Source: a virus
Taxonomy: Duplodnaviria; Caudoviricetes
DNA length: 64,000 bases
Virus record (IMG/VR): IMGVR_UViG_3300021400_000034
Coordinates: 1-64,000 of that record
Reading direction: 5' to 3' (one strand)
Positions 1 through 64,000 of the stretch are shown in pieces. The translations under genes and the position numbers were made by a program. The notes under the pieces were generated by a model. The model ran no database searches. It worked only from the letters and a program-made list of their open reading frames with translations, and was not told the origin of the DNA. The number at the start of each line of letters is the position of its first letter. Positions within the stretch are counted from its first letter, which is position 1.

Positions 1-2
1 GT

Positions 3-2516
3 AAATATGAAAAAGATGATGGGAAGAATGGCCCAGAAGCATTCAATTCAAGAATCTTGGGTTACTCAGAATCAGGTTCGAACGTCAAGTATTATTTGAA
101 CAACTACAAGAACAACATGAACTGGTTCTGTTCGATCCAGCCAGAAGGAAAATGGGACATAGTCGCTAACATCGATAGCATAGGAAAAGATGATAGCATC
201 TATAAGAGAACATTCAACCCAGCTATTCATCGCTCGATGGTCACGATAGTTCCGAGACAGAATGCTGCTCAGATGAAGAATGTGAAGCTAGCAGTGACAA
301 ACTTGGCTAATACGGCAGGATTCTTGAAGAACTACGGCGTCACCACTCAGGCTGGAAGTCAGATACCTCAGTACTTCGGTGAGGACTGGACTGCAAGAAT
401 AGAAGAGATCAAAATTCCGCTGATGAACAGAACGCAGAACCCAGTCTACATGAGCCCTTCGTTCGAAGGTCTCAGCGACACCTCAGGCGTGTACATTCAC
501 GCTGAGCGCGGCGGAGACGGATTCGAAGTTCGCAACAATGATGTAGTACCGAACTGGAAAAATTGTATAAACAACATCGGAAACCTCGAGTCGATGTTCG
601 TATCCATATCCATGATCTCTAATGTGGACGGAAGAAAGAGAGTATACCCGATAACTGTCGAGATCCCTCTAGCTGATCTCTATATTCCTATCTCTTGCAT
701 CTCTGCTGGAGATGTCAATGAAGTGACATGTAGCGAATGCACTCTGGACCTAGCTAACTTCCAAGAGCTAGACGATCAGTACAATACAGTAAAAGTGCGT
801 GATGTCTCTTATTATCCTCTCGTTCCTGCTTACAACGTCGAAGATACTAACAACGTATTGATCGACTATCCTCTGAAGTCTATCTATAACATCGGCGCAA
901 TAGCTGGTATGATAAATCACAGTGAGATACACCTAGGAAACGGATCTCATTGGGATAGCTTCTACAACGAAGAGGGACGTAGACAGAGAAGTGGTAGTGG
1001 ATATAATATGGCTATATGCGGTACACTGAGAGATATACAAGTCTCTTATAGAGACGGTGCTATAGACTTTATCAACAGTCTAATGACATGCAGCGCAGAT
1101 ATTGACAACGAAGGTGATATTTCAGCGGAGAACGACAGAACTATCGCAGTCGCTAACAAGTTCTCGCTCATTGCGCCGATTTACGAATATCACCAGAACG
1201 AGATGGGAACTAGCATAGAGTGCTGCGACTTCTATACAGACTCGCTTCAGAGAATTCCGGGAGCTCAATTTACTAGTTTCATAAATATTGAACTAGTCGG
1301 TACTGAGAGATGGCCTCTCTCAGTCGCAAGCTCTAGAGTCTTTAAACCGTTCATAGAGTGGTGCAACATATCGAACATTCTCGACTATACGAACTTCTTC
1401 GAGAAGAGAATATGGACTGAGCTTGACGATCAGACATTCTATATCCCGTTCCAAGATTCTAACTTCCCAGAGATGCCTCAAATTCTATGGGATACGACGT
1501 GCATGACTGGTAAAGACAAGTACAGCCAAGTCATATACGGCGGAGAAGGCAGTCCAATGGATAGAAATAGTTGGCCAGTTTATAGCGAGACCAGCTATCC
1601 ACCACCAGACCCAGATCAGCACTTGGATCAGATGATCGAGCTTGAAGATCTTCCGGATCTGACTAAATCGATAAGAAGATCGAGAACTAAGACATATCAC
1701 TATCTTCCAAATTACTTGCTTCATGTATTCAATCTGAAGATAAGTGACTCTGGAACGAGCAGAGAATATCCAGCGAAAGTAGTACTTCACATGTCTCCAG
1801 CAGCAGACTCGGTAGCGTCTGACTACAACGACGTGTACATGCAGCTGTTGTCTGGATCTCCTAACTTGGTATTCAGCCGTCTGAATAAGACTTTCATATT
1901 TGCAAATAAGTATAACCAGATAGATCCAAATGCAGAAGATGTGACACAAAATCCTTGGCCAGGAACTGAGATCTTCTACATCTTTAATCTGAACCAGAGC
2001 ATGATAGACTTCTACAATGCTCGTCTAGGAAAACAGGCTGCTGACCGATACTTCACGTGGGACTATGAGCTATCGCCGAGATCCAACTATCCTCTGACGT
2101 TCAACGTCAGATACGAGAACGTTAGCGGTGTCAGAGGTCTGTGGATGCACCAGAACATTCGCGAAGTCGACGAGACAGACTCGAACGTCCGCTATCACAT
2201 GAGAGGCGAGTCGGGATGCTTAAACGACGGATCGAACGTCGCTCTGGGCTACATGCCGTCTGACGAGTCTCTTGTGCAGATCATGAACACTCGCGAGCGC
2301 GGAAAATATGATGAAGGAGTCGCAGTCTCCGGAAGAGACTATCAGGGCATAGTTCTATTCGACAGCAGCGGAAACTTGGTGGTCGCTTTCGACAGCCAGA
2401 ACGGAAGAGACATAGACTGCGAAGCCGTCGTCTACGAGCTGCCGAGAAAAGCTGATCTAGTCGACGACGGTGAGAGGAGAACTTACGGACTGTTGACGAG
2501 AATCGAGGCTGAGTGA
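3..2516 (+). CDS. Large hypothetical protein, probably virion structural; 5'-truncated by the window edge
   Basis: Frame is open from position 3 to TGA at 2516; over 819 aa, N/D/S/Y-rich, no recognised motif. Confidence 0.6.
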   Translation, partial: KYEKDDGKNGPEAFNSRILGYSESGSNVKYYLNNYKNNMNWFCSIQPEGKWDIVANIDSIGKDDSIYKRTFNPAIHRSMVTIVPRQNAAQMKNVKLAVTNLANTAGFLKNYGVTTQAGSQIPQYFGEDWTARIEEIKIPLMNRTQNPVYMSPSFEGLSDTSGVYIHAERGGDGFEVRNNDVVPNWKNCINNIGNLESMFVSISMISNVDGRKRVYPITVEIPLADLYIPISCISAGDVNEVTCSECTLDLANFQELDDQYNTVKVRDVSYYPLVPAYNVEDTNNVLIDYPLKSIYNIGAIAGMINHSEIHLGNGSHWDSFYNEEGRRQRSGSGYNMAICGTLRDIQVSYRDGAIDFINSLMTCSADIDNEGDISAENDRTIAVANKFSLIAPIYEYHQNEMGTSIECCDFYTDSLQRIPGAQFTSFINIELVGTERWPLSVASSRVFKPFIEWCNISNILDYTNFFEKRIWTELDDQTFYIPFQDSNFPEMPQILWDTTCMTGKDKYSQVIYGGEGSPMDRNSWPVYSETSYPPPDPDQHLDQMIELEDLPDLTKSIRRSRTKTYHYLPNYLLHVFNLKISDSGTSREYPAKVVLHMSPAADSVASDYNDVYMQLLSGSPNLVFSRLNKTFIFANKYNQIDPNAEDVTQNPWPGTEIFYIFNLNQSMIDFYNARLGKQAADRYFTWDYELSPRSNYPLTFNVRYENVSGVRGLWMHQNIREVDETDSNVRYHMRGESGCLNDGSNVALGYMPSDESLVQIMNTRERGKYDEGVAVSGRDYQGIVLFDSSGNLVVAFDSQNGRDIDCEAVVYELPRKADLVDDGERRTYGLLTRIEAE

Positions 2517-3232
2517 TGAAGTACAGAGCATATCCAGAGTTTATCGACTACCTCTTCTCCGAGAGATCGAAGACTGACTGCTACGGAGACTTGAGAGCGT
2601 ATCTGACGAAGAGCGGAAGCTACGAGACGTTCGAGCCAACTGGAGACGAGCCTGGCTATCCTTTCGCTGACGTGAGCGCCCGGTTCTTCTACGAGGGAAC
2701 AGACTTCGACTACCAGTCCACACGCATGGACTCTCGTCCGAGAACTTCAGACAGCAACGCGCTGACGAGCGAGACAGACGGAACATACGAAGAAGTCTTC
2801 AACATTCCTGCGAAGACGCTGCTGAGAGACGATCCGAGCCTGAGAAACGAGTACGTCAAGCAAGTCATCTGGAAAGCCGAGCAGAACGAGTGGGTCAATC
2901 CGCCCGATAATCTCACCGAAGAGACGAAGGAAGACATCAACAGGCTCCAGCGCGACATACCGCTGTCCTCTGGGTACGAAGAGAAAGAGTACGACATGTT
3001 CGGAATTCCTCTCACGTTCTTGAACGACAGCCCGGTCTCCGTCCGAGCTGACGATCTAGTCTCCTCCGGCGGAAGGATCCAGCTAGCCGCTGGATGTCTG
3101 ATAGGAGTTCAGAAGTCGCAAGACGAAGTCGACAGCCTGTACCCGATAGGCTTCATCGACTTCGAGAGCGTCATGCCCTGCACGCGATACGAAGTGAAGT
3201 TCGATCCCCAAGGCTTCTTGCAGCTGATGTAG
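2513..3232 (+). CDS. Hypothetical protein (239 aa)
   Basis: ORF overlapping the upstream stop; codon usage like neighbouring phage genes. Confidence 0.7.
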   Translation: MMKYRAYPEFIDYLFSERSKTDCYGDLRAYLTKSGSYETFEPTGDEPGYPFADVSARFFYEGTDFDYQSTRMDSRPRTSDSNALTSETDGTYEEVFNIPAKTLLRDDPSLRNEYVKQVIWKAEQNEWVNPPDNLTEETKEDINRLQRDIPLSSGYEEKEYDMFGIPLTFLNDSPVSVRADDLVSSGGRIQLAAGCLIGVQKSQDEVDSLYPIGFIDFESVMPCTRYEVKFDPQGFLQLM

Positions 3233-3237
3233 CGTTA

Positions 3238-3483
3238 TTAGTCGCAGTCGTAGTAGGTTATGAAAGCGACTCGATTGCAGGATTCGACGGTCTTGCACTT
3301 AGTCTGTTTGAGATACTCGCTCTTGTACTTAGCAGCGTCGCCGTAGAGAACGTCAAAGCTGTCGATCATCATCTGCTTCTCGACGCAGATCTGATAATCG
3401 TCTTCTGGAGCAGCCGGAAGATTGCAGCCCGTGATCATGAGACCAGCGAGGAGAACGAGGAGGATGGAGACGATCTTTTTCAT
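3238..3483 (-). CDS. Small lipoprotein
   Basis: MKK, hydrophobic stretch and lipobox ITG-C20; CAACAAGGACC leader and TATATT -10 upstream on the minus strand. Confidence 0.75.
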   Translation of the reverse strand: MKKIVSILLVLLAGLMITGCNLPAAPEDDYQICVEKQMMIDSFDVLYGDAAKYKSEYLKQTKCKTVESCNRVAFITYYDCD

Positions 3484-3659
3484 TTTGTAGGTCCTTGTTG
3501 TTTCTTACACAGTAAATATAAGATTTCTCTGACCGACTCATGAGAGAAATCTCAATTTTTCTTGAAAATCTCAATTGCGCAAATGGAATGCTATTTGTAA
3601 CTGAACTGTAACTTTTCGTTTACAAAGGCGCTCTATCTCTGAAGACTCACGTGTAACGT

Positions 3660-4230
3660 TCAACGCATCGCGCTTTGCGCGAGCGTGCTCAGCGAGCTGA
3701 GCAGATTCAATTTTGAATACATTTTGCCATTGTTTTTGTCAGAGTCTCTGCGAGATTCTTCCGGTCTCCTGAGCGGAGACAATAAGCCTAGCCAGACTCA
3801 TCATCTCCGCTCAGGAAACCGTAAGAACCTTTTTCTTCCGTATATCCCTCGCTTTCGACGAACAAGGACTGCTTCTAGATGAGCTTACGGGGTCGGTCAT
3901 CCTGTACTCCCGGCTGTATCTCATCGCGTCATGGCGGCTGAGTGCAGAAGGCGCTACCCTTCTGCTTCGATGTCGACGTTTCCCAGCTCTCGCCGAGACT
4001 TGCGCTCAAGAATCTGTAGAATTCTTCCTCTTTCGAGGCCAGCCGTCAACTTTGACTGGAGAGACGCCTCCGGTGCCGATACTCACATTGGGTTGCTGTT
4101 CGTTCCCCGAAGGATTTCCGAAATGTCTTTCTGGCCCGATAACCCAGAACGGGAACAACTTGTTTTATCTGCTTTATCTGTTATATCTGTTGGTTTCGAT
4201 CTGTTAGACCGACTTTCCAAATATATATAC
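3660..4230 (-). ncRNA. Candidate large structured non-coding RNA
   Basis: No credible ORF; 24-bp stem 3756-3779/3804-3827; 8-bp stem 3944-3965; minus-strand GAAA (4027-4038) and C(UUCG)G (4105-4114) tetraloop hairpins; boundaries approximate. Confidence 0.55.
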
Positions 4231-4315
4231 AAGTCGGACCACTAAAAATTCGCTTCTCTGAGCGTTTTTAGTGTAAAACTTTCTTTACAAAGTTCTAAAA
4301 ATTGAAGAGTTGCTC

Positions 4316-4323
4316 TATAAATA
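4316..4323 (+). promoter_or_regulatory. T4-type late promoter
   Basis: TATAAATA 20 nt before an SD+ATG. Confidence 0.75.
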
Positions 4324-4342
4324 TCAAAAATATGGAGAAACT

Positions 4343-4543
4343 ATGACAAGATTTGTACTGACTGGCACTGTCAAGAACCCTAGCGCTCTCAGAATGCTCA
4401 GAGAAGATCAGATCTACTCGGGTACCATCGAAGAGAAGATCTCTAAGCTCAACCTGGAGATCGAGAGGATCGAGACTGTCGGCGACGAAGTCACTTACTA
4501 TCTGAAAGAATCAACATCTGGACCTAAGCTCCTGTGCGACTGA
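4343..4543 (+). CDS. Small hypothetical late protein
   Basis: ATG at 4343 after GGAG SD and a late promoter. Confidence 0.65.
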   Translation: MTRFVLTGTVKNPSALRMLREDQIYSGTIEEKISKLNLEIERIETVGDEVTYYLKESTSGPKLLCD

Positions 4544-4557
4544 ATGAGGAAATCTGA

Positions 4558-5055
4558 ATGAAATTCTACATTGGAAATGGCGGTGCAAAGAATCCTGGTC
4601 TTGTAGCTCTGATTAGGCTAGTGATCTGGAACATCGTAGAAAACGATCATCTGAACGTTTCGACCGACTACGTCAAAGACGTTGACAGCGACGGCGAAGG
4701 CATCTATATCGAACTCGATCCTAAGGGCAAGTTCGAGCCAGCGATTCCGGAGCATCTTCTTCCTACGGTTTTGAAGCAGCTCACGAAAAAGCTCGCGAAG
4801 GAGATCCCGTCGTGCATTGACGGCATCATGAAGAACGCTCAGTCCGAAGGCGAAGATCCTAAATCCTATCTCGAAAGCATAGTGAACGGCGGAGATGAAG
4901 AATCTGGACTATTTCCAGTCGACAACGCTAACTATGAGCTAGGAGACGAGAAGCTCGCTGCTGAACTGCTCGAAAAAGCCATGGGCATGGATCTCGCCGA
5001 GTCCTTGGACATTCTGCTCAGAAGCGGTGTCAGGGTAGTCAAGACGAAATCGTAA
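4558..5055 (+). CDS. Hypothetical protein with C-terminal MDLAESLDILLRSGVRV helix motif
   Basis: GAGG SD; 165 aa ORF. Confidence 0.7.
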   Translation: MKFYIGNGGAKNPGLVALIRLVIWNIVENDHLNVSTDYVKDVDSDGEGIYIELDPKGKFEPAIPEHLLPTVLKQLTKKLAKEIPSCIDGIMKNAQSEGEDPKSYLESIVNGGDEESGLFPVDNANYELGDEKLAAELLEKAMGMDLAESLDILLRSGVRVVKTKS

Positions 5056-5104
5056 AACCTGGATAAATAAGTAAATTTCTAGAACTCTACAAGGAGAATC
5101 ATAT

Positions 5105-5329
5105 ATGATCACTAACTCAACAGATGCAACTATCGACAGCAACGACTTCATCATCCAGTCTATGCGCAAGCTAAAGCAGCGCTTGGACATCGAGATCGAA
5201 GAAGTGAAGAACTACAAGATTCCTGAAGGACTCCAAGGTTCTGCTCTCGCTTCTGAGAAGGCTTACCGTCAGGGAGCTCTCGACGAAGTCGTCAAGTTCC
5301 GCCAGTTCATCAAAGACATGGGCGTGTAA
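5105..5329 (+). CDS. Small hypothetical protein
   Basis: AGGAG SD; GGATAAATA upstream; followed by a terminator. Confidence 0.7.
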   Translation: MITNSTDATIDSNDFIIQSMRKLKQRLDIEIEEVKNYKIPEGLQGSALASEKAYRQGALDEVVKFRQFIKDMGV

Positions 5330-5364
5330 CTGAAACTTTACAAAGTCTACAGATTGCAACCTGT

Positions 5365-5394
5365 GAACCGCTCGAAAGAGCGGTTCTCTTTTTT
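5365..5394 (+). terminator. Rho-independent terminator
   Basis: GAACCGCTC-GAAA-GAGCGGTTC followed by a T tract. Confidence 0.8.
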
Positions 5395-5409
5395 GTTGCT
5401 ATATTTAAA

Positions 5410-8400
5410 GTGATTATGTATAAGAACGTCTATTACGATCGCGAGTCGAACACCATCTTCGAACGCGAAGTCGGTGACCAAGAGTATAAGAAGCATCCAT
5501 ACACATTCAAGTATTTTATGCCTGATCCGACAGGCCAGAGTCCTATTCGAGACTGCTTCGGAGTCCCGATGAAAGAGGTGGTCTGTCGCACAAAGGACGA
5601 CTATTCTATCTACCGCGTAATGGCGAAGAAGATGAGGCTGGCGGAGTCGGACCTGAAGCCACCTGTGAAGTATATCCATGAGAAGTATGACACAGCTGAG
5701 CTCACTTACGAAGAGTATAAAGACTACCGCATCGCCTTCTACGACATCGAGACGCAGACATCACGCCGCTACTACCTCAACAAAGAGGTGAAGCTGCGAC
5801 TGATCGAGGACGGTCACGAAGAGACGATGACTCTCTACCAGTTCGAGCACACATGCAAGACGAGAAAGTGGGAGATCTGGGACATCGTCCAGAACAAGTG
5901 GCGCAAGTACTACGACAGCTGCTTCATAAATCAGGAGTTCCCGAACCCAGAAGAGGCGAACTATCCGATCAACCTGATCACGGTCTACTCGACCGTCACC
6001 AACAAGAGCTACACTTGGGGCTTGGAGCCGTACAACGGAAACTCTCCAGACGTGACCAACTACAAGTGGTTCGAGTCCGAGCTAGAGATGATGAAAGACT
6101 TCTACGTATGGTTCTTCCAGCAGAAGTTCGACATCCTGACTGGATGGAACTCAGAGAAGTTCGATGACGCTTACATCATCGGCCGAATGCAGAAGATCCA
6201 GCGAGAGAACGGCGTCAAGCACGACTATACGAGACTGCTGTCTCCGTTGAAGCTGCCGCCGCAGAAGCGTCCGATCACGGACGACAAAGGAAAAGTCACT
6301 GGCTATCATTTCTCGTCGCCGGGTCTCTACATGATCGACTATCTGGCGCTCTACAAGTTCATCGGGTTCGTGAAGAACTCGCCGTCTTGGAAGCTCGACT
6401 ACATCGGCCAGAAAGAGACTGGAGAAGGAAAGGTCAAGCTAGAGTACGGTCTCACCGAGCACTACATCAAAGACTACACGACCTACGTCGAGTACAACGT
6501 GCAGGACGTGCGCCTGATGGTGAAGATCGAAGAGAAGAAGCGTCTGTGGCCGACCACGATCGCGTACGCAAATGAAGCTCTGATCACGCTAGACTCGGTC
6601 TTCGCTATGACGGCTGCTCATGACGGCTACATCATGAAGTTCCTGCATGCGCAGAATCAGGTCTACAACGACCGATACGAGAAGCCGAAGGACTGGTGGC
6701 ACGACGAGGGCTACTTCAAGAAAGACTTGGGCGGCGGAATAATCGAGTATCAGAACTGCCGTCCGGAATCTCCGACATCGTTCGAGCCGTATGAAGTGAA
6801 AGCTGGCTACTGCTACGCGGACCCCGGACGCTACCAGCACAACATGAGCGGCGACATCACGTCGTCCTATCCTAATCACATCATCATGTACAACATCTCT
6901 CCAGAGACTCGCGTCATCAAGCCGAGCAAAGAAGACATCGAGTCCGGAAGAGTCATCCGCTCAGAAGTCAACGGAGTCGGATTCATCAACAACGACACCG
7001 CTATTCTGCCGTCCGTCGTCTCCAAGATATTCGACGAACGTCTCAAGTTCAAGCTGCTCATGCAGGACGCTGAGAAGAAGGGAGACAAGATCGCTGCCGA
7101 TCGCTACCGCACGCTGCAGCTCACCCGTAAGAAGCTCATCAACTCTCTATACGGCGCTTGCCTCTATTCGCAGTTCCACCTCTTCAATATCGACTGCGCA
7201 CGATCTATCACCCGTTGCGCACGCGTCACTATCCGCTATCTCAAGGACAACACGGACCGCTACTACCGCTCTCCGCAGATCCTCAAAGATTCGATGGAGT
7301 TCTTCCCCGTCATCAAGATCAACACCAAGTGGTACAAGAAGGAAGACGAAGTCGAGACGGATCAGGGAAAGATTCTCGCTAAAGACATCACGACCGTTAA
7401 CACTATCGACGGAAAGCCAGTCTCAGTATTCGTCAACGATCTAACTAAGAAGGAATGCCTAGTTCCTATCAAGAAGATCACGACAAAGCGCATCATAAAC
7501 ATCGTCTACGACGGCGAGTGCCACTATTTCAAACCTGGCGACGAAGTAGAGTTCGAGTTCAAAGGAAAGAAGACGAAGATGAAGCTAGGAGTCAAAGATG
7601 GCGGTGCAAGATTCACTGGAGACGAGACGATCTTGGACGAAGTCAAGGCCGTCTTCCATCACCAAGATGGCGACACTATCTCTGGCTTCGATCTCTGCCG
7701 TGGTGCTATCATAAACGGACGTCCTATCGACAACGTGAACGTGATCGAGCGTCCTGTCAAGTTCGTCAACAGAGCATCCGTTGTCGTTCAAGTTGACACG
7801 GACTCCAACTACTACTGCTTCGATGAGCACAAGATAGGACTATTCCCGTACATGGACGACATGGAGTGGTTCTACTGCATGGAGAAGCAGATGAACTGGT
7901 TCTGGAAGAAGATTCTGGACATTAAGGCCGAGAAGAACAAGATGCACAACCGCATCGTGTTCACTCGTGAGAATATGTTCTCGAACTTCATCTCTTACGG
8001 CAAGAAGCTCTATCTCGGATCCGTCGTTGACAAGGACGGCAAGTTCTTCGGCTACGAGGAAGATCCTAACAAGCATCTGAAGATCCAGGGCCTCATTCTG
8101 AAGAAGGCTGAGTTCCCGCCGTTCTGTCAGGACTACGCAGTCAAGATCACGGCTGCCGTTCTGCTCGGTCAGGACAAGGAAGAGACGACACGACAGATTC
8201 AGGACGCTTACGTGAAGTTCAAAGAGTGCAAGCCTGAGGACATCTCAGCTGCACGCACTATCGGCGACCTGTCTGTGATGCCTCACGAAATGGACTGGTA
8301 CGTAGATCACGGTCTGTCCTATCCGGAGCGCATTCACTACGCTGCGAAGATTGCTGTCAACTTCAACTACGTTAACCTCAAAGAGAAGCTCGGATATGAC

Positions 8401-8652
8401 CAGTTGCAGCGTGGATCAAAGGGAAAATATCTCTTCCTCTATCCTCGAAACAAATATGGATTCGACCAGATCGCTTTCGAGAAATGGCCAAAGGAATTCA
8501 ACGATATGTTCGAGATCGACTACGACACTACGTTCGAGAAGTTCTTCATGTCAAACTTCCACGCGCTGTTCGAGGTCATCGGCTGGGCAGACTCACGAAA
8601 AGACTACATCGAGTACAAGATGACGAAGGCTAAGAAGAAATTCCTTAGATAA
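5410..8652 (+). CDS. 43: Family B DNA polymerase (T4 gp43-like) with insertions
   Basis: ExoI YDIET, ExoII GWNSEKFD, ExoIII YNVQD, motif A DITSSYP, motif B KKLINSLYG, motif C DTDS, KKLY. Confidence 0.95.
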   Translation: MIMYKNVYYDRESNTIFEREVGDQEYKKHPYTFKYFMPDPTGQSPIRDCFGVPMKEVVCRTKDDYSIYRVMAKKMRLAESDLKPPVKYIHEKYDTAELTYEEYKDYRIAFYDIETQTSRRYYLNKEVKLRLIEDGHEETMTLYQFEHTCKTRKWEIWDIVQNKWRKYYDSCFINQEFPNPEEANYPINLITVYSTVTNKSYTWGLEPYNGNSPDVTNYKWFESELEMMKDFYVWFFQQKFDILTGWNSEKFDDAYIIGRMQKIQRENGVKHDYTRLLSPLKLPPQKRPITDDKGKVTGYHFSSPGLYMIDYLALYKFIGFVKNSPSWKLDYIGQKETGEGKVKLEYGLTEHYIKDYTTYVEYNVQDVRLMVKIEEKKRLWPTTIAYANEALITLDSVFAMTAAHDGYIMKFLHAQNQVYNDRYEKPKDWWHDEGYFKKDLGGGIIEYQNCRPESPTSFEPYEVKAGYCYADPGRYQHNMSGDITSSYPNHIIMYNISPETRVIKPSKEDIESGRVIRSEVNGVGFINNDTAILPSVVSKIFDERLKFKLLMQDAEKKGDKIAADRYRTLQLTRKKLINSLYGACLYSQFHLFNIDCARSITRCARVTIRYLKDNTDRYYRSPQILKDSMEFFPVIKINTKWYKKEDEVETDQGKILAKDITTVNTIDGKPVSVFVNDLTKKECLVPIKKITTKRIINIVYDGECHYFKPGDEVEFEFKGKKTKMKLGVKDGGARFTGDETILDEVKAVFHHQDGDTISGFDLCRGAIINGRPIDNVNVIERPVKFVNRASVVVQVDTDSNYYCFDEHKIGLFPYMDDMEWFYCMEKQMNWFWKKILDIKAEKNKMHNRIVFTRENMFSNFISYGKKLYLGSVVDKDGKFFGYEEDPNKHLKIQGLILKKAEFPPFCQDYAVKITAAVLLGQDKEETTRQIQDAYVKFKECKPEDISAARTIGDLSVMPHEMDWYVDHGLSYPERIHYAAKIAVNFNYVNLKEKLGYDQLQRGSKGKYLFLYPRNKYGFDQIAFEKWPKEFNDMFEIDYDTTFEKFFMSNFHALFEVIGWADSRKDYIEYKMTKAKKKFLR

Positions 8653-8664
8653 TGGCATCTGGAG

Positions 8665-8964
8665 GTGAGAGAAATGGAAAGTCCGAATTATGTCAAGATC
8701 GATATAACAAAGATAAAGGATTTTACAAAGAATATCATTCTGAGAACTGGTCCAATCATAGCAGCGACTCGGCCGCTTGTATGGAACAAGAAACTGAAGC
8801 GATATGTTGAAGGGCACGTGACTGGATCAGTCACGAACTATGACGGCCGTGTGACTAAATTCTCATCGGACAAACAAGCGATAAGAGTGATTGCCAATGA
8901 GAGAGCTCGTTGGCACTATTACAAGTCGTTCTCTTACCGTTTCGCTCCGGAAGAATGGCCATAA
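8665..8964 (+). CDS. Hypothetical basic protein
   Basis: ORF between pol and uvsW with GGAGG SD. Confidence 0.55.
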   Translation: MREMESPNYVKIDITKIKDFTKNIILRTGPIIAATRPLVWNKKLKRYVEGHVTGSVTNYDGRVTKFSSDKQAIRVIANERARWHYYKSFSYRFAPEEWP

Positions 8965-8988
8965 ATAGAGAAACTGAAGGTAAGTAAA

Positions 8989-10482
8989 ATGGGCCGGATA
9001 ACTGCGACTAAGATCAACGAGACCTACTTCTACATAGAAGTGGACGATGGCGACTTGCTATACGAGCTAGACAGCGCTTTTGCGATTTACAAAGAGGGCT
9101 ACCAGTTCGTTCCAGCATACGTCAATCACCGATGGGACGGAAAGATCCACTTCTTCAAGGCGCTAAGCCACAAGTTCCCGATAGGTCTCACTGACGAGCT
9201 CATCAAGTACTGCAAGCGGAGAAATCACAACCTGCACTTCGTAGGCTGGGAACGCGATGTGCCCGACTGGATCACTAGAGAGCAGTTCGAAGCCGACGTG
9301 AAGCAGATCATGGCTGGATCGAAATACCAGCCGAGAGACTATCAGCTCAACGCCGTCTTCGCTGCACTGAACGGAAAGAAGGGCGTGCTAGAGTGCTGCA
9401 CTTCGTCTGGAAAGTCGCTCATGATCTATCTGTTCTTGAGGATTCTCATGATGGAGAAAGGACTCAAGAAGATGCTTCTGATCGTCCCGTCGATCATGCT
9501 AGTCACTCAGATGTACAAGGACTTCGAGGACTACGGCTGGTCAGACCTAGACAAGTGGTGCGAGCTTCAGGACAAGGATCACGTTCCGACCTTCGAGAAG
9601 TCTATTCTGATCACGACTTGGCAGTCCCTCATGAAGCAGGACATCACGTTCTACGCTGCACAAGAAGCTGTCGTAGTTGATGAGTGCCACGGTGTTCGCG
9701 GGGTACGTCTCGGCGACATGCTCAAATACTGCGCAAACGCGACGTTCAAGATCGGTACGACCGGCACCCTTCCGACTGCACAGGATGAGAGATACGACGT
9801 CAAGAGCGTGCTCGGAAACACGCTATACAAGATCACGTCCGATGAGCTCATCAAGATGGGATTCTTGACGAAGATCATCGTGGCTAACATGTTCCTGCAG
9901 TACCCGATGGACTTCATTCTAGAGAATCAGGAGCGCACGTTCCCAGAAGAGGTCAGACTCGTCGAGGAGTACGAGCCTCGCATGACGATCTTGACGAAGA
10001 TTCTAGAGCACACTCCTGTGAATCACAACATGCTGCTTCTCTGCAATCACGTCGACCACGTCAAAGCGACGATCGACTACCTCAAAGAGCATCATCCAGA
10101 GCGCAAGATAGTGAAGGTCACGGGCACTGTGAAGGCAGCTGAGCGTGAGTTCATCCGAGTGAATGCAGAAGAGTCTGAAGGACTGATCATCGTGGCGACC
10201 TACGGGACTATGTCCACTGGCGTCAACATCAAGAAGATCCACGAGATAGTCCTGTTCGCTAACTCGAAGTCGAAGATCAAGGTGCTGCAGTCTCTCGGAA
10301 GAGGTCTGAGAAAGCACCCAGAGAAGGCTAAAGTGATCATCTATGACGTCGTTGACGACATGCGATGGAAGTCCAAGCGTGGAAAAGTTCACTCAAACTA
10401 CCTATACGACCACTGGCTAGAGCGTTCGAAGTACTACATAGAGCAGAAGTTCGAGCAAAAATCAGCAATCTTCCCGATCTGA
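8989..10482 (+). CDS. uvsW: UvsW-like SF2 DNA helicase
   Basis: N-terminal WDGKIHF, PRDYQ Q-motif, TSSGKS, DECH, TGT, STGVNI, LQSLGRGLR. Confidence 0.93.
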   Translation: MGRITATKINETYFYIEVDDGDLLYELDSAFAIYKEGYQFVPAYVNHRWDGKIHFFKALSHKFPIGLTDELIKYCKRRNHNLHFVGWERDVPDWITREQFEADVKQIMAGSKYQPRDYQLNAVFAALNGKKGVLECCTSSGKSLMIYLFLRILMMEKGLKKMLLIVPSIMLVTQMYKDFEDYGWSDLDKWCELQDKDHVPTFEKSILITTWQSLMKQDITFYAAQEAVVVDECHGVRGVRLGDMLKYCANATFKIGTTGTLPTAQDERYDVKSVLGNTLYKITSDELIKMGFLTKIIVANMFLQYPMDFILENQERTFPEEVRLVEEYEPRMTILTKILEHTPVNHNMLLLCNHVDHVKATIDYLKEHHPERKIVKVTGTVKAAEREFIRVNAEESEGLIIVATYGTMSTGVNIKKIHEIVLFANSKSKIKVLQSLGRGLRKHPEKAKVIIYDVVDDMRWKSKRGKVHSNYLYDHWLERSKYYIEQKFEQKSAIFPI

Positions 10483-10489
10483 AATCCAC

Positions 10490-10497
10490 TATAAATA
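10490..10497 (+). promoter_or_regulatory. T4-type late promoter
   Basis: TATAAATA upstream of the tail sheath gene. Confidence 0.8.
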
Positions 10498-10550
10498 ATC
10501 TAAAACGGTGACGGGTATGCGCCCGTCTGTGAAAATAGGAGATTTTAGAT

Positions 10551-13544
10551 ATGGCGACTAAATGGTCAACTCCGGGTATCGGATTTAGAGAGATCGACAA
10601 CACGATCAGACCAAACGCAGACCCAGGTGACGGCATCGGCGCTATCGTGATAAACGCTAATCGCGGTGTTCCGAACCAGCGTGTGCTCTGCACCACAATC
10701 GACAAGTTCCACGAGTACTTCGGTAAGCCAGACCAGCCAGACCAGTATGGTCACTTCGCGGCTCAGGTCTACTTCGATCAGGGTGGCGCTACCCAGCTTC
10801 TCGCCGTGAGAGCTACGATGGGTGACGAAGGCTACTCTCAGATCCAGTACCCTTACACTGACTCTGTCGACAAGAACAACGTCGACGGCATTCAGACCCT
10901 TGAGTTCGTCGACAACACGCTTCTCGACAACGCTCGTCTGATCTCGAAGGACATCTTTGACTACATTCAGCCTGATGCTGCTAGACCGGAAGGATTCGAT
11001 ACTCTCGACAACGCTGACAGCGCAACCTGCTTCTCGTACTACGGCAAGTCTCAGGTCGTCTCTGTTCAGGACGTCTACAACGTATTCAACGGAAACCCGA
11101 TGGAGAACATCTACGTGTTCCGTGATCGTGGCGAGACTGGAATCGAAGACGGTAAGATGGTTGAGTTCCCTATCAATGACGATGAGAAGAAGATCTCTCG
11201 TCAGATGTTCGCTATGAGCACTGAGAACTTCACTGGCTTGGATGTCTATCAGGTCGATAAGCCGAGTGAAGGAAACGTAAACAGCGCTTGGTTCTATCAG
11301 GACGATCGTGACCTGATCGTAGACGAGGAATCTGATACCTCTGCATACAGAACTATCATCAGCATCCCAGGTAGTGTGTCTTACACGAACTCTACTGAGA
11401 CGTTCGAATTCTACGGCACTTCCGCAGAATCTGACACTATGACTTACCAGGGCCTTGTCGGTCTCTGCAATGAGATCAAGGACGAGGACATCGATGATGT
11501 CAAGCACATCGAGATCGTCGACTGGGACGACACTTTGACTAAGACCTTCACAATTCTCGCTGATGAGTGGGAAAAGAAAGAGGATGTCATCGGACTCAGC
11601 TACACTGAACAGGGAAAGGCAGACAGCCTCTACAACCTGATACGTGAGAAGAGCTTCAAGTTCATCCCTCTCGGCGGAAAGTCTACGGACGATCCAGATG
11701 TCAGATACATAGCTGACATTTACGCTCTCGATCCGAGCGAGATCTGCAACGAGAACTATGCTGTCATCAAGTTCAAGCTCGCTAAGAGCCCAGCTGAAGA
11801 GGAAGAAGAAACTATCCTTGTCACGAGAAACCAGAGCACTTATGACAACGGCTTCTACACTCAGTTCGACTATACTTGGACGATGTTCCTTGAGCTGAAC
11901 ACGAAGAAGGTTCAGATCTTCTCGTCTTACGGCGTCAGGGCTCCGATCGCTATCGTGAAGCCGTGGCAGGTTACGTTCGACAAGGACGAGAACGGCGAAG
12001 ACCAGATCAACAAGATGGTCGCTATCTCTTCTACGGAAGTCTTCTCTGATCCGACAGGCGTCTGGAGAGACGGCTACACGCCATCTTGCGAGACTGACGC
12101 TGAGCCTGGTAACGGCGACATCGAGCTCTATCAGAGCACTATGACCAACCAGCTCATCATCGGCGCTATCGGTCCTGGCGAGTTCGGCAACGACATCGGC
12201 ATCTCTATCATCACGCCGGAAGCTGCTAAGTACCCTGCGCTCTACAACACGAACGCATTCTCTTGGCTCTACCGCTATGACGATGAAGACAAGATCAAGG
12301 ATTCTAAGTCTGGCGGACTTGACTACCGTGTCAACCCGCTAAACCTCACTTGGAAGAAGGTCTACAAGATCAACGTCTACCAGAAGGCTCCTTCTAAGAC
12401 TGAAGGTGTCTGGGGATTCGGTCTGGATGCTCTCACGAGCGCTCCGGTCGAGTCATGGCTCGTGTCTAACGACCCGACCGCCAAGGACGAGAACGGCAAC
12501 AGCCTCTGGGCTCCTTACGTGATCAACGGCAAGTCTCAGTTCATCTACGTCTCTAAGAAGTCGGTCGAGCAGTCGATCAACTACAAGGGCGAGTACTGCA
12601 TGCCCGCTATGACCTGGTCTATCTACCAGATGACTGGCGGCACCAACTCCACTCTGAACAACATCAAGGAGAAGGTGAAAGCTCTAGATCTCTACACGAA
12701 CAGAAAGAAGGCTAGATTCGACTACCTCTTCAACGTGGAGCCGATCGAGACATTCTCTGGCAAGCAGAAGTACATGGCTCTTCAGAACAGGATCGGTCAG
12801 ATCGCTATGAAGAGAAAGATGGACCTCGGAATCATCCAGTGCACCTCTAAGGAAGCTAAGACGATCCGCTTGAAGCTCTCTGAAGGCAAGATGTTCAGCT
12901 TCGCTGACGGTACATACGTGGCTGGCTACGATGACTACGACAGATACTTCGATCCGTTCACCTCTAACTGGGTGATGCTGCCAAGATCTGTCGCTGGCGC
13001 TGTGGCTTGCTGCTTCGTCGACACTTTCATGCATCCGTGGGACTCTCCTGCGGGCGTCACTCAGGGACGTATCGCATACTGCAACCGTCCGATGGTCAGC
13101 TTGGATGACGATGAGTTCGGTCAGCTCTATGACATCCACATCAACGGCTCTATGCACTTCGACGGCTACGGCGAGTGCATCATGGGACAGAAGACGATGC
13201 TAAAGAAAGAGTCTGCTCTGAACCGCATCGACATCAGAAAGCTATGCAACTTCATCGAGAAGCGACTCGAGACGAAGCTCATTCCGTACCTCTATCAGAA
13301 GAACACATCTACTGTCCGCTCTTCTATGAGAACCGCAGTAGACACATTCATCGGAAGAATCCAGTCTGGTGGCGGCATCATCGATAGAAACGTCGAAGTC
13401 GTTCCGGATGAGACAGATACGCATCTCGTCTACGTGAACATCACGTTTATTCCAGCTGAAGCTATCGAGAGAATCGAGGTTACCTTGACCCTCAACCGTC
13501 AGTCTGGATCGATCTCTGCAAGCGAGAGCACTTCACCGCTATAG
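10551..13544 (+). CDS. 18: Contractile tail sheath protein (gp18-like), enlarged
   Basis: N-terminal TPGIGFREID...FGKP; C-terminal PWDSPAG, GQKT, SALNRIDIRKL, VNITFIPAEAIERI. Confidence 0.93.
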   Translation: MATKWSTPGIGFREIDNTIRPNADPGDGIGAIVINANRGVPNQRVLCTTIDKFHEYFGKPDQPDQYGHFAAQVYFDQGGATQLLAVRATMGDEGYSQIQYPYTDSVDKNNVDGIQTLEFVDNTLLDNARLISKDIFDYIQPDAARPEGFDTLDNADSATCFSYYGKSQVVSVQDVYNVFNGNPMENIYVFRDRGETGIEDGKMVEFPINDDEKKISRQMFAMSTENFTGLDVYQVDKPSEGNVNSAWFYQDDRDLIVDEESDTSAYRTIISIPGSVSYTNSTETFEFYGTSAESDTMTYQGLVGLCNEIKDEDIDDVKHIEIVDWDDTLTKTFTILADEWEKKEDVIGLSYTEQGKADSLYNLIREKSFKFIPLGGKSTDDPDVRYIADIYALDPSEICNENYAVIKFKLAKSPAEEEEETILVTRNQSTYDNGFYTQFDYTWTMFLELNTKKVQIFSSYGVRAPIAIVKPWQVTFDKDENGEDQINKMVAISSTEVFSDPTGVWRDGYTPSCETDAEPGNGDIELYQSTMTNQLIIGAIGPGEFGNDIGISIITPEAAKYPALYNTNAFSWLYRYDDEDKIKDSKSGGLDYRVNPLNLTWKKVYKINVYQKAPSKTEGVWGFGLDALTSAPVESWLVSNDPTAKDENGNSLWAPYVINGKSQFIYVSKKSVEQSINYKGEYCMPAMTWSIYQMTGGTNSTLNNIKEKVKALDLYTNRKKARFDYLFNVEPIETFSGKQKYMALQNRIGQIAMKRKMDLGIIQCTSKEAKTIRLKLSEGKMFSFADGTYVAGYDDYDRYFDPFTSNWVMLPRSVAGAVACCFVDTFMHPWDSPAGVTQGRIAYCNRPMVSLDDDEFGQLYDIHINGSMHFDGYGECIMGQKTMLKKESALNRIDIRKLCNFIEKRLETKLIPYLYQKNTSTVRSSMRTAVDTFIGRIQSGGGIIDRNVEVVPDETDTHLVYVNITFIPAEAIERIEVTLTLNRQSGSISASESTSPL

Positions 13545-13566
13545 TCTCCATGATGAACCTCCGCAT

Positions 13567-13594
13567 GACCCGCCTAACCACGGCGGGTCTTTTT
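13567..13594 (+). terminator. Rho-independent terminator
   Basis: GACCCGCC-loop-GGCGGGTC followed by TTTTT. Confidence 0.8.
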
Positions 13595-13598
13595 GCAG

Positions 13599-13606
13599 TA
13601 TAAATA
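13599..13606 (+). promoter_or_regulatory. T4-type late promoter
   Basis: TATAAATA immediately before ATG 13611. Confidence 0.75.
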
Positions 13607-13610
13607 CTAT

Positions 13611-14021
13611 ATGCTACCGATAACAGAATCTCCGGACTTCAAGCGAGTGGGCGACACCGTAGAAGGAGGCTACTACGACATCAGCCTCTTCAACCGCGAA
13701 AACTCATACGAAGTCAAAGGCACTATCGCTATGGATCAGGCGCTAGAGAACTATCTCTTGACTATTCCAGGCGAGCGTCTCTTCAACATAGCGTTCGGAA
13801 GCCCTCTGTATCTGATGCTTTTCCAGAAGAACAACGACCAAGACGAGCTCAGAGAACAGATCTATCGGACGGTCGAGAATACGATGAACATATCGATCGA
13901 TCGAGACAGCGCATACGTGAGCGGCACTGACGATCCTCACGTCCTGCAGATACACTTCAAGTACTCAACTACTGACGGAGTCATAACTAATCATGAATTC
14001 TCTAGAAGATTTAGTCGATGA
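13611..14021 (+). CDS. 25: Baseplate wedge subunit, gp25-like
   Basis: ALENYLLTIPGERLFNIAFGSPL matches the gp25/GPW signature. Confidence 0.85.
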   Translation: MLPITESPDFKRVGDTVEGGYYDISLFNRENSYEVKGTIAMDQALENYLLTIPGERLFNIAFGSPLYLMLFQKNNDQDELREQIYRTVENTMNISIDRDSAYVSGTDDPHVLQIHFKYSTTDGVITNHEFSRRFSR

Positions 14022-14397
14022 AGTCGTGAAGGAATACGAGTCCTTCGACATATCGACCGCCAAGCAAGGAAAAGTCTGCTGCTACGATCCGCAGACTGAC
14101 GAGATAACTCTAAACTTCCAGATCATCTCACGCTACTTAGACCACTTCAGAATCCTTCATGAGCTCGCTCATCGAGTTCAACGAGGTCTTTCGATGCTCT
14201 ATGGGAAAACGTCCCTCATCGAGCTGAACGCGAACAAGATCGCATCTGAAGCCTACCAGAAGCTAGGATATCCACTGACATACGAGGTCACGCGCTACAT
14301 CAACTACAACAACGTGCACTATCTGAACGAAAATCTGTCGCAGCGTGACATAATGAGAAGAATAGCCGGAAAGAAGGAACTGATATGGACTCTCTGA
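13993..14397 (+). CDS. HExxH zinc-metallopeptidase-like protein (ImmA/IrrE-like)
   Basis: ILHELAH followed by a downstream ELNAN. Confidence 0.55.
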   Translation: MNSLEDLVDEVVKEYESFDISTAKQGKVCCYDPQTDEITLNFQIISRYLDHFRILHELAHRVQRGLSMLYGKTSLIELNANKIASEAYQKLGYPLTYEVTRYINYNNVHYLNENLSQRDIMRRIAGKKELIWTL

Positions 14398-15191
14398 TAG
14401 AGAACGCTAAGGAAGAGTTGAAGAAGTTCAACGACATCAGCATCGAGCCTGTCGCTCACGTCTACAACGACTCCTTGGGCACAAGCTACACTTCAGTCAC
14501 GACGTTCGTCAAGAAGTACTATGTCCCGTTTGACCGCACTGGAAAGGCGATTTCGTGCGCTCTGAGGAACTGTAGGCCTCTCAATGAGGTATTATCCGAG
14601 TGGGATCAAAAAGGAGCTTACGCACGGCTTCTAGGCACCGAAGTGCACTCCGTGATGGAGCACCTGTGGAAGCAAGAGCCTAACGAGCCTAACTACGAGG
14701 CTATGGAAGCTTTTCCGGGAATGAAAGAAGACTTCGAGTACCGCAAAGGGATATGCGAGGATCTCTACAACATGATGAAAGACTTCTACGTGCCGATCGC
14801 GAACGAGATCATCGTGAATGATCCAGCGCTCGGCATAGCAGGAACGATCGACTTCGTGGCTTACAACAAGAAGACCGACACGATCGACATTCTTGACTGG
14901 AAGACCTCTAAGTCATTCTCAGTCAGCTCTGGAAAGAACTTTATGAAGGAGCCGTTCGAGTCCTATCCGAACACCAACGTGAGCGAGTACAGCCTCCAGC
15001 TGAGCCTATACAAGTACATCGTAGAGAAGCACACGAACCTCAAGATCGGTGAGCTCAGACTATTCCAGATCCCTGGAAAGGGCAAGATGAAGACGATCAA
15101 GTGCTACGACATGGTGGACCTTCTGAAGCGCAAGCTTTTCGCTGCCGAGCAGCCAAGCGACGGAGAATTTCTAGAATATACTCAAAAATGA
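14385..15191 (+). CDS. PD-(D/E)XK exonuclease (RecB/Cas4-like)
   Basis: SVTT, GTEVH, E..., AGTID, ILDWKT, YSLQLSLY. Confidence 0.85.
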   Translation: MDSLIENAKEELKKFNDISIEPVAHVYNDSLGTSYTSVTTFVKKYYVPFDRTGKAISCALRNCRPLNEVLSEWDQKGAYARLLGTEVHSVMEHLWKQEPNEPNYEAMEAFPGMKEDFEYRKGICEDLYNMMKDFYVPIANEIIVNDPALGIAGTIDFVAYNKKTDTIDILDWKTSKSFSVSSGKNFMKEPFESYPNTNVSEYSLQLSLYKYIVEKHTNLKIGELRLFQIPGKGKMKTIKCYDMVDLLKRKLFAAEQPSDGEFLEYTQK

Positions 15192-15294
15192 CAAAATTTG
15201 ACGGACGCTGCGTGCTCGTCAAGCAAGTCTGGAAACAGACTGGTATCGATGTCGCAAAACTCTAGAAAAAATTGAGATTTTTTCAGAAAAAGAG

Positions 15295-15323
15295 TTTACG
15301 AATCTCTCAAATTTTCTTATATT
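15295..15323 (+). promoter_or_regulatory. Early sigma70-type promoter
   Basis: TTTACG-N17-TATATT. Confidence 0.7.
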
Positions 15324-15369
15324 TACTATGTAAGAAAAAATAAGTTCCACCTTCTTCAAAGGATCTAAC

Positions 15370-15888
15370 ATGATCAAGAAAGAAGCCCTCTCCGCCCTCA
15401 AAGGCACCCACGAAACCGTCAAGATCATCACATCGAAGCAGGGTTCTCCATTCAACGAGACCAAGAAGAATAAGGCCGCTCTTCTCGCTCTCGGCATCGA
15501 CGTCGACAAGATGGTCAAGGTCACCACTTACAACTGCTTCGCCGGTTCCGACATCAACTACAAGGAACTGTACGAAGAACGCGCTGGCGAGAAGAAGGAA
15601 TCTCGTCCGATCAACACCCACAACACTTGGGTTGAAGGACTGGAAGGAATCCTCATGGTCAACGGCACCACTGGAAGCAACCTCCTCCGTATCTACACGG
15701 ACGACAACACTTCCTCCAAGACCACATACATCTACGAAGGAGAGATCTTCGACGACTACAAGACCAAGTACGCCGAATTTCTCAAGGTCCGCAAGCCAGT
15801 CAACGAAAAGGCTCAGGGCCTCCGCCCGATGTCTCTGACTCTTGAGACCATCACTTCTATCGAAGTCGATGGCGTAAAGGTCGCCTAA
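15370..15888 (+). CDS. Hypothetical early protein
   Basis: AAGGA SD; strongly biased codons; early promoter upstream. Confidence 0.75.
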   Translation: MIKKEALSALKGTHETVKIITSKQGSPFNETKKNKAALLALGIDVDKMVKVTTYNCFAGSDINYKELYEERAGEKKESRPINTHNTWVEGLEGILMVNGTTGSNLLRIYTDDNTSSKTTYIYEGEIFDDYKTKYAEFLKVRKPVNEKAQGLRPMSLTLETITSIEVDGVKVA

Positions 15889-15962
15889 ACTTTCACCGAA
15901 CAAAACTGAGCAGCCGACATCACTGGCTGCTCGGTCGCGTTCATAACTAGCGAGGAAACTCG

Positions 15963-16415
15963 ATGACGATCGCACGATACAACCTCAAGATCCGCTGCAA
16001 GGACAAGGTTCTTATCGCACTCCCGACCACTACGAAGAGTGATGGTCACAATTCCTGGACATTCCCGAACGACTTGCTGTCAAAAGGCACGCCGGAAGAG
16101 TGTGTTCAGTCCGTCTTCAAGCAGCTCACGGGGCTTGAAGTCGAAGATGTCGCTCTCAACGAACTGGAGTACATCCAGCGCGTTGATGAGGAAAAAGTCG
16201 CATACAAGACGGAGATCGAAGTCCGCAACCAGATCCCTGTCTCCTTCGGCAGCTGCACGCTGACTCGTTACGACAAGACGAGCAACATGCGCATTCCGAA
16301 GTATGTGAAGTTCAAGTGGGTTCCGGAAGATGAGCTTTACTACTGGCTCACCCGTTCCTACTGTCGTCTTGACGACATTCACACTTCTTACTTCTACCCC
16401 GAAAACGGTAGGTAG
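15963..16415 (+). CDS. Nudix-fold-like protein with degenerate Nudix box
   Basis: WTFP...GTPEECVQSVFKQLTGLEV and late FKWV resemble the Nudix layout, but the catalytic REXXEE is lost. Confidence 0.5.
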   Translation: MTIARYNLKIRCKDKVLIALPTTTKSDGHNSWTFPNDLLSKGTPEECVQSVFKQLTGLEVEDVALNELEYIQRVDEEKVAYKTEIEVRNQIPVSFGSCTLTRYDKTSNMRIPKYVKFKWVPEDELYYWLTRSYCRLDDIHTSYFYPENGR

Positions 16416-16426
16416 AGGGAGGCCGT

Positions 16427-16651
16427 ATGACCGACCAAGAAGTCAAGAGAATGGTCGAGACCAAGTCCTACCGCGAAGCCCGTGAATTCATTCGTGGCAT
16501 GGACGTGTACGAGCTGCAGATGCTGCACTACTGGGGCTTTCAGCTCCGTAAGTTCATCTTCTGCTCCGCAGCCGCTGCTCTTCTGCACGAGCACTTCGGC
16601 ACAACGCCGAACTACGAGCTCTGTGGCGAGCGGATGTCTGAGTACACCTGA
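16427..16651 (+). CDS. Small hypothetical protein
   Basis: GGAGG SD; 74 aa. Confidence 0.65.
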   Translation: MTDQEVKRMVETKSYREAREFIRGMDVYELQMLHYWGFQLRKFIFCSAAAALLHEHFGTTPNYELCGERMSEYT

Positions 16652-16674
16652 TCGAAAGACCACAGAGTCCAGGT

Positions 16675-16808
16675 TATAAATAATCTGGACGAAGCAGAGA
16701 AGCGCTTCTCCAACCGAGAGCGCTTCTTTTGCATTCAGATGAAGCAAACTGCCGAGTGTCTGATCTCTTCGTCCAACATATCGTGCAGACCGCACGAGGA
16801 GATACACA
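16675..16808 (+). promoter_or_regulatory. Late promoter plus structured 5' leader of hsp20 (RNA-thermometer-like)
   Basis: TATAAATA at 16675; 16756-16772 pairs with 16794-16807, covering the GAGGAG SD. Confidence 0.55.
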
Positions 16809-17258
16809 ATGATCAACGCAGGATTGAACCTCGCAGAACAACTCTCTAACGCACTCAGCCACTTTGACCACTACGCACCGACAAGCTTCGAGAAAGCTAT
16901 CAAGCGTGACATCGAGTCTAACTGCCACTGGCCATACAACGTCGTGGAAGAAGAAGACGGATCTATCACGTACGAAGTCGCAGTCGTCGGCAAGGGCAAG
17001 GGCGATGTAGAGGTCACCACAAAGGCTTCTGATCCGCTTCCGATGCTAATCATCGAAGTTCAAGACAAGCCAGCCGACAGCAAGAGAAAGTACATCGAAG
17101 AGCGCATCAAGAAAGGTCAGCTCAGACTCGAAATCAGCGTCGAGACTAAGTATGATCTAAACAACCTTGAAGCGAAGCTCGAAAATGGACTTCTGTCCGT
17201 CACTGTGCCGCTCGCTAAAGTAGCAGAGCCTGAAGTGAAGAAGTTCGAGATCAAGTAA
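16809..17258 (+). CDS. Small heat-shock protein (Hsp20/alpha-crystallin)
   Basis: PYNVV...EVAVVG, AKLENGLLSVTVP, C-terminal KFEIK (IxI-like). Confidence 0.88.
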   Translation: MINAGLNLAEQLSNALSHFDHYAPTSFEKAIKRDIESNCHWPYNVVEEEDGSITYEVAVVGKGKGDVEVTTKASDPLPMLIIEVQDKPADSKRKYIEERIKKGQLRLEISVETKYDLNNLEAKLENGLLSVTVPLAKVAEPEVKKFEIK

Positions 17259-17273
17259 CCGTCAGGCGGAGTC

Positions 17274-17993
17274 ATGAACTTTGGCATCTTGATGACTAAG
17301 AACTTCGCGAATCCTGCAGCAACATACGAATTCACGAGGGCAAAATTCATTAGAACGATCAATCAGTATGTGGCTGGCGGATTCGCAAAGAATCTCGCTG
17401 TGTCGCAGTTCGGATTGATGGGAAAAGTGCAATTCCCTTCTAGAACACCGATGCCATACATGACTCCGCCTTCTAGAGGTATAATGGGAGGACGGATCAT
17501 ATCATACAAGTCTGGAAGAGTCAATAATGGCGATTACGACAGCGTAGCGAAAGGTTCTCGTGTCGAGATAGGTTCATTCTGGCCAAAGTTTTTTGAGCTC
17601 ATAGGCAAGGCGTTTATGCGCTCTAGCTTCGTCATTACTCCTGTCACCGACTATTTCATGCCTCCTATTGCTCAATACTCGACTCCGCTCACGGTCACGT
17701 TCAGCTATCTGTCTAGCGGGGATAGCTACTACAACAGAGAAGGGCAGGTGTTCAGCAGCGGAAGATTCTTGAGAGAATGGAGAAAAGCCGGGGCAGCTTT
17801 TCAGAGCGAGATATTGGCGCTGAAGATAGAGGATCCAGCGCGTCTTCGAGCTCTGCTAGGAAAAGCTGTGAAAGCAGTAGCGTCAAATACTTTCAAGCTG
17901 TACATAAAATATAGAGGAACAATAAAGTTCGGAAACGAGAATCAACCGTGTCTATTTGACGGCTTGATCTACGGAAAGATGAAATTCGATTGA
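17274..17993 (+). CDS. Hypothetical protein
   Basis: 239 aa ORF, GGAG SD. Confidence 0.6.
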   Translation: MNFGILMTKNFANPAATYEFTRAKFIRTINQYVAGGFAKNLAVSQFGLMGKVQFPSRTPMPYMTPPSRGIMGGRIISYKSGRVNNGDYDSVAKGSRVEIGSFWPKFFELIGKAFMRSSFVITPVTDYFMPPIAQYSTPLTVTFSYLSSGDSYYNREGQVFSSGRFLREWRKAGAAFQSEILALKIEDPARLRALLGKAVKAVASNTFKLYIKYRGTIKFGNENQPCLFDGLIYGKMKFD

Positions 17994-18001
17994 GGTAAGA
18001 G

Positions 18002-18604
18002 ATGGGTAAGCAGTTCGTCCAGTCGGCAAACAACTTCACAAAGAACAAGTATGCTCTAGTATTCAGCAACTTTCCTAACCTGTCAGAGATTCCTGACGAC
18101 GAAGTCGATCTGACAGTGTTCAGCACGAAGGTCCAGACTGTCGATATTCCGAACAAGACAGTTCCTATGCTAGACAGCTTCTATCAGTACGAGAGACAGA
18201 GACACCCGAACAATGTCGGCGCAAGAGAGATGCAAGCGTTCACTGTCGACTGGATCTTGGATGACCGTCTGATGAACTACACTCTGCTTGACGCATGGGC
18301 GAACGGAGCACGCTACGGCAGAACGCTCACTAAGAAGGAAGGACGTGAAGTGCCTCTTCTCCGAGACAACTGCATCGAGCGAGTGGACATCTATGCTCTA
18401 GACAACGCTAACTTCCCACGCGCTAAGTTCTCGTTCCATCGTGTCTTCTTGACTGGTATAGGAAACCTCAATCTACAGTTCGGTGTCGCTGACGTGGTCA
18501 CTTTCAACACGACGTTCGAGTACGAGCAGTTCGGACACACGATCCAGGGAAAGAACGCAGACGGCACATGGAAAATCGAGCCACTGGTGACAATGGCTCG
18601 ATAA
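18002..18604 (+). CDS. Tail-tube-fold protein, gp3 (tail completion)/gp19-like
   Basis: NNFTKNKYALVFSNFP, VQTVDIP, W..LD, F..VFLTGIGNL...TTFEY pattern. Confidence 0.7.
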   Translation: MGKQFVQSANNFTKNKYALVFSNFPNLSEIPDDEVDLTVFSTKVQTVDIPNKTVPMLDSFYQYERQRHPNNVGAREMQAFTVDWILDDRLMNYTLLDAWANGARYGRTLTKKEGREVPLLRDNCIERVDIYALDNANFPRAKFSFHRVFLTGIGNLNLQFGVADVVTFNTTFEYEQFGHTIQGKNADGTWKIEPLVTMAR

Positions 18605-18622
18605 GAGAATAAACAAATTTGT

Positions 18623-19384
18623 TTAGATCTTGGGCAGGAAGAAGTCTCTAGTCATAGGGACTTCTACTTGTACTTCCACGCCGCAAGAGCAAGTGTAAGT
18701 CGTAGAAGGACGTGCTCCGAATGCGTACTTCTGCAGATAGTTGGCGAGTCTGGCGAATTCCTTAGCGCTTCCTCTACCTCTCGCGAAGTAAGTGTAAGCT
18801 TCGTAGATTCCGACAGATTCTCCGTTGATCGAAGTGATGTGAGCTGCGATAGTCATCGTCTCTTCGTCGATGTCTTCAACGAAAGCTGGATTGTTCTTCG
18901 TGCGGCTGATCTCGATCTCAGTCTCGATCGTCGGGAAGCGAACAGTGACTTTGTCGCCGTTAGGAAGCTCGAGCTCTGACGGCATCTCGTCTGGAGCGTA
19001 GATCACGTCAAGATCTTTCAGCTTGAATTCATGAACGTGAGATTTTCCGCAAGACGGACAGGTGCCTACGACCTTCATCGGGAAGTCATCATAAGTGATC
19101 GATCTGAGGAAATAGATGAGCCACAGCTTGTCGTTGATCATGACGTCGCCGAGATCGATTCCGCTGATGGCGCTAGAGATGATCTGATTGAATACCGGAT
19201 TGACCGTCTCGACTCGAACCTTAGAGAGATTCTTCATCTCGATAGCAGACAGCTTTCTAGCGTAGAGTTCGCCTTTGTAGTAGCGACCACGGGATGGAAG
19301 CAAGTCTTTGTTGATGAGGATCTTATCTGGGCCAGACTGGATAGGACGTACCTCTGGCTTCTCTTCTTCTCTGATGCTCTTCAT
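18623..19384 (-). CDS. Baseplate hub assembly protein, gp26-like
   Basis: LPSRGRYY, DKLWLIYFLRSITY, CPSCG, VRFPT, C-terminal CSCG...DFF. Confidence 0.75.
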   Translation of the reverse strand: MKSIREEEKPEVRPIQSGPDKILINKDLLPSRGRYYKGELYARKLSAIEMKNLSKVRVETVNPVFNQIISSAISGIDLGDVMINDKLWLIYFLRSITYDDFPMKVVGTCPSCGKSHVHEFKLKDLDVIYAPDEMPSELELPNGDKVTVRFPTIETEIEISRTKNNPAFVEDIDEETMTIAAHITSINGESVGIYEAYTYFARGRGSAKEFARLANYLQKYAFGARPSTTYTCSCGVEVQVEVPMTRDFFLPKI

Positions 19385-19436
19385 AGTGAAACTCCTTTCA
19401 GTTACTCTTTATTTATTCGCAGCTCAGTTGCAATGA

Positions 19437-19679
19437 TCACTTTCTCTTTTTGCTCTTCTTAGTCGTCTCGATCTGCAAGTCTCTCCCGCCGATGTCCACG
19501 GCAGTGCCGTCCGGCGCATAGACTCTCAGAAATTTAGTTCCGTCGAAAGCCTGCTTCCACTCGAACGACTTAGCGTCTAGCTTGACTTCATAGCAGGTTT
19601 TGTCGTTGCAGACCTTGAATGTCTGCATTTCTGCTGCAATTGGAGCTGCAGCGATCAGAATTGTTAGCAGTTTAGTCAT
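19437..19679 (-). CDS. Small secreted hypothetical protein
   Basis: Signal-peptide-like N-terminus; minus-strand TATAAATA at 19685-19692. Confidence 0.6.
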   Translation of the reverse strand: MTKLLTILIAAAPIAAEMQTFKVCNDKTCYEVKLDAKSFEWKQAFDGTKFLRVYAPDGTAVDIGGRDLQIETTKKSKKRK

Positions 19680-19684
19680 AGTTA

Positions 19685-19705
19685 TATTTATAACTCATAT
19701 AAATA
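19685..19705. promoter_or_regulatory. Back-to-back divergent late promoters
   Basis: TATAAATA on minus (19685-19692) and on plus (19698-19705). Confidence 0.7.
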
Positions 19706-19724
19706 ACAAAAAGAGGAACTACTT

Positions 19725-20645
19725 ATGGGAATTCTAGATAAGCTCTCCGAGATCCACCGCAAGTCTGTCAACGAAGACTGGCGTGAAACCGCAAGAGAAT
19801 ACAACAAAGCTAAGGAAGTTAAGGACTTTCACGAAGCGAGACAGAATGCGCTGAATTACAATCTCAAGACCAGATATGGTGACTGGGACGTGAAGATCAA
19901 GTTCGAGAACAGCTATGGGGCCTCTGTCATCAAGGTAACTGTCGAAAACGACAAGGACTATGTCGGAAGCAAGTGGTTCAAGACGGGAAAAGAGGTGAAA
20001 GCCTATCTATTCGACGGAGGACTTAAGTCCGTCGTGTTCAAGCACATTCGTGAGAGGCTAGTCAGAGCTCTCAATCAGGACACTGTCACTCCGGAGCAGA
20101 TGAAAGAGTCTATGACGAAAGCTGAGAAGATGATCGATGCGCTTCAGGACGCTATCGACATCAAGATCGACGAGGAAGACATCGACCGTAAGCTTCATCG
20201 CTACGATATCTACACTAACGCTATGAATGCGAGAAGCCGTAAGAGGAACGACCTTCGTTGGAAGGCTTCTCGTGAGTTCGAAAAAGAGAGAAAATTCGAG
20301 GTGGGCGACATCGTCTATGGAAAAGGAAACAGCGATCTCCGTTCTGGCAAGGCATACGTCATCAAGGAGATCAAGAGCGTCAGCTGGACTAAAGAACCGA
20401 TCTACGTAGTTGAGCCAGAGAACGGAAGAGGCCGCTCTTACGAAGAGAGAGCCAAGAACCTATATCGAAGCTCGGACGTGATCGCTCAGGCTATCCAGAA
20501 TCCAGACGATCCGAAGTATGACAAAGGATTCGACCAGCAGGAATACATGATGAACCGCTACGCAGGCGGCGACGACTCTGAGTTCAATGAAGCCGTCAAA
20601 CTACTTCAAGACCAGGGCATGATCGTTGAAGGCCTAGAAAAGTAA
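19725..20645 (+). CDS. Hypothetical late protein (possible internal head protein)
   Basis: Late promoter; GAGG SD; SH3/KOW-like FEVGDIV segment; C-terminal FNEAVKLLQDQGMIV. Confidence 0.7.
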   Translation: MGILDKLSEIHRKSVNEDWRETAREYNKAKEVKDFHEARQNALNYNLKTRYGDWDVKIKFENSYGASVIKVTVENDKDYVGSKWFKTGKEVKAYLFDGGLKSVVFKHIRERLVRALNQDTVTPEQMKESMTKAEKMIDALQDAIDIKIDEEDIDRKLHRYDIYTNAMNARSRKRNDLRWKASREFEKERKFEVGDIVYGKGNSDLRSGKAYVIKEIKSVSWTKEPIYVVEPENGRGRSYEERAKNLYRSSDVIAQAIQNPDDPKYDKGFDQQEYMMNRYAGGDDSEFNEAVKLLQDQGMIVEGLEK

Positions 20646-20707
20646 TCCAAAACTTTCATAATTAGAGATCTCCGGTGTTTTGTGCCGGAGATTTTCTTGT
20701 TTTGGGG

Positions 20708-20736
20708 TTTAGATTCTCTTTGGATTTTCTTATATT
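20708..20736 (+). promoter_or_regulatory. Early promoter
   Basis: TTTAGA-N17-TATATT followed by CAACAAGGACC leader. Confidence 0.75.
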
Positions 20737-20765
20737 GTATATGTAGAACTCAACAAGGACCAGCT

Positions 20766-21077
20766 ATGAACTACACCGCCGACCAGAAGAAGAGAATGAT
20801 CAAGAAGCTCGAAGCTATGCCCAACGGCACCGTCTTCGACCTCAATAAGAAGGACGTCTGCCCTATCAAGTGCAAGCTCGTCCGCACCCGCTCGTCGGTC
20901 TCTCTGCTCGCTACTGAACTCAACGACGAAGTCCTCCTCACTGTCCACGGCAACGTGCTCGGAGGCCAGGTATTCCCGAAAGTCGTCGACACTATTGAAG
21001 ACTACATCAATCACTGGGACCTGATGACGAAGCAGTACTTCATCAGCCTGGCCCGTATGCAAGGCTATGAACCCTAA
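20766..21077 (+). CDS. Hypothetical early protein
   Basis: ATG at 20766 after AAGGACC. Confidence 0.7.
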   Translation: MNYTADQKKRMIKKLEAMPNGTVFDLNKKDVCPIKCKLVRTRSSVSLLATELNDEVLLTVHGNVLGGQVFPKVVDTIEDYINHWDLMTKQYFISLARMQGYEP

Positions 21078-21091
21078 CAAAGGACCAAACG

Positions 21092-21343
21092 ATGCGCAAG
21101 TACATCATCTACCGCAAACATGACCGCCACGTCGAAGACGTGGTCAGGATCTTCAGGTACACACCGGAAAACTGGGAAAAGGCTAAGAAGCTCTGTCAGA
21201 AGGACTGGTGCATGGAGTCTGGATTTGCAAGCAATGCGCATGGACAGGAAGGGCACTGGTCCGAGGATATCTCCGACTACGAATGGGGCTGGGAATCATC
21301 TTACTGGTCTAATCTGACCATCAAGACACTGGAGAATCTATGA
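21092..21343 (+). CDS. Hypothetical protein
   Basis: AAGGACC leader; 83 aa. Confidence 0.7.
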   Translation: MRKYIIYRKHDRHVEDVVRIFRYTPENWEKAKKLCQKDWCMESGFASNAHGQEGHWSEDISDYEWGWESSYWSNLTIKTLENL

Positions 21344-21657
21344 AAGTACACAAAATTACAGTTCCGCTTCCAAGTGCTGATCTTCCGACACACTGCGACT
21401 TCATGGACTGGCTGAAACTGCTTGAGCATGGAGGAATCTGCGCTCAAGTCTTCCGCAACTCCTCTATGGATACGGCTATGCTGCTGGAGAAAGCTCATGG
21501 GTTGAACTCGGTGACCGTTCTTGGCATAATGTACAGCGACACTTATCTCCTCGCATCGTTAGAAAACTTGAAACTGGTGATGGAGAAAGTCACCACAGAA
21601 ATCCAGCTACGTCCAGAGAGATATCTTGTCTGCATCGAAAGGACCAATAGAACCTAA
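21340..21657 (+). CDS. Hypothetical protein
   Basis: ATGA overlap with upstream gene; GGAG SD. Confidence 0.6.
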   Translation: MKVHKITVPLPSADLPTHCDFMDWLKLLEHGGICAQVFRNSSMDTAMLLEKAHGLNSVTVLGIMYSDTYLLASLENLKLVMEKVTTEIQLRPERYLVCIERTNRT

Positions 21658-21749
21658 CATTTTTCTCGATAATAACAAAGCGAAATGTTAAGATCGATAA
21701 AAATGTTATATTGATGACATACGGCTGGTCGTCCACCTATGACCAGTCA

Positions 21750-21789
21750 GAGCGCTGCCGTCCTGGTCCTTCGGCAGCGCTCGCTTTTT
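21750..21789 (+). terminator. Rho-independent terminator
   Basis: GAGCGCTGCCG/CGGCAGCGCTC stem followed by a T tract. Confidence 0.75.
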
Positions 21790-21792
21790 GTG

Positions 21793-21800
21793 TATAAATA
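21793..21800 (+). promoter_or_regulatory. T4-type late promoter
   Basis: TATAAATA before ATG 21807. Confidence 0.75.
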
Positions 21801-21806
21801 CACTAT

Positions 21807-24218
21807 ATGATAGTCGAAGTCTTCAAATCCTTCGAGGACGGTCTCCTTCTCTTCAACGCAGTCTATCCGGACACTGGATGGCGTTTTGACAGCTACAACC
21901 AGCGTGATGGCGAAACTACTCCGCCGTATAGAGAATCTGGCTGGATAAGCGCTGCTGCTCCAGCGGACAAAGACCGCCTAGACACTATCTACTTCGACAG
22001 CAAGCCAGGCCGATACAAGCTCAAGTCGACCGTGAAGAATGTCGTGATCGACAAGAAGCCTCCTGAGCTCGTCTCCTGGACCGGCAATTTCACGGTGTTT
22101 GAAGGCGAAAAGTGGTCTGCCGAGTTCGTCATAAGGGATGACAGCGGAATCGACTCTGGCGTGTACGAAATCGCCGCTAAAACACCTGACGGCAATACTC
22201 GTGTCCTCGCTCAGAGCACACGCAAAGAGAGCGACCCACCAGCATACATTCCTAAGGTCACTGTCGACGGAAGCGATAACGGAATCTCTTTCACGCTAGA
22301 GCACTCAGAGAACGACAAGACACTCTACCGCATCAAGCTAGAGATCGATCCGTCCCAGATCGGAGAATGGGAAGAGTCTGGAGACGAAGGATCTCTGATC
22401 AAGTGCAACGACTACATCAAATACGCTAGATTCTCGCTGATCGTCTACGACATCTCCGGAAACCAGATTGATCTAATCGACCCGAAGACATTCCCGAAGA
22501 CTTTCGCGGTCTACAGCATCGACAAAGAGAGCATTCTTGGAGAAGTCAGCCGTCTGACGCTAGACTTCGTGAACACCTATCCTCCTGGACTTCTCGTCGG
22601 ACCAGACATGATCGGTAAGACGACCATCCTCGTCACCAACCGCAACTTGAATCTAGTTGATCTAGGATTCCACGTCGTCTTTGGACTGAAGCCCGACTCT
22701 GTCGGCTATCTGTCTGGAATTCCTAGCAATTTGTCTCTATCCAAAGATGGTACTTACTATTCTCAGACACATGACGTAGACGGCATAGACAGCACGGGCT
22801 ATGTTCAGGCGTTCGCATATCTTGACGGAACTCTCGGAAACATATCATGCGATATTAGCGGAGAGACGATCTCTGTCGAGATTGACGAAGAACTTTCTCA
22901 AGATGTTCGAGGAATGACCTATGTCGAAGGAATTCTCGGCAAGTTCATCTCTGAGTGCTTGGACAATAAGCGCAAGCTGTACGTCGATCCGTTCATTCCG
23001 GATATACTCAAAGGTGAAGGAATTTTCGGCCTCTGCAAGCTGTTCGAGACATACTTGAACACGATCTACACTCCTATGGAAGGCGACTGCCGCATAGGCA
23101 TTCTCGAGAAGATTCACCGCATCTCCGAGTTCAAGGATCCGAGAGAGTGTGAGCCGAGACTATTGACACGATTCGCTGACGAGCACGGCTCTGAGCTAAA
23201 GTTCAACCGAGAAGACGTAGAGAAAGTCGCTTCAGTGCTTCGCAAGTACACCGGAGACGACAACAACACAATAAGCCAGAAAGACTTGGTCGACAAGATC
23301 TACCGCAGATACTACGAGATTCTCCCTTACATCAACATGTATAAGGGAACCGAGAAGTCGTTCGATCTGATCTACAGCGTTCTCGGTCTACGAGTCGAGC
23401 TGTTTCCCCTATGGGAAGGTCCAGACCACAAGATGGTCAGAGAGGACAAAGCGGGCGATGACTATTGGCTCACTTCACACTTGGAAGTCGAAGTTCATGG
23501 CGAGTACAGCGACGCCGACTTGAGAGTCTTGTCTGACTTCTCGCTCGAAGCGGCTAAGTCAATACTTCCAGTCATCAGGGTTATCGACACTTCTACGATC
23601 GTTGATGACTTTGTCGACGACGGTCTGCTCAACTTGACAATGATAGACCTGAGCGGTCCGGATGAGAAGCTCAAGACCGAGTACGTAGTGTTCTCTTGGG
23701 ACAACAAAAAGATTCCTAAGGCGAAGATCCGAAAGAACGATCTCGAGATCTATCTACCGATCGACGCTAAGGCTAACTTCTGCAGCGAGCGTACTACGAC
23801 TAAGGTATCTAAGAAGTACGACACTAACCCAGCATTCTGGTTCTCACGTTGGGGAGCGATGAGAAACACATACGGACCTCTCACTATGAAGTTCGCTTTC
23901 GGATATATGGACGCCTATGACGATATGCTAAACGGAAAGATAGAGTACGGAGTCAACATATCTCCTACCTCGATAGAGATTCGTCAAGATCGTGTCGTTC
24001 TTCACTTGGAAGACAACACGCAGAACCGAGAGTATCTGAACACTTGGAACACTTGGACATCTAAGTACACGTTCAACAATCCATACGATCCTGGTCACAC
24101 CGACATGAACACAGTCATGATATTCAGAATATTCAGAAGCGAGGACCATGCAGTTACCTTAGAGAACTACTGCGACTCGATATACGTTGACGATGTGCCT
24201 GATACGATTCACAGCTGA
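21807..24218 (+). CDS. Baseplate wedge-like protein (gp7/P2 gpI-like domain)
   Basis: YYEILPYINMYKGTEKSFDLIYSVLG resembles the baseplate KGT motif; Ig-like N-terminus; late promoter. Confidence 0.6.
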   Translation: MIVEVFKSFEDGLLLFNAVYPDTGWRFDSYNQRDGETTPPYRESGWISAAAPADKDRLDTIYFDSKPGRYKLKSTVKNVVIDKKPPELVSWTGNFTVFEGEKWSAEFVIRDDSGIDSGVYEIAAKTPDGNTRVLAQSTRKESDPPAYIPKVTVDGSDNGISFTLEHSENDKTLYRIKLEIDPSQIGEWEESGDEGSLIKCNDYIKYARFSLIVYDISGNQIDLIDPKTFPKTFAVYSIDKESILGEVSRLTLDFVNTYPPGLLVGPDMIGKTTILVTNRNLNLVDLGFHVVFGLKPDSVGYLSGIPSNLSLSKDGTYYSQTHDVDGIDSTGYVQAFAYLDGTLGNISCDISGETISVEIDEELSQDVRGMTYVEGILGKFISECLDNKRKLYVDPFIPDILKGEGIFGLCKLFETYLNTIYTPMEGDCRIGILEKIHRISEFKDPRECEPRLLTRFADEHGSELKFNREDVEKVASVLRKYTGDDNNTISQKDLVDKIYRRYYEILPYINMYKGTEKSFDLIYSVLGLRVELFPLWEGPDHKMVREDKAGDDYWLTSHLEVEVHGEYSDADLRVLSDFSLEAAKSILPVIRVIDTSTIVDDFVDDGLLNLTMIDLSGPDEKLKTEYVVFSWDNKKIPKAKIRKNDLEIYLPIDAKANFCSERTTTKVSKKYDTNPAFWFSRWGAMRNTYGPLTMKFAFGYMDAYDDMLNGKIEYGVNISPTSIEIRQDRVVLHLEDNTQNREYLNTWNTWTSKYTFNNPYDPGHTDMNTVMIFRIFRSEDHAVTLENYCDSIYVDDVPDTIHS

Positions 24219-24244
24219 TAGACTCTATTGTAAATAAATAGAGT

Positions 24245-25807
24245 ATGAGAATAGACGGCGAACAAGAAGACATTGTCTTTGAGCCATTGAGCAGCTTCCT
24301 GTTCAAGTGCACTTTCACTGCACCTGAACGATACAAGAAGCTCTTGACGGACTCGATTCTAGAGAAGCTGAAGTACTCAGTCGTTTCGCTGAACATCCCA
24401 AAGCTGACAGAGAAGAATCTAGAGGCTATCTCATACGGATCCTTCGCTCTGCCGTTCCCGTACTACTCTACTGGGCAGAAGGAGATGTCTATCGACTTCT
24501 TCGAGACAGACGACATGCTCATCTCACGCGTCTTCTATGTTCTTCAGTCTAAGAAGCGCTGGTCAGCTAAGACGATCTTCCGCATGTCAGACGCTGAGCT
24601 GTTCCTGCATGTCGAGATCTATCCTCAGAGAAACGCTAAAGGCTACAAATATCCGATGAAGAACCCCGTATTCGTTCGTGATTATGGCCTGATCATGAAA
24701 GGAATCAATCCGCCAGAGTTCAGCAGAACTGGAGAAGTGACATTGCTGAAGACGAAGATAGAGTTCAACACGATCGAGTCCGACTACTACGGAGAGAAAG
24801 GGAGAACATATCAAGACTCTGGAATCGATCCGACAAAAGAGAAGCACGAGTGGGATAAGCAAAAAGCCGAAGCTGCATTCATAGACACGGAGCAGATGGG
24901 TGATCGCATAGCGGAGCAGTTCGCAGAGTGGATGAAGGAAGATATGGAACGCGCTGCCAGAGAAGGTGGACCGTCTACTGGTGGCGCAGGCATGTATTAC
25001 GCTGAACAGGCTAGAACTGCGGAAGAGAGAAAGAAACTAAAACTTCCAGAGAAGAGCTCTAGAGACTTCATACTTGACAACAATGAGCTTGAAGGCAACT
25101 ATGCAAAATATTCAAAGGCTAGAAAGGATAAAGCTGTCAGCAAAGATGAGTTTGCTAGAATTAGCCTAGAGAACTTGAAGAGACTTCAGAATGCTTATAG
25201 CGGAGTTAACGAAGATTTTGCTAAGACTGGTACTGGACTCGAGATCAGAGTTGAAGGAGGAGACGTCAATAGCTGGACGTCGCATGGAGTCGGAAGCGGT
25301 GCTAACGCTTCTCATACTCTTAGCCAGAAGATGGATGTCATCCTATATAAGGACGGTGTAAGAGTTGATGCTGGTATGCTCACAGAGAGCGAGTTCAAGA
25401 CTTTGTATACAGTCATGGATGAAAATGGATTGGCGGTTAATTTCGAGTCAAGAGATATTACTAATAAGAAAAAGATGTGGCTCGACACTCAGCTCAAGAG
25501 TGCACTCGGCGATGCGGACGGAAAGGTCGTTGAGAAGAAATTTGAGAATACTTGGGCCGGCGACCGTGAAGTTGCTGTCATGGAGACTGTTGATGGGAAA
25601 GACCAGAGAAAATACACGGTCGATGTAGTCACTGGCGAGATTGTTGATAACAAGAAGCGTACCAGATATGACAAGAACAAAGATTATAGATCTGAAGCGG
25701 AAAAGCAAGCTAATGAGCAGCGGGCGAAAAAGAAGGAAGAAGATGATGTTCTAGCTGGTCTTCTAAATAGACAGCCAGGAATGAACTCCAGTGATGCGGA
25801 GCACTAA
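24245..25807 (+). CDS. Tail-tube-fold (gp19/gp54/gp48-like) protein with C-terminal extension
   Basis: N-terminal 180 aa show the F.C.F...SLNIP...IDFFET...EFS...IEF tube pattern. Confidence 0.5.
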   Translation: MRIDGEQEDIVFEPLSSFLFKCTFTAPERYKKLLTDSILEKLKYSVVSLNIPKLTEKNLEAISYGSFALPFPYYSTGQKEMSIDFFETDDMLISRVFYVLQSKKRWSAKTIFRMSDAELFLHVEIYPQRNAKGYKYPMKNPVFVRDYGLIMKGINPPEFSRTGEVTLLKTKIEFNTIESDYYGEKGRTYQDSGIDPTKEKHEWDKQKAEAAFIDTEQMGDRIAEQFAEWMKEDMERAAREGGPSTGGAGMYYAEQARTAEERKKLKLPEKSSRDFILDNNELEGNYAKYSKARKDKAVSKDEFARISLENLKRLQNAYSGVNEDFAKTGTGLEIRVEGGDVNSWTSHGVGSGANASHTLSQKMDVILYKDGVRVDAGMLTESEFKTLYTVMDENGLAVNFESRDITNKKKMWLDTQLKSALGDADGKVVEKKFENTWAGDREVAVMETVDGKDQRKYTVDVVTGEIVDNKKRTRYDKNKDYRSEAEKQANEQRAKKKEEDDVLAGLLNRQPGMNSSDAEH

Positions 25808-27249
25808 TGCAGTACAATATTTTCCAGAATGACTTCTACGAAGATAGACCTGGCGTTCCTTGGGCCTACAAAGTCACTGTGTACGCTGGAATGCTGCAGA
25901 CTCCTATTCTCGTTCTGTCAAAAGGCGTCAAGGAAGTCAATCTTCCAGACCTAGAATTGATGACGTTCCGTGTTCACTACGGAGGCAGAGCATTCGACAT
26001 TCCGACGAGATACCGCAACAGCAGCACGTTCACGATGAAGTTCAGCGAGAGAAACGACCTTCTCGCTTATCATGCTCTAGCTGGTATATTCTCGAGAACT
26101 TATGACTACGAAAGCTCATACTCGAATCTCTCATCTGATCTGCATATCAAGGTAGAGATACTCGATCCGCAGAATCTGACACAGAAGGACACTCAGCTTG
26201 ACTACGACATAGCTGCTGTAGGAAAAGGCCGAGAAGAGACTAAGAACATGGGACTCAAGACGAACGATGCAGACGCTGTCGAGATCTATGAGTTCAAGGG
26301 CTGCTTCCTCGACAAGATAGACGACTTGGAGCTTGACTACAGCTCAGAAGAGATAGTCGAATGGGGAGCCACTATTCAGTTCAATGAAGTCAAGGTCACA
26401 TATCCGCATCAGGCCAAGATCACTCTTGCAGACGACGTTGACAGAAGCGAGTCCGTCGATGTTCCTAAGAAGTCGAAAGACTCTATTTCCTTCACTAATC
26501 CAGAAGAGATCAGAACAGAGAAGCAGATCGCTGGCACTGGAAGTGGAGAAGGCGGTGGTGGAACAGGAGGAGGTGGCGCTGGAAACATGGATGGACGTCC
26601 AGGTTCAGATGGCGGCTTGAGCGCTACTGGAAACAAAGACGTCAACAGACACGGCAACTCTACTGAAGGCGTTGATCTACACAATGACAACACTGGAGAA
26701 TCTCCGAGAAGAGCAGTTGCATCTCCTGAGACGACACCGTCTCAGACTACAGAAAAAGAACCCATTATCCCTTCAGATATTGACCAGAAGGACGGAGCGG
26801 ATAGCACTATAGCTAAGGAATTCGAAACTAAGGGTGAAGCCGAGGTCGAAGGATGGGGTGAGTTGAGCAATGAAGATAAGCTTAAAATCATAAAGATGTG
26901 GAATGAGAATGGAGGAGAGGCCGAAACTGGAATGATCACGAATAAGATAGCGAATGAGTTCAGAGAAGGTTCGGCTAGCGGTGAAACATACACTGATGTT
27001 GCCGCTTATCTGAGAACTGAGGGCTATACCGAAGAGGAAATCGAAAGTGGTCTTAGAGCTGCACTAGAGGATGCTGGATATGTCGATGCAGACATTGACT
27101 CGACTCTAAAAGACTTGGAATTAAAGTCTAGGCTGAAAGAGGCTGGATTCGACGAGGAGAACGCCGATAGCGCATATAGTGGAATGGATGTTCACAAGAG
27201 CAATCCTGATGACGCTGTTGAACTGAACTCGTTCAAGGTAAGACAGTAG
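25807..27249 (+). CDS. Tail-tube-fold protein with Gly-rich/acidic C-terminal extension
   Basis: EVNLP...YGG...P...MKFSE...YEFKGCF..IDDLELDYSSEEIVEWGATIQF. Confidence 0.6.
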   Translation: MQYNIFQNDFYEDRPGVPWAYKVTVYAGMLQTPILVLSKGVKEVNLPDLELMTFRVHYGGRAFDIPTRYRNSSTFTMKFSERNDLLAYHALAGIFSRTYDYESSYSNLSSDLHIKVEILDPQNLTQKDTQLDYDIAAVGKGREETKNMGLKTNDADAVEIYEFKGCFLDKIDDLELDYSSEEIVEWGATIQFNEVKVTYPHQAKITLADDVDRSESVDVPKKSKDSISFTNPEEIRTEKQIAGTGSGEGGGGTGGGGAGNMDGRPGSDGGLSATGNKDVNRHGNSTEGVDLHNDNTGESPRRAVASPETTPSQTTEKEPIIPSDIDQKDGADSTIAKEFETKGEAEVEGWGELSNEDKLKIIKMWNENGGEAETGMITNKIANEFREGSASGETYTDVAAYLRTEGYTEEEIESGLRAALEDAGYVDADIDSTLKDLELKSRLKEAGFDEENADSAYSGMDVHKSNPDDAVELNSFKVRQ

Positions 27250-27265
27250 GACGGATAAATAATAT

Positions 27266-27592
27266 ATGCCTGGAATATACAACAGAGAAACGCTATTCTT
27301 GAAGCAGATCGTCGAAGGCCGTAGGGAAGTCGACATGGCGAGCATTGACTTTCCGACACTAGACCGTTCTAAGTCTTACGCTTGGACGTTTGTTCGACGT
27401 GATGAGCAGTGCCGTCCAGATCTGCTAGCTTATCGCATTTACAGAAATGCAGACCTCTGGTGGTTCGTGATGTGGATCAACGGCATCATGGATCCGTGGC
27501 ACGATCTCATGCCAGACGTAGCGATAAAGTATATTCCAGTCGAGCAGATCGACAACGCATTCAAGTATATCAGATTGAAGAGAGCTAAGTGA
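27266..27592 (+). CDS. 53: Baseplate wedge protein gp53-like (LysM-like)
   Basis: RPDLLAYRIY.NADLWWFVMWINGIMDP. Confidence 0.85.
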   Translation: MPGIYNRETLFLKQIVEGRREVDMASIDFPTLDRSKSYAWTFVRRDEQCRPDLLAYRIYRNADLWWFVMWINGIMDPWHDLMPDVAIKYIPVEQIDNAFKYIRLKRAK

Positions 27593-28218
27593 TGGAAGAC
27601 TACATGGCCATAGATGACTATCTCTTGAAGAAGAGCTTCAAGATGAGCGACGCATACAGCGTCGAGGTCTATGACCGTGAGCCCGCATGGAACGACCATC
27701 TCGGAGAGCTGTTCACTAAGGACGAGATCAAGAAGTATTCCGTGAATACGATCAAGGACGGCTCATACAAGGGAAGATACTTCTACTTCAAGAACTGCAA
27801 CGGATTCACTCCGCCAGTCTATAAGCCGAAAGAAGAAGTCATAGAGTTCTGCAATCGTACACAGGTCGTCTATCTCCCCAACACAGAGAAGCCTGATCCA
27901 GTGACGCTGAAGTTTCACGAGACTGAAGACCAGTACGTCGGCAAGTTCATCAAGTACTGCCTCCGCAAGAATTTCTTCGACGAGAGGGTCAACTACTATA
28001 AAGACAGCTACAATCCGTACCGCTACATCGACTGGATAAAGATTCACGTCTGGGACAACAATCTCAAGAAGAAGGTCATGACGCACATCTTCGAGTCGTG
28101 CCGCATATCGACATACGACTATGACTACAATCTAGACTATTCATCTTCTCAGGCTATTCAGCCGTCTATCGCTTTCTCATTTATAAACTACAAGATCGAC
28201 ATGAACCCGGAGAACTAA
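27589..28218 (+). CDS. Tail-tube-fold paralog
   Basis: VTLKFHET...IFESCRISTYDY..LDYSSS...IAFSF. Confidence 0.55.
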   Translation: MMEDYMAIDDYLLKKSFKMSDAYSVEVYDREPAWNDHLGELFTKDEIKKYSVNTIKDGSYKGRYFYFKNCNGFTPPVYKPKEEVIEFCNRTQVVYLPNTEKPDPVTLKFHETEDQYVGKFIKYCLRKNFFDERVNYYKDSYNPYRYIDWIKIHVWDNNLKKKVMTHIFESCRISTYDYDYNLDYSSSQAIQPSIAFSFINYKIDMNPEN

Positions 28219-28821
28219 ATGGCTAACGAGTACAACATATTCACTAGCGAGCTAGACAACCTAGCAGATCCGATGAGAACGGACCTGTTCTCTGTGGTCT
28301 TCTATGACAGCTCTGGCTACACTTTCAAGTATGCAGTTCTGGACAGCAGCCAGTTCTATCCTCATCGTGCTACGCTTCCGAAGCAGAGCAACGTTCTAGC
28401 GAAGCGCTGGTATTTCGGATCATACCGTCAGGACGTCATCAACTCTGACCGTGGTGGAGAGACTACGCTAGAGTTTTACATGCGCTGCGATCAATCTTAC
28501 AATATGAAGATGCTGCAGTTCTTAGGCGTGGCTATCAGCGACGAGTTCTTGGATGAAGAGCAGCGCTACAAGCACATCGAGTTCGACAAGAGATTCGACA
28601 AGATCGAGATAATAACGAGAGACAACGAGTTCAAAGACGGTCTGATCTACACTCTCTACAACTGCAACGTTCACGATCTGTCATTAAACGACTTAGACGC
28701 TAGCACTGCTGACATCTTGAAGCTGACGGCGACAGTGACTTACGACACTCACGACGTGAGATCGTCTAAAGAATGGAAGTACAGAGACGACATCGGAAAG
28801 ATAAGCAAGGCAATCGGATAG
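28219..28821 (+). CDS. Tail-tube-fold paralog (gp19-like)
   Basis: DPMRTDLFSV...ATLP...YTLYNC.V.DLS..DLD...LTATVTYD. Confidence 0.65.
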   Translation: MANEYNIFTSELDNLADPMRTDLFSVVFYDSSGYTFKYAVLDSSQFYPHRATLPKQSNVLAKRWYFGSYRQDVINSDRGGETTLEFYMRCDQSYNMKMLQFLGVAISDEFLDEEQRYKHIEFDKRFDKIEIITRDNEFKDGLIYTLYNCNVHDLSLNDLDASTADILKLTATVTYDTHDVRSSKEWKYRDDIGKISKAIG

Positions 28822-28824
28822 TAG

Positions 28825-29559
28825 ATGGCTAACGAGTACAACATATTCGGCAATGACTTCTTCGACAAGCCGCCTCAGCCACTGTACGCATTCACAGTGG
28901 ACTTCCGTCTGTCTGATGAGTTGAAGAACAGTGAAGTGCCGTCAGAGATCGGAGGAGATCCTCCAGACTGGCTGAAAGCGCTAGAGAAGTATCTGAAATC
29001 TAACGGCTTGGACACTCCGAAAGAGTGGGCGAAGAAGCTCGGAAAGAGCGTAGCGAAGATTCCGCTGACTCATCCGACAGCTGCAGGAAACTTTCCAGTC
29101 TACTTCCCTGGCTACATGCACACTTACCCTGGCAGGTACGACAACGCTGGACAGATCCAAGTCACGTTCAACGACAACGTCCGGAGAGACATACGCTGCA
29201 TCATAGAGCAAATGATGCACCTGGACGGCATGGGCTACAGAACCGAAGACAAAGAGGACACGACTAGACCAGCTCTGCCAGACTGCCTCTGGTTCGACAT
29301 GATCGTCCGCCTGTACGACATCAGAGAAATCCGAAAGTATGCGCCGACTGACGATCTTGGTGGAATCGATTACATCAATCTCTTCGGCGACGACGACAAA
29401 GGAGTATCTTCGAAGGGCGTGATTGAAGCTTTCAAGTACAGCAAGTGCTACATCAGCAAGATCGGAGCAGAGCAGAACACCTATGAGTCGTCCGAGAACG
29501 TGAGGACTATAGAGGCTACTATCACATATCAGGACTTTTCCAGATATAAAGGGGTATAA
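28825..29559 (+). CDS. Tail-tube-fold paralog (gp19-like)
   Basis: VYFPG...YPGR....G.IQVTFND...FKYSKCYISKIG...IEATITYQ. Confidence 0.65.
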   Translation: MANEYNIFGNDFFDKPPQPLYAFTVDFRLSDELKNSEVPSEIGGDPPDWLKALEKYLKSNGLDTPKEWAKKLGKSVAKIPLTHPTAAGNFPVYFPGYMHTYPGRYDNAGQIQVTFNDNVRRDIRCIIEQMMHLDGMGYRTEDKEDTTRPALPDCLWFDMIVRLYDIREIRKYAPTDDLGGIDYINLFGDDDKGVSSKGVIEAFKYSKCYISKIGAEQNTYESSENVRTIEATITYQDFSRYKGV

Positions 29560-29566
29560 ATAAAAC

Positions 29567-29926
29567 ATGAGCAAGACACTTAATGATTACGTAGTGAATG
29601 AAGTTATAAACTCTCTTGGACCGAGAGAGTTTCCGGGAAGCGTTCTGTACGGTTCCACTTCTGACGCTATTCCTATTACAGACAAGTGCGTGGTTGACTC
29701 GCATCGCCACCACTACTACGTGGACAAGTACTCCAACATGGGAAGAACCGACAAGGCTGGCGTCGACGGTCACTGGCACTTGGTGCTGAACGGCGAGATC
29801 ATCTCTGGAAACCACAAGCACACGCTTGAGCCTCCTCAGGGATCTACGACTTCCATCAACAGCCTTGAAGACCAAGAGGGCATTCAGATGCCCGTCTTCC
29901 AGACGGAACTATCTAAGCAGGTGTAA
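29567..29926 (+). CDS. His-rich hypothetical late protein
   Basis: TATAAATA at 29555; HRHH, HWH and HKH motifs. Confidence 0.65.
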   Translation: MSKTLNDYVVNEVINSLGPREFPGSVLYGSTSDAIPITDKCVVDSHRHHYYVDKYSNMGRTDKAGVDGHWHLVLNGEIISGNHKHTLEPPQGSTTSINSLEDQEGIQMPVFQTELSKQV

Positions 29927-29950
29927 CTAAAATTTTACATTGGAGAAGAA

Positions 29951-32548
29951 ATGGCGACACACAAGTACAAGTTCATACTCTTGAAAGATCCAGACATCAG
30001 CTCTCACCAGTCTAGAGGGCTGTCTCTTCAAGTGAACGGCTTCGCACCGCTGTATGACAGCAAGGGCAAGATCGAAGATGGTCTGGAACACGGAACAGTG
30101 CCAGACCTCACGGAGCTTGTGGCAAAGAACGACGTCGTCCTTCTATTCCGAGATGTGAAATATGTCACTAACGAAGGAATTCCGTCTGCTGCTGACGTGA
30201 ACTATCAGAACTACAAGTCTCAGCCTGGACTTCACATGTTCCAAGGCGTCAATGCTGAAGCTGCAGATGAGCTCGCATACGACACCGAAGAAGGAACGAC
30301 CCGATCTCAGATCATACTTCAGTTACAGCTCTACTCTTCGATGTTCGGAGATCGAGTTCAGGGAGAAACGCTGAAGTTCCAAGGAATAGTTCTCTATGGA
30401 CAGGCATACAACCCTGAATTCCTTGACGAGACGGCGCAGGGAAAGCTGCAAGACGCTGTTCCTATCGGATTGATCTGGTTCGATGATCCATACGAGCTCG
30501 ATCTGTCGATGAAAGACACTGCTACAAGCACAACTTTCAGAATCGCCATCGGTCTTCGAGTCGGAACTGACATCACTGAGTCTTACATTCAGGCAAACTC
30601 AGCTTACGCTGCTGCATATTCCGCATTTCAAGGATCTTTCCACGTCGTCAACAACAACATGACGACATCTTCTGCCTTCGTGCTCAGAGGCAGAGACGTG
30701 ATACCTCTGAAAGATTCAAACTTTGAAGGCTATGATAGGGTGCCGCTGCCAGAGGCTGACGCTACGATCGACTTCGCTTCGAGAGTGTTCTTCACTAACG
30801 AGCCTCCTGGAAACGACAACGACCACAACGTGGACTTCGGATCTCCAGCTAGACTGACCGTCTTCAACACTGAGTCTGCCTGCTCAGGAACGATGCGCAT
30901 TCCTCAGACGCTTATCGGAAAAGTGAGCTATACTCAAGACGATGACCTGTACAAGCACGCTTGTTGGGACGGCGTCGCTGAGAGCTACTATGCTGCAGCT
31001 GGAAAGGGAACTGACGGAGAAGTCGTTTCCGGATCTTGCTACGACGTCGACTGGATCTCTAAGAAGAAGCCAGCTGTCTCTATCTTCTCGATATACAATG
31101 AATATGTCTGCAAAGGCGATTACGCGGTAAAGGATATTGACGGCGAGACCAAGATCATCTGGGTCGAATCTGATCCTGGTCTGTCGCATGGAAAGAAGTT
31201 TGCCAACGGAGCTAACATCTTCGCAAGGGATTCAAGCTCAGTCGCAGAAGGCATCAACGTCAATACGACGAACTCTAAGACACGTGGAAACGCGATGGTC
31301 TTGAACTCTACAGACGTCGAGACACACACTAGAATCATCTCAGAGCAAGAATGGGAAGATAACCTAAAGACCCAGTATCGCTACGACACGTTCATTGCGA
31401 ACTCTCATGACGTTGGAATCTTCACTGAGGTGAAGGGATCTAACAACCGTGAGGAGGATATTCATAACCAGCTGAACACGATCATCGGTTCTAAGAAAGT
31501 CAGAATTCTCGGTCTATACGATAGAGATGCCCAGAAAGCCGACAAGAACTTGATTCTCGGATGTACCGACTCGGACTTCGAGAAGATCGACAATACGCAG
31601 TTCATTGGCTGTACGAAGATGAAAGCTGATGACGCCAACTACGGAACTTACATAGCTTCTACTGGATCTCACAGCTCAAATGATCTCTGCCAGAACAACC
31701 TACTGATGAACTCACTGAAGTCTGATCTGAAGGCGACTACTTATAGCACTGCTATCGGCGGAGCAGTATTCATGGAAGGCGCTTCCAGATGCTTTTCTCT
31801 AAGTACTGCAGCAAATGACGACTACGAAAACCGGATCCTGAAGTCGACTAGCAATAGCTACAAAGCTATCGGATGCTTCATATTCGGCTTAAACAACACA
31901 ATTGAAGTAGGAGACGCTAACCAGTACGATGTCTACGTCTTCGGTAAAGGTCTAACGTCCGACCCGAGAGTATTCTCTGCAAGAGGAAGATCTAGCGACA
32001 GATATCCGTCTTACATCCTCGGACGAGACAACTCGAAGTACTACCAGCAAAATACCTGGAAGTCTATCGTCATCGGCGGTCAATACATCCTAGCATGCGA
32101 TGATGGCGTCGACCAGTTCAGATACAACAGCTTGGAACACTACATCGCTAAGACTGCTGACAAGAACTACAAGGGACAGGCTACCAACTACAACGTCGAG
32201 TCGGTCGACTCTCTGACCGACGTCAAGGGTAGAAAGATCAAGTACACGAGCAACGGCATCGAGCTCAGCTTCTTGAACGGAGATAGAACGACGGCCAACT
32301 ACGACAACTATGTCTTCAAGGGTTGCGGTCGAATCAACCTGTTCAAGCTCTATCAGCTTCTGCACAGGATGTACTGGGACTATGACGGAACGGTCAAGTT
32401 CGACTGGCAGGGAACTCATCCAGGAACTACGAACACATGGCTCGACCAGAAGGCTGGATGGCACTCATGGGACATCAACGGCGACACCAACTTGGCAAAC
32501 CTCGTTGACGACCACATGGCATGCTTCCCGTACGCTCCTATGAAGTGA
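29951..32548 (+). CDS. Tail fibre/spike-like structural protein
   Basis: 865 aa; central small-residue beta-solenoid-like repeats (NTIIGS, NLILG, FIFG.NN); structural context. Confidence 0.5.
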   Translation: MATHKYKFILLKDPDISSHQSRGLSLQVNGFAPLYDSKGKIEDGLEHGTVPDLTELVAKNDVVLLFRDVKYVTNEGIPSAADVNYQNYKSQPGLHMFQGVNAEAADELAYDTEEGTTRSQIILQLQLYSSMFGDRVQGETLKFQGIVLYGQAYNPEFLDETAQGKLQDAVPIGLIWFDDPYELDLSMKDTATSTTFRIAIGLRVGTDITESYIQANSAYAAAYSAFQGSFHVVNNNMTTSSAFVLRGRDVIPLKDSNFEGYDRVPLPEADATIDFASRVFFTNEPPGNDNDHNVDFGSPARLTVFNTESACSGTMRIPQTLIGKVSYTQDDDLYKHACWDGVAESYYAAAGKGTDGEVVSGSCYDVDWISKKKPAVSIFSIYNEYVCKGDYAVKDIDGETKIIWVESDPGLSHGKKFANGANIFARDSSSVAEGINVNTTNSKTRGNAMVLNSTDVETHTRIISEQEWEDNLKTQYRYDTFIANSHDVGIFTEVKGSNNREEDIHNQLNTIIGSKKVRILGLYDRDAQKADKNLILGCTDSDFEKIDNTQFIGCTKMKADDANYGTYIASTGSHSSNDLCQNNLLMNSLKSDLKATTYSTAIGGAVFMEGASRCFSLSTAANDDYENRILKSTSNSYKAIGCFIFGLNNTIEVGDANQYDVYVFGKGLTSDPRVFSARGRSSDRYPSYILGRDNSKYYQQNTWKSIVIGGQYILACDDGVDQFRYNSLEHYIAKTADKNYKGQATNYNVESVDSLTDVKGRKIKYTSNGIELSFLNGDRTTANYDNYVFKGCGRINLFKLYQLLHRMYWDYDGTVKFDWQGTHPGTTNTWLDQKAGWHSWDINGDTNLANLVDDHMACFPYAPMK

Positions 32549-32553
32549 ATCTT

Positions 32554-32582
32554 ATGCCGCTGAGAGCGTCAGCGGCATTTTT
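32554..32582 (+). terminator. Rho-independent terminator
   Basis: ATGCCGCTGA/TCAGCGGCAT stem followed by a T tract. Confidence 0.8.
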
Positions 32583-32601
32583 GCAGCTATAAATATCAGG
32601 T

Positions 32602-33522
32602 ATGCCAAACCTGAACTTAGACGGACAGAACATAAAGATTGACCAAGACACCGCTCAGCGAGTGAAGAACACAGCAGAGCGTCCGGAGATCAAGAAGATC
32701 CTGGACGAGTTCTGGACTGACGAGAAGCTTGGACGACACTCAGAACTGAAATCCGATCACGGAAGCATACTCGTCCAAGATCTCATCGTTGACCCAGAGA
32801 CCTTTAGAGAAGATCTGCTGTCCAATAGACTCAGTCTCGGCAACATGTCGTCTAGCCTCGATCACATCGTCAACGGAACGAAGCTCAAAGGAGATCTCAA
32901 GCCTTCATACATCTCACACTGCTTGGGAGTGACCACGACGAGACCGGCGATCGGAAAAGGAGAGTTTCTCTTCGCGGCATCTTTCTCTAACCTCGGATTC
33001 TCGAAAGAGACCGGTGACCTGATCGAGCTAGGATCTAACGCCAAGATCGAAGTCAAGGGAATCTCTGCTCAGCTCGGAAACGGACAGAACGAGAGATTCA
33101 AGCCTATGAGGTCGTCAGTGATCCGCTCTATCGCCAGAATGCTGGGCATAGATGACATCGCAGACTTCAACCTCACTACTGAGAACGCACAGAAGTTCAA
33201 GAGAGGCATAGGTCTGAACGAGAACTCTGCGCGCCGCACGTTCCTGTTCCTGCAGAACATCAGAAACGAGAACGAAGCCCTCGCGAGAAACGCCGCTAAG
33301 CTCTATTTCGAGAAGAAGCAGCTGATGAAGACCGTTGCTGCTGTACATTTGTTCACCTATATGAAGCTCGAGAAAGATCAGTATCTGCTGATCGTCAACG
33401 ACAAGAAGTTCGCTATGTTCAAGGCTCCGGACGACCTCTTGGAGGCTTATTCGATCGTCGAGAAGCTCGACATCAAGCCGTGGCGGGAAGGCGAGTATGG
33501 AATGAAAGTGACGCTGAGGTAA
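32602..33522 (+). CDS. Hypothetical late protein, possible PD-(D/E)XK nuclease fold
   Basis: TATAAATA at 32588; GKGE...GDL...IEVK. Confidence 0.5.
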   Translation: MPNLNLDGQNIKIDQDTAQRVKNTAERPEIKKILDEFWTDEKLGRHSELKSDHGSILVQDLIVDPETFREDLLSNRLSLGNMSSSLDHIVNGTKLKGDLKPSYISHCLGVTTTRPAIGKGEFLFAASFSNLGFSKETGDLIELGSNAKIEVKGISAQLGNGQNERFKPMRSSVIRSIARMLGIDDIADFNLTTENAQKFKRGIGLNENSARRTFLFLQNIRNENEALARNAAKLYFEKKQLMKTVAAVHLFTYMKLEKDQYLLIVNDKKFAMFKAPDDLLEAYSIVEKLDIKPWREGEYGMKVTLR

Positions 33523-33524
33523 TC

Positions 33525-34937
33525 ATGGCCGACCAGACCTCATTAGCCAAGATAGTATCAGAGACCAAGAAGCTCGACATGAGCATGAACTCACGCCTCA
33601 GCATGAAGCTGTGGCTTGACGACTATGACAGCGAGAAAGGCTGGCCGATAGAGAAGAAGAACATTCTCGACTTCCAGCTGCGTGAGTCGATGTTTCTCAA
33701 GCTGCCGTGCGGCTACTTCATGTACGCCGACGACGGCATGTCACGAAATCTTGACAGATTCAGCGCAGGACGACTTCTCTACATAGGCTTCGAATACACC
33801 CAGAGCGACGAGAACGTCGAAGAGAAGAACATCTCGGTGGGACGCTACCGGATCCAGGGCGTTGTAATCAAGAATCGTGGAAAGGGATCTTCTGAGTATG
33901 CCGTAAGGTTCATATACGACGGTCTGGGGCTCGTAAACTCGATACCTAAGGTACCAGATAAAGTCGTCGGAAATGCTCCTTCTACGGACATTCTAGCCGA
34001 CACGTGCGCACAGATCGGACTCGAGTTCAAGACGACTGTCGACACTTCCGACAATCAGCAGTGGTTCAACCCAGGCATGACGGCATGCGACTTCGTAACT
34101 TACGTCGTCGCTCACAGCTTCATAAACGAGAAGGACTTCGGAATGTTCTGGGTCAACAAGAACGGTGAAGCGAACTTCGCTGGAGTCAGAAACTCCTTCG
34201 AGAACGGCATTCCATTCTTCTTCAAGACCTATGTAAACGAAAATTTACGTGACAAGAAGAAGCACGTCCAGTACAGTGACGTCGTTCAAGTCGATCTGAA
34301 GAACATGGACGAAGACCAGCTCAAGGAGAAGTACGAGAACCGGTGCTGGATTCTGTTCAACGAAGATCAGAGAAACTCTGACGGATGGATGTCGAACTGG
34401 TTCGGAAACAGCCGAGAGGTCGGCTCATACGATCCGACACTGAGCACACTGATGTTCATGCCTTTCGACACGAACTTCGACGGCGCTTACATGAGCCGCA
34501 CATTGGCTTATCAGCAGATCACTGGCGGAGTGACCCCGAGTGACTCGACGAATCGCAGCCGAATAGGATCTCGTGACTTCGCTGGGTACACGAATCCGGA
34601 TCTTCACCCAGCGTGGGACTACGCTCCCGCCCACAATAAGCTGATGCGGATGGAGTTCTTCAGCAACCGACACACTCTCACTCTGAACACGGGTAAGCAG
34701 CTGAGGTGCTTTGGGGATCAAGAACTGCAGATCGGTGACGTTCTCGACATAGATCTTTCGAATCCGAGAGAAGGCGAGAACAGCATCGACAGCATGGTGG
34801 ACAACGGCAAATACATCATCCACACGATCGACTGGTTCTTCCAGAAGGGCTCAGACCTGTACTTGCAGCTGAGAGTATCGTCAGATTCTCTCCATCCAGC
34901 GAGTGAGGACACCAACAAAGAGGAAAAAGACGAATAG
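33525..34937 (+). CDS. Probable baseplate hub protein (gp27/late-control-D-like)
   Basis: Size, context and C-terminal LQIGDVLDI...GKYIIHTIDWFF pattern; GAGG SD before ATG 33525. Confidence 0.5.
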   Translation: MADQTSLAKIVSETKKLDMSMNSRLSMKLWLDDYDSEKGWPIEKKNILDFQLRESMFLKLPCGYFMYADDGMSRNLDRFSAGRLLYIGFEYTQSDENVEEKNISVGRYRIQGVVIKNRGKGSSEYAVRFIYDGLGLVNSIPKVPDKVVGNAPSTDILADTCAQIGLEFKTTVDTSDNQQWFNPGMTACDFVTYVVAHSFINEKDFGMFWVNKNGEANFAGVRNSFENGIPFFFKTYVNENLRDKKKHVQYSDVVQVDLKNMDEDQLKEKYENRCWILFNEDQRNSDGWMSNWFGNSREVGSYDPTLSTLMFMPFDTNFDGAYMSRTLAYQQITGGVTPSDSTNRSRIGSRDFAGYTNPDLHPAWDYAPAHNKLMRMEFFSNRHTLTLNTGKQLRCFGDQELQIGDVLDIDLSNPREGENSIDSMVDNGKYIIHTIDWFFQKGSDLYLQLRVSSDSLHPASEDTNKEEKDE

Positions 34938-35052
34938 TCCAAAAACATCAAAAATAAGGGGTACCACTCAGAGAGACGCGTCCCTTATTTCGATATTTAT
35001 AGGATAAATAGAATATCAAGATGCGCTTTTTGAGCGAAAAAGGACAACTGAG

Positions 35053-35400
35053 ATGTCTAATGAAGCAACTACGTCAATAGTCAAGAACAACTCCGGATTC
35101 GAGATAATGACAGCGGACGGCACCTATGAGCCGTTCTGGGGACTCATCGAGAAGAAGTCACACGGGTGGCTCTTGAAGCTCGAAGACGGTCGAGAGCTCA
35201 AGTATTCGGACGGTCACCGGTTCATGATCGACGGATGGGAGGTCTTCGTCGAGTCACTCGTGGTCGGAGACGAAGTCGCTGGCTCGAAGATCGTCGACAT
35301 AGAGGAAGTCACTGACACGTTCTATGGTCCGTACTCGGTGAGAGGCCATGAGTACGCGACGGTGGACGAAAAAGGAGATGTCGTCCAGAGTCACCACAAC
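35053..35400 (+). mobile_element. Atypically split intein, IntC fragment (TerL family)
   Basis: Block B SDGH, L.VGD, block F/G FYGPYSV...SHHN|C; lacks block A/Cys1. Confidence 0.85.
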
Positions 35401-36132
35401 TGCGAGTTCATCGGATCTTCGACTACGCTGGTCGAACTTGACAAGCTCGCTAAGCTGTTCCCGACTGAGCCTAAGGAGTTCAAGTACGGGTACATGTGCT
35501 CGATCTGGGAAGAGCCTCAGCCTGGGTGCGTCTACGTGATGGGAGTCGACACTGCGACGGGTTCCGGTCTCGACTTCTCGGCCGTTCAAGTTCTCAAGCT
35601 CGTGTCGAAAGACAAGTTCGAGCAAGTCTGCACGTACCACGACGACCGCACGACGGTCGGCAAGTTCAGTCAGGTCGTGAAGGATCTGAGCGAGTGGTAC
35701 AACGATGCTCTGATAATCATCGAAAACAACGGTCCTGGCGGAAAAGTCGCGGAAGAGCTATGGTACACGCTCGACTGCCAGAACATCATAAACACCGATC
35801 CGCACGGAATAGGAACTAACGCTAACAAAGCCAGCAAGCTCGAAGCTTGTCTGATGCTGCAGCGTGAAGTGAACAGGGACTCGCTAGTCATACGTGACTC
35901 AGCGACTCTGAAAGAGCTCACGACGTTCGCCGAAGTGAGCCCAAACGTGTTCAAGGCGACTCCTGGAAACCACGACGACTTGGTCTCAGCTCTCTACTGG
36001 GCCGTCTACGCGATCTTCCAGCCAGAGATCGATCTTGACAATCTGAAAGTCGACAAGAGCAAGAGGGAGGATCTAGTTGAAGTCCCGCAGACAGTGTTTC
36101 CGGACGATGACGACGGAATATGGACGTTCTGA
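35053..36132 (+). CDS. 17: Split-intein C-fragment fused to the C-terminal (nuclease) half of the large terminase
   Basis: aa1-116 Hint-like, ending SHHN; then CEFIGSSTTL, YVMGVDTATG..LDFS, IIENN, HDDLVSAL of T4 gp17. Confidence 0.9.
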   Translation: MSNEATTSIVKNNSGFEIMTADGTYEPFWGLIEKKSHGWLLKLEDGRELKYSDGHRFMIDGWEVFVESLVVGDEVAGSKIVDIEEVTDTFYGPYSVRGHEYATVDEKGDVVQSHHNCEFIGSSTTLVELDKLAKLFPTEPKEFKYGYMCSIWEEPQPGCVYVMGVDTATGSGLDFSAVQVLKLVSKDKFEQVCTYHDDRTTVGKFSQVVKDLSEWYNDALIIIENNGPGGKVAEELWYTLDCQNIINTDPHGIGTNANKASKLEACLMLQREVNRDSLVIRDSATLKELTTFAEVSPNVFKATPGNHDDLVSALYWAVYAIFQPEIDLDNLKVDKSKREDLVEVPQTVFPDDDDGIWTF

Positions 36133-36658
36133 CGAGCACAAGAAGCTCACTAAGCGTCGTAATAAAAACGTAAAGAAGTCACCGAAGAAAAAGATAATCG
36201 ACCAAGACAAGAAGCGTAAGCTCAGACACTCGCGACAGTGGCGAGAGCTCAAACGCTATCTGATTTCGAAGAGAGGCGAGATTGACGAGATAACTGGAAA
36301 GAAGATCATCAAGGAGGACAAGCTGACTTGCCATCACATGAGGCTCACTGCCGAGAAGTATGGAGACTTCAGCAATCCCGATGACTTCATGCTGCTAGCT
36401 GAGTCGACCCATCAAGTGGTTCACTGGCTGTGGCAACTCACGAAAGGCGAAGACTTTTCTATATTAGATAAGCTCAGAGACACTCTGAAAAGAATGAAGG
36501 AACTGGAAGATGAAGATAGCCGGACTGGATCTATCGATAACTCACACGGGTGCCGTGATAGTCACTCTGGACGAGACGCTGACTGTGAAGGAAGTGACTT
36601 GGCTGACATTCACGACTACGAAGAAGTACTCGAGCGACAACTGTCTATGGTATGCTGA
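36107..36658 (+). CDS. HNH endonuclease-like protein
   Basis: S.QW..LK...DEITG...LTCHH...NPDDFMLL..STH..VH; start codon uncertain. Confidence 0.65.
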   Translation: MTTEYGRSDEHKKLTKRRNKNVKKSPKKKIIDQDKKRKLRHSRQWRELKRYLISKRGEIDEITGKKIIKEDKLTCHHMRLTAEKYGDFSNPDDFMLLAESTHQVVHWLWQLTKGEDFSILDKLRDTLKRMKELEDEDSRTGSIDNSHGCRDSHSGRDADCEGSDLADIHDYEEVLERQLSMVC

Positions 36659-37163
36659 AGAGCAGTTCGCGGACAAGTATGACAAGTACAAGTTCATGCA
36701 GGACCGCATACTCGACTTCGTAAGAGACGCTGACATGGTCGCAGTCGAAGACTACGCTTTCGGCGCGACGGGCCAGATAGGCTTGGTGTTCGACCTCGCT
36801 GAGTTCGAAGGCTGGATCCGACAGTCGATCTGGCGCACAGGAAAGCCTCTCTACCTCTACTCTCCGATGACGATCAAGAAGGTATTCACTGGCCACGGAG
36901 ACTCGGACAAGAAGTCGATGTGGAACAGCTATGTAAAGATTTCTGAACCTAAGCCAGACTTGAGCGCTATGCCTCTAGTCACTAACGGAAAGAAAGGCGC
37001 GAAAGGAACGTCAGACGTGGTTGACGCGTACGCTGCTGCGATGACGCTGAGAACTGAGCTTCTCATCGAGCGAGACGGAGCCGCTGCATTCCCCAAGCAC
37101 ATTCAAGAATTCTGGAAGAATAGAACTCGGACGGTCATACAGAGACCAAAGGATCAATTGTAA
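36510..37163 (+). CDS. ruvC: RuvC-like Holliday junction resolvase
   Basis: IAGLDLSITHTG, VAVEDY, LAE, P.TIKKVFTGHG.SDK, DVVDAY. Confidence 0.88.
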   Translation: MKIAGLDLSITHTGAVIVTLDETLTVKEVTWLTFTTTKKYSSDNCLWYAEEQFADKYDKYKFMQDRILDFVRDADMVAVEDYAFGATGQIGLVFDLAEFEGWIRQSIWRTGKPLYLYSPMTIKKVFTGHGDSDKKSMWNSYVKISEPKPDLSAMPLVTNGKKGAKGTSDVVDAYAAAMTLRTELLIERDGAAAFPKHIQEFWKNRTRTVIQRPKDQL

Positions 37164-37165
37164 AG

Positions 37166-37897
37166 ATGAGTTTACAGATAACTGCTGAGACATTCGACGA
37201 GCTGTCTGACAAGATGGCTATGTATGTGATGGAGAACTTCAAGTGCAACTCGAGTCGCGTGGATGACGTGGAGCTGACGTGCTTCAGCACTAAGACTGAC
37301 AACATACGCGCTCACATCACTGAGCGCACTAAGAAGATGATTCAGGTAAGGCGCATGTACGTGAACGAGAACGAGATCGACCGCTCTCATCGGGAGATGG
37401 TCAAGAACGGCACTGGAACGTTCAACTTCAATCAGGTCAAGCATGACTATGACCACGTGCAAGGAGGCTGTCTGCTCAGCATGATTCTGACTCCAGATGA
37501 AGTCACTGTCAACCTGCGCGCTTCTGTCGTTCCGTGGAACCTGCAGTTCGACCTCGTCCTGATCGACGATCTTCTGAAAGAGATGGGGATACAGCCGAAG
37601 AAGATATTGTTCAAGATCGGTTACGTTCGCACGAAGGTGATTCACGCGCTCTACTGGTACATCAGGAACGGATGGAACCCAGAGCAGATCTGTCAGTACC
37701 GCTTCGGAAGGGCTTGCATCGCAGCATACACTAGAGGCAAGCGTCCAACCTGCAAATACCTCAACTGGATCAGATTCACTGGCTGTGTCGACAAGCTCAG
37801 AGAAGAGTACGGCATAGGAGATCTCGTCGAAGCTCTAGATCACTGGAAAGCTATAAATAATACAGAAAACCTAGAAAAGGCGGAAGAAAATGGCTAA
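37166..37897 (+). CDS. Divergent thymidylate-synthase-fold protein
   Basis: N-terminal ITAETFDEL, GGCLLS, VNLRAS...LQFD. Confidence 0.5.
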   Translation: MSLQITAETFDELSDKMAMYVMENFKCNSSRVDDVELTCFSTKTDNIRAHITERTKKMIQVRRMYVNENEIDRSHREMVKNGTGTFNFNQVKHDYDHVQGGCLLSMILTPDEVTVNLRASVVPWNLQFDLVLIDDLLKEMGIQPKKILFKIGYVRTKVIHALYWYIRNGWNPEQICQYRFGRACIAAYTRGKRPTCKYLNWIRFTGCVDKLREEYGIGDLVEALDHWKAINNTENLEKAEENG

Positions 37898-38444
37898 GAG
37901 AATCAATCTTCACGACTTCAGATGCGACGTCTATGACATGGCGTGCCGTCTCGGAGCAAATCAGGAAGCAGCTTATGAGTACGCGATGGGCATCGACACG
38001 GATCTCGCTAAGAGATGCACTGTTGAATCTCTCGCAAAAGAGTGCGCAAGAGAATATCCTTGCGAGAGCGTCAAGATGAGACAGGCGATGCGAGTCGACG
38101 AGTCTGAAGGATCTATGAGGAAGAACAACCTCCTCGATCTCAGAAATAACATCGACGTCGTTCTGGAGGTCAGAGATAAGCTTCTAGGCGACATGGAATG
38201 CCTTCAGTTCCGTGATGTTGACGAAGAGACAAACGGATACTGGGTGAAGGTTCCAGTGATCGACAAGGACGGCGAACACAGGAACGCTGCACTCGGCATC
38301 TACGTCTATGGCGGAAAGGGAATCACGGTCAACTTCAACAGCATGCAGTTCTTCCGCAAGCTTCCTGGCGCTTCCACGTACGAACAGGTGATGGACACGA
38401 TCGACGACGGCATGGAAGAGCTCGGCTACAAGCTCGACGTTTAG
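37890..38444 (+). CDS. Hypothetical late protein
   Basis: TATAAATA at 37852; 184 aa. Confidence 0.7.
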   Translation: MAKRINLHDFRCDVYDMACRLGANQEAAYEYAMGIDTDLAKRCTVESLAKECAREYPCESVKMRQAMRVDESEGSMRKNNLLDLRNNIDVVLEVRDKLLGDMECLQFRDVDEETNGYWVKVPVIDKDGEHRNAALGIYVYGGKGITVNFNSMQFFRKLPGASTYEQVMDTIDDGMEELGYKLDV

Positions 38445-38509
38445 TAAATAAAAATATACACTCCTCAACAAGTCTGCTCGTCTCAGGGCAGACTTTCTTG
38501 TTTTTACCG

Positions 38510-38538
38510 TTTACAGATCACTAGGATTTTCTTATATT
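38510..38538 (+). promoter_or_regulatory. Early promoter
   Basis: TTTACA-N17-TATATT, after a terminator hairpin at 38470-38505. Confidence 0.75.
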
Positions 38539-38561
38539 CTCTATATAGAACCTTCATCCAA

Positions 38562-38984
38562 ATGACCAGGATAGATGCATTGACACAAAAAGAAGCGATG
38601 AAAATCTTAGTGGAACAAGGATTTGAATTCGAGGATCCTGATGCATACAAGTGGCCGTCCATCTTCTTAGCTGATGAGCGAGTCGGAACTATGTATGACG
38701 ACGAAGTCTATCTCGCCCAGCACATGCCGAGCCTCTTCGACGGCAACTATCAGTCGACTTCGAAGAGCTGCATCAAGTACTCAGAGAGTCAGGAAGAAGA
38801 GAAGCTGCAGTACGCTATCGACAAGCTCAAGTACTCGCTCAGAGAGTACGAGAAAGAGAAGAGAAAGCTGCGCGTTAAGCGAGTACAAGAGTACTTCCAG
38901 CAGAGAAACGAAGCTTACAAGCTGATAGCGACGATGGAAGGAATTCAGACACGGATAGATACGTTGATAGAGAAACTCACATGA
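38562..38984 (+). CDS. RVxxVxxYF family paralog 1
   Basis: TQKEAMKIL..GF N-terminus; RVKRVQEYF. Confidence 0.75.
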   Translation: MTRIDALTQKEAMKILVEQGFEFEDPDAYKWPSIFLADERVGTMYDDEVYLAQHMPSLFDGNYQSTSKSCIKYSESQEEEKLQYAIDKLKYSLREYEKEKRKLRVKRVQEYFQQRNEAYKLIATMEGIQTRIDTLIEKLT

Positions 38985-39364
38985 ATCAAGTTGAAGGCTT
39001 TCACGTCGTTCCGGTCGGACCTGACGGCTATCCAGCGCCCGATCTAGCTTCCCCTCCAGTCAAGGTGCAGATCGGCGACATCTACCTGACTCAGTCGTCT
39101 GAGCGCACAGCATACACGGAGTGGATTCGCGCTGGATCTGAGTGGGTTCATGTCGGAGAGACTACATCAGACCTGTCCGAAGTCGACAGGCTGAAGAAGC
39201 AGCGCGTAAACTCTGTGCGTGACTACTTCCGCCAGAAGGAAGAGCAGTACAAGAAGCGCAAGAGATACGAGGCAGCGACAGAGCTAGTCAGCTTCTTCGA
39301 GGAGCACAATGCTGATCCTGAGCTCCATTCCGTCGTCAAGCATCTGTGGGAGGACATGAAGTGA
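38981..39364 (+). CDS. RVxxVxxYF family member 2
   Basis: ATGA coupling; RVNSVRDYF. Confidence 0.75.
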   Translation: MNQVEGFHVVPVGPDGYPAPDLASPPVKVQIGDIYLTQSSERTAYTEWIRAGSEWVHVGETTSDLSEVDRLKKQRVNSVRDYFRQKEEQYKKRKRYEAATELVSFFEEHNADPELHSVVKHLWEDMK

Positions 39365-39729
39365 CTAGAGACGAAGCTATAGAGTTCTTAGAGAACAACG
39401 GATTCACTGTAACTGATTTGTCCGTAGATGTAAAAGGAGGAATCATGACTCGTGTAATCACGCACAGATATACTCCAGAGCTCTCGGTCGGATTTCTCTT
39501 AGAAGATACTATCAAGCTGCGAATAGATGTCTTGCCTCCGATGGACACTCAGTGGACTGGAGAGCTGCTATACTCAGACGATGACGATCTCATACGTCGA
39601 CAGGTACTGAAGTTGAAGGCGCACATTCTCACACAAGACACGCGCCTGAGACGCCAGAGGGTAGAGAACATTCGCAAGTACTTCGGCTCACGCGCTCTTC
39701 TCGGAACAGGACAGGAGATGATGCTATGA
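39361..39729 (+). CDS. RVxxVxxYF family paralog 3
   Basis: GTGA coupling, GGAGG SD; TRDEAIEFL..GF; RVENIRKYF. Confidence 0.75.
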   Translation: MTRDEAIEFLENNGFTVTDLSVDVKGGIMTRVITHRYTPELSVGFLLEDTIKLRIDVLPPMDTQWTGELLYSDDDDLIRRQVLKLKAHILTQDTRLRRQRVENIRKYFGSRALLGTGQEMML

Positions 39730-40067
39730 CGATGGATGAAGCTCTGCAGATGCTGCTGGATAACGAGTTCACGTACGACAGGACGATCAACCAGATATAC
39801 TACGATGACGAGCGTGTCGGAGAACTTGCAGGAAATGTCCTCTGGCTGTGCGACTTCCAGCCATCTCTGATCAACTTATCGTTCCTGCAGGTACACAAGA
39901 CTATCATAAACTGCGTCGCAGAAGACTCAGAACGCAGGCTACGCGAGCAGATAGCGAACCTGCTGGACACACCGAGACGATATGAAGAGTTCTGCCAGAA
40001 TGAAAAGATAGGGAACATGAAGAAGTACTTCGAAGACCGAGCGATCGTGAAGAGGTGGATGGTATGA
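39726..40067 (+). CDS. RVxxVxxYF family paralog 4
   Basis: MTMDEALQML; KIGNMKKYF. Confidence 0.75.
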   Translation: MTMDEALQMLLDNEFTYDRTINQIYYDDERVGELAGNVLWLCDFQPSLINLSFLQVHKTIINCVAEDSERRLREQIANLLDTPRRYEEFCQNEKIGNMKKYFEDRAIVKRWMV

Positions 40068-40477
40068 CCGAAGCTGAAGCGTTAGAGATTCTCAAGAAGC
40101 ACAACATACACAGAGGGAACTATGACACTGAGCGCCTGTTTCTACTAGAGGGTGACGAGATTCTCGGCGAACATATAGGAGAGATCGCTAACGGCTACAT
40201 CTACATCGCTGACTACATACCCAGTGTCATTGGAAAGACATACCCGTCCGTCTCTGACACATCTGTTCTGCTGTCTAACCCAGACGCTCCAGCAGTTCTC
40301 AACAGGATGCTCGATCGGCTAAAAGATTCAGCAGAGCGGTATGAGGAAGAGATCAGACGCAAGAGAGTCTCTGACATCCACCAGTACTTCCTCAAGCGCA
40401 ACATGAAGATCAAGATCCTTCCTCCAGACGTAGAGATCCCAGATCCGCCAGACGAGGGCACTCTCTACTTCAGATAG
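40064..40477 (+). CDS. RVxxVxxYF family paralog 5
   Basis: MTEAEALEIL; RVSDIHQYF. Confidence 0.75.
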   Translation: MTEAEALEILKKHNIHRGNYDTERLFLLEGDEILGEHIGEIANGYIYIADYIPSVIGKTYPSVSDTSVLLSNPDAPAVLNRMLDRLKDSAERYEEEIRRKRVSDIHQYFLKRNMKIKILPPDVEIPDPPDEGTLYFR

Positions 40478-40501
40478 GTAGAGTTTTTGTTCACAAAAGG
40501 G

Positions 40502-40530
40502 TTTAGATTTCTCACAGATTTACCTATATT
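40502..40530 (+). promoter_or_regulatory. Early promoter
   Basis: TTTAGA-N17-TATATT; AGGACC leader. Confidence 0.75.
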
Positions 40531-40562
40531 AGCTGTGTAAACCTCAACACATAGGACCAACC

Positions 40563-41027
40563 ATGAGCATACACGACCTGCTTGACAAGTCGAGAGGACC
40601 GCTTCCTGGAAGCGTCGCGAACAACCGCAAGTTCGTGATCAAATATATGCGCAATCACGGGTTCGAAGTCAAGGAAGACGCTCAGAGCGAATATCCCAAT
40701 AAGTACTTGTACTATCTGCGTGGTGAGTTCGTGGCGTGGTCATATGAGAACATCATGTATCTCCAGCCAGTTCTGCCATCGCTCGTCGATATGGGCATTC
40801 TGGCGCAGAGAAGAAAGACCGAGATACCGTTCGATCTGCCAGGCATCGAGGTCCACAATCGTCTGCAAGCTGCTGTGATGGAACTCAAGAACAGCGCATC
40901 GTCTTATGATGAGCTAGTCAAGAAGTCTAGAGTGCAGAAGGTACGAGAGTACTTCAAGTACAGGAATATCGCAAAGCAAGATGTAAGAGAGTACAACAGA
41001 CTCATGAAAGGGCTGATGAGGATATGA
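40563..41027 (+). CDS. RVxxVxxYF family paralog 6
   Basis: RVQKVREYF. Confidence 0.75.
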   Translation: MSIHDLLDKSRGPLPGSVANNRKFVIKYMRNHGFEVKEDAQSEYPNKYLYYLRGEFVAWSYENIMYLQPVLPSLVDMGILAQRRKTEIPFDLPGIEVHNRLQAAVMELKNSASSYDELVKKSRVQKVREYFKYRNIAKQDVREYNRLMKGLMRI

Positions 41028-41377
41028 ATCGAGAAGAGACATTGAGAATCCTGAAGTGGCACGGCTTCGATGTAGATGGTCTTGACTTCATCTGGTACAA
41101 AAGCGACCGGATAGGAGAGCTCTCGGGAGCCTTGCTCATGCTAGTAGACTACATTCCTTCTGAGATCGATGCAGACTATCGAGCCGTCGACAAGACTATC
41201 ATAAACATAAACAACCATGACTCGATAGAACGCTTAGAGCATCAGGTCAACTTGATATACAACACACGTAGACGATGGGAAGAGCACTTGCGCAAGTCAC
41301 GCCTCCAGCGAATGCGCAAGTACTTCAAAAATAAGAGAATATCCGCTGAGTACTCACAGAAGGAGATGACTGTATGA
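41024..41377 (+). CDS. RVxxVxxYF family paralog 7
   Basis: MNREETLRIL.WHGF; RLQRMRKYF. Confidence 0.75.
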   Translation: MNREETLRILKWHGFDVDGLDFIWYKSDRIGELSGALLMLVDYIPSEIDADYRAVDKTIININNHDSIERLEHQVNLIYNTRRRWEEHLRKSRLQRMRKYFKNKRISAEYSQKEMTV

Positions 41378-41715
41378 CGCTGAACGAAGTATACGAGTAC
41401 CTGAAGATGAACGGCCTTCCAGTCACCTTCCACGACGACAATACGCGCATAAGGCTGGAGGGATCGACCGCAGCTCTCGAAAACATAGTGTTTCTCAAGG
41501 TTTACATGAACAATAATGACATGTCCTGCACTGTAGCTAACGAGCCTTTCGTCTTGCTCGTTGAAGCTACGTACCGAGATCTCGACAAGCTAGTCGATTC
41601 GTATATAGAGCACTGCGATCACGACAGAGCTAAGAGAATACGTGTGTCTAGACTGAGATACGCTGTAGATCTGCACCAGAGGCAGACAGTCTACAGGCAG
41701 ACACAGACCGTCTGA
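41374..41715 (+). CDS. RVxxVxxYF family degenerate member 8
   Basis: MTLNEVYEYL..NG; RIRVSRLRY. Confidence 0.65.
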   Translation: MTLNEVYEYLKMNGLPVTFHDDNTRIRLEGSTAALENIVFLKVYMNNNDMSCTVANEPFVLLVEATYRDLDKLVDSYIEHCDHDRAKRIRVSRLRYAVDLHQRQTVYRQTQTV

Positions 41716-42340
41716 CCCTCTGAGAAGAAGATGATCCTCCTCTATATCTACTCCTCCATACCCCTCATAGGAAGACCAGTATTGGCACCTTTCTAGACCC
41801 CTTTCTTGGCCATATAACCCGGCCTAAAACCGGCATATTTCCCGGGTCCCAGTAGAAACTCATCGCACTCTCGAAAAATTGTATTAAGGCATATAGGGTA
41901 TCTACCCCTCCTCTCTCCCTACCCCTCCCCATATCGCACCGACTCCCGCTCACTCACGCGTGAAGAAATTTCCCCAAAATTTTTTCGCAGAATCCGCAGG
42001 GTCACCGCACGGAATCCGAAGAACTCCTCTAACACCTCTAAACCCCTCTAACCCCTGCTAATGTTAGGTCGCGTGAAATTTTTTTCCAAAAAAATTTTTT
42101 CCAAAAATTTTGGAAGATGTTGAAGATGATGAAGATGCGCTGAATCTTAGATCGCGAAGAAATTTTTCCAAAAAATTTTTCAGAAAATTTTTGGGCGATT
42201 TTGTTCCATATAGCGCATTTCTCGTGAGATAGCGGAACAACTGTCGTCCCCGCTGATCTTGATAGAATGTAAACTTCTCGTTACAATGAGAAACCCAAAC
42301 CGACCCAGATGATGTTGATGATGAAGATGATGAAGATTGA
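41716..42340. repeat. Non-coding locus with A/T-tract repeats, C-tracts and GATGATGAA repeats (origin/packaging-site candidate)
   Basis: CGCG(T)GAA...AAATTTT..CCAAAA.TTTT three times (~41957, ~42070, ~42153); CCTCTAA repeats 42026-42061; GATGTTGA.GATGA.GA.GATG at ~42116 and ~42311. Confidence 0.6.
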
Positions 42341-42396
42341 AAATATTTCTTTACAACAATTCGGGTTTAGCTGTTCTGGAGGAAATTCTATATTCA

Positions 42397-42714
42397 ATGA
42401 TGAACCTGAACGAGAGGCTAATAGTGAACATGGGAGACTTCGACACACTAGACGAGCTCGAGCGAGAGCCCACTGAGGAAGAGATCCGAGCAGATCGCGC
42501 TGCGAACGTTCGTGAGTACTTCAGGACCAAGAGGGACGGAGAGGAGTTCCGTCCGGTCTCCGAAGAGAGGAAGCGCTATGTCTTCACTGACACGTTCGAC
42601 GACTTCAAGGAGTTCACGTCGACGATCGAAGAGAAGTCTCAGGCAGTCGAAGAAGCTATCGATACCGTGGGCGCTACGATAGGATATCTCTTGACTAAGG
42701 ACTCTTTCATCTGA
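42397..42714 (+). CDS. RVxxVxxYF family member 9
   Basis: RAANVREYF; TTTAGC-N17-TATATT promoter at 42366-42394; start uncertain. Confidence 0.65.
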   Translation: MMNLNERLIVNMGDFDTLDELEREPTEEEIRADRAANVREYFRTKRDGEEFRPVSEERKRYVFTDTFDDFKEFTSTIEEKSQAVEEAIDTVGATIGYLLTKDSFI

Positions 42715-42804
42715 CAGCTCTTCAATAGACGCGAAGAGAACAGGTCTAGGCATCAAAAAGTTCTATATATAAGTAAAAGCGAAACTGAATGGAGACTTTT
42801 ACTT

Positions 42805-43362
42805 ATGGCTGAAGAGAATTTGAGCTGTCCGCTGAGCATGGCGGAGCTGACTGTCGCTAACAAGACTATCGTAGAGCTGCACGACTGGTGCACCCAGAGA
42901 AACGAGAAGCCGTATCCGGACGCAGTCCTGTCGGTCGCTATCGCGATCAACTGCTATCTGCTGAGCGGTCCAGCGAACCAGATCAGGTCGTCTATCTTCA
43001 AGCGCGAGAGTCTCCCCGAGTGGAACGAGTGGCTCAAGGCTGAGCGCGGATGCGTAGAGAAGTGGGCCGACAGAGACAATCAGGGCGAGATCAAGAGAGA
43101 CGGAAAGGGACTTCCTGTCGTCAACGAGAACGCCGTCGAGTTCAACAAAGAGATCGAAGAGCTAGCGCACAGCGAGCAGTTCAAGACGATGTGGGACACC
43201 ATCGACGCTAAGGAAGAAGAGAACCGCAAGATCGAGCAGAGCGCTTCCGTCGTGAAGGTCTGCTGTCTCGACGCGTTCGATCACGCGCCACGAGACATGG
43301 TGCCCCGTCTGCTCTCCGTCCTGATGGGCAAGACCGTGATGAAGATCATGAAGGAAGCGTAG
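42805..43362 (+). CDS. Hypothetical protein
   Basis: GGAG SD; 185 aa. Confidence 0.7.
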   Translation: MAEENLSCPLSMAELTVANKTIVELHDWCTQRNEKPYPDAVLSVAIAINCYLLSGPANQIRSSIFKRESLPEWNEWLKAERGCVEKWADRDNQGEIKRDGKGLPVVNENAVEFNKEIEELAHSEQFKTMWDTIDAKEEENRKIEQSASVVKVCCLDAFDHAPRDMVPRLLSVLMGKTVMKIMKEA

Positions 43363-43364
43363 AA

Positions 43365-44126
43365 GTGTCTGGAGTGTTCGAGCAAGACTGGCTGTGCAGC
43401 ACCGTTCGTCCCTGTCCGCAGTACTGCGAGGCGGGAGCTCCGGGATCGCCGACTTCTTCTCCCGACCAAGCGATGTCGGCGAGAGTAGCGATCGAGGGCG
43501 TTGATCTCTACGGGCTGAAGATGGCCTACTATCCCGTCGACGAGAAAGACTATCGAGACGGCGCTACCGCTATCGATCCTCTATTCGGAGAGCACCAGCT
43601 GGAGACGATCGACCGGTGCTTCTGGTTCATGGGATACGTATCGCAGCTGCCTCCGAACGTCAGGACGTACCAGCTCCAGGGCATCTGGGGCGAAGACGTG
43701 GTCCAGCTGTACGTCGCGACTGAAGCTTTTCTGTACTTCAGCACCTACGGCGGAGCCGACCGGAACACTCCAGAGATCCACGACAAGATGCCGCCGCGCA
43801 TCGGAGACGTCGTCTACATTCCCAACAACGACACTCTGTACGAGATCGTCGACGTGAAGAACTGGGAAGAGGCGTTCGGCTTGAAGCCGCGATACAAGAC
43901 TATCACGATGCGCGTCTACAAGGACTCGAAGCGCACCGTCTCCGACGACCCGAGCATACCCGCAGACGACGTCATCCGTAAATATAGTCCGAGCGAGATA
44001 CCAGCAGACAGGCCGACGAACGACTCGCTCAAGCTGCCGATGAACAGAGCTGAAGACCTGCCAGAGAGAATTCCAGACGACACGAAGGTCGACTTGTTCG
44101 ACTGGGAGTGGAAGGAGAAGCGTTGA
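43365..44126 (+). CDS. Neck protein gp14-like
   Basis: EGVDLYG...YYP...DPLFGE...GIWGED...PRIGDVVYIP...LYEIVDV. Confidence 0.78.
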   Translation: MSGVFEQDWLCSTVRPCPQYCEAGAPGSPTSSPDQAMSARVAIEGVDLYGLKMAYYPVDEKDYRDGATAIDPLFGEHQLETIDRCFWFMGYVSQLPPNVRTYQLQGIWGEDVVQLYVATEAFLYFSTYGGADRNTPEIHDKMPPRIGDVVYIPNNDTLYEIVDVKNWEEAFGLKPRYKTITMRVYKDSKRTVSDDPSIPADDVIRKYSPSEIPADRPTNDSLKLPMNRAEDLPERIPDDTKVDLFDWEWKEKR

Positions 44127-44668
44127 GAAGCCGATTCGACGAAGAAGATGATGACGGCGAAGTCCCAGATGACTGGGAAGGCGAGCCTTTCGAAGACGAA
44201 GAGGAAGAAGCCGCCTTCAAGTTCCGCGACTTGTGCGTGAAGCAGATCTCCCGCGACTTGGGAGAGCTGAGTACGCGTGAGCTGCTAGAGTTTCTCATCT
44301 GGGAGATGGAGCGTCTCCAGTACACCGAGAAGACAGAGCTATGTCTCATCGGGATAACCTTCGACAAGCAGTACATCCTCGAGTTCTACAACGTACGCGA
44401 AGACAAGACCGTGAAGACTGGAACGATGGCGGGAAACATATACAGCCTGATCGACGGCTGGATCTTGAAGACGCTCTCTGAGCTCTACATCGACGCGCTC
44501 TACAGCGACTTGCAGGACTTAGAGGCGACTGATCTCGTCGATCCGATACTCAACATCATGCTCGACATCGAGCAGTGGAAGCAAGAACAGGGCTTCGACG
44601 GCGAAGCCCCAGACGATGATAAAGATGAAGACGATCCAGAGATCATTCCGGGATCCGAACAGCCCTGA
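44108..44668 (+). CDS. Acidic hypothetical protein
   Basis: D/E-rich termini; start uncertain. Confidence 0.6.
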   Translation: MEGEALRSRFDEEDDDGEVPDDWEGEPFEDEEEEAAFKFRDLCVKQISRDLGELSTRELLEFLIWEMERLQYTEKTELCLIGITFDKQYILEFYNVREDKTVKTGTMAGNIYSLIDGWILKTLSELYIDALYSDLQDLEATDLVDPILNIMLDIEQWKQEQGFDGEAPDDDKDEDDPEIIPGSEQP

Positions 44669-45056
44669 GATAGTTCTCTGGCACGTTGTGCATGACCGTT
44701 CCTGCGGGAGTCTTCTTGTCTCCTTTCGTCACTTTGACGGTCCACAGCTGGACGTGATCGATCTCTAGACCCTTGTCGATGACTTGGTAGAGGCACTCGT
44801 CCTTAGGATCAAGAGCGTCTACGCACGTAGCGCCGACCTCCATTGTGGCGGTTTCCAGCGCTTGTACGGACGTCTTTTCTTTAACCTGTGCGGTTACACC
44901 AGCCTCAGCAGAATCGCTCTTAGACAGCGCTTTTGCAGTCTTTACGGCTTCCTCTAGCGGGTTCTTGACCCAGCCAGGCGTTCTCGGATTGGTCACGATC
45001 TTCTTGATGGCGTCTACGATGATCTTGAGCTGCTGCTTCTCGACTGAAGTTTCCAT
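44643..45056 (-). CDS. Hypothetical protein (METSVEKQQ...)
   Basis: ATG at 45056 with GGAG SD on the minus strand; phage-like codons. Confidence 0.65.
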   Translation of the reverse strand: METSVEKQQLKIIVDAIKKIVTNPRTPGWVKNPLEEAVKTAKALSKSDSAEAGVTAQVKEKTSVQALETATMEVGATCVDALDPKDECLYQVIDKGLEIDHVQLWTVKVTKGDKKTPAGTVMHNVPENYLRAVRIPE

Positions 45057-45143
45057 GTCTATCTCCAAGTTTTTGAGATTTCTCTCTTGAGAATCCTTGA
45101 TTGCACTTATATTTATGATGTACCCGCAACAAAGGAGACCGTG

Positions 45144-45335
45144 ATGATCAATGAACACAAGCCCGCCGGATTCGCTAGCTGGACCGCCTTCTACAACGAG
45201 AGTGAAGCGGCTGCAGATCGAAAGGCTAGCGTGCTCGGAGCGCTGAGGGCTGCAGTCATGATCGTCGGCGGATCTCTCTTCGTCATCGGCGCTCTCTGGG
45301 TCGGAGCTTTCCTCGACTTCGTCAGCGCCCACTAG
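45144..45335 (+). CDS. Small membrane protein
   Basis: CAACAAAGGAG leader; C-terminal hydrophobic helix. Confidence 0.6.
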   Translation: MINEHKPAGFASWTAFYNESEAAADRKASVLGALRAAVMIVGGSLFVIGALWVGAFLDFVSAH

Positions 45336-45472
45336 AGTCTCTGCCACGCCCGAGCGTCTAACCCCGTTGACGCGAAGGCAATCGCTCCGGAGAGACCGTC
45401 CTTTTAGAAGCATTTTGGGACGGTCTCTCCATCTGTGTTCAGTATAAATAAACTAGAACATCGGAGAAGAAG

Positions 45473-45811
45473 ATGGAGCAGCTAATTCTGAAAGGAATAG
45501 AGACCAATTCCCTAGGGCTCGTCATCAGCGCGATTCTGACGCTGACGCTCTACTACGTCATCAAGAACCAGCGGGAGAAGACTTCTGTCAAACGAGACAA
45601 GCAGAATCACGACGTGGAAGTGAAGATGGCGCTGCAGGACAAAGATATCGAGACGCTGAAAGAGCAAGTCGTTCAGCTGGCTGGTCGCTGGGACTTCATC
45701 CAAGATCTTCTGAGCAAGATCAACGAGAACCTCTCCGGAATCCGTGAGAAGATCTCTAATCTGGACGACAGAATCGACCGACTAGAGCGCTTGAAGGATC
45801 GCGAGCACTAA
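45473..45811 (+). CDS. Single-TM coiled-coil late protein (holin-like)
   Basis: TATAAATA at 45443; N-terminal TM helix followed by heptad repeats. Confidence 0.55.
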   Translation: MEQLILKGIETNSLGLVISAILTLTLYYVIKNQREKTSVKRDKQNHDVEVKMALQDKDIETLKEQVVQLAGRWDFIQDLLSKINENLSGIREKISNLDDRIDRLERLKDREH

Positions 45812-46137
45812 AATAATGAAAAAATGATGTTCGCGACTGTTTAGAGACATCCGCATATATACTATATTCAATATTGGAAGTGGTTGAGCAAGCCACTCCT
45901 TAACAACTTGCGCCCTGGAGGCAACTATGAGCAACATACAAGAACTTCTTGACCGAGATCTCACGGATCACGAGCGAGACGCCATAGTTATAGTGTACCA
46001 TCAGCAAGTCGTCGAATGGCTGTTGGACGCTATCGTGTACCCGCTCCTATACATAATCTCGCTATGGTGCGGATTCAACTTCGTGGACCGCTTCATTTGA
46101 GAATTCGCGGAGAGAACTTATATTTTAGAGTACTAGT

Positions 46138-46998
46138 ATGACTAGAGACTTTGAAACATCAGAGATGAACGACTACCTCCGAGGGACTCTCAAAGACTGC
46201 CCTCCGATGTCACGTCGAGAGGAAGATGCGGTCATCGACATTATGCTCGACGAGACTAAGAGCCGAAAGGTTCGACTTCTCGCTCGAAACAAGCTCATCA
46301 GCTCTCACAGCCGATTAGCTTACAAGATCGCTATGGAGAAAGCCCGAGGCTGCGGCAGATCCGTAGCGGATCTATATCAAGCTGCACAGTTCGGAATGAT
46401 TCTCGCTACCTTGAAGTACGAGAAGAAGTACGGAGTCAGGTTCACTTCATTCGCTGTGTGGTGGATCCTGCAGCAGATCAACTGGGAGATCTACATCGCG
46501 AACGACGCAGTCCACGTTCCGAAGTACACTAAGGACAAGCTCAGAGACCTGCTGAAGAACAAAGGAAAGCTCGATCTGTCTCCGATCGAGATAAGAGAGT
46601 TCCAGATCTACGCTAACGCTCCAGTCGTCTCGATCGATCATCCGATCGCTGGATCCGAGTTCGGAGACCGTGAGGGAATGACTTACGCTGACACCATCGA
46701 AGCAGACTATCGTGAGATCGAGCGTGTATTCACGAAAGATGAAGACGAGAAGCTCGGCGAGATAATCAAGGGAGCTCTGAACGAGAATGACTTGAAGATA
46801 TTGAGAGACACTTACGTGAACGGCTACACTCAAGAAGAGATGGGCAACTTACTAGGTCTGTCTGGAGAGAGAATGCGCCAGAAGAAGAACAGGGCCGTCA
46901 TGAGGGCGCAGAGCGCACTGAGGAAGCTGATGAGGGAGAAAGACTTCATCTACACCAACAAGTGCGATGAGATGTGCGTAAAGGACATTCTGGAATGA
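46138..46998 (+). CDS. Sigma-70 family RNA polymerase sigma factor
   Basis: Region 1.2 YL...PPMSRREE; region 2 RNKLI..H.RL, DLYQ...G, Y....GVRFTSFAVWWI.Q.I; region 4 TQEEMG..LGLSGERMRQ. Confidence 0.9.
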   Translation: MTRDFETSEMNDYLRGTLKDCPPMSRREEDAVIDIMLDETKSRKVRLLARNKLISSHSRLAYKIAMEKARGCGRSVADLYQAAQFGMILATLKYEKKYGVRFTSFAVWWILQQINWEIYIANDAVHVPKYTKDKLRDLLKNKGKLDLSPIEIREFQIYANAPVVSIDHPIAGSEFGDREGMTYADTIEADYREIERVFTKDEDEKLGEIIKGALNENDLKILRDTYVNGYTQEEMGNLLGLSGERMRQKKNRAVMRAQSALRKLMREKDFIYTNKCDEMCVKDILE

Positions 46999-47300
46999 CG
47001 TTCAACTATGAATTAACAAAGAAGGCAAGAGGTACCGAGATGATGAAGATGTACGCAGTCGTCAGAAACTTCCTGGAAGACTACTTCAAGGGAGCACGCA
47101 ACGACAAGTTCTATCGTCCGTCATTCGCTGACAATCCTAGATCGCTGTGGTTCGGACTATCCGAGTCGGAGCGAGAATCCGTACTTGACATGGCCCGTCG
47201 CGGTGACAAAGCTTCGCTAGACCGCATGCTAAGCAAGATGGATGAAGAGGAAGATGAAAAAGACAAGGCAGCGAAAAGAGACGAGCTTTTCAAAATGTAG
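46995..47300 (+). CDS. Hypothetical protein
   Basis: ATGA coupling to the sigma gene. Confidence 0.6.
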   Translation: MTFNYELTKKARGTEMMKMYAVVRNFLEDYFKGARNDKFYRPSFADNPRSLWFGLSESERESVLDMARRGDKASLDRMLSKMDEEEDEKDKAAKRDELFKM

Positions 47301-47321
47301 ATTTAGATCAAGGAGATCAGT

Positions 47322-47756
47322 ATGAAGTCTATCATACCAGACGGCGCTACGGAAACTCCCGTAGACACTAGCTGTCAAGAATACAAGAAGTTTAAGAGAG
47401 CCTACGCTGTTTACATCGTGGCTATGAGAGAATATAAGGCTTTGAAGGCTACGTTGAACACCTTGAAGTACAAGATCAAGATGAACACCAGCGGCCTCAA
47501 TCATCTCATGGGTCTTCATCGCAAGCTCATCGCTGCGAGAAACCTCTACTACACTTCTCGCGCTCGCATGAGCAGAGCTGCTATCGAGCTCTTCAAAGAC
47601 CAGTGCGTACAGAAGCAGAAGTTCTACATGACCAAGCGTCAGATCAAGAAGCTGTCCGACAAGCTCGGCAATTTCGTAGAGCAGAACAAAGAATTTCCAG
47701 ACACTAAAGTTATGTGCGTGAGCATCCGCTGCGACCACGAAGGAAGAGTGATATAA
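47322..47756 (+). CDS. Basic helical hypothetical protein
   Basis: AAGGAG SD. Confidence 0.65.
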   Translation: MKSIIPDGATETPVDTSCQEYKKFKRAYAVYIVAMREYKALKATLNTLKYKIKMNTSGLNHLMGLHRKLIAARNLYYTSRARMSRAAIELFKDQCVQKQKFYMTKRQIKKLSDKLGNFVEQNKEFPDTKVMCVSIRCDHEGRVI

Positions 47757-48208
47757 TGGCTTGGTTTGCAAACAACACTGCAGAGATTGATCTGAAAGTC
47801 TTTGATGAAGCGTGCCGTCCGACGATCAGCGAGAAAGGAGACTGGATCGACCTTCGCTCGATGGAAGAAGTTCACATGAGCAAAGGCGAGTACCGTCTCA
47901 TTCCGCTAGGCGTCGCTATGAAGCTGCCGTACGGATTCGAGGCATACATCGCTCCTAGAAGCTCGACTTTCAAGAACTATGGACTTACCGAGACGAACTC
48001 TTTCGGCGTCATAGACAACAGCTATTGCGGCCCAAACGACATGTGGAAGCTTCCTGTTCTAGCGCATCGCGACAACGTGATCATTCACAAGGGCGACCGC
48101 ATCTGTCAGTTCCGCATTCAGGCTAAGATGCCTACCGTTCAATTCGCAGACTCTACGCTTGAAGATCAAGAAGATCGCGGCGGATTCGGAAGCACGGGGA
48201 GGAAGTGA
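47756..48208 (+). CDS. dut: Trimeric dUTPase
   Basis: DWIDL, APRSS, GVIDNSY.G, DRICQF, RGGFGSTG. Confidence 0.93.
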   Translation: MAWFANNTAEIDLKVFDEACRPTISEKGDWIDLRSMEEVHMSKGEYRLIPLGVAMKLPYGFEAYIAPRSSTFKNYGLTETNSFGVIDNSYCGPNDMWKLPVLAHRDNVIIHKGDRICQFRIQAKMPTVQFADSTLEDQEDRGGFGSTGRK

Positions 48209-48453
48209 TGAACAATGAACAGTGCAAAGAAGCCTTGTTCGAAGTGATGGCTAGACTTAATGACTTGGAGAGAGAGAATACCACTCTTCTTCAGATGAAC
48301 AGCGCACTCAATGAGAAGTGCATAGAGAAAGATCAAGAGATCGAAAAGCTTAGAGAGGAATTAGGAGAATGTCAGACCGAATTGCTGAAGATGAAACGTT
48401 CAATGGAGTTTGTGGACCAGAGGGACTTGAAGGAATTTGGGTTGAAGTCCTGA
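48205..48453 (+). CDS. Coiled-coil hypothetical protein
   Basis: Heptad pattern; GGAGG SD. Confidence 0.6.
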   Translation: MMNNEQCKEALFEVMARLNDLERENTTLLQMNSALNEKCIEKDQEIEKLREELGECQTELLKMKRSMEFVDQRDLKEFGLKS

Positions 48454-49007
48454 AGTGGCCGACATCCGTCGACTGGCAGTGGGTCAAGTTCTTGGCCAAG
48501 AACACAGTAGGAGAAGACTATGACATGGAGACTGAGATGACGCCTCAGCTGAAGTGCAAGTACCTTCGTTCTGAGCACTCTCCTATCCGCTATCTCCAGT
48601 TCGTCATCCGCATGCACATCCCTTACTGCGACTCGGTCGCTTTCTGTCGCCACAAGCTCGGCGTCGAGCACTTCGTCCAGTCGCAGAGGAACGATCGTCA
48701 AGACAAGTATGACCGCTATCAGGAGCCTCAGGGCCACTACGTCAAGCACATCATGCTGATCAATGCTCAGGAGCTCATGTTCATGGCTCGCAAGAGATTG
48801 TGCCGCATGGCTTCTCCGAACTGCCGCAGAATCATGGAGATGATCAAGACCGCAGTCACTAGCCGTTGTCCGGAGTTCGAAGAGTTCTTGGTTCCGAACT
48901 GCGAGTACCTTCACAAGTGTCCGGAATTCAAGTCATGCGGGTACTGGAAGGTTCAATCCGACCTGAGAGGCCTGAGAGAAGATCCAGACGTAGAGATCGT
49001 AGAATAA
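48369..49007 (+). CDS. thyX: ThyX-like FAD-dependent thymidylate synthase
   Basis: EHSPIR, RHK-x7-SQR variant of RHR-x7-S, INAQEL...RLC, C-terminal C....CPE...CG. Confidence 0.75.
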   Translation: MSDRIAEDETFNGVCGPEGLEGIWVEVLKWPTSVDWQWVKFLAKNTVGEDYDMETEMTPQLKCKYLRSEHSPIRYLQFVIRMHIPYCDSVAFCRHKLGVEHFVQSQRNDRQDKYDRYQEPQGHYVKHIMLINAQELMFMARKRLCRMASPNCRRIMEMIKTAVTSRCPEFEEFLVPNCEYLHKCPEFKSCGYWKVQSDLRGLREDPDVEIVE

Positions 49008-49016
49008 ATAGTCTGT

Positions 49017-49475
49017 ATGACTACACTATTCACAATCCTGGGAGTAGCTTCTGCATTAGCTTTCGGCTTATGCAATCTCCCACAGATTCTTAGAGCAAGA
49101 AAGAGGAAGAGTACAGGTGACATAAGTCTATTGTTCATTCTATTGTCCCTTCTCGGTAACCTATGTGCTGCTTCTTACATCATCTACTCGAACATACAGG
49201 CTGACTTCTATCAGTGGCCTCAGTACCTGAACTATGCTATAGCGACGACCCTCGTCATCACTTTGCTGGTTCTGAAGCTCAAGAACGACGGCAAAGAGAT
49301 CAAAGAAGATATAGCTGAGTGGTGGGAGAACTTGAAGTACAAGATGTACCAGAAGATGATTGAGCGAGACCTGCACCGTGAAGAGAGAAATGGAGAGTTT
49401 TTCGAGATGGCTGGATTCGTTCTACTAGTCGTCGTCCTGTCATACCTCTTCTACAAGATGCTTACCACCGTATAA
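49017..49475 (+). CDS. PQ-loop/SemiSWEET-like membrane protein with extra C-terminal TM
   Basis: LPQILR..K.KSTGDIS; three TM helices plus one. Confidence 0.8.
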   Translation: MTTLFTILGVASALAFGLCNLPQILRARKRKSTGDISLLFILLSLLGNLCAASYIIYSNIQADFYQWPQYLNYAIATTLVITLLVLKLKNDGKEIKEDIAEWWENLKYKMYQKMIERDLHREERNGEFFEMAGFVLLVVVLSYLFYKMLTTV

Positions 49476-49501
49476 ATAAACAGATATAATGGTGGTTTAC
49501 A

Positions 49502-50035
49502 ATGACGAACAAGAAGCTTGCTAAGAATTTCAGTCTGTCGGAGTTCACGAAGAACGACGTGACTGATTATCAGCTGAGTCTGCTGAAGATTCTAGCTGAA
49601 GAGATGCAGAAGGTGCGTGATCGTCTTCAGGACTACAAGTCTGGAAAGAAGGCTGTCTCCATCACCGTCTGCTCTGGAGTCAGAACACAAGCTGACTACG
49701 AGAGAATCAAGAAGAACGGATGTAACCCGAGCAAGACGTCTGACCACTTCTGTGGACTACAGCTTCTCTGCAAGCCTACGATGGGCGCTGCTGACATTCA
49801 CGTTAACAACTGCAGCTTGAGTCTGCTCGAAGTAGCTAAGCTGATCAAGAAGATGGACGAGAACGGCGAGTGCCACTTCGGCCAGGTCATCTATGAAGAG
49901 AATCCTAAGACTAAGTCAGCTTGGATTCATCTCGGAAACGATTGGAAGCAGATCTTCACTGATCGTGTCGCTGTGAGCCGCAAGAAGTATCTGATGAGCA
50001 CAGACAACGGAGTGACATTCAAGGTGTTGAAGTGA
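49502..50035 (+). CDS. Peptidase M15 (Zn D-Ala-D-Ala peptidase fold) endolysin
   Basis: NFSLSEF, SGVR, SDH......GAADI, QVIYE, WIH; TATAAATA at 49471. Confidence 0.85.
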   Translation: MTNKKLAKNFSLSEFTKNDVTDYQLSLLKILAEEMQKVRDRLQDYKSGKKAVSITVCSGVRTQADYERIKKNGCNPSKTSDHFCGLQLLCKPTMGAADIHVNNCSLSLLEVAKLIKKMDENGECHFGQVIYEENPKTKSAWIHLGNDWKQIFTDRVAVSRKKYLMSTDNGVTFKVLK

Positions 50036-50175
50036 TGGAATTCTTCTTGTTTGTTGGCGGAGGTCTTCTCCTATACGTACTGCTAGTCATTCTAGTGGGC
50101 ATACGAATCATGAAGAGCCGAGACCGTATCACTTCGTTCGATTTTTATGAGGATGACAAAGATGGCGAAACGTAA
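50035..50175 (+). CDS. 46-aa single-TM protein
   Basis: Read manually: MEFFLFVGGGLLLYVLLVILVGIRIMK...; overlaps both neighbours. Confidence 0.5.
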   Translation: MEFFLFVGGGLLLYVLLVILVGIRIMKSRDRITSFDFYEDDKDGET

Positions 50176-51034
50176 GTTGGCAATTTCGATAAACGGTGGC
50201 GGAGCTCTCGCAGTAGGTCCGCTGAAGTATCTCTGCAGGCTAGAGAGCGACTTAGGAAAGAGCATCGCGAAGATCAGCTACGCGTACTCAGGCACTTCTA
50301 CGGGCGCTATCGTCGCTGCATGTCTCAATGAGGGTATGAGCGCTAACGACATTCTAGAGCTATATCTCCAGAATCTGAAGAAGATCTTCACTAAGTACCC
50401 GTGGTACAAGAGAGCTCTTCCCAGCTGTCCGACTTACGACAACACGAACCTCAAGAAGATCCTGAAAGAGAATCTGCCAGGAATGATTCAGAGCTGGAAG
50501 AAGCCGATCTACTTGACGACGACATTCATGAACGGATCCAGCGTAGAGAAAGTCTGGGACCTTCAAGATCCTAAAGTTGACAAGTGGTTCGCAGTTCTCA
50601 CTTCGACAGCTGCACCGACTTACTTCGATGTCGTAGAGGACAACGGAAAGTCATACTGCGACGGCGGCATGTGGGCGAACGATCCTATCATGACGCTTCA
50701 GGCTGGTCTCGTAGAAGACGGAGGAAAAGACAAATGGAAGATTCTGTCTCTCAACACTGGCATGGACGTTCCGAACACTGACAAGGGAAACAAGACTCTG
50801 GTCGGCTGGGGCGAGTACATCCTGAAGAACTGGGTCGCACGCGCAGGCATGTCCAACTTCTTCGAGGCGAGAGCTAATCTCGGCTACGACAACGTTTTCC
50901 GTGCATCTCCGTCTGTGAAGAAGCCGTTCGACATGGATGACGTCTCGGACAAGACTATCCAGAAGGTCATGGAGATCTGGGACGAGCAGTATGACAAGGA
51001 CCGCAAAGATCTCTTGGAGTTCATGAAGAGGTAG
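50162..51034 (+). CDS. Patatin-like phospholipase
   Basis: GGGALA, GTSTG, SxAAPTYF-like STAAPTYF, DGG, ILSLNTG. Confidence 0.9.
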   Translation: MAKRKLAISINGGGALAVGPLKYLCRLESDLGKSIAKISYAYSGTSTGAIVAACLNEGMSANDILELYLQNLKKIFTKYPWYKRALPSCPTYDNTNLKKILKENLPGMIQSWKKPIYLTTTFMNGSSVEKVWDLQDPKVDKWFAVLTSTAAPTYFDVVEDNGKSYCDGGMWANDPIMTLQAGLVEDGGKDKWKILSLNTGMDVPNTDKGNKTLVGWGEYILKNWVARAGMSNFFEARANLGYDNVFRASPSVKKPFDMDDVSDKTIQKVMEIWDEQYDKDRKDLLEFMKR

Positions 51035-51129
51035 CGACATGGCGATAGTCAGAGTCAATGGAAAGATCGCAAGGATCAACAGCAAGATAGTCAAGAAGTC
51101 TTGATAAGTCTGCTTGTAAAGGAGTAAAG

Positions 51130-52077
51130 ATGGAAAAATATAGAATCATAAAGACTGATTTGAAGACTCAGAAAGAGTGCGACATCCTAGACGGAGTCTT
51201 CGCACAGCTGTCTGACGGCCTGTGGGAGAACAGACGAGCTGCTGAAGGCTATTGGCCATATATCAATGCTAGTCTCAAGAACGGTGAAGTCGTGTTGTCG
51301 GTGTCTAATTCTTATAGATATGATGGGAGACCTACTAACAAGCTGCTCGATATGACAGATGACGATATTAAGAAGTGGCTCGCTAAGAAGATCAAGCAAG
51401 TGATCAAAGAAGAGGGTCTAGACTGGAAGAGAGACAACACGGAAGAGACTGACTTTCTCGACACATCGTGGAGAAAGAGCAAGAAGCCATCTACTGTTGC
51501 TGACTGCTACTACGTCTATGAAGTTCTCAAAGGCAGAAACGTTGCTAAGCATCCAGAGTATGCTGAGCAGATGAACCTCTCTGATGCTCTGAAGACTCTC
51601 GATAACGCTAAGATCAAGTATGTGCAACCTGAAGATGAGCCTTGGGAAGCTGATCTAGACGAATCAGCTATCTCGTGGCCTCTGCTGTCAGAAGCAGAGT
51701 TAACTCCGGAGCAGAGAGAAGCTAGAAGGAGACGTGCAAAAGCACGTCGAGAGAGGGCGAAGAGAGAAAATCAGCCATACTACGTCAAGATCTTCCAGAA
51801 GAGTGGAAACGTTGGTGGAGGTTGGTGGGTAGAAAAGCCAGGGAAGCCTGAGTATCAAGCGTTCAAAGATCTCGAGACTCTCAAGAAGTATTTCGGATCT
51901 GACACAGAAGCTCTGATAAACGGAGCCAGACTCGACTACGAAGATGGCGAAGCTGGTGGCCCAGGCTGGAAGATGAGACTCTGTGATCTGCCAGAGATCC
52001 CTGAAGATGTTCTTGAGAAACTCAACAAGGATCTCCTGAAAGGCAATTCTGTGAGCCATCACTCTTACGAGTGGTAG
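51130..52077 (+). CDS. Hypothetical protein (possible internal head protein)
   Basis: AGGAG SD; internal MNLSDALKTL motif. Confidence 0.7.
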   Translation: MEKYRIIKTDLKTQKECDILDGVFAQLSDGLWENRRAAEGYWPYINASLKNGEVVLSVSNSYRYDGRPTNKLLDMTDDDIKKWLAKKIKQVIKEEGLDWKRDNTEETDFLDTSWRKSKKPSTVADCYYVYEVLKGRNVAKHPEYAEQMNLSDALKTLDNAKIKYVQPEDEPWEADLDESAISWPLLSEAELTPEQREARRRRAKARRERAKRENQPYYVKIFQKSGNVGGGWWVEKPGKPEYQAFKDLETLKKYFGSDTEALINGARLDYEDGEAGGPGWKMRLCDLPEIPEDVLEKLNKDLLKGNSVSHHSYEW

Positions 52078-53724
52078 TTAGCCGTTAGGATTGATCAATC
52101 TCTTCTCGAAGTACTCAGGAAGGTACTTCGAGAATTTGTTGTGTTGGAAAGTGAACGTGCTGTCGAGGATGAACGTCTCTGCGTAGTCAGTCTGGCTTCT
52201 CACGGAACGACCGCTCGCTTGAAGCAGCCTCTGCCACATCTTGTTCTGATACCACAGCGGCGTCTCTTCGGCTAGAGTCTTCGTTCGAGTGTTGCCGAGA
52301 GAGTCCCACGGCAGCTTGACGATGATCTGGAACTGAGACAGGTCGTCGTGAAGGTCAATTCCTTCTGTCATGGACGACGACACGAGAACAGTGTCCTTGC
52401 TGACCATGTGCTCTTCGAGAATGTCTTCATTTCTGACCTCGTCGAGACGGACTAGCAGCCTAGGATCGTGAAGGTTCTCTTTGATGTACTTGGAGATCTT
52501 CATGTTTCCTGTGTGGATGATGCCTCTCTGTCCTTTGTGCTGGTCTAGTATGTACTTCACTGACTTCACGATGGTTCTCATGTTCTCTTCGTCTTGAAGA
52601 TCGCGGAAGTTGGTAGCGCAGTTGCCCAGCACTACGATTGGAGCGTTCTTCGCTGGGAACGTGGATTCGACATCTACGAAGCAGCACTGGTCTGGACGGA
52701 TGCCGAGGGATCCGACGAAGTTAGAGAAGTTGAGAATCGTTGCAGACATGAAGATGATCTTGTCCGCCATCTTGTCGAAATACTTCTTGAAGATCCAGTC
52801 GACGTTGACTGGAACGATGTCCAAGCTGCGGTCCTTCTTGTTCCAGTTGTAGACCCATGAGTCTGTCTGGTCTGACTCGTTGTAAGCGTCGATCTTGAGC
52901 ATGGTCTCTACGATCTCTCGCTTGTGCTTGTACTTCTTGCTCTTCGACGAGGACTCTCCTTCCATAGCCTTCTTGACGTTTCCGTCTTTGACTTTCTTCA
53001 CCTGCTCGGATTCGTATTCTAGCATCTCTTTGTAGATCCTTGAAGCTAGATCGCGACAGATCGTGATGTACTTCTCCATCTTCGCCGTAGGCTTGGAGGA
53101 TGACTCCAGCTCAGCGTGCTTGAGAAACTCTAAGTCGCTAGCGGAGAGCTTCTTCTCTCCTTCGAACATCTTTATCATCTTGTCGGCGCTGAAGCGTATC
53201 GTTCCGACATCCACTAGGAAGTCTTCGAGCAGATGGGCTTCGTCAACGATGAGAAGATCACGCTTGGCGTTGTCGCCACGTGGCGCTATCGTAGACTTCA
53301 GGACGGAAGTGTTCGCGAGAAGAATGGGAGACTCTAGCGCTCTGTTGACGGCGTTGTAGTACGGACAGAGATCGTTGATCTTGCAGTAGCGCTTGATGCC
53401 GATAGCCGTAGACTCGCATCCCTGACATGGACCTCTGTCGCACTTCGTGTTGTCGTAGACCGAGCAGTCGTAGTTCTGCATTCCCTTGAGCATCTGTATC
53501 GGAAACTTTCCTTTGAAGTCTCTCCAGTACTGATCTTGCAGCGCCTTGTTGGTCACTACGATGTAGCTCGAGTGTGCGAGCATTGACTCGTAGATAGCGA
53601 TTCCAGATTTTCCAGATCCTGTTGGCATCTGGGCCACGATGTATTTCTTGTCTGTGCCTTTGACCGTCTCCAGAAACTTCTGCTGTTCTGGGCGGATCTT
53701 CTCATAGGGAAATTCGATGTTCAT
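52078..53724 (-). CDS. DinG/XPD-family helicase
   Basis: R.EQ, PTGSGKS, Cys cluster, DEAH, MSAT, EGIDL, Q.SGRSVR. Confidence 0.9.
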   Translation of the reverse strand: MNIEFPYEKIRPEQQKFLETVKGTDKKYIVAQMPTGSGKSGIAIYESMLAHSSYIVVTNKALQDQYWRDFKGKFPIQMLKGMQNYDCSVYDNTKCDRGPCQGCESTAIGIKRYCKINDLCPYYNAVNRALESPILLANTSVLKSTIAPRGDNAKRDLLIVDEAHLLEDFLVDVGTIRFSADKMIKMFEGEKKLSASDLEFLKHAELESSSKPTAKMEKYITICRDLASRIYKEMLEYESEQVKKVKDGNVKKAMEGESSSKSKKYKHKREIVETMLKIDAYNESDQTDSWVYNWNKKDRSLDIVPVNVDWIFKKYFDKMADKIIFMSATILNFSNFVGSLGIRPDQCCFVDVESTFPAKNAPIVVLGNCATNFRDLQDEENMRTIVKSVKYILDQHKGQRGIIHTGNMKISKYIKENLHDPRLLVRLDEVRNEDILEEHMVSKDTVLVSSSMTEGIDLHDDLSQFQIIVKLPWDSLGNTRTKTLAEETPLWYQNKMWQRLLQASGRSVRSQTDYAETFILDSTFTFQHNKFSKYLPEYFEKRLINPNG

Positions 53725-53808
53725 GTAAGACAATATAATAAAATTGAGGATGAACTATTTAGTTGTACAAAAATTTTAATTAGATTTGACTTAAGGAGAG
53801 CGCCGCTC

Positions 53809-54699
53809 ATGGCGCTGAAATATATGAAGAATCGAAAGAAGATACTCCTGATCGACATGGCGAACATGTCTATCAGAACTGGATGCTCTTGCTACAGGGA
53901 CGATCCGACCGACAAGACCTACAACAACTGGAAGTGTGAGATTCTGGAAAATCTGGCAGGCCTCGTTCAGACGACTGGCGCTAACTCGATCATTCTCTGT
54001 CAAGAAGGAAAGAAGAACTGGCGCTATGAAGTCTATGACGACTACAAGTCCAACCGCAAAGAGGCCAAGGCGAAGAACAAGCTCGACTTCGACACGTTCT
54101 ATCCTATGGCTGACGACTTCTGCGACAAGATGAAGAAGTACATCCCGAACGTCTACCAGCTCAAGGTCGAAGGCGCCGAAGGCGATGATCTCATCGCAGT
54201 CTTGACTAAGTGGCTCACTCCAGCATACGAAGTGATCTGTGTCTCTACCGACCGCGACTTCTACCAGCTCTTGAAGTACAACGGCTACAAGCAGTACAAT
54301 CCTATCAAGCGCCAGTACGTCCAGGTCATAAATCCAGAGCGCTACCTTCTGGAGAAGATCGTCGTAGGCGACAAGGGAGACGGCATTCCTCACGTCAAGC
54401 CTAAGGTCTCGGTCAAGACGGCTGCTGACATCGTAGAGGCTGGACTTGACGATTGGCTCAAGAACGAGAGCCAGCAGATCCGCGACAACTTCGAGCGAAA
54501 CAAGAAACTGATCGACTTCGACTGCATTCCTATTCCGGTTCAGACGAAGATCATGGAAGAGTTCAAGAAGCTGCGATTCAGCGGAATGAGCATGAGAGAC
54601 ATGTCGGAGTTCCTGATGGCCGTAGGACTCGCAAACAAGTTCGACAAGATTCCGGAATACGCTAACACCTTCATCAAGATGGAGAGGATAGATGTGTAA
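53809..54699 (+). CDS. rnh: T4 RNase H-like 5'-3' exonuclease (FEN family)
   Basis: LLID, WR......YKSNR, EGDDLI, STDRDFYQL, GDKGDGIP, RNKKLIDF..IP. Confidence 0.92.
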   Translation: MALKYMKNRKKILLIDMANMSIRTGCSCYRDDPTDKTYNNWKCEILENLAGLVQTTGANSIILCQEGKKNWRYEVYDDYKSNRKEAKAKNKLDFDTFYPMADDFCDKMKKYIPNVYQLKVEGAEGDDLIAVLTKWLTPAYEVICVSTDRDFYQLLKYNGYKQYNPIKRQYVQVINPERYLLEKIVVGDKGDGIPHVKPKVSVKTAADIVEAGLDDWLKNESQQIRDNFERNKKLIDFDCIPIPVQTKIMEEFKKLRFSGMSMRDMSEFLMAVGLANKFDKIPEYANTFIKMERIDV

Positions 54700-55201
54700 C
54701 AATCCAAAGAAGTTCAACCGTTTCTATGTCGACGTCCTCAACTCTCTGAGAAGATATTCGACGTGCTCACGTCTGCAGGTCGCAGCTATTCTCGTGAAGG
54801 ACTCTCGAATTCTCAGCTCAGGCTACAACGGAGTAGCTAAGGGCTGCACAGAGTGCAACAAGATCTACGCTAGAAGACCAGATGGAACGTTCTCCTGGAC
54901 GAGCTATCTGACCCGAAATGAGAGAATTCTGTCTGAAGAAGAGTACCGCAAAGAGCATCATGAGTTCGCGGACAAGTATGAGATACACGCTGAGATGAAC
55001 TGCTTGGGGTTCGCTCTCAAGAACAACACCGACATCACTGGCGCACAGCTCTACTTGACGACTAGTCCATGTCTGAACTGCTGCAAACTGATCCTGACCT
55101 CCGGAATCAAGGAAGTTTACTACATTGAAGAGTATGATGATCGCAGTGGGATCGAATATCTGCTCCGAAACGGCGTAATTTGCGAGAAAATCGAGCAATA
55201 G
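54692..55201 (+). CDS. cd: dCMP deaminase
   Basis: STC.R.QV, GYNG, HAEMN, PCLNC. Confidence 0.92.
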   Translation: MCNNPKKFNRFYVDVLNSLRRYSTCSRLQVAAILVKDSRILSSGYNGVAKGCTECNKIYARRPDGTFSWTSYLTRNERILSEEEYRKEHHEFADKYEIHAEMNCLGFALKNNTDITGAQLYLTTSPCLNCCKLILTSGIKEVYYIEEYDDRSGIEYLLRNGVICEKIEQ

Positions 55202-55274
55202 TCTGAATTTCAGCTCATATCCTTAGGACTTCTCTATAAATAATAGGTATAAAGAGTTCTAAGGAGCTATAAAG

Positions 55275-55964
55275 ATGGCTGAACACAAGAAACTATTGAA
55301 TGAAGCATATCTCAGCGACGTCACATCTAACAGAGACAACGAGTCTAAGTCTCTGTATATCGAGGGCGTCTTCATGGGCGCTGGAAAGAAGAACCGAAAC
55401 GGTAGAACATACCCGCGTGAATTGATCGAACGTGAAGTAACGTCGCTAAACAAGCTGATCAACAGCAACGAGTGCCTTGGTGAGCTTGAGCACCCGGAAT
55501 ATGCGAAGGTGAACTCCAAGGAAGCAGCAATCAAGATCTGCTCACTACGGATGGACGAGGATTTCGCTATCGGTAAGGCTAAGGTCCTTGAGTATATGCC
55601 GAACGGTAAGATGCTCGCTGGTCTTCTTGGCGACGTAAGAATGGGCGTCTCTTCTAGAGGCGTTGGCGACGTGAACGAAGACACTGGGGTCGTGGAGTCC
55701 AACTTCCACTTGATCACTATCGATGCGGTTTTAGGTCCCTCTTGCCCAGATGCGTACGTCAACGCAGTGAACGAGTCTTTCGAGTGGGTCTTGAACGAGT
55801 CCACTGGTCTCTACATCGAGAAGAGAATCCAGCACACGCCGGAAGAAGCTATCGCTACTCTCGAACCTGCTAAGGAAGCTTTCGACAAGAAGCTGGACGC
55901 TAAGGGATCTAAGGCTGTTGTCGAAGCGTTCCGTGAGTTCATGGACGTCTACAAGCACATCTAA
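55275..55964 (+). CDS. 21: Prohead core protease gp21
   Basis: LYIEGVF, NRNGRTYP, GELEHP, GVSSRG, D.V..PS; TATAAATA at 55235. Confidence 0.95.
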   Translation: MAEHKKLLNEAYLSDVTSNRDNESKSLYIEGVFMGAGKKNRNGRTYPRELIEREVTSLNKLINSNECLGELEHPEYAKVNSKEAAIKICSLRMDEDFAIGKAKVLEYMPNGKMLAGLLGDVRMGVSSRGVGDVNEDTGVVESNFHLITIDAVLGPSCPDAYVNAVNESFEWVLNESTGLYIEKRIQHTPEEAIATLEPAKEAFDKKLDAKGSKAVVEAFREFMDVYKHI

Positions 55965-55977
55965 TCTGGAATAGAGC

Positions 55978-56574
55978 ATGAAAGTCTTCAAGATAACATT
56001 CGACACGGATGAAGAAGCTCGGGAAGAAGAGTTCGAAATTCGTGACAATATGGGCAGCTTAGTCGACACGGCTATCGATCGCGACACTGTCTATATTACT
56101 GGGCCTAAAGCCGCTCTTATCGCGGATGACTGGTATAAAGATCGAAAGGTCGAAGAGATCGAGATGTCTGAATCCCAATTCGGCAGCATTCTGAATCCGA
56201 AAAAGACAAAGATGTACGAAGCAAGAGTCGAATTCATTTCGGAAGATGCTGCATACGACGCTATGGGAATCTGGAAAAATGTTCTATTTCCGTCTATCAG
56301 ACTTATGAGCGCGTTCGATCCTTTTACGCAGAAGCAGTTGGCTACTGCTAGAAGATTGGCTGATGTCGAAGTCGAGAAAGATGGAGAAACGCTGATTATC
56401 CGCTCAACCAGCAGAATCAAAGTGATAGAAGCTGTAGCGATCTTCAATGAAGACGAGGATTCTGTCGTTTCTTCGAGTAAGCCGAAGAAAATCTACGAGT
56501 CTGATATGTCGCTAGAAGATGCGCTCTTGATTCTTGAAAAGTCGAAGATGAAAGCTATCCTCATGAAGAGGTAG
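55978..56574 (+). CDS. Hypothetical late protein
   Basis: C-terminal MSLEDALLILEK motif. Confidence 0.7.
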   Translation: MKVFKITFDTDEEAREEEFEIRDNMGSLVDTAIDRDTVYITGPKAALIADDWYKDRKVEEIEMSESQFGSILNPKKTKMYEARVEFISEDAAYDAMGIWKNVLFPSIRLMSAFDPFTQKQLATARRLADVEVEKDGETLIIRSTSRIKVIEAVAIFNEDEDSVVSSSKPKKIYESDMSLEDALLILEKSKMKAILMKR

Positions 56575-56666
56575 ATCCAATTAAGAAAAATCTGAAAATT
56601 CGGGTTTAGAAAACACTCGAATTTTCTTAAATTTACTAAGTAAACCGCTAAAAAAGGACTACAAAA

Positions 56667-57038
56667 ATGACTCCAGGGCAGCTACAAGAACATGTCAAGA
56701 AGATGATTGAGAACCTCATGATCGATCACGTCGGCAACTTCGTAAACGACTTTGAATGGTCTGCTTCAGATGATCCGTCTGAAGCTATCGAGAAGTTCAA
56801 TGTCTCTTACGGCAACTATCACGCTGCTTTTAATCGCGCCGTCTTGAACGGCGTAGCTGAAGGCATCAACAAAGCTTGCAACGAGACTTTCCAGCACTGT
56901 CTGAGACGCGCCGTCGAAGGCGGCCAGATCGATCAGGCACGCGCCGACGTTCTGGAGAACGAGTGGAACGACTACAGCGAAATGACAATCTCTGACCTAG
57001 TCCAAGACGTAGTAGGTCGCATCGGATTCGCGGAGTAA
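56667..57038 (+). CDS. Hypothetical early protein
   Basis: TTTAGA-N17-TAAATT promoter at 56605; AAGGA SD. Confidence 0.7.
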   Translation: MTPGQLQEHVKKMIENLMIDHVGNFVNDFEWSASDDPSEAIEKFNVSYGNYHAAFNRAVLNGVAEGINKACNETFQHCLRRAVEGGQIDQARADVLENEWNDYSEMTISDLVQDVVGRIGFAE

Positions 57039-57041
57039 GAA

Positions 57042-57494
57042 ATGAAACTAGAAAAAGCACTAAACATACTCGAATCTGAGAACGTAAAAGTCATCAAGAC
57101 GCCTGAACAGATCGCACGTCGTCGCTGGCGTGCTAAAGTCCGCAGGGCACAGAAGAAGACTCCCGAGCTCATGGCTAAGCTCGAAAAGATGTACGATCGT
57201 GTCATAGACTTCGATCGTGATCTTGAAGCTCCTTGGATCAGCAGAGCTCTCGCTAACGAAGACTACAAGGCAGTTCAAGAAGAGAAGGAGCGCATCAACA
57301 AGATCTACAAGAAAGAAGTCGCAGAGCCGTTCGACAAGATGGCAGACGATCTCTATCGAGCTATCAATCACGACAAGAACTGCGAGCTGTTCAAGCTTCT
57401 CTCGAAGATGTGCCGAAAGCTAGAAGGAATCCAGTTTTTTCACAGCGGCGCTTGTCCTGAGACCGAGAGGATGCGAGACATCAACTGGGTCTAA
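57042..57494 (+). CDS. Hypothetical protein with N-terminal MKLEKALNILES motif
   Basis: GGAG SD. Confidence 0.7.
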   Translation: MKLEKALNILESENVKVIKTPEQIARRRWRAKVRRAQKKTPELMAKLEKMYDRVIDFDRDLEAPWISRALANEDYKAVQEEKERINKIYKKEVAEPFDKMADDLYRAINHDKNCELFKLLSKMCRKLEGIQFFHSGACPETERMRDINWV

Positions 57495-57701
57495 TCCATA
57501 AGAGATCTTTACAGTTCCTCGGGTTTAGAACGCCCGAGGAATTTCTATATTTGCGGAAAGACGTATAAATATAGGGAAATGAACAAGTTGATAGACTACA
57601 TTAGCAGAATGATTGACGCGGATCCGATAAGCATAGTGATCTCGTTCTTCGGCATTCTATGGATAGTAGCTATGCTTCTCATTCTCCTTCACTGAGGTGT
57701 T

Positions 57702-58001
57702 GTGATGAATATCGAAACTTTTGCGCTATGGAAGTTCAAAGAGTTCGAAGGAAAGCTGAAAGGCTTTCACGCATCTGATATGTTCGTCACCAAGATCGAG
57801 AAGGACCTTGACTGCTACACGATCACCTACGACATAAAGACCAACCGTGCTAAGATCGCGAACATCTTTGAGCCTGAGAATCAGACCGAGTGCTCGTTCG
57901 CTGAGCTTGCTGACACGTTGAAGAAGATGGGACTCTATGAAGAGCGTCCCGAGTCAGAGCGCCACAGCTCAAGCTTCGTACCTCTACACGTCAATTTGTA
58001 A
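57702..58001 (+). CDS. Hypothetical protein
   Basis: GAGG SD. Confidence 0.6.
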   Translation: MMNIETFALWKFKEFEGKLKGFHASDMFVTKIEKDLDCYTITYDIKTNRAKIANIFEPENQTECSFAELADTLKKMGLYEERPESERHSSSFVPLHVNL

Positions 58002-58078
58002 AGTTTAATTTACTTTACAACAATACGCTAAACTTCTATATTGTATATGTAACAACTAACAGAAAAAGGACCAACTAA

Positions 58079-58777
58079 ATGCTGAAGAGAACACGCCAGA
58101 CATTCATTACATCTGACACTCATTTCGGCCACTCCAACATCATCAAGTACTGCGGAAGGCCGTATCACGTCGAGGGCGGAAACAAGAATCCAGCTAACGT
58201 TCCAGAAGTTCAGCGCATGAACGAAGACATTCTGAAAGCGTTCGATGAACTTCCCGAGAACTGCGACATCTGGCACCTCGGCGACTTCTGGTTCCAAGGT
58301 GGAAATCCTAAAGACTTCAGAACAGAAGAGCGAATGTTTCTGATTTGTAAGACCGTAATGCGGATCAAAGAAAATGGACGCAGGATATTCCTTGTTCTCG
58401 GAAATCATGATAATGGAAGACTCCTGGAGAGGACAGGCTGCGACTATTATTACGCTATGGGATTCGACAAAGTGTATGACTCGCCCGTCATTATCGAAGA
58501 CCAGTGGATCCTGTCTCATGAGCCAGTCTGGATTGAGCCAGGCTCACACTTCGTCAACCTCTACGGCCACACTCATGACCTCGTAATTCCAGAAGACTAC
58601 TTCTGCTACGACCAGGAGAACTACGCTCGGGACGTGCGTGAAGGAATGACACCAGAGATGAAGTGGCCTGACCGCAAAGTCGATTTGAAGAACTACAATA
58701 ACATGTGCCTGGATCACAACAAGGGCATACTCGAATGGAAAGGAGATGAATTCAATGTCGTCAGAAAAATCTGGTAA
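58079..58777 (+). CDS. Calcineurin-like metallophosphoesterase
   Basis: SDTHFGH, LGD, GNHD, SHEP, GHTH; early promoter 58014-58042. Confidence 0.9.
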   Translation: MLKRTRQTFITSDTHFGHSNIIKYCGRPYHVEGGNKNPANVPEVQRMNEDILKAFDELPENCDIWHLGDFWFQGGNPKDFRTEERMFLICKTVMRIKENGRRIFLVLGNHDNGRLLERTGCDYYYAMGFDKVYDSPVIIEDQWILSHEPVWIEPGSHFVNLYGHTHDLVIPEDYFCYDQENYARDVREGMTPEMKWPDRKVDLKNYNNMCLDHNKGILEWKGDEFNVVRKIW

Positions 58778-59129
58778 CTCAAACATCAGCTTGAGCATCG
58801 GCTCTCTGATCTCGCTCTGGACGCTGCTAGCGATAGTGTGCCACTGCGCAGAGCTCGGGATGTTCAAAGAATGGCCCATCATAGACTGGCCGAATCATTG
58901 GTCATGCATGTGCATCTTCCTGTGGTCGTTCATCGTCGTGATCGGCCTCTTAGCTACCATCTGCATATTCTTAGCACTAGCTTCTTTCTTCAGCAACAAA
59001 CACGACCGTGTGAAGTACATTGCGCGAATTGAGAAGCTCAGAGCTGAGGGAAAGATTCTTGAAGCTGAGTTGCTAGAAACGAGACTGGTCAAAGACGGGA
59101 TATTGAAAGATGGAAGCTCAAAAGCCTGA
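58746..59129 (+). CDS. Two-TM membrane protein
   Basis: Two hydrophobic segments. Confidence 0.6.
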   Translation: MNSMSSEKSGNSNISLSIGSLISLWTLLAIVCHCAELGMFKEWPIIDWPNHWSCMCIFLWSFIVVIGLLATICIFLALASFFSNKHDRVKYIARIEKLRAEGKILEAELLETRLVKDGILKDGSSKA

Positions 59130-59358
59130 GCCGACTAAGTACTCGTGGAGAGACCTGGCGCTCTTCTTCATCAATGTGCTGAAGAAGAAAGAAGGTCCAG
59201 TCTTCACGATCAAGATGCCTTTCTTGGGATGCATGACGGCTATGTTCTTGTCTCACTTCTCCGGAAACGGCATAGGATGGAACATTCTGCACTTCTTCTG
59301 CTCATGGTTCTATGTCTTCTACCGTTTCGCTGAAAAAGCTGCAGAGATTCTCAAATAA
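59110..59358 (+). CDS. Small membrane protein
   Basis: Hydrophobic G...AM.LS....N.I.W.ILH...SWFYV pattern. Confidence 0.6.
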   Translation: MEAQKPEPTKYSWRDLALFFINVLKKKEGPVFTIKMPFLGCMTAMFLSHFSGNGIGWNILHFFCSWFYVFYRFAEKAAEILK

Positions 59359-59394
59359 ATCTTATATTTACTGTAACCGCAACAAAGGACCACA

Positions 59395-59844
59395 ATGAAG
59401 AAGAAACTAGTCGTATTTCGTGGGCTGCCTGGCTCTGGCAAGAGCACTATGGCTCGCAAGATGCAGAAGTCCTATGTCGAGCTCGGCGAGACTGTCGGCT
59501 ACTACGAAGCAGACATGTTCTTCATGACTGACTCTGGCGAGTACAAGTTCGAACCGAACAAGATTCCTATAGCTCACGCTTGGTGCCGCGATCATGTCCG
59601 TGAATCTCTCAAGAACTGCGACACAGTCATCGTCGCGAACACTAACCTCACACAGAAGGAGATGGATCTCTGGCAGCAGATAGCCATGTCTGAGAACGCG
59701 AAGATGGAAGTCTTCCACATGAAGACAATGTTCGGAAACATTCACGGCGTTCCCGAAGAGACCCTAGAAAAGATGAAGGCCAAGGAAATCGACTGGCCTG
59801 GAGAAATCGTAATTACTGCAATACAAAGGGACAAAAATGCGTAA
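59395..59844 (+). CDS. P-loop kinase (AAA_33/polynucleotide-kinase-like)
   Basis: RGLPGSGKST, EAD, VANTN, NIHGVP. Confidence 0.85.
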   Translation: MKKKLVVFRGLPGSGKSTMARKMQKSYVELGETVGYYEADMFFMTDSGEYKFEPNKIPIAHAWCRDHVRESLKNCDTVIVANTNLTQKEMDLWQQIAMSENAKMEVFHMKTMFGNIHGVPEETLEKMKAKEIDWPGEIVITAIQRDKNA

Positions 59845-60156
59845 GACTTATTTAAAGCCTACAATGGACATCATCGACATGGGTAGCCACGAACAGCTCT
59901 TGGCTGGATCTGGTGACAATCCGTATTGGGATCCGCCAGAAGAGAAAGAGGGCTGTGAGACTCCGTGGTGGTGCCCGTAATGAGTGACTCCATGATGTCT
60001 GTCTTTACAGCAGAAGAGCTAAAGCGGATGATCATGCACGTAGATCGATTCGACACGGACGTGGTCACCGACGAGAAGCTCAATGCGATAAAGGCAGAAG
60101 AGAAAGTGGAAGAGATCACGGAACAAATCCTCTCAGAAAACTTATAAGAGACAACT

Positions 60157-60699
60157 ATGAAAAGACGAATCATGCTCGACATGGACGGAGTGCTTTGTAA
60201 CTTAGACTGGCAAGTGAAAAACTTTCACGCTATCAAAGATAACGGAAAGTGCGACTGGAAGCTGATGGACAAGATAGGACCGCAGTTCTGGTCGAACATG
60301 AAGTGGAACGAAGAGGGACACAAGCTCTACAATGCTCTTCTCGAACTGGTAAAGGAGAACCCGGACTTAGAGCTGGGCATCGCTTATGCTATCTTCTTGC
60401 ACAACGGCAAGAAGGGAAAGCGCGAGTGGATAGCTGCTAACTGTCCAGAGATCCAGATGCAGAACATCGAGATCATCAACAAGGGAATAGACAAATGGCA
60501 CTTCCTCCAAGAGTCCGACATCCTGATCGATGACAACAAGGACAACGTAGATCTGCACGTCAAGGCACATCCAGACTCTCGAGGCATCGTGTTCACGGAC
60601 TCTAAATCTGCACTGGTCAGACTGGATATGATCCTCGCCGATGACAGAGAATTCGACAAATTGTGCGAAGATCACGACAAAATGCTAGAAAATTATTAG
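60157..60699 (+). CDS. HAD-family 5'(3')-deoxyribonucleotidase-like
   Basis: LDMDGVL, GKREW, ILIDD. Confidence 0.85.
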   Translation: MKRRIMLDMDGVLCNLDWQVKNFHAIKDNGKCDWKLMDKIGPQFWSNMKWNEEGHKLYNALLELVKENPDLELGIAYAIFLHNGKKGKREWIAANCPEIQMQNIEIINKGIDKWHFLQESDILIDDNKDNVDLHVKAHPDSRGIVFTDSKSALVRLDMILADDREFDKLCEDHDKMLENY

Positions 60700-60766
60700 T
60701 TTCTCTATTTACAAATAGGCCGAAAATGTCTATATTGTAGATGTAACTTCAACAAGGACCACTACT

Positions 60767-61102
60767 ATGAAAACTCCGATGTTCGCATTTCTCTTAAGGG
60801 AACACCTCAAGATCAGCATCGATCGTGCGAATAAGCTCGCTTCTGTATTGACAGAAGAGACTCTACGCTGTATGCAGTATGAGCTCGAGGAACAGCGCAA
60901 CGTGTATCTCAAGCGAGAAAAGGATTTGCAGGCTCGCTACGACGCTCTGAAGAACGAGTCATTGAACGACATGATCAAGCGTATCGCTGCTGAAGTAGTC
61001 GACAAAGAGATCAAACAGAACTTGTCGATTGAACGTAACCCGGATCCCTACTCACACTCTACCACTCCGGTTCTTGAGTGGAAAGGCGAGGAAATAGCAT
61101 GA
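60767..61102 (+). CDS. Hypothetical early protein
   Basis: TTTACA-N17-TATATT at 60708-60736; CAACAAGGACC leader. Confidence 0.7.
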   Translation: MKTPMFAFLLREHLKISIDRANKLASVLTEETLRCMQYELEEQRNVYLKREKDLQARYDALKNESLNDMIKRIAAEVVDKEIKQNLSIERNPDPYSHSTTPVLEWKGEEIA

Positions 61103-62250
61103 ACGAATTAACTCTCGAAAAGTGCTTAGAATATGCAGATCTCGGATGGCTAGACAAGCACGAGTCTGCTGACGGAAAGCTTGTCGGCTTCAAGTACTCT
61201 CGACAGACAGTCTATGACGGCGCTTGGGACGAGATCACGCTCCAGTGCCGTGGCATCGTGTTCGATAAGTCTACTGGTTACATCATCGCTCATCCGTTCA
61301 ACAAGTTCTTCAACTATGAAGAGATCTACGACGTTACTACTAATGACGGCTACATGCGTCTCACTAAGCTCGGTGAAACTCTAACGAGACTGGGACACGA
61401 ATTTGAGCCGAACATCACGAAGGACTTCCGTGCTATGGACAAGCTTGACGGATCGCTCGGCATCTTGTTCTACTACGACGGAAAGTGGATCATCAAGACC
61501 GCTGGATCCTTCGATTCAGATCAGGCTAAGTGGGCTCAGAACTGGTTCGACACTAAGATCGACGACGAGCGCAAAGAATTGCACTTGGACCAGAACTGGA
61601 CTTACTGCTTCGAGATCATCTCCAACGAAGACCCGCACGTATGTCACTACGACTACGAGGGCTTAGTTCTGTTGGGATTCTTCGACGAGAATCACACAGA
61701 GGCAGAGATGGTCGAGATCGCGGATCTCGCTTACAAGCTGGACATCCGTTACTCTGAAATGATCTACTTCGACTCGATGGAGAAGATGATCGCGCAGGCT
61801 AAGAAGCTCGACGTGGATCACGAGGGCTTCGTAGTGACCTTCTCGTCTGGGTTCAAGATGAAGATCAAGGGCGTAGAATATCTCGAGAAGTTCAAGATGA
61901 TGTCTGCGATCTCTAAGAAGGATGTGCGTGCTCACTTCGACACAGAAGCGCTGGTAGTCGAGCCGACTTACATGATGCAGATTCCGGAAGAGCTCTGGAA
62001 GATCCGTAAGTACGGAGAAGATCTACAAGCGAAGTGCTATGACATCAAGATGCGTGCGCTCGGCGCTAACTCCATGATCACTGGAATGGAAGGTCGTGAA
62101 CGCTATGAGAAGGCTGTAGAAATCATGGGCAAGAGATACGCTTGCCTGGCAATCAACTTGGCGACTGGAAAGAAGATCAACGATCTCGTCTTCAAGTTCG
62201 CAGTAGAAGAACTAAAGTCTAAAGGAGACGACGATGACGACAACGAATAA
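61099..62250 (+). CDS. rnlA: RNA ligase 1 (T4 Rnl1-like)
   Basis: CRGIVF, PF.KFFN, KLDGS, FEII, EGFV, KIK..EY. Confidence 0.92.
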   Translation: MNELTLEKCLEYADLGWLDKHESADGKLVGFKYSRQTVYDGAWDEITLQCRGIVFDKSTGYIIAHPFNKFFNYEEIYDVTTNDGYMRLTKLGETLTRLGHEFEPNITKDFRAMDKLDGSLGILFYYDGKWIIKTAGSFDSDQAKWAQNWFDTKIDDERKELHLDQNWTYCFEIISNEDPHVCHYDYEGLVLLGFFDENHTEAEMVEIADLAYKLDIRYSEMIYFDSMEKMIAQAKKLDVDHEGFVVTFSSGFKMKIKGVEYLEKFKMMSAISKKDVRAHFDTEALVVEPTYMMQIPEELWKIRKYGEDLQAKCYDIKMRALGANSMITGMEGRERYEKAVEIMGKRYACLAINLATGKKINDLVFKFAVEELKSKGDDDDDNE

Positions 62251-62677
62251 TAGAAAGACGAACGAACTCAAAGCTTACTCCGTAGCTCGATGGAATGGAC
62301 AGCCCTTCCATCCAGACTATGTCTGGAACGCTGGAGACGAGTATGCAAACAACCTCAGCAAATTGCTGTGGAGCAAGGACGTGAAAGTTATCGGGTTCTC
62401 TGATGGAAAGTGGCTCTTGGTTAACGGAGGCTCAAAGACTCCAGTCAAGGTAGACTATGTAGGCGTCCACGCTGACAATCTGCCGAGACGCATGACTAAC
62501 CGTGAACTCATGGACTGGCTGCTCGAACACAATGGCGTAAAGATCACTAAGACTGGTTGGGTTTCCATGATCCACCAGTACCAGATCAAAGACGAGAACA
62601 ACTATGTCGAAGCTGGAGTTCTGGTGAGGCCGAACGGCTCAGAAGAGCTAGTCCAGCCGACAATCGATCTTCTGTAA
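62234..62677 (+). CDS. Hypothetical protein
   Basis: AGGAG SD; overlaps the ligase end. Confidence 0.65.
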   Translation: MTTTNNRKTNELKAYSVARWNGQPFHPDYVWNAGDEYANNLSKLLWSKDVKVIGFSDGKWLLVNGGSKTPVKVDYVGVHADNLPRRMTNRELMDWLLEHNGVKITKTGWVSMIHQYQIKDENNYVEAGVLVRPNGSEELVQPTIDLL

Positions 62678-62691
62678 AATAAAGTTTACTA

Positions 62692-62720
62692 TTTACAAAT
62701 CAGCAAAAGTTTTCTATATT
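62692..62720 (+). promoter_or_regulatory. Early promoter
   Basis: TTTACA-N17-TATATT. Confidence 0.75.
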
Positions 62721-62733
62721 GTGGTACAACAAA

Positions 62734-62794
62734 AACGAGAGATGGTCACAGCAATTTTTTATGCATGGTTCGCACAATCAAATTCCATCTCGTT
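62734..62794 (+). ncRNA. Leader hairpin/small RNA upstream of the TROVE-like gene
   Basis: AACGAG(AG)ATGG pairs with CCATCTCGTT; loop carries ACAGCAA, U6 and GGTTCG. Confidence 0.4.
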
Positions 62795-62821
62795 AACTTT
62801 GAACCGAAGGAAGTAACTCAA

Positions 62822-64000
62822 ATGTCATTCTATTCCGAAATGGAAAAGATCCTCAAGAAGAACAAGACTCTCACTGAGAACGGAGGTGTCGGCTACGAGA
62901 CTTCAGGAAACGCTCTGGTGGACATGAACTACAAGGTCGCGTCCTACCGTGGCGCCACTGAGCAGCAGATTCTGTCTGACTTCTTGAAGGCATTCGCAGA
63001 GACGCCAGAACTCGCCGTCAAGTGGATGTTCTACGCTGGTGACGTCCGTCAGGGCCTTGGCGAGCGACGTCTGTTCAAGATCCTCGTCAAGAACGTGATC
63101 CCGAAGTTCCCGCATCTCATCAAGTGGATTCCGGAGTACTCTCGTTGGGACATCGTTGTCGAGCTTCTCGGCACTCCGGTGGAAGATCAGGCAGTGGAGC
63201 TCATCCGCACTACTCTCGCTGCTGACAAGGCTGCGTTCAATGATGGTAAGCCGATCACGCTGCTCGCTAAGTGGCTGCCGTCTGTCAACACTTCTTCCAA
63301 GGAGACTGTGCGCAAGGCTAACATCCTCTGCAGCAAGCTCGGTATGAAGCCGGCGGAATACCGCAAGACTCTGTCTGCTCTCCGCAAGTACTCTAACGTG
63401 ATCGAAGTCAAGCTCTGCAAGAACGAGTGGAATGACGTGAACTACGAGGCAGTCCCGTCTAAGGCTAACCTGAAGTACAAGGACGCCTTCCTCAAGCACG
63501 ACGAGGCACGTCGTCGCGAGTTCCTCGGCAAGCTCACTGCTGGCGAAGTGAAGATCAACTCTGGCGCTGCTTTCCCGCACGACATCGTGCACAAGTATGG
63601 CCGCCACGGCCAGCTTGACGCAGCTCTCGAAGGCATGTGGAAGAACCTTCCGGCTATCGAGATGACCAAGCCGATGATCGTCGTTCGCGACGGCTCTGGC
63701 TCTATGGAGTGCACGCTCGGCAGTCGTGGATCCTGCTCGGCTCTTGAAGTCGCTACGGCTCTAGCGATCTACTGCTCTGAGCACGCTGCTCGTGGCTTCG
63801 AAGATCAGTTCATCACGTTCTCCGGTCGTCCGAAGTACGTGAAGCTGTCCAAGAACATGACGCTTCGTGACAAGCTCACACGCGCATATCAGGAAGATGA
63901 CTGCTCTAACACGGACATTCAGAAGACGATGGAGCTCATCCTCGATACGGCTAAGTCCGCTAACCTCAAGCAGGAAGAGATCCCGGATGTTCTGATCATC
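62822..64000 (+). CDS. DUF2828 / TROVE(Ro60)-like vWA protein, 3'-truncated
   Basis: Read manually (absent from the ORF track): TENG..GY.TSG, DVRQGLGER, RWD, LLAKWLP, YRK.LS, VPS.A, MIDAS DGSGSM, FITFS. Confidence 0.85.
   Translation, partial: MSFYSEMEKILKKNKTLTENGGVGYETSGNALVDMNYKVASYRGATEQQILSDFLKAFAETPELAVKWMFYAGDVRQGLGERRLFKILVKNVIPKFPHLIKWIPEYSRWDIVVELLGTPVEDQAVELIRTTLAADKAAFNDGKPITLLAKWLPSVNTSSKETVRKANILCSKLGMKPAEYRKTLSALRKYSNVIEVKLCKNEWNDVNYEAVPSKANLKYKDAFLKHDEARRREFLGKLTAGEVKINSGAAFPHDIVHKYGRHGQLDAALEGMWKNLPAIEMTKPMIVVRDGSGSMECTLGSRGSCSALEVATALAIYCSEHAARGFEDQFITFSGRPKYVKLSKNMTLRDKLTRAYQEDDCSNTDIQKTMELILDTAKSANLKQEEIPDVLII

What the first reader, a model, noticed from the sequence alone, without database searches (positions are those of the whole stretch)
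3660..4230. About 570-nt highly structured non-coding RNA candidate on the minus strand
Seen: an ORF-poor gap in an otherwise densely coded genome, packed with stems. These include a 24-bp stem (3756-3779/3804-3827) whose C/A mismatch becomes a U-G pair only on the minus strand, and GCAGAAGG/CCTTCTGC (3944-3965). Minus-strand tetraloop hairpins are CCUC-GAAA-GAGG (4027-4038), UCC-UUCG-GGG (4105-4114), a C-GAAA-G near 3852-3857 and a C-GCAA-G near 3999-4004. There is also a long-range pairing (4092-4105 with 4147-4159) and two small hairpins at 3669-3702. The tetraloops read correctly only on minus. Three CAGATA(T/A)A direct repeats (about 4163-4190) and a TATATATA box inside a CCGACTT/AAGTCGG palindrome (4209-4237) mark the likely 5' end. 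Known: phages carry large ornate ncRNAs (ROOL, GOLLD classes) of unknown function. Inference: a large ncRNA, possibly a new class, or an RNA primer/origin element near the DNA polymerase gene.
Basis: partly seen in the sequence, partly recalled or inferred. Interest (0 to 1): 0.8.

Follow-up and report, generated by a model that had tools for sequence, protein, structure and literature searches.

The report
Knotted cow-rumen-2 RNA of jumbo phage
The gene-free gap holds a real folded non-coding RNA of a giant T4-like gut phage; its centre is the catalogued but unexplained 'cow-rumen-2' motif, which is only the knotted core of a larger RNA whose tail carries a phage-specific twin signal, and its job is inferred, not shown.

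Summary
The minus-strand structured RNA is real (folding z -7.6). It is not a new class: 3971-3863 matches Rfam cow-rumen-2 above its cut-off. Homologues (47 at under 90% identity, from T4-like jumbo-phage contigs) show the motif is only the core of a ~330-nt RNA with a conserved promoter-like -10 box; this copy is about 470-550 nt. Compensatory changes support a 5' domain, the core stems and two pseudoknots missing from the Rfam structure line. Genomes of ~245 kb carry one copy; those of 411-424 kb carry 3-4. The 3' domain holds a twin motif shared by paralogues within a genome but different between genomes, pointing to a phage-specific partner. Closeness to DNA polymerase is not conserved, so a primer or origin role is unsupported. 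RNase P, Y RNA, retron and CsrB membership tests failed. Best guess (0.42): a stand-alone scaffold RNA, acting in trans with a phage protein. This scan has already found the family on other DNA.

The parts
4220..4225 (-). -10 box-like hexamer (TATATT) of a sigma70-type promoter; transcription start inferred near 4213-4211
   Evidence: same hexamer 7-8 nt before the RNA in most homologues and in the closest relative; not picked up by the generic scan; start not measured
4114..4213 (-). lineage-specific 5' extension with four CAGAT repeats (4204-4165) and a strand (4159-4147) able to unfold the 5' domain
   Evidence: absent from compact homologues; 4061-4178 present in a close variant
4067..4113 (-). 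conserved 5' domain: stem, purine-rich internal loop, stem, 8-nt loop (4094-4087)
   Evidence: 40 sequences, 89% of cells paired, 11 of 17 pairs with double changes
3972..4062 (-). hypervariable multi-hairpin segment (holds the GAAA and GCAA tetraloops)
   Evidence: differs in length and sequence among homologues; replaced by 81 other letters between identical flanks in RNA-library contigs
3863..3971 (-). Rfam cow-rumen-2 (RF02947) match, the conserved core
   Evidence: 72.9 bits, cut-off 66, full model
3944..3965 (-). hairpin whose loop (3954-3953) forms pseudoknot 2 with the hinge (3914-3913)
3931..3939 (-). conserved junction; 3935-3931 is the 5' strand of pseudoknot 1
3866..3930 (-). long bent hairpin: basal helix, 6-7-bp stem, hinge loop (3919-3913 and 3887-3884), 4-bp stem, apical loop (3906-3895) whose 3900-3896 closes pseudoknot 1
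   Evidence: all 14 nested pairs show double changes
3745..3862 (-). 3' domain: twin motif R1 (3840-3833), long hairpin (3827-3756 and extension) with the conserved GGCT strand at 3789-3784, twin motif R2 (3763-3756)
   Evidence: in this copy the repeat is only 8 nt and not significant alone (z 0.9)
3669..3703 (.). two small hairpins, not conserved; possible 3' end or terminator between convergent transcription units
   Evidence: terminator-like on plus at 3686-3703; absent from compact homologues
3238..3483 (-). downstream 81-aa lipoprotein-like ORF with its own promoter-like region; not a conserved neighbour
   Evidence: no Pfam family
5410..8652 (+). family B DNA polymerase (context only; linkage to the RNA not conserved)

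Best explanation
This is a stand-alone phage gene for a modular non-coding RNA of the cow-rumen-2 family. SHOWN by comparison: a conserved fold in which a long hairpin bends back so that its apical loop pairs with the junction at its base (pseudoknot 1) and the loop of the preceding hairpin pairs with the hinge (pseudoknot 2); a conserved 5' domain; a swappable middle segment; and a 3' domain with a twin motif on either side of a hairpin. INFERRED: host RNA polymerase transcribes it from an early sigma70-type promoter and it acts in trans as a ribonucleoprotein scaffold. A fast-evolving phage protein, probably a dimer, would bind the two copies of the motif that the 3' hairpin brings together, and the invariant knotted core would engage a conserved host target, most likely in translation or tRNA metabolism (takeover or counter-defence). 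The target and the protein are not identified.
For: Rfam hit. Core: 92% of cells paired, 17 of 19 pairs with double changes, 0 of 500 shuffles reach this. 5' domain. Pseudoknot 1 has eight strand combinations, with double changes at three positions. Pseudoknot 2 dinucleotide complementary in 46 of 47, against 38 in shuffles. Independence from neighbours: unrelated gene contexts, 9 of 46 loci face a convergent gene, different sites in syntenic relatives. Phage-specific partner: the 3' domain is most alike within a genome (12 of 19 nearest neighbours, permutation p 0.0005), the 5' domain is not (1 of 19); the twin motif is kept in all four paralogues of one phage, including one with a decayed core, while the hairpin between differs, and the exact 11-mer occurs nowhere else in 266 kb; own R1 matches own R2 better than others' (median z 2.5). 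All five near-complete carriers have 33-53 tRNA genes; this phage also has a CCA-adding enzyme and two RNA ligases.
Against: No partner protein was found among the core genes scanned. The tRNA link may be a trait of the whole clade; no complete genome lacking the RNA was available as a control. Paralogues from one genome are not independent and one row was mis-anchored. Gene conversion could contribute to the within-genome likeness. In this copy the twin motif is short. RNA-library contigs are at depth 2-3, unstranded, and may be DNA.
Confidence: 0.42

Rival explanations
1. A large ribozyme, for example a tRNA-processing enzyme analogous to RNase P or a self-processing RNA; the knotted invariant core is the active site.
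For: Two pseudoknots, a conserved C-A opposition, a helix with a bulged base and many invariant unpaired bases; size like RNase P RNA; carriers are tRNA-rich and no RNase P RNA was found in the five phage records searched. Short words recall RNase P regions (own knowledge; compare).
Against: No RNase P match by Rfam at E up to 10, none between the family profiles and host-type RNase P RNAs even when doubled to allow permutation. The strands that would make RNase P helix P4 covary with local partners instead. Four divergent copies are odd for a housekeeping enzyme.
Confidence: 0.2
2. A protein-free RNA that assembles into dimers or cages like ROOL, GOLLD or OLE; the 'pseudoknot' pairs could be between molecules and the twin motif could set self-recognition.
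For: Same setting: large, ornate, phage-borne, tRNA-rich genomes (bioRxiv 2024.12.08.627333). Covariation cannot tell intra- from intermolecular pairs.
Against: No Rfam match to those families; half their size; R1 and R2 are direct repeats that cannot pair with each other and have no consistent partner in the RNA; not near the tRNA array in this genome.
Confidence: 0.14
3. A selfish or hitch-hiking cassette that moves between intergenic promoter sites, its 3' end being recognised by a mobilising enzyme.
For: Different sites in syntenic relatives; decayed and core-deleted copies; genome-specific 3' ends.
Against: No reverse transcriptase in five genomes; no transposase or recombinase as a shared neighbour; copy number low (1-4); one locus is kept beside the same baseplate gene across phages of 28-48% G+C.
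Confidence: 0.1
4. A replication-origin transcript (primer or R-loop RNA, like T4 origins or ColE1 RNA II) with the twin motif as an initiator site.
For: Promoter, structured RNA and genome-specific repeats; copies spread out and scaling with genome size; A+T-rich DNA follows some copies.
Against: Linkage to DNA polymerase not conserved; copies do not sit at the G+C-skew switches (switches near 158 and 340 kb, RNAs at 51, 113, 273 and 359 kb); several copies are followed at once by a terminator-like hairpin and a convergent gene.
Confidence: 0.07
5. A cis-acting leader (processive antiterminator like HK022 put) for long operons.
For: Starts at the promoter; 37 of 46 loci have a co-directional gene downstream.
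Against: In this phage and its two closest carriers the single copy points against the surrounding gene block.
Confidence: 0.04

Closest known systems
cow-rumen-2 RNA motif (Rfam RF02947; to my recollection one of the 224 candidates of Weinberg et al. 2017, PMC5737381, whose main text does not name it and whose supplement was not held)
   Same: 3971-3863 matches the whole 106-position model above the cut-off; same stems.
   Different: The model covers a third of the RNA. Its printed structure line shows neither pseudoknot; the 5' and 3' domains, the phage origin, the paralogues and the twin motif were not found described (two papers mention the name, only in a table). This copy is divergent (73 bits against about 100-108) and carries extensions.
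ROOL and GOLLD RNAs (PMC5737381; bioRxiv 2024.12.08.627333)
   Same: Large, pseudoknotted, phage-borne RNAs of unknown function in tRNA-rich genomes.
   Different: No model match; about 330 nt conserved against 581 or more than 800; not beside tRNAs here; multimer state untested.
Bacterial RNase P RNA (RF00010, RF00011)
   Same: Similar size, pseudoknotted core, a helix with a bulged base, some short look-alike words.
   Different: No model or profile match; the would-be P4 strands pair locally; no P1-P3 before the 5' motif.
Bacterial Y RNAs bound by Ro60/Rsr (PMC4201824)
   Same: This phage encodes a DUF2828 (Ro60-like, per another note) protein; CGAAG words recur in the RNA.
   Different: DUF2828 was not found in three near-complete genomes with 3-4 copies; the GNCGAA motif is in 13 of 48 RNAs only; about 58 kb from the gene; no tRNA-like domain.
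T4 R-loop origins and ColE1 RNA II (own knowledge)
   Same: Promoter-driven transcript of several hundred bases in an intergenic gap.
   Different: Invariant tertiary core, terminators after several copies, no link to skew switches or replication genes.

Membership tests
cow-rumen-2 (RF02947) | full-length match above the gathering score | tested here: met
   72.9 bits against 66, model 1-106
cow-rumen-2 (RF02947) | consensus stems kept with compensatory change | tested here: met
   this copy has a longer basal internal loop
ROOL / GOLLD / OLE | match to their Rfam models | tested here: not met
   no hit at gathering score or at E up to 10
ROOL / GOLLD / OLE | protein-free multimer or cage | not testable with these tools
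   needs cryo-EM or mass photometry
RNase P RNA | match to type A or B model, also if permuted | tested here: not met
RNase P RNA | long-range P4 helix between the 5' motif and the 3' GGCU strand | tested here: not met
   the 5' strand covaries with a local partner; no covarying stem between the two blocks
RNase P RNA | cleaves pre-tRNA | not testable with these tools
   bench assay
Y RNA / Ro60 | Ro60 orthologue in every carrier, gene within about 4 kb | tested here: not met
   TROVE 0 of 10; DUF2828 in 2 of 5 near-complete carriers
Y RNA / Ro60 | GNCGAA(N)G motif near the 5' end | tested here: not met
   13 of 48 anywhere in the RNA
retron / defence RT ncRNA / group II intron | cognate reverse transcriptase | tested here: not met
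   PF00078 0 of 5 genomes
CsrB/RsmZ sponge | many conserved GGA loops | tested here: not met
   the CAGGAUG look-alike changes to GGU or GGG in step with pseudoknot 1
tmRNA | tRNA-like domain and tag frame | tested here: not met
   ARAGORN and Rfam negative; no profile match to host-type tmRNA
R-loop replication origin | position at a skew switch or fixed link to replication genes | tested here: not met
R-loop replication origin | persistent RNA-DNA hybrid that primes synthesis | not testable with these tools
   bench assay

The most novel reading that the evidence does not exclude
The full RNA is an undescribed large ribozyme or catalytic ribonucleoprotein of jumbo phages, with a doubly pseudoknotted core and a phage-specific address in its 3' domain, acting on tRNA or the ribosome.
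Probability: 0.2. Interest if true: 0.9.

Novelty: new variant of a known kind. Interest (0 to 1): 0.56.

Why it matters
An orphan 106-nt Rfam motif gains a biological home (T4-like jumbo phages of the ruminant gut), plausible boundaries, a tertiary architecture and a testable handle: a twin motif that evolves with each phage genome, which predicts a phage-encoded binding partner. Large pseudoknotted RNAs of unknown function are the class from which new ribozymes and RNA cages have come. A 330-nt compact member can be made in vitro for probing, cleavage assays and cryo-EM without culturing the phage.

Tried and rejected
RNase P homology, straight or permuted: rejected. CsrA sponge and ribosomal L1-stalk mimicry, both suggested by the loop sequence: rejected because those bases covary as pseudoknot 1. 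A pairing of the junction AGCC with the 3' GGCU, predicted by RNAalifold: both strands are nearly invariant and the 3' strand covaries in a local hairpin, so it is undecided and not counted. Reverse transcriptase and TROVE partners: none; DUF2828 is patchy. Twin motif at mRNA leaders or other promoters: not found. Partner search among about 40 mostly core proteins: nothing RNA-binding beyond repair enzymes. Cultured phages: no DNA match; capsid about 30% identical to T4-like cyanophages. Cellular homologue: none in 61 genomes of the genus of a Fibrobacter-labelled assembly; matches in other assemblies lie on phage-like contigs. Host link by DNA match: none in 101 genomes. Unbiased prevalence test: long ENA contigs were not searchable, and empty results in incomplete relatives show nothing. 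Literature searches found no description of the larger RNA.

Full report
Setting. The window is the first 64 kb of a complete 243,336-bp phage genome with terminal repeats. It is T4-like (family B polymerase, helicase, tail sheath, baseplate), has 33 tRNA genes at 131-141 kb, a CCA-adding enzyme and two RNA ligases. Two proteins with the Fibrobacter paralogous domain and a related phage contig in a Fibrobacter-labelled assembly suggest a Fibrobacter-like host; this is inference, and no DNA link was found.

Observation. The gap between the 81-aa ORF (3483-3238, minus) and the small plus-strand ORF at 4310 folds better than every shuffle, more so on minus (z -7.58 against -4.13). The listed elements are present. 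One long hairpin (3756-3827) carries much of the energy; without it z falls to -1.7 to -2.5 on minus and about zero on plus. The case therefore rests on comparison, not on energy.

Identity. Rfam gives one hit in the window: cow-rumen-2, 3971-3863, minus, 72.9 bits against a cut-off of 66. Nothing else passes in the gap, and only tRNAs in the rest of the genome. Pattern scans and a profile search gave 95 distinct loci, 48 at under 90% identity; one apparent chimera was dropped. Those examined lie on phage or phage-like contigs, several from goat and yak gut assemblies. They align well beyond the model, about 165 nt upstream and 110 nt downstream, starting 7-8 nt after a TATATT or TATAAT hexamer. 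The compact form is about 330 nt. This copy adds a 5' extension and tail hairpins and runs from about 4212 to 3745, or 3660 with the tail; neither end was measured.

Structure shown by covariation. Core (45 distinct sequences): 92% of cells paired, 17 of 19 pairs with changes on both sides, far above shuffled and slid controls. 5' domain (40 sequences): 89% paired, 11 of 17 pairs with double changes; three loci types use other 5' domains. Pseudoknot 1 joins the junction 3935-3931 to the apical loop 3900-3896: eight strand combinations occur, with double changes at three positions and a fourth pair that is C-A in most and U-A in four. Pseudoknot 2 joins two bases of the preceding hairpin loop (3954-3953) to the hinge (3914-3913): G-C turns to A-U in seven sequences and C-G to U-A in one, 46 of 47 complementary against 38 in shuffles; this test is loose and ignores relatedness. 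Together they imply a long hairpin bent back on itself and locked twice. Covariation cannot say whether these pairs form within or between molecules.

The GAAA and GCAA tetraloops lie in the hypervariable middle segment (4062-3972). The UUCG hairpin and the 4092-4159 pairing use strands that the conserved 5' domain needs, and are near-equal in energy to it; they may be an alternative fold peculiar to this lineage. The palindrome is not conserved, but the -10 hexamer inside it is.

Expression. Contigs from RNA libraries of three bovine-gut studies cover 3835-3971 and 4061-4178 at 99-100% identity, and two contigs bridge the middle segment with 81 different letters. This shows a close variant with a swapped middle segment. 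It does not show strand, ends or level, and DNA could contribute.

Distribution and mobility. This genome and a 248-kb relative have one copy each; genomes of 411-424 kb have three or four, 50-200 kb apart and on both strands. Neighbours are unrelated between loci. In relatives with 90-95% identical polymerases the RNA is directly upstream of the polymerase in one, beside the CCA-enzyme gene about 140 kb away in another, and a near-identical RNA type occurs at a further site. Nine of 46 loci face a convergent gene. Some copies are decayed or lack the core. The gene behaves as a self-contained cassette that acts independently of its neighbours.

The 3' domain. Two imperfect direct repeats flank a hairpin; own R1 matches own R2 better than chance and better than other RNAs' R2 (median z 2.5, 29 of 47 above 2), though here the repeat is just 8 nt. 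Among paralogues, the 3' domain is most alike within a genome (12 of 19 nearest neighbours, p 0.0005) while the 5' domain is not (1 of 19, one row mis-anchored). In one phage all four copies keep nearly identical R1 and R2 while the hairpin between them differs, and the motif is found nowhere else in 266 kb. Selective retention of this kind fits a genome-specific binder better than wholesale gene conversion, which cannot be excluded.

Mechanism. Most likely (0.42) a trans-acting scaffold: a phage protein binds the twin motif and the invariant core engages a conserved host target, with translation or tRNA metabolism the best guess from the company it keeps (33-53 tRNAs in all near-complete carriers). 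Fold, modularity and genome-specific motif are shown; transcription timing, the partner and the target are inferred. Rivals: ribozyme (0.2), RNA-only multimer (0.14), mobile cassette (0.1), origin transcript (0.07), antiterminator (0.04). Membership of RNase P, tmRNA, Y RNA, retron-type and CsrB families failed on tested features; G+C-skew switches do not mark the copies.

Novelty. The motif is catalogued, with only table mentions in the searchable papers. The larger RNA was not found described in the literature, but this scan has reported it several times on other DNA; those notes are not independent support. No listed note mentioned the genome-specific twin motif. Verdict: real; new variant of a known kind; interest 0.56.

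Noticed in passing
window 4165-4204: The four CAGAT repeats of the 5' extension use the same word that the 415-kb phage lineage uses as its 3' twin motif; a relocated binding site or chance.
   Followed up: partly
window 4092-4159: A strand of the 5' extension can unfold the conserved 5' domain at almost equal energy: a possible on/off switch peculiar to this lineage.
   Followed up: partly
L005 7030-7830 (minus); L177 about 6370-7250: Relatives keep the same -10 box but have about 350 nt of further structured sequence before the 5' domain, which would make an RNA of 750-800 nt.
   Followed up: partly
window 62765-64000 (gene runs to 64318 in the genome): DUF2828 protein; a short element just ahead of it (about 62735-62795) resembles one inside the tRNA array near 135.0 kb (both start GAGATGGT and end CCATCTCG), consistent with another note's Y-like RNA.
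   Followed up: partly
genome 76.9-81.1 kb (L242): Two large proteins with the Fibrobacter succinogenes paralogous domain (PF09603), a host hint.
   Followed up: partly
L334 about 2470-2800: A copy that keeps the 5' and 3' domains but has lost the conserved core: a decayed gene.
   Followed up: no
L157 about 600-1000: 5' half of one RNA type joined to the 3' half of another at the conserved core: assembly chimera or recombinant; left out of the statistics.
   Followed up: partly
L165, L166, L169-L172, L174, L175, L470-L474: Phage-like contigs of this clade are binned into archaeal and bacterial genome assemblies (Methanobrevibacter, Bacilli and others), probably by mistake.
   Followed up: no
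window 3233-5410: The stretch upstream of the polymerase is an insertion hot spot: five relatives carry different small-gene sets there.
   Followed up: partly
G002 153019-153091: ARAGORN calls a tRNA with a UUA (stop) anticodon in the 248-kb relative.
   Followed up: no

Follow-up and report, generated by a model that had tools for sequence, protein, structure and literature searches.

A phage large terminase encoded by two distant genes, each carrying a predicted split-intein fragment

The large terminase of a 243,336-bp phage genome is encoded by two genes lying about half a genome apart, one for the ATPase and one for the nuclease, and each half is extended at the break by part of an intein. 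This observation is real, essential and conserved, and the sequences indicate that class 1 protein trans-splicing very probably joins the two halves into one packaging motor. The genome is a single complete record with an exact 107-bp terminal repeat; its first 64,000 nucleotides, referred to below as the window, hold the nuclease half only.

The C-half gene and its intein fragment

The C-half ORF (359 aa) occupies positions 35053-36132 of the window on the plus strand in the list of open reading frames, with a Shine-Dalgarno-like AAGGA (35040..35044, +) placed 8 nt 5' of its ATG. The first 116 residues (35053..35400, +), assigned to an IntC by profile, HMM, Foldseek, residue conservation and pN/pS, contain no Cys and terminate in HHN, and Cys117 (TGC at 35401) and the sequence CEFIGSS come next. 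The remaining 243 aa (35401..36132, +) form the C-extein, which consists of this Cys+1 and an RNase H-like nuclease domain recognised by Pfam and by alignment with T4. An earlier note on this DNA, made from the sequence alone, had described the 116-aa Cys-free leader with its block B SDGH, Cys117 at 35401, the gp17 nuclease and the Shine-Dalgarno sequence, and all of these stand.

Terminase_6C was matched over residues 163-318 of the C-half (Pfam, E=9.7e-8) and T4 gp17 with E=1e-18; counted along the gp17 alignment, the T4 triad D401/E458/D542 corresponds to D166/E224/D309. Cys117 is equivalent to residue 354 of T4 gp17, the first residue of the hinge 354-364 which connects ATPase subdomain II to the nuclease. 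From these alignments the nuclease looks intact, and the break coincides with the domain boundary.

Within the IntC, block B is SDGH at residues 52-55 (S52-x-x-H55), block G is H115-N116 and block F reads YGP, with Gly92 replacing the usual Asp. All the residues of a class 1 intein are present in the two fragments taken together (Cys1, block B His, penultimate His, terminal Asn and Cys+1), and the Asp at block F position 4, common but not universal in this class, is absent. Gly92 is invariant in 10 homologues and replaced by Thr in sister lineages, and Asp is found at this position in 52/70 related inteins. H55, H115, N116 and C117 are unchanged in 10/10 C-half homologues. Values of pN/pS for the IntC range from 0.08 to 0.31, with synonymous sites near saturation for distant pairs, and the IntC is under purifying selection. 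A cysteine-less split intein is one with Ser or Thr at positions 1 and +1 (PMC12707363); since the present intein uses Cys1 and Cys+1, it is not cysteine-less despite its Cys-free IntC, and this label was rejected.

When residues 1-117 were used alone, Pfam and PHROGs gave no match, which reflects the limit of their sensitivity and is no evidence against a Hint fold. A profile of 10 IntC homologues matched CatC (6dsl_B) with E=5.5e-4 and gp41-1 at 0.01. Foldseek analysis of an AlphaFold model of the IntC (mean pLDDT 70) placed CatC, at only about 24% identity, at the top and returned inteins for most of the list, none of them with E<=0.001. An HMM built from four independent contiguous inteins, which occupy the same site in other phages, was run against the 4253 reading frames of the genome; the C-half ORF was the only significant match (E=2.8e-8, the next one being at 0.17). 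The Hint similarity of residues 1-116 proposed in the earlier note is real, as found both by this site-specific HMM and by the match to CatC.

The T4-like late-promoter variant GGATAAATA, which the earlier note had placed at 35002, was located by its motif upstream of the C-half gene (35002..35010, +), and its core is kept at the same place in five related loci (L002-L005 and L010). ATAAATA is found upstream of ORFs in 51 of its 78 genome occurrences versus 3.7 expected. The N-half gene is preceded by the motif GTAAATA, where relatives have GATAAATA or TATAAATA, and the motifs on both halves are putative late promoters. The C-half promoter lies within a 7-bp inverted repeat (about 34994-35010). 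A larger inverted repeat (34952..34990, +), also noticed earlier as a hairpin, is present (-12 kcal/mol, z=-2.64, 4/200 shuffles as good), but only its left arm is conserved in L002-L004 and L010. It was rejected as a conserved control element because the right arm is not kept in relatives, and is probably not functional as drawn. The sequence AAATAAGGGGTACCAC at window 34952-34968 occurs nowhere else in the genome; L002-L004 and L010 have kept it ahead of the C-half promoter, and L005 has kept it in part.

Two other features of the window were recorded. An HNH-family gene (36077-36658) lies directly 3' of the C-half and is kept together with a RuvC-like gene (36510-37163) in L002, L004, L007 and L010; as a conserved neighbour of the latter, it was ruled out as the fracturing endonuclease, and instead of being mobile it may assist packaging or processing as a cofactor. 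A series of related ORFs covers 24245-29559, at least two of which have weak tail-tube matches (27589-28218 and 28219-28821).

The distant N-half and its endonuclease cassette

In agreement with the earlier note, no TerL N-half was found inside the 64-kb window. The search of the whole 243,336-bp record recovered a single ATPase gene with the expected IntN tail (298 aa; G000:C1 164784-165680, +), which is the sole terminase ATPase, and no intact terL, other terminase or second IntC. Its N-extein (266 aa; G000:C1 164784-165581, +) contains Walker A and Walker B motifs and ends in QEYA, followed by a 32-residue tail beginning with Cys1-Cys2 (G000:C1 165582-165680, +). This tail, taken alone, is unrecognised by HMMs from distant lineages, and it was identified as an IntN from its position, its Cys1, alignment with closer relatives and co-folding. 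Removal of the intein parts generates the junction QEYA-CEFIG in a 509-aa protein, matching the QE(Y/F)x-CxFxGS of intein-free relatives; the insertion site QE(Y/F)x-CxFxG of gp17-like terminases is the same junction as in contiguous-intein and intein-free relatives.

Co-folding of the IntC with the IntN gave a score of 0.90 versus 0.02 for the best control, with runs agreeing in 100% of contacts and a partner pLDDT of at least 91; the mark reached by this result was also reached by 58/80 solved pairs and 2/110 mismatched pairs. A like complex (Cat, 6DSL) has already been solved, so the pass may reflect a structure that the folding model had learnt, and as regards splicing it shows likeness only.

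Round the circle, the gap between the N-half and the C-half measures 128,651 bp in one direction and 112,601 bp in the opposite one, and this layout is kept across the clade described below, which bears out the earlier view of fully unlinked halves. The same note had opposed the gene to the usual order of N-half, endonuclease and C-half; the halves are indeed separated, but an endonuclease gene persists beside the N-half. The portal gene (180648-182258) is at a place apart from both halves, and so is a weak candidate for the small terminase (192079-192774).

The Vsr/DUF559-like endonuclease gene (469 aa; G000:C1 165787-167196, +) matches DUF559 (E=2.3e-4, above the cut-off) and Vsr (E=4.9e-4, below the cut-off), and corresponds to the free-standing endonuclease, Vsr-like or GIY-YIG, that follows the IntN in a fractured gene. 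Directly after its stop codon, a second, stranded copy of the IntN is found in which Ser replaces Cys1 (G000:C1 167197-167295, +). A stable hairpin (L001:9682-9790, z=-3.43) is located ahead of the endonuclease start; Dassa et al. describe a hairpin before such endonuclease genes (PMC2677866).

The origin of this arrangement is suggested by an endonuclease-free relative, L150, whose N-extein is 85-100% identical per 60 nt to that of the present locus, L001 (at least 93% in 12/13 windows), the two diverging at the last few codons. The fused IntN of L150 is 96% identical to the stranded copy of L001, and the match continues into the downstream gene, leaving in L001 an insert of 1615 bp which starts at the extein-intein boundary. 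Since the exteins match up to this boundary and the stranded copy continues the L150 sequence, the genome corresponds to the L150 allele plus a 1615-bp insert made of a new IntN and the endonuclease. The new IntN is AT-richer (GC3 of 0.34 versus 0.72). The cassette (L001:9583-11296, G000:C1:165582-167295) is also present at L143, L024, L153 and L154, and stranded IntN copies recur in L024, L153, L154 and G001. The last one has two copies; one of them shares 86% identity with the present genome's fused IntN, and an endonuclease remnant precedes one of the two. Two close relatives with the endonuclease, L023 and L046, have no stranded IntN in the loci examined. Cys1 is mostly absent from stranded IntN copies and always present in fused ones, and within this lineage one IntN allele takes the place of another at an identity of about 60-70%. 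These comparisons suggest that the putative endonuclease homes into alleles that are split, the extein providing the left homology arm and the old IntN the right one. Between the N-half locus and uvsX lies an opposite-facing island (L001:11682-15763, minus strand) of DNA-methyltransferase-like, helicase-like and unrecognised genes, the content of which differs among relatives.

Conservation of the fracture and alternatives to splicing

Among 120 N-half homologues (53-100% identity), 119 end in QE[YFH]x-C plus a tail, the exception being a fragment, and the tail is 30-39 aa long in 116 of these 119. Both halves were found in 15 records, namely this genome, thirteen from IMG/VR and JAEEGH010000336.1. 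They are 45-134 kb apart in 14/15, in tandem, convergent or divergent orientation, and the records with separated halves include two genomes that are complete, at 416 and 424 kb. One lineage (G011, L108, L109 and L121) has the halves head to head on opposite strands. In this sister lineage (L142:6837-9070; L108, L109, L121) the halves are 107 bp apart with an IntN tail of 76 aa, and a 454-aa gene lies between them in L121. No collinear N-endonuclease-C locus was found in the clade among the loci fetched.

In a nuclease tree obtained by a quick search, the 14/14 placed two-half records form one clade (SH-aLRT 95). Contiguous-intein and intein-free terminases at the same site fall outside it, with the exception of P0155, an intact intein-free terminase whose long branch arises within the split clade. 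The placement of P0155 is uncertain, and it may be either a misplaced relative or a reversion. Distances between N-exteins and between C-exteins were correlated (Mantel r=0.79, p=0.001), as were those of IntN and IntC (r=0.74); this agreement is one of shared ancestry and not a proof of co-evolution. Two close relatives, G001 and G002, encode a second ATPase-only terminase paralogue (L013, L014; G002:C1:38381-39109, G001:C1:70273-71022), which is intein-free, 258 aa long, 29% identical, ends just past the junction motif and is absent from G000. A search for fused longer forms (630-2000 aa) gave only distant matches of 25-31% identity, which is weak evidence. Among the 40 cultured phages listed, none shared more than about 42% identity with the N-half. 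GTDB genomes contained no relative and therefore gave no host clue. The name of a 243,284-bp assembly points to a sheep-rumen study, from which we infer a rumen habitat.

On these grounds the large terminase would be made as two late proteins, an ATPase-IntN of 298 aa and an IntC-nuclease of 359 aa, expressed together from genes about half a genome apart. The short IntN would dock into the IntC and complete the Hint fold. A thioester at Cys1 would then be transferred to Cys+1 and Asn116 would cyclise, with the assistance of His55 and His115. Removal of the intein would join QEYA to CEFIG and yield a gp17-like motor of 509 aa, in which ATPase and nuclease are connected where the hinge between them begins. 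That the IntC is under purifying selection makes trans-splicing very likely.

The main rival is that the intein fragments serve only as a docking clamp, or allow C-terminal cleavage only, and that the terminase works as two non-covalent chains like the intein-free split NrdA of Aeh1. The missing block F Asp speaks for it, since this residue is catalytic in many class 1 inteins (PMC7891396) and is lacking across the whole clade, whereas most related inteins keep it. The break at the hinge also makes a non-covalent assembly plausible, and T4-like phages do have non-covalent two-chain enzymes (PMC2677866). However, lineages whose IntC is only 22-34% identical to this one retain all three splicing residues as well as both His (the penultimate His being Tyr in one), and Cys1 is retained wherever the IntN is fused and mostly lost where it is stranded. 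An unspliced complex would moreover carry an intein of about 148 aa within the hinge. Linkage between the domains is important in T4, where the C-domain on its own has about 13-fold lower activity and does not respond to ATP (PMC3074133). We consider such a clamp unlikely.

Another reading takes the gene for a relic, or the separation for an assembly artefact, with another terminase doing the packaging. The record is metagenomic and the relatives G001 and G002 carry the extra ATPase-only paralogue, but G000 has no other terminase, seven contigs encode the identical C-half protein, the 243,284-bp assembly among them, the same separation is seen in 13 other records and the IntC is under purifying selection. 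This reading is already largely refuted and is very improbable. Joining of the halves by RNA trans-splicing or programmed DNA rearrangement found no support, even though group I introns split terL in Jug phages (PMC12880540), and it is equally improbable, as the additions to the two halves encode protein, resemble an intein and are selected at the protein level, and start, stop and promoter motif are present separately for each half.

With trans-splicing as the preferred reading, an intein at this site may have been split first, its halves becoming independent late genes which were then separated by rearrangement in the ancestor of the clade. The Vsr-like endonuclease would since have spread at the N-half alone, entering with a new IntN at the extein-intein boundary and leaving the resident IntN behind. 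Chances seem evenly balanced for the whole of a broader proposal, in which a clade of rumen and gut jumbo phages would build its motor from unlinked genes through an intein that lacks the block F Asp, and the endonuclease would have adapted to the uncoupling by N-half-only homing with a replacement IntN, the old IntN serving as right arm and the IntN turning over while the distant IntC stays compatible.

Relation to known split inteins and significance

Judging from its host protein, insertion site, fragment sizes and best match, the intein belongs to the AceL/GOS/Cat family of TerL inteins. AceL and GOS presumably occupy the same CEF site, and intein-bearing relatives at exactly this site were found in the present analysis. 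Members of the family (Thiel 2014; Bachmann and Mootz 2015; Stevens 2018; all per review PMC11766414; PDB 6DSL) share with it the terminase host, Cys+1 and an SxxH block B, and have an IntN of 25-37 aa and an IntC of 104-115 aa versus 32 and 116 aa here (PMC11766414). CatC is the best match of this IntC in both sequence and structure, and in vitro splicing has been described for AceL-TerL, GOS-TerL and Cat (PMC11766414). The present intein differs by its low identity to CatC, the lack of the block F Asp, its Cys1-Cys2 start and the distance of 113 kb between halves that are elsewhere encoded at one locus. The earlier note had seen in it a potentially orthogonal split intein. Orthogonality within the family is doubtful, because the IntN of GOS and AceL are interchangeable (PMC11766414) and IntN alleles swap in this lineage.

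The fractured genes of Dassa et al. (2009, PMC2677866) likewise have a split intein in an essential phage gene, with the terminase among the hosts, and a free-standing Vsr-like endonuclease directly after the IntN. Their halves keep one locus and one orientation with the endonuclease inside the intein between them, whereas here they are uncoupled and the endonuclease has stayed beside the N-half, in a cassette that starts at the extein-intein boundary and brings a replacement IntN. The layout matches step IV of the model proposed by these authors, a later uncoupling of the halves, for which their only examples are the cyanobacterial DnaE and the Nanoarchaeum equitans polymerase (PMC2677866). 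DnaE and PolB are also encoded at separate loci and trans-spliced (PMC2677866), but they are replicative polymerases of cellular hosts with a typical split (long IntN, short IntC). Among cultured phages, Aeromonas phage PX29 (17A/17B, annotated with N- and C-intein) and Vibrio phages EniLVp02 and 1.244.A have the terminase in two genes, the second of which matches the present C-half across IntC and nuclease; unlike here, their halves are adjacent or overlapping in a T4-like packaging/tail operon. We found no paper on unlinked split-intein halves in a phage, in a literature search that covered mainly papers available without subscription. As far as this literature goes the layout is new for a phage, while the intein family is already known.

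The fracture provides a phage example of the last gene-breaking step of Dassa et al., in an essential late protein, with the uncoupled halves fixed in a clade whose genomes measure about 240-420 kb. It suggests how a homing endonuclease may stay mobile once its intein can no longer home as a unit. Classification and completeness checks based on terL would find the marker truncated or absent in these phages. The clade also represents dozens of natural pairs of short IntN and long IntC from a warm gut habitat, and its natural series of IntN alleles, tolerated by one IntC lineage, makes the specificity of the IntN and the need for a block F Asp directly testable.

Follow-up and report, generated by a model that had tools for sequence, protein, structure and literature searches.

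Small early proteins of an uncultured rumen phage share a Tyr-Phe helix that may serve as a portable docking element

We observed that eight of nine genes in an array of an uncultured rumen phage carry the same 15-residue pattern, R-x-x-R-[VI]-x-x-[VIM]-x-x-Y-F-x-x-[RK], here termed the YF helix. A first-pass annotation had proposed a portable peptide on variable bodies, and this agrees with the helix occurring on at least five unrelated bodies as well as on bare micro-proteins. We lean, by a modest degree, towards reading the helix as a portable docking element whose single common partner is probably a host protein. The array spans positions 38562-42714 of the 64,000 nt stretch of DNA that was analysed (the window). 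All nine open reading frames are present on the plus strand, with (A/G)TGA overlaps at g1/g2, g2/g3, g3/g4, g4/g5, g6/g7 and g7/g8. The features are the following:

38510-38538, plus strand: predicted early promoter, TTTACA-17-TATATT
38562-38984, plus strand: g1, 140 aa, main body; YF helix at 38862-38906
38981-39364, plus strand: g2, 127 aa; YF helix at 39194-39238 on an unrelated body, a beta-module (G-D-x-Y-L ... W-I ... W-x-x-x-G)
39361-39729, plus strand: g3, 122 aa, starting with GTG; main body of divergent sequence, YF helix at 39649-39693
39726-40067, plus strand: g4, 113 aa, main body, similar to g7 (E 1e-18); YF helix at 39996-40040
40064-40477, plus strand: g5, 137 aa, main body with Pro-rich tail; YF helix at 40355-40399
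40502-40530, plus strand: predicted early promoter, TTTAGA-17-TATATT, at which relatives also show a crossover
40563-41027, plus strand: g6, 154 aa, N-terminally extended main body; YF helix at 40920-40964
41024-41377, plus strand: g7, 117 aa, main body, modelled domain 1-79 and helix 81-116; YF helix at 41291-41335
41374-41715, plus strand: g8, 113 aa, distant paralogue; in place of the YF helix, the second class, R-psi-x-x-[LF]-R-x-A-[IV]-x-x-H, at 41632-41676
41716-42365, no strand: non-coding segment with A/T tracts and GATGAA-type repeats
42366-42394, plus strand: predicted early promoter of g9, TTTAGC-17-TATATT
42430-42714, plus strand: g9, 94 aa; YF helix at 42487-42531 between a short acidic leader and an unrelated acidic tail

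The early promoters suggested at 38510 and 40502 are both present and belong to a class of about 33 genome-wide, which differs from the T4-type late promoter TATAAATA. As for g9, it is indeed a ninth gene with the motif, but the start first given for it, 42397, is disfavoured because that ATG lies 3 nt behind the -10 box and is ATA in a close relative, leaving 42430 as the most likely start. The non-coding segment is kept next to the array in every relative examined. An RNA library, possibly from the source sample, contains two short contigs within the array, which is not proof of transcription.

The conserved positions of the helix (R-3, R0, V/I+1, V/I/M+4, Y+7, F+8 and R/K+11) fall within a 120-degree arc, that is, on one helical face. 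Among 1531 ORFs there are 10 matches to the pattern, whereas shuffled sequences give an expectation of 0.32. With a motif matrix trained on relatives only, the eight array genes score 25-35 bits, and shuffled ORFs never reached 18 bits in 20 rounds. All 112 family members keep Y and F unchanged, at a mean column identity of 19%, and nearly all contain the core [VIML]-x-x-Y-F. The eight YF peptides first quoted are correct and the shared helix stands, but not its strictly C-terminal position, as it lies 11-63 residues from the protein end. The Arg positions are encoded by all six codons and the remaining positions show synonymous variation. This codon variation rules out a DNA-level (AGTACT) explanation and indicates that the motif is conserved at the protein level.

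A different picture is seen with g8. Its supposedly degenerate copy, RIRVSRLRY, was misaligned; the true register is R90-V-S-R-L-R-Y-A-V, with A-V replacing Y-F. This AV/I form (LRxAV/I) is conserved in relatives and is a second form, not decay, and the gene is a paralogue of the others by hhalign (probability 96%, E 1e-9). Two further stretches were set aside. One, at genome position 122496, is taken as chance, since its score is 12 bits, a level at which 0.65 matches per genome are expected, and the relative G001 lacks a homologue; the other, the C-terminal LxxFF of the topoisomerase, was taken as structural.

The genes g1 and g3 to g8 are paralogues with a small acidic alpha/beta body, with g3 showing weak pairwise similarity to the other array genes (E 0.02-0.7). 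Body charge averages -4.7 and is negative in 87%. Approximately 70% of the motif genes have paralogous copies of a single body, and shared descent therefore accounts for much of the motif repetition. The bodies of g2 and g9 are unrelated, as first reported, and both retain the helix; the g2 beta-module has a weak likeness to a segment of a putative tail protein at genome position 81148 (E 0.03). Other carriers are five domain-less peptides of 38-70 aa, a protein with an N-terminal transmembrane-like segment (L004:7444), and a 248-aa late-operon protein in G001 (19 bits).

Beyond the window, an extra copy is found at genome positions 126912-127799, 85 kb away, in a conserved 295-aa early protein with a Lys/Ala tail. 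This gene is single-copy, its YF is invariant in 22 homologues, and the array profile finds the tail of one homologue at E 2e-5. Fold searches with the protein gave no clear match, and the ranges of the fold matches suggest that its helix packs into its own three-helix bundle, in which case it would be structural there. Complex prediction of its core (residues 140-262) with g7 gave a score of 0.05 and a mark of 0.32, which is neither for nor against pairing.

In terms of structure, the model of g7 (pLDDT 95) places the YF motif on a long helix of 36 residues (81-116), which extends past the domain and projects beyond the folded body. The main body has a helix, beta-meander, helix arrangement like that of YjbR, TfoX-N, frataxin/CyaY, the MotA C-terminal "double wing" and type III chaperones. 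The scores are middling (Z 4.4-5.5, rmsd about 3 Å over about 70 residues, TM 0.46-0.53) and tied among unrelated functions, the top match at Z 5.5 being level with Mediator and type III chaperones. The best matches to g7 span residues 1 to about 90 only, leaving out the long YF helix. Foldseek of g7 against PDB and BFVD gave nothing significant (E 0.6 or worse). Searches of Pfam, PHROG, NCBIfam and PDB sequences with the nine genes and the 112-member alignment found no family naming the body, nor did these queries match the YjbR, TfoX-N or MotCF sequence profiles. A MotA-like DNA-binding role is disfavoured by the acidic charge of the body. Annotated phage genomes gave no match, and the lack of any longer fused form is weak evidence. 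The best PDB match to the motif profile, a designed lipid-scaffold peptide, is not significant (E 0.23).

Syntenic arrays are found in related rumen phages, with 2-23 genes and 2-21 copies of the motif. In the relative L004 it is present in 21 of 22 consecutive genes, and in another relative the array is reduced to 2-3 genes. Heads and tails are exchanged at the motif, where crossovers map, and the Pro-rich tail of g5 is found on other bodies in relatives. Since the motif is the longest homology common to neighbouring genes, recombination there would renew heads and tails while keeping the handle. T4-type phages have hyperplastic regions of non-essential early genes shuffled at PeSL promoter cassettes (PMC2839356). 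The array is similar in having variable early genes behind strong sigma70-like promoters between conserved core genes, with crossovers likewise at promoters. It differs in that one protein motif is common to its genes and in that some crossovers fall within genes, at this motif, so that tails are swapped.

In the docking reading, which we slightly favour, the helix would bind a protein shared as partner by every YF member, most likely a host protein present at the start of infection and offering an acidic, partly hydrophobic groove. The variable acidic bodies would then be cargo (inhibitors, decoys or adaptors) brought to the partner site, the bare peptides may compete for that site, and the AV/AI class may be a second key. 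The computed support consists of early-type promoters, paralogy, portability, helix projection in the model, protein-level conservation and head-tail shuffling. A literature search of incomplete coverage found no description of such a helix. For the host, IF-1 of the phage compared with GTDB gave no informative signal, and large putative tail proteins with Fib_succ_major and DUF285 domains give no more than a hint of Fibrobacter or Bacteroidota.

A broader version is offered tentatively and is itself rather doubtful: that this clade runs a modular adaptor system with one YF key and a second AV/AI key. The keys would dock interchangeable domains of different origin onto one host machine in the first minutes of infection. 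Such a system would include one member anchored in the membrane, one delivered with the virion, and bare peptides acting as competitors, and the coding sequence of the key would double as the recombination joint renewing the library.

The strongest alternative, although unlikely, is that the helix is an element of self- or cross-association, giving mixed oligomers, possibly of YF with AV/AI helices, with no outside partner. The 36-residue helix projecting from a monomer model and the coupling of the genes are in agreement with this, as is the pairing of large YF with small AV/AI in the same register; the bare peptides could be dominant negatives. However, Arg/Lys occupy core positions flanking only three hydrophobic layers, the helix has a net charge of +4, and its hydrophobic moment (0.21) does not exceed that of shuffled versions (0.23), which makes YF-YF coiled coils unfavourable.

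It is also quite improbable that the helix is an Arg-plus-aromatic binder of nucleic acid, of the lambda N or Rev type, through which the bodies would be tethered to RNA or DNA of the phage, such as the conserved non-coding segment next to the array. The conserved Arg and aromatic residues on one face, the charge of +4, the presence of that segment beside the array in all relatives examined and the Lys/Ala tail of the 295-aa member would fit. Yet two conserved aliphatic positions on the same face would suit a protein surface better, and the bodies are acidic.

A PIP-like peptide loading proteins onto the phage gp45 sliding clamp is very unlikely. Clamp-binding peptides include the PIP box Qxx[IL]xxFF, the beta-clamp motif QL[SD]LF, LDFL of T4 gp55/gp33 and LDFLF of T4 ligase (PMC9690074, PMC6212786). 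They are likewise short portable motifs on unrelated proteins with an aliphatic-x-x-aromatic-aromatic core, and in T4 ligase the element bound to gp45 is an amphipathic alpha-helix (PMC6212786). This phage encodes gp45 (genome position 155268, phrog_223, E 1.5e-8) and a clamp loader (phrog_168). The resemblance first noted holds for the psi-x-x-Y-F spacing but not for the PIP glutamine anchor, present in only 8 of 72 cases, a subfamily with Q-x-x-V-x-x-Y-F; the strict PIP pattern occurs in 1 of 91. The YF motif matches neither LDFL nor QL[SD]LF (PMC9690074), and it is a 15-residue Arg-flanked helical face, whose Arg-3 and Arg0, kept on that same face, have no role in known clamp motifs. Furthermore, its carriers are small early orphan proteins; the phage polymerase, the expected clamp client, lacks such a C-terminal motif, and gp45 has no early-type promoter directly upstream. 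The YF helix is not a canonical PIP or beta-clamp motif.

We find it highly improbable that the motif lacks a common function and is a relic of duplication and gene conversion that persists as a recombination joint or structural helix. Crossovers at the motif and the dominance of TAC TTC among YF codons speak for it, but TACTTC has a similar share among Tyr-Phe pairs genome-wide (83/110) and the other positions vary synonymously. In addition, YF is invariant in the single-copy gene 85 kb off and persists in domain-less peptides. Finally, a membrane-targeting amphipathic helix is hardly credible: the helix is basic with aromatic residues and one member has a transmembrane-like segment, but there is no excess hydrophobic moment, an Arg lies mid apolar face, and Y and F are never replaced by L or W.

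In large phages most early genes are orphans. With one invariant two-residue handle common to dozens of them, the set can be tested as a whole. A single target of the YF helix, if there is one, would be a hub, of host or phage, exploited across this rumen-phage clade. The array also illustrates how one protein motif can both hold a conserved function and act as the joint for recombination where genes change fast.

Two further systems are comparable. Bacillus phage G has about 35 Zn ribbons, a lineage-specific expansion in jumbo phages (PMC7824862) and similarly a many-copy family of small proteins without known function; here, in contrast, the constant element is a helix moving between folds and not a whole domain. 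The YF system is also reminiscent, as one short tag on highly variable small phage proteins with one recognising machine, of the T4 capsid-targeting sequence. The latter is N-terminal, cleaved, and found on late internal proteins, whereas the YF helix lies towards the C-terminus of proteins whose genes are mostly early. Separate candidate leaders of the T4 capsid-targeting kind are present in this phage.

In terms of gene layout, the nine open reading frames of the array (g1 to g9; 38562-42714, plus strand) and their (A/G)TGA overlaps are present as the first-pass annotation described them, and so are the two promoters. Both promoters fall in a class of about 33 near-identical sites (TTTA[CG]A-17-TATATT), distinct from the TATAAATA late class, and for this reason we read them as early. 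The start proposed for g9 at 42397 was moved, since this ATG follows the -10 box by only 3 nt and a close relative reads ATA at that position; g9 most likely starts at 42430, with its own promoter at 42366-42394. A conserved leader of the AACAAAGGACC type is found downstream of many early promoters. Beside the array, and kept there in seven relatives, lies a segment that contains A/T tracts together with inverted and GATGAA-type repeats; it could be an origin or a packaging/entry site:
window 41716-42365: non-coding segment

The shared helix, R-x-x-R-[VI]-x-x-[VIM]-x-x-Y-F-x-x-[RK] (YF helix), occurs far above chance, with 10 matches in 1531 ORFs against 0.32 expected, eight of them in the array. 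A matrix trained on relatives only places eight array genes at 25-35 bits, and no shuffled ORF reaches 18. Y and F are invariant (112/112 sequences) at a mean column identity of 19%, and all conserved positions (R-3, R0, +1, +4, Y+7, F+8, +11) lie within one 120-degree arc. Arginine is encoded by all six codons, valine by all four, and TACTTC is used about as in YF pairs genome-wide, so conservation acts on the protein. The motif does sit near the C-terminus, as first reported, but is not strictly terminal, with 11-63 residues following it. The g8 copy, previously called degenerate, represents a conserved class of its own (V+4 to L/F, Y-F to A-V/I, His at +11), carried by a distantly related version of the main body.

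As for the main body, g1, g4, g5, g6 and g7 are clearly paralogous to one another (E 1e-4 to 1e-18), and g3 weakly so. Profile searches retrieved relatives at two levels, 123 close and 72 cluster-level; no Pfam domain is on record for any of those listed, and every one whose contig was examined lies within this phage clade. Neither family nor motif is described in the family databases or literature searched. The AlphaFold2 model of g7 (112 sequences, pLDDT 95) consists of a body (1-79; helix, beta-meander, helix) and a single helix (81-116) bearing the motif, on which Y and F are probably exposed. Structural likeness of the modelled body to YjbR, frataxin, type III chaperones and the MotA C-terminal domain reaches only Z 4.4-5.5, which does not separate its function.

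The array is syntenic in all relatives examined, flanked on one side by the terminase/RuvC block and on the other by a putative neck gene that we read as T4 gp14-like. It holds 2-3 motif genes in relative G001 and up to 21 of 22 consecutive genes in relative L004. An orphan of 243 aa adjoins the RuvC-like gene and corresponds to two tandem paralogues in G001:
window 36510-37897: 243-aa orphan
L066:5166-6574: its G001 counterparts

Clustering of the regions upstream of the helix gave a main family (63), a g3 subgroup (8), a g2 beta-module (9) and singletons, which bears out the earlier claim that the g2 body is unrelated to the others. One singleton has an N-terminal transmembrane-like segment, and five peptides of 38-70 aa hold hardly anything besides the helix. 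A putative tail protein of the phage itself contains a stretch with weak similarity to the g2 module (E 0.03), which suggests capture. Two carriers lie outside the array:
genome 126912-127799 (L007:7913-8800): single-copy 295-aa early-type gene, YF helix at its end
L068:11452-12198, minus strand: 248-aa protein of G001

The first has an early promoter upstream and a Lys/Ala-rich tail after the helix. Its YF is invariant in 22 homologues (themselves 60-89% identical), its tail was also retrieved independently by the array profile, and family and fold searches gave no match. The second, a late-operon protein absent from the present phage genome, ends in the YF helix, and its leader resembles the ones on candidate head proteins; we infer that it is packaged in the virion. 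One segment looks winged-helix-like by eye, without database support. With the helix on unrelated bodies and outside the array, the alternative that the first-pass annotation had named, a structural element buried within a single known domain, does not hold.

The leader E-A-x-x-x-L-[ER]-x-x-G-x-x-x-E, a candidate capsid-targeting signal, occurs on many genes, several with late promoters upstream. It is similar to helix 1 of the array proteins, and its genes are interspersed within relatives' arrays:
genome 110777, 122496, 128790 and others: leader-bearing genes
L001:7808, L001:10226, L005:4865: leader-bearing genes

The bodies are acidic (mean charge -4.7) and the YF helix basic (+4). Our best reading, which we favour at slightly better than even odds, is a docking helix that would bring its carriers onto the acidic, hydrophobic groove of one common partner. 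A host protein is a more likely partner than a phage protein, because the genes are of early type and one carrier may be virion-delivered. The weaker branch is the PIP-like, clamp-binding peptide proposed earlier. The core spacing fits, the phage encodes gp45 (the sliding clamp), and clamp peptides can bind in helical form (PMC6212786); however, the PIP glutamine is present in just 8/72 instances, the LDFL and QL[SD]LF clamp-binding patterns (PMC9690074) are not found in the motif, and the phage polymerase lacks it. Mixed oligomerisation through the helix is improbable: its hydrophobic moment is no higher than shuffled, which makes it neither a good self-coiled coil nor a classical membrane helix. 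Nucleic-acid binding is less probable again, a relic slightly more doubtful still, and membrane binding, given the same moment, very unlikely.

Tails after YF are near-identical although the bodies share just 14-23% identity, and DNA-identity blocks against relatives end at the motif, promoters and ATGA junctions. Thus, the motif doubles as a crossover point, in addition to promoter-mediated shuffling like that known in T4-type phages (PMC2839356). Protein P0182 (69 aa) has two YF helices in tandem. In P0184 the N-terminal half is AV-class and the C-terminal half YF-class, so recombination occurs between the two classes. Both elements have known parallels in kind, portable tags on diverse phage proteins as well as variable early arrays; the YF-helix finding is real, striking and testable by a single peptide.

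The virus record is complete (243,336 bp, the window being its first 64 kb) and has a T4-like gene set, with clamp, clamp loader, primase, UvsX, helicases and topoisomerase. The capsid protein is of the gp23 type and shares only ~30% identity with that of any cultured phage. Its relatives were recovered from gut metagenomes, several of which carry a bovine gut label, and their record names indicate rumen studies. As to the host, the encoded Fib_succ_major and DUF285 domains give a hint of Fibrobacter or Bacteroidota. The TTTA-19-TATATT spacing at window 38510 and other early promoters is compatible with the Bacteroidota consensus (TTTG / TAnnTTTG). The phage also encodes an IF-1-like translation initiation factor, ~50% identical to bacterial relatives, and an RpoD-like sigma factor whose gene, behind an early promoter, suggests a middle transcription phase:
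L008:8461-8682 (genome 198460): IF-1-like gene
window 46138-46998: RpoD-like sigma factor (phrog_351, E 1e-30)
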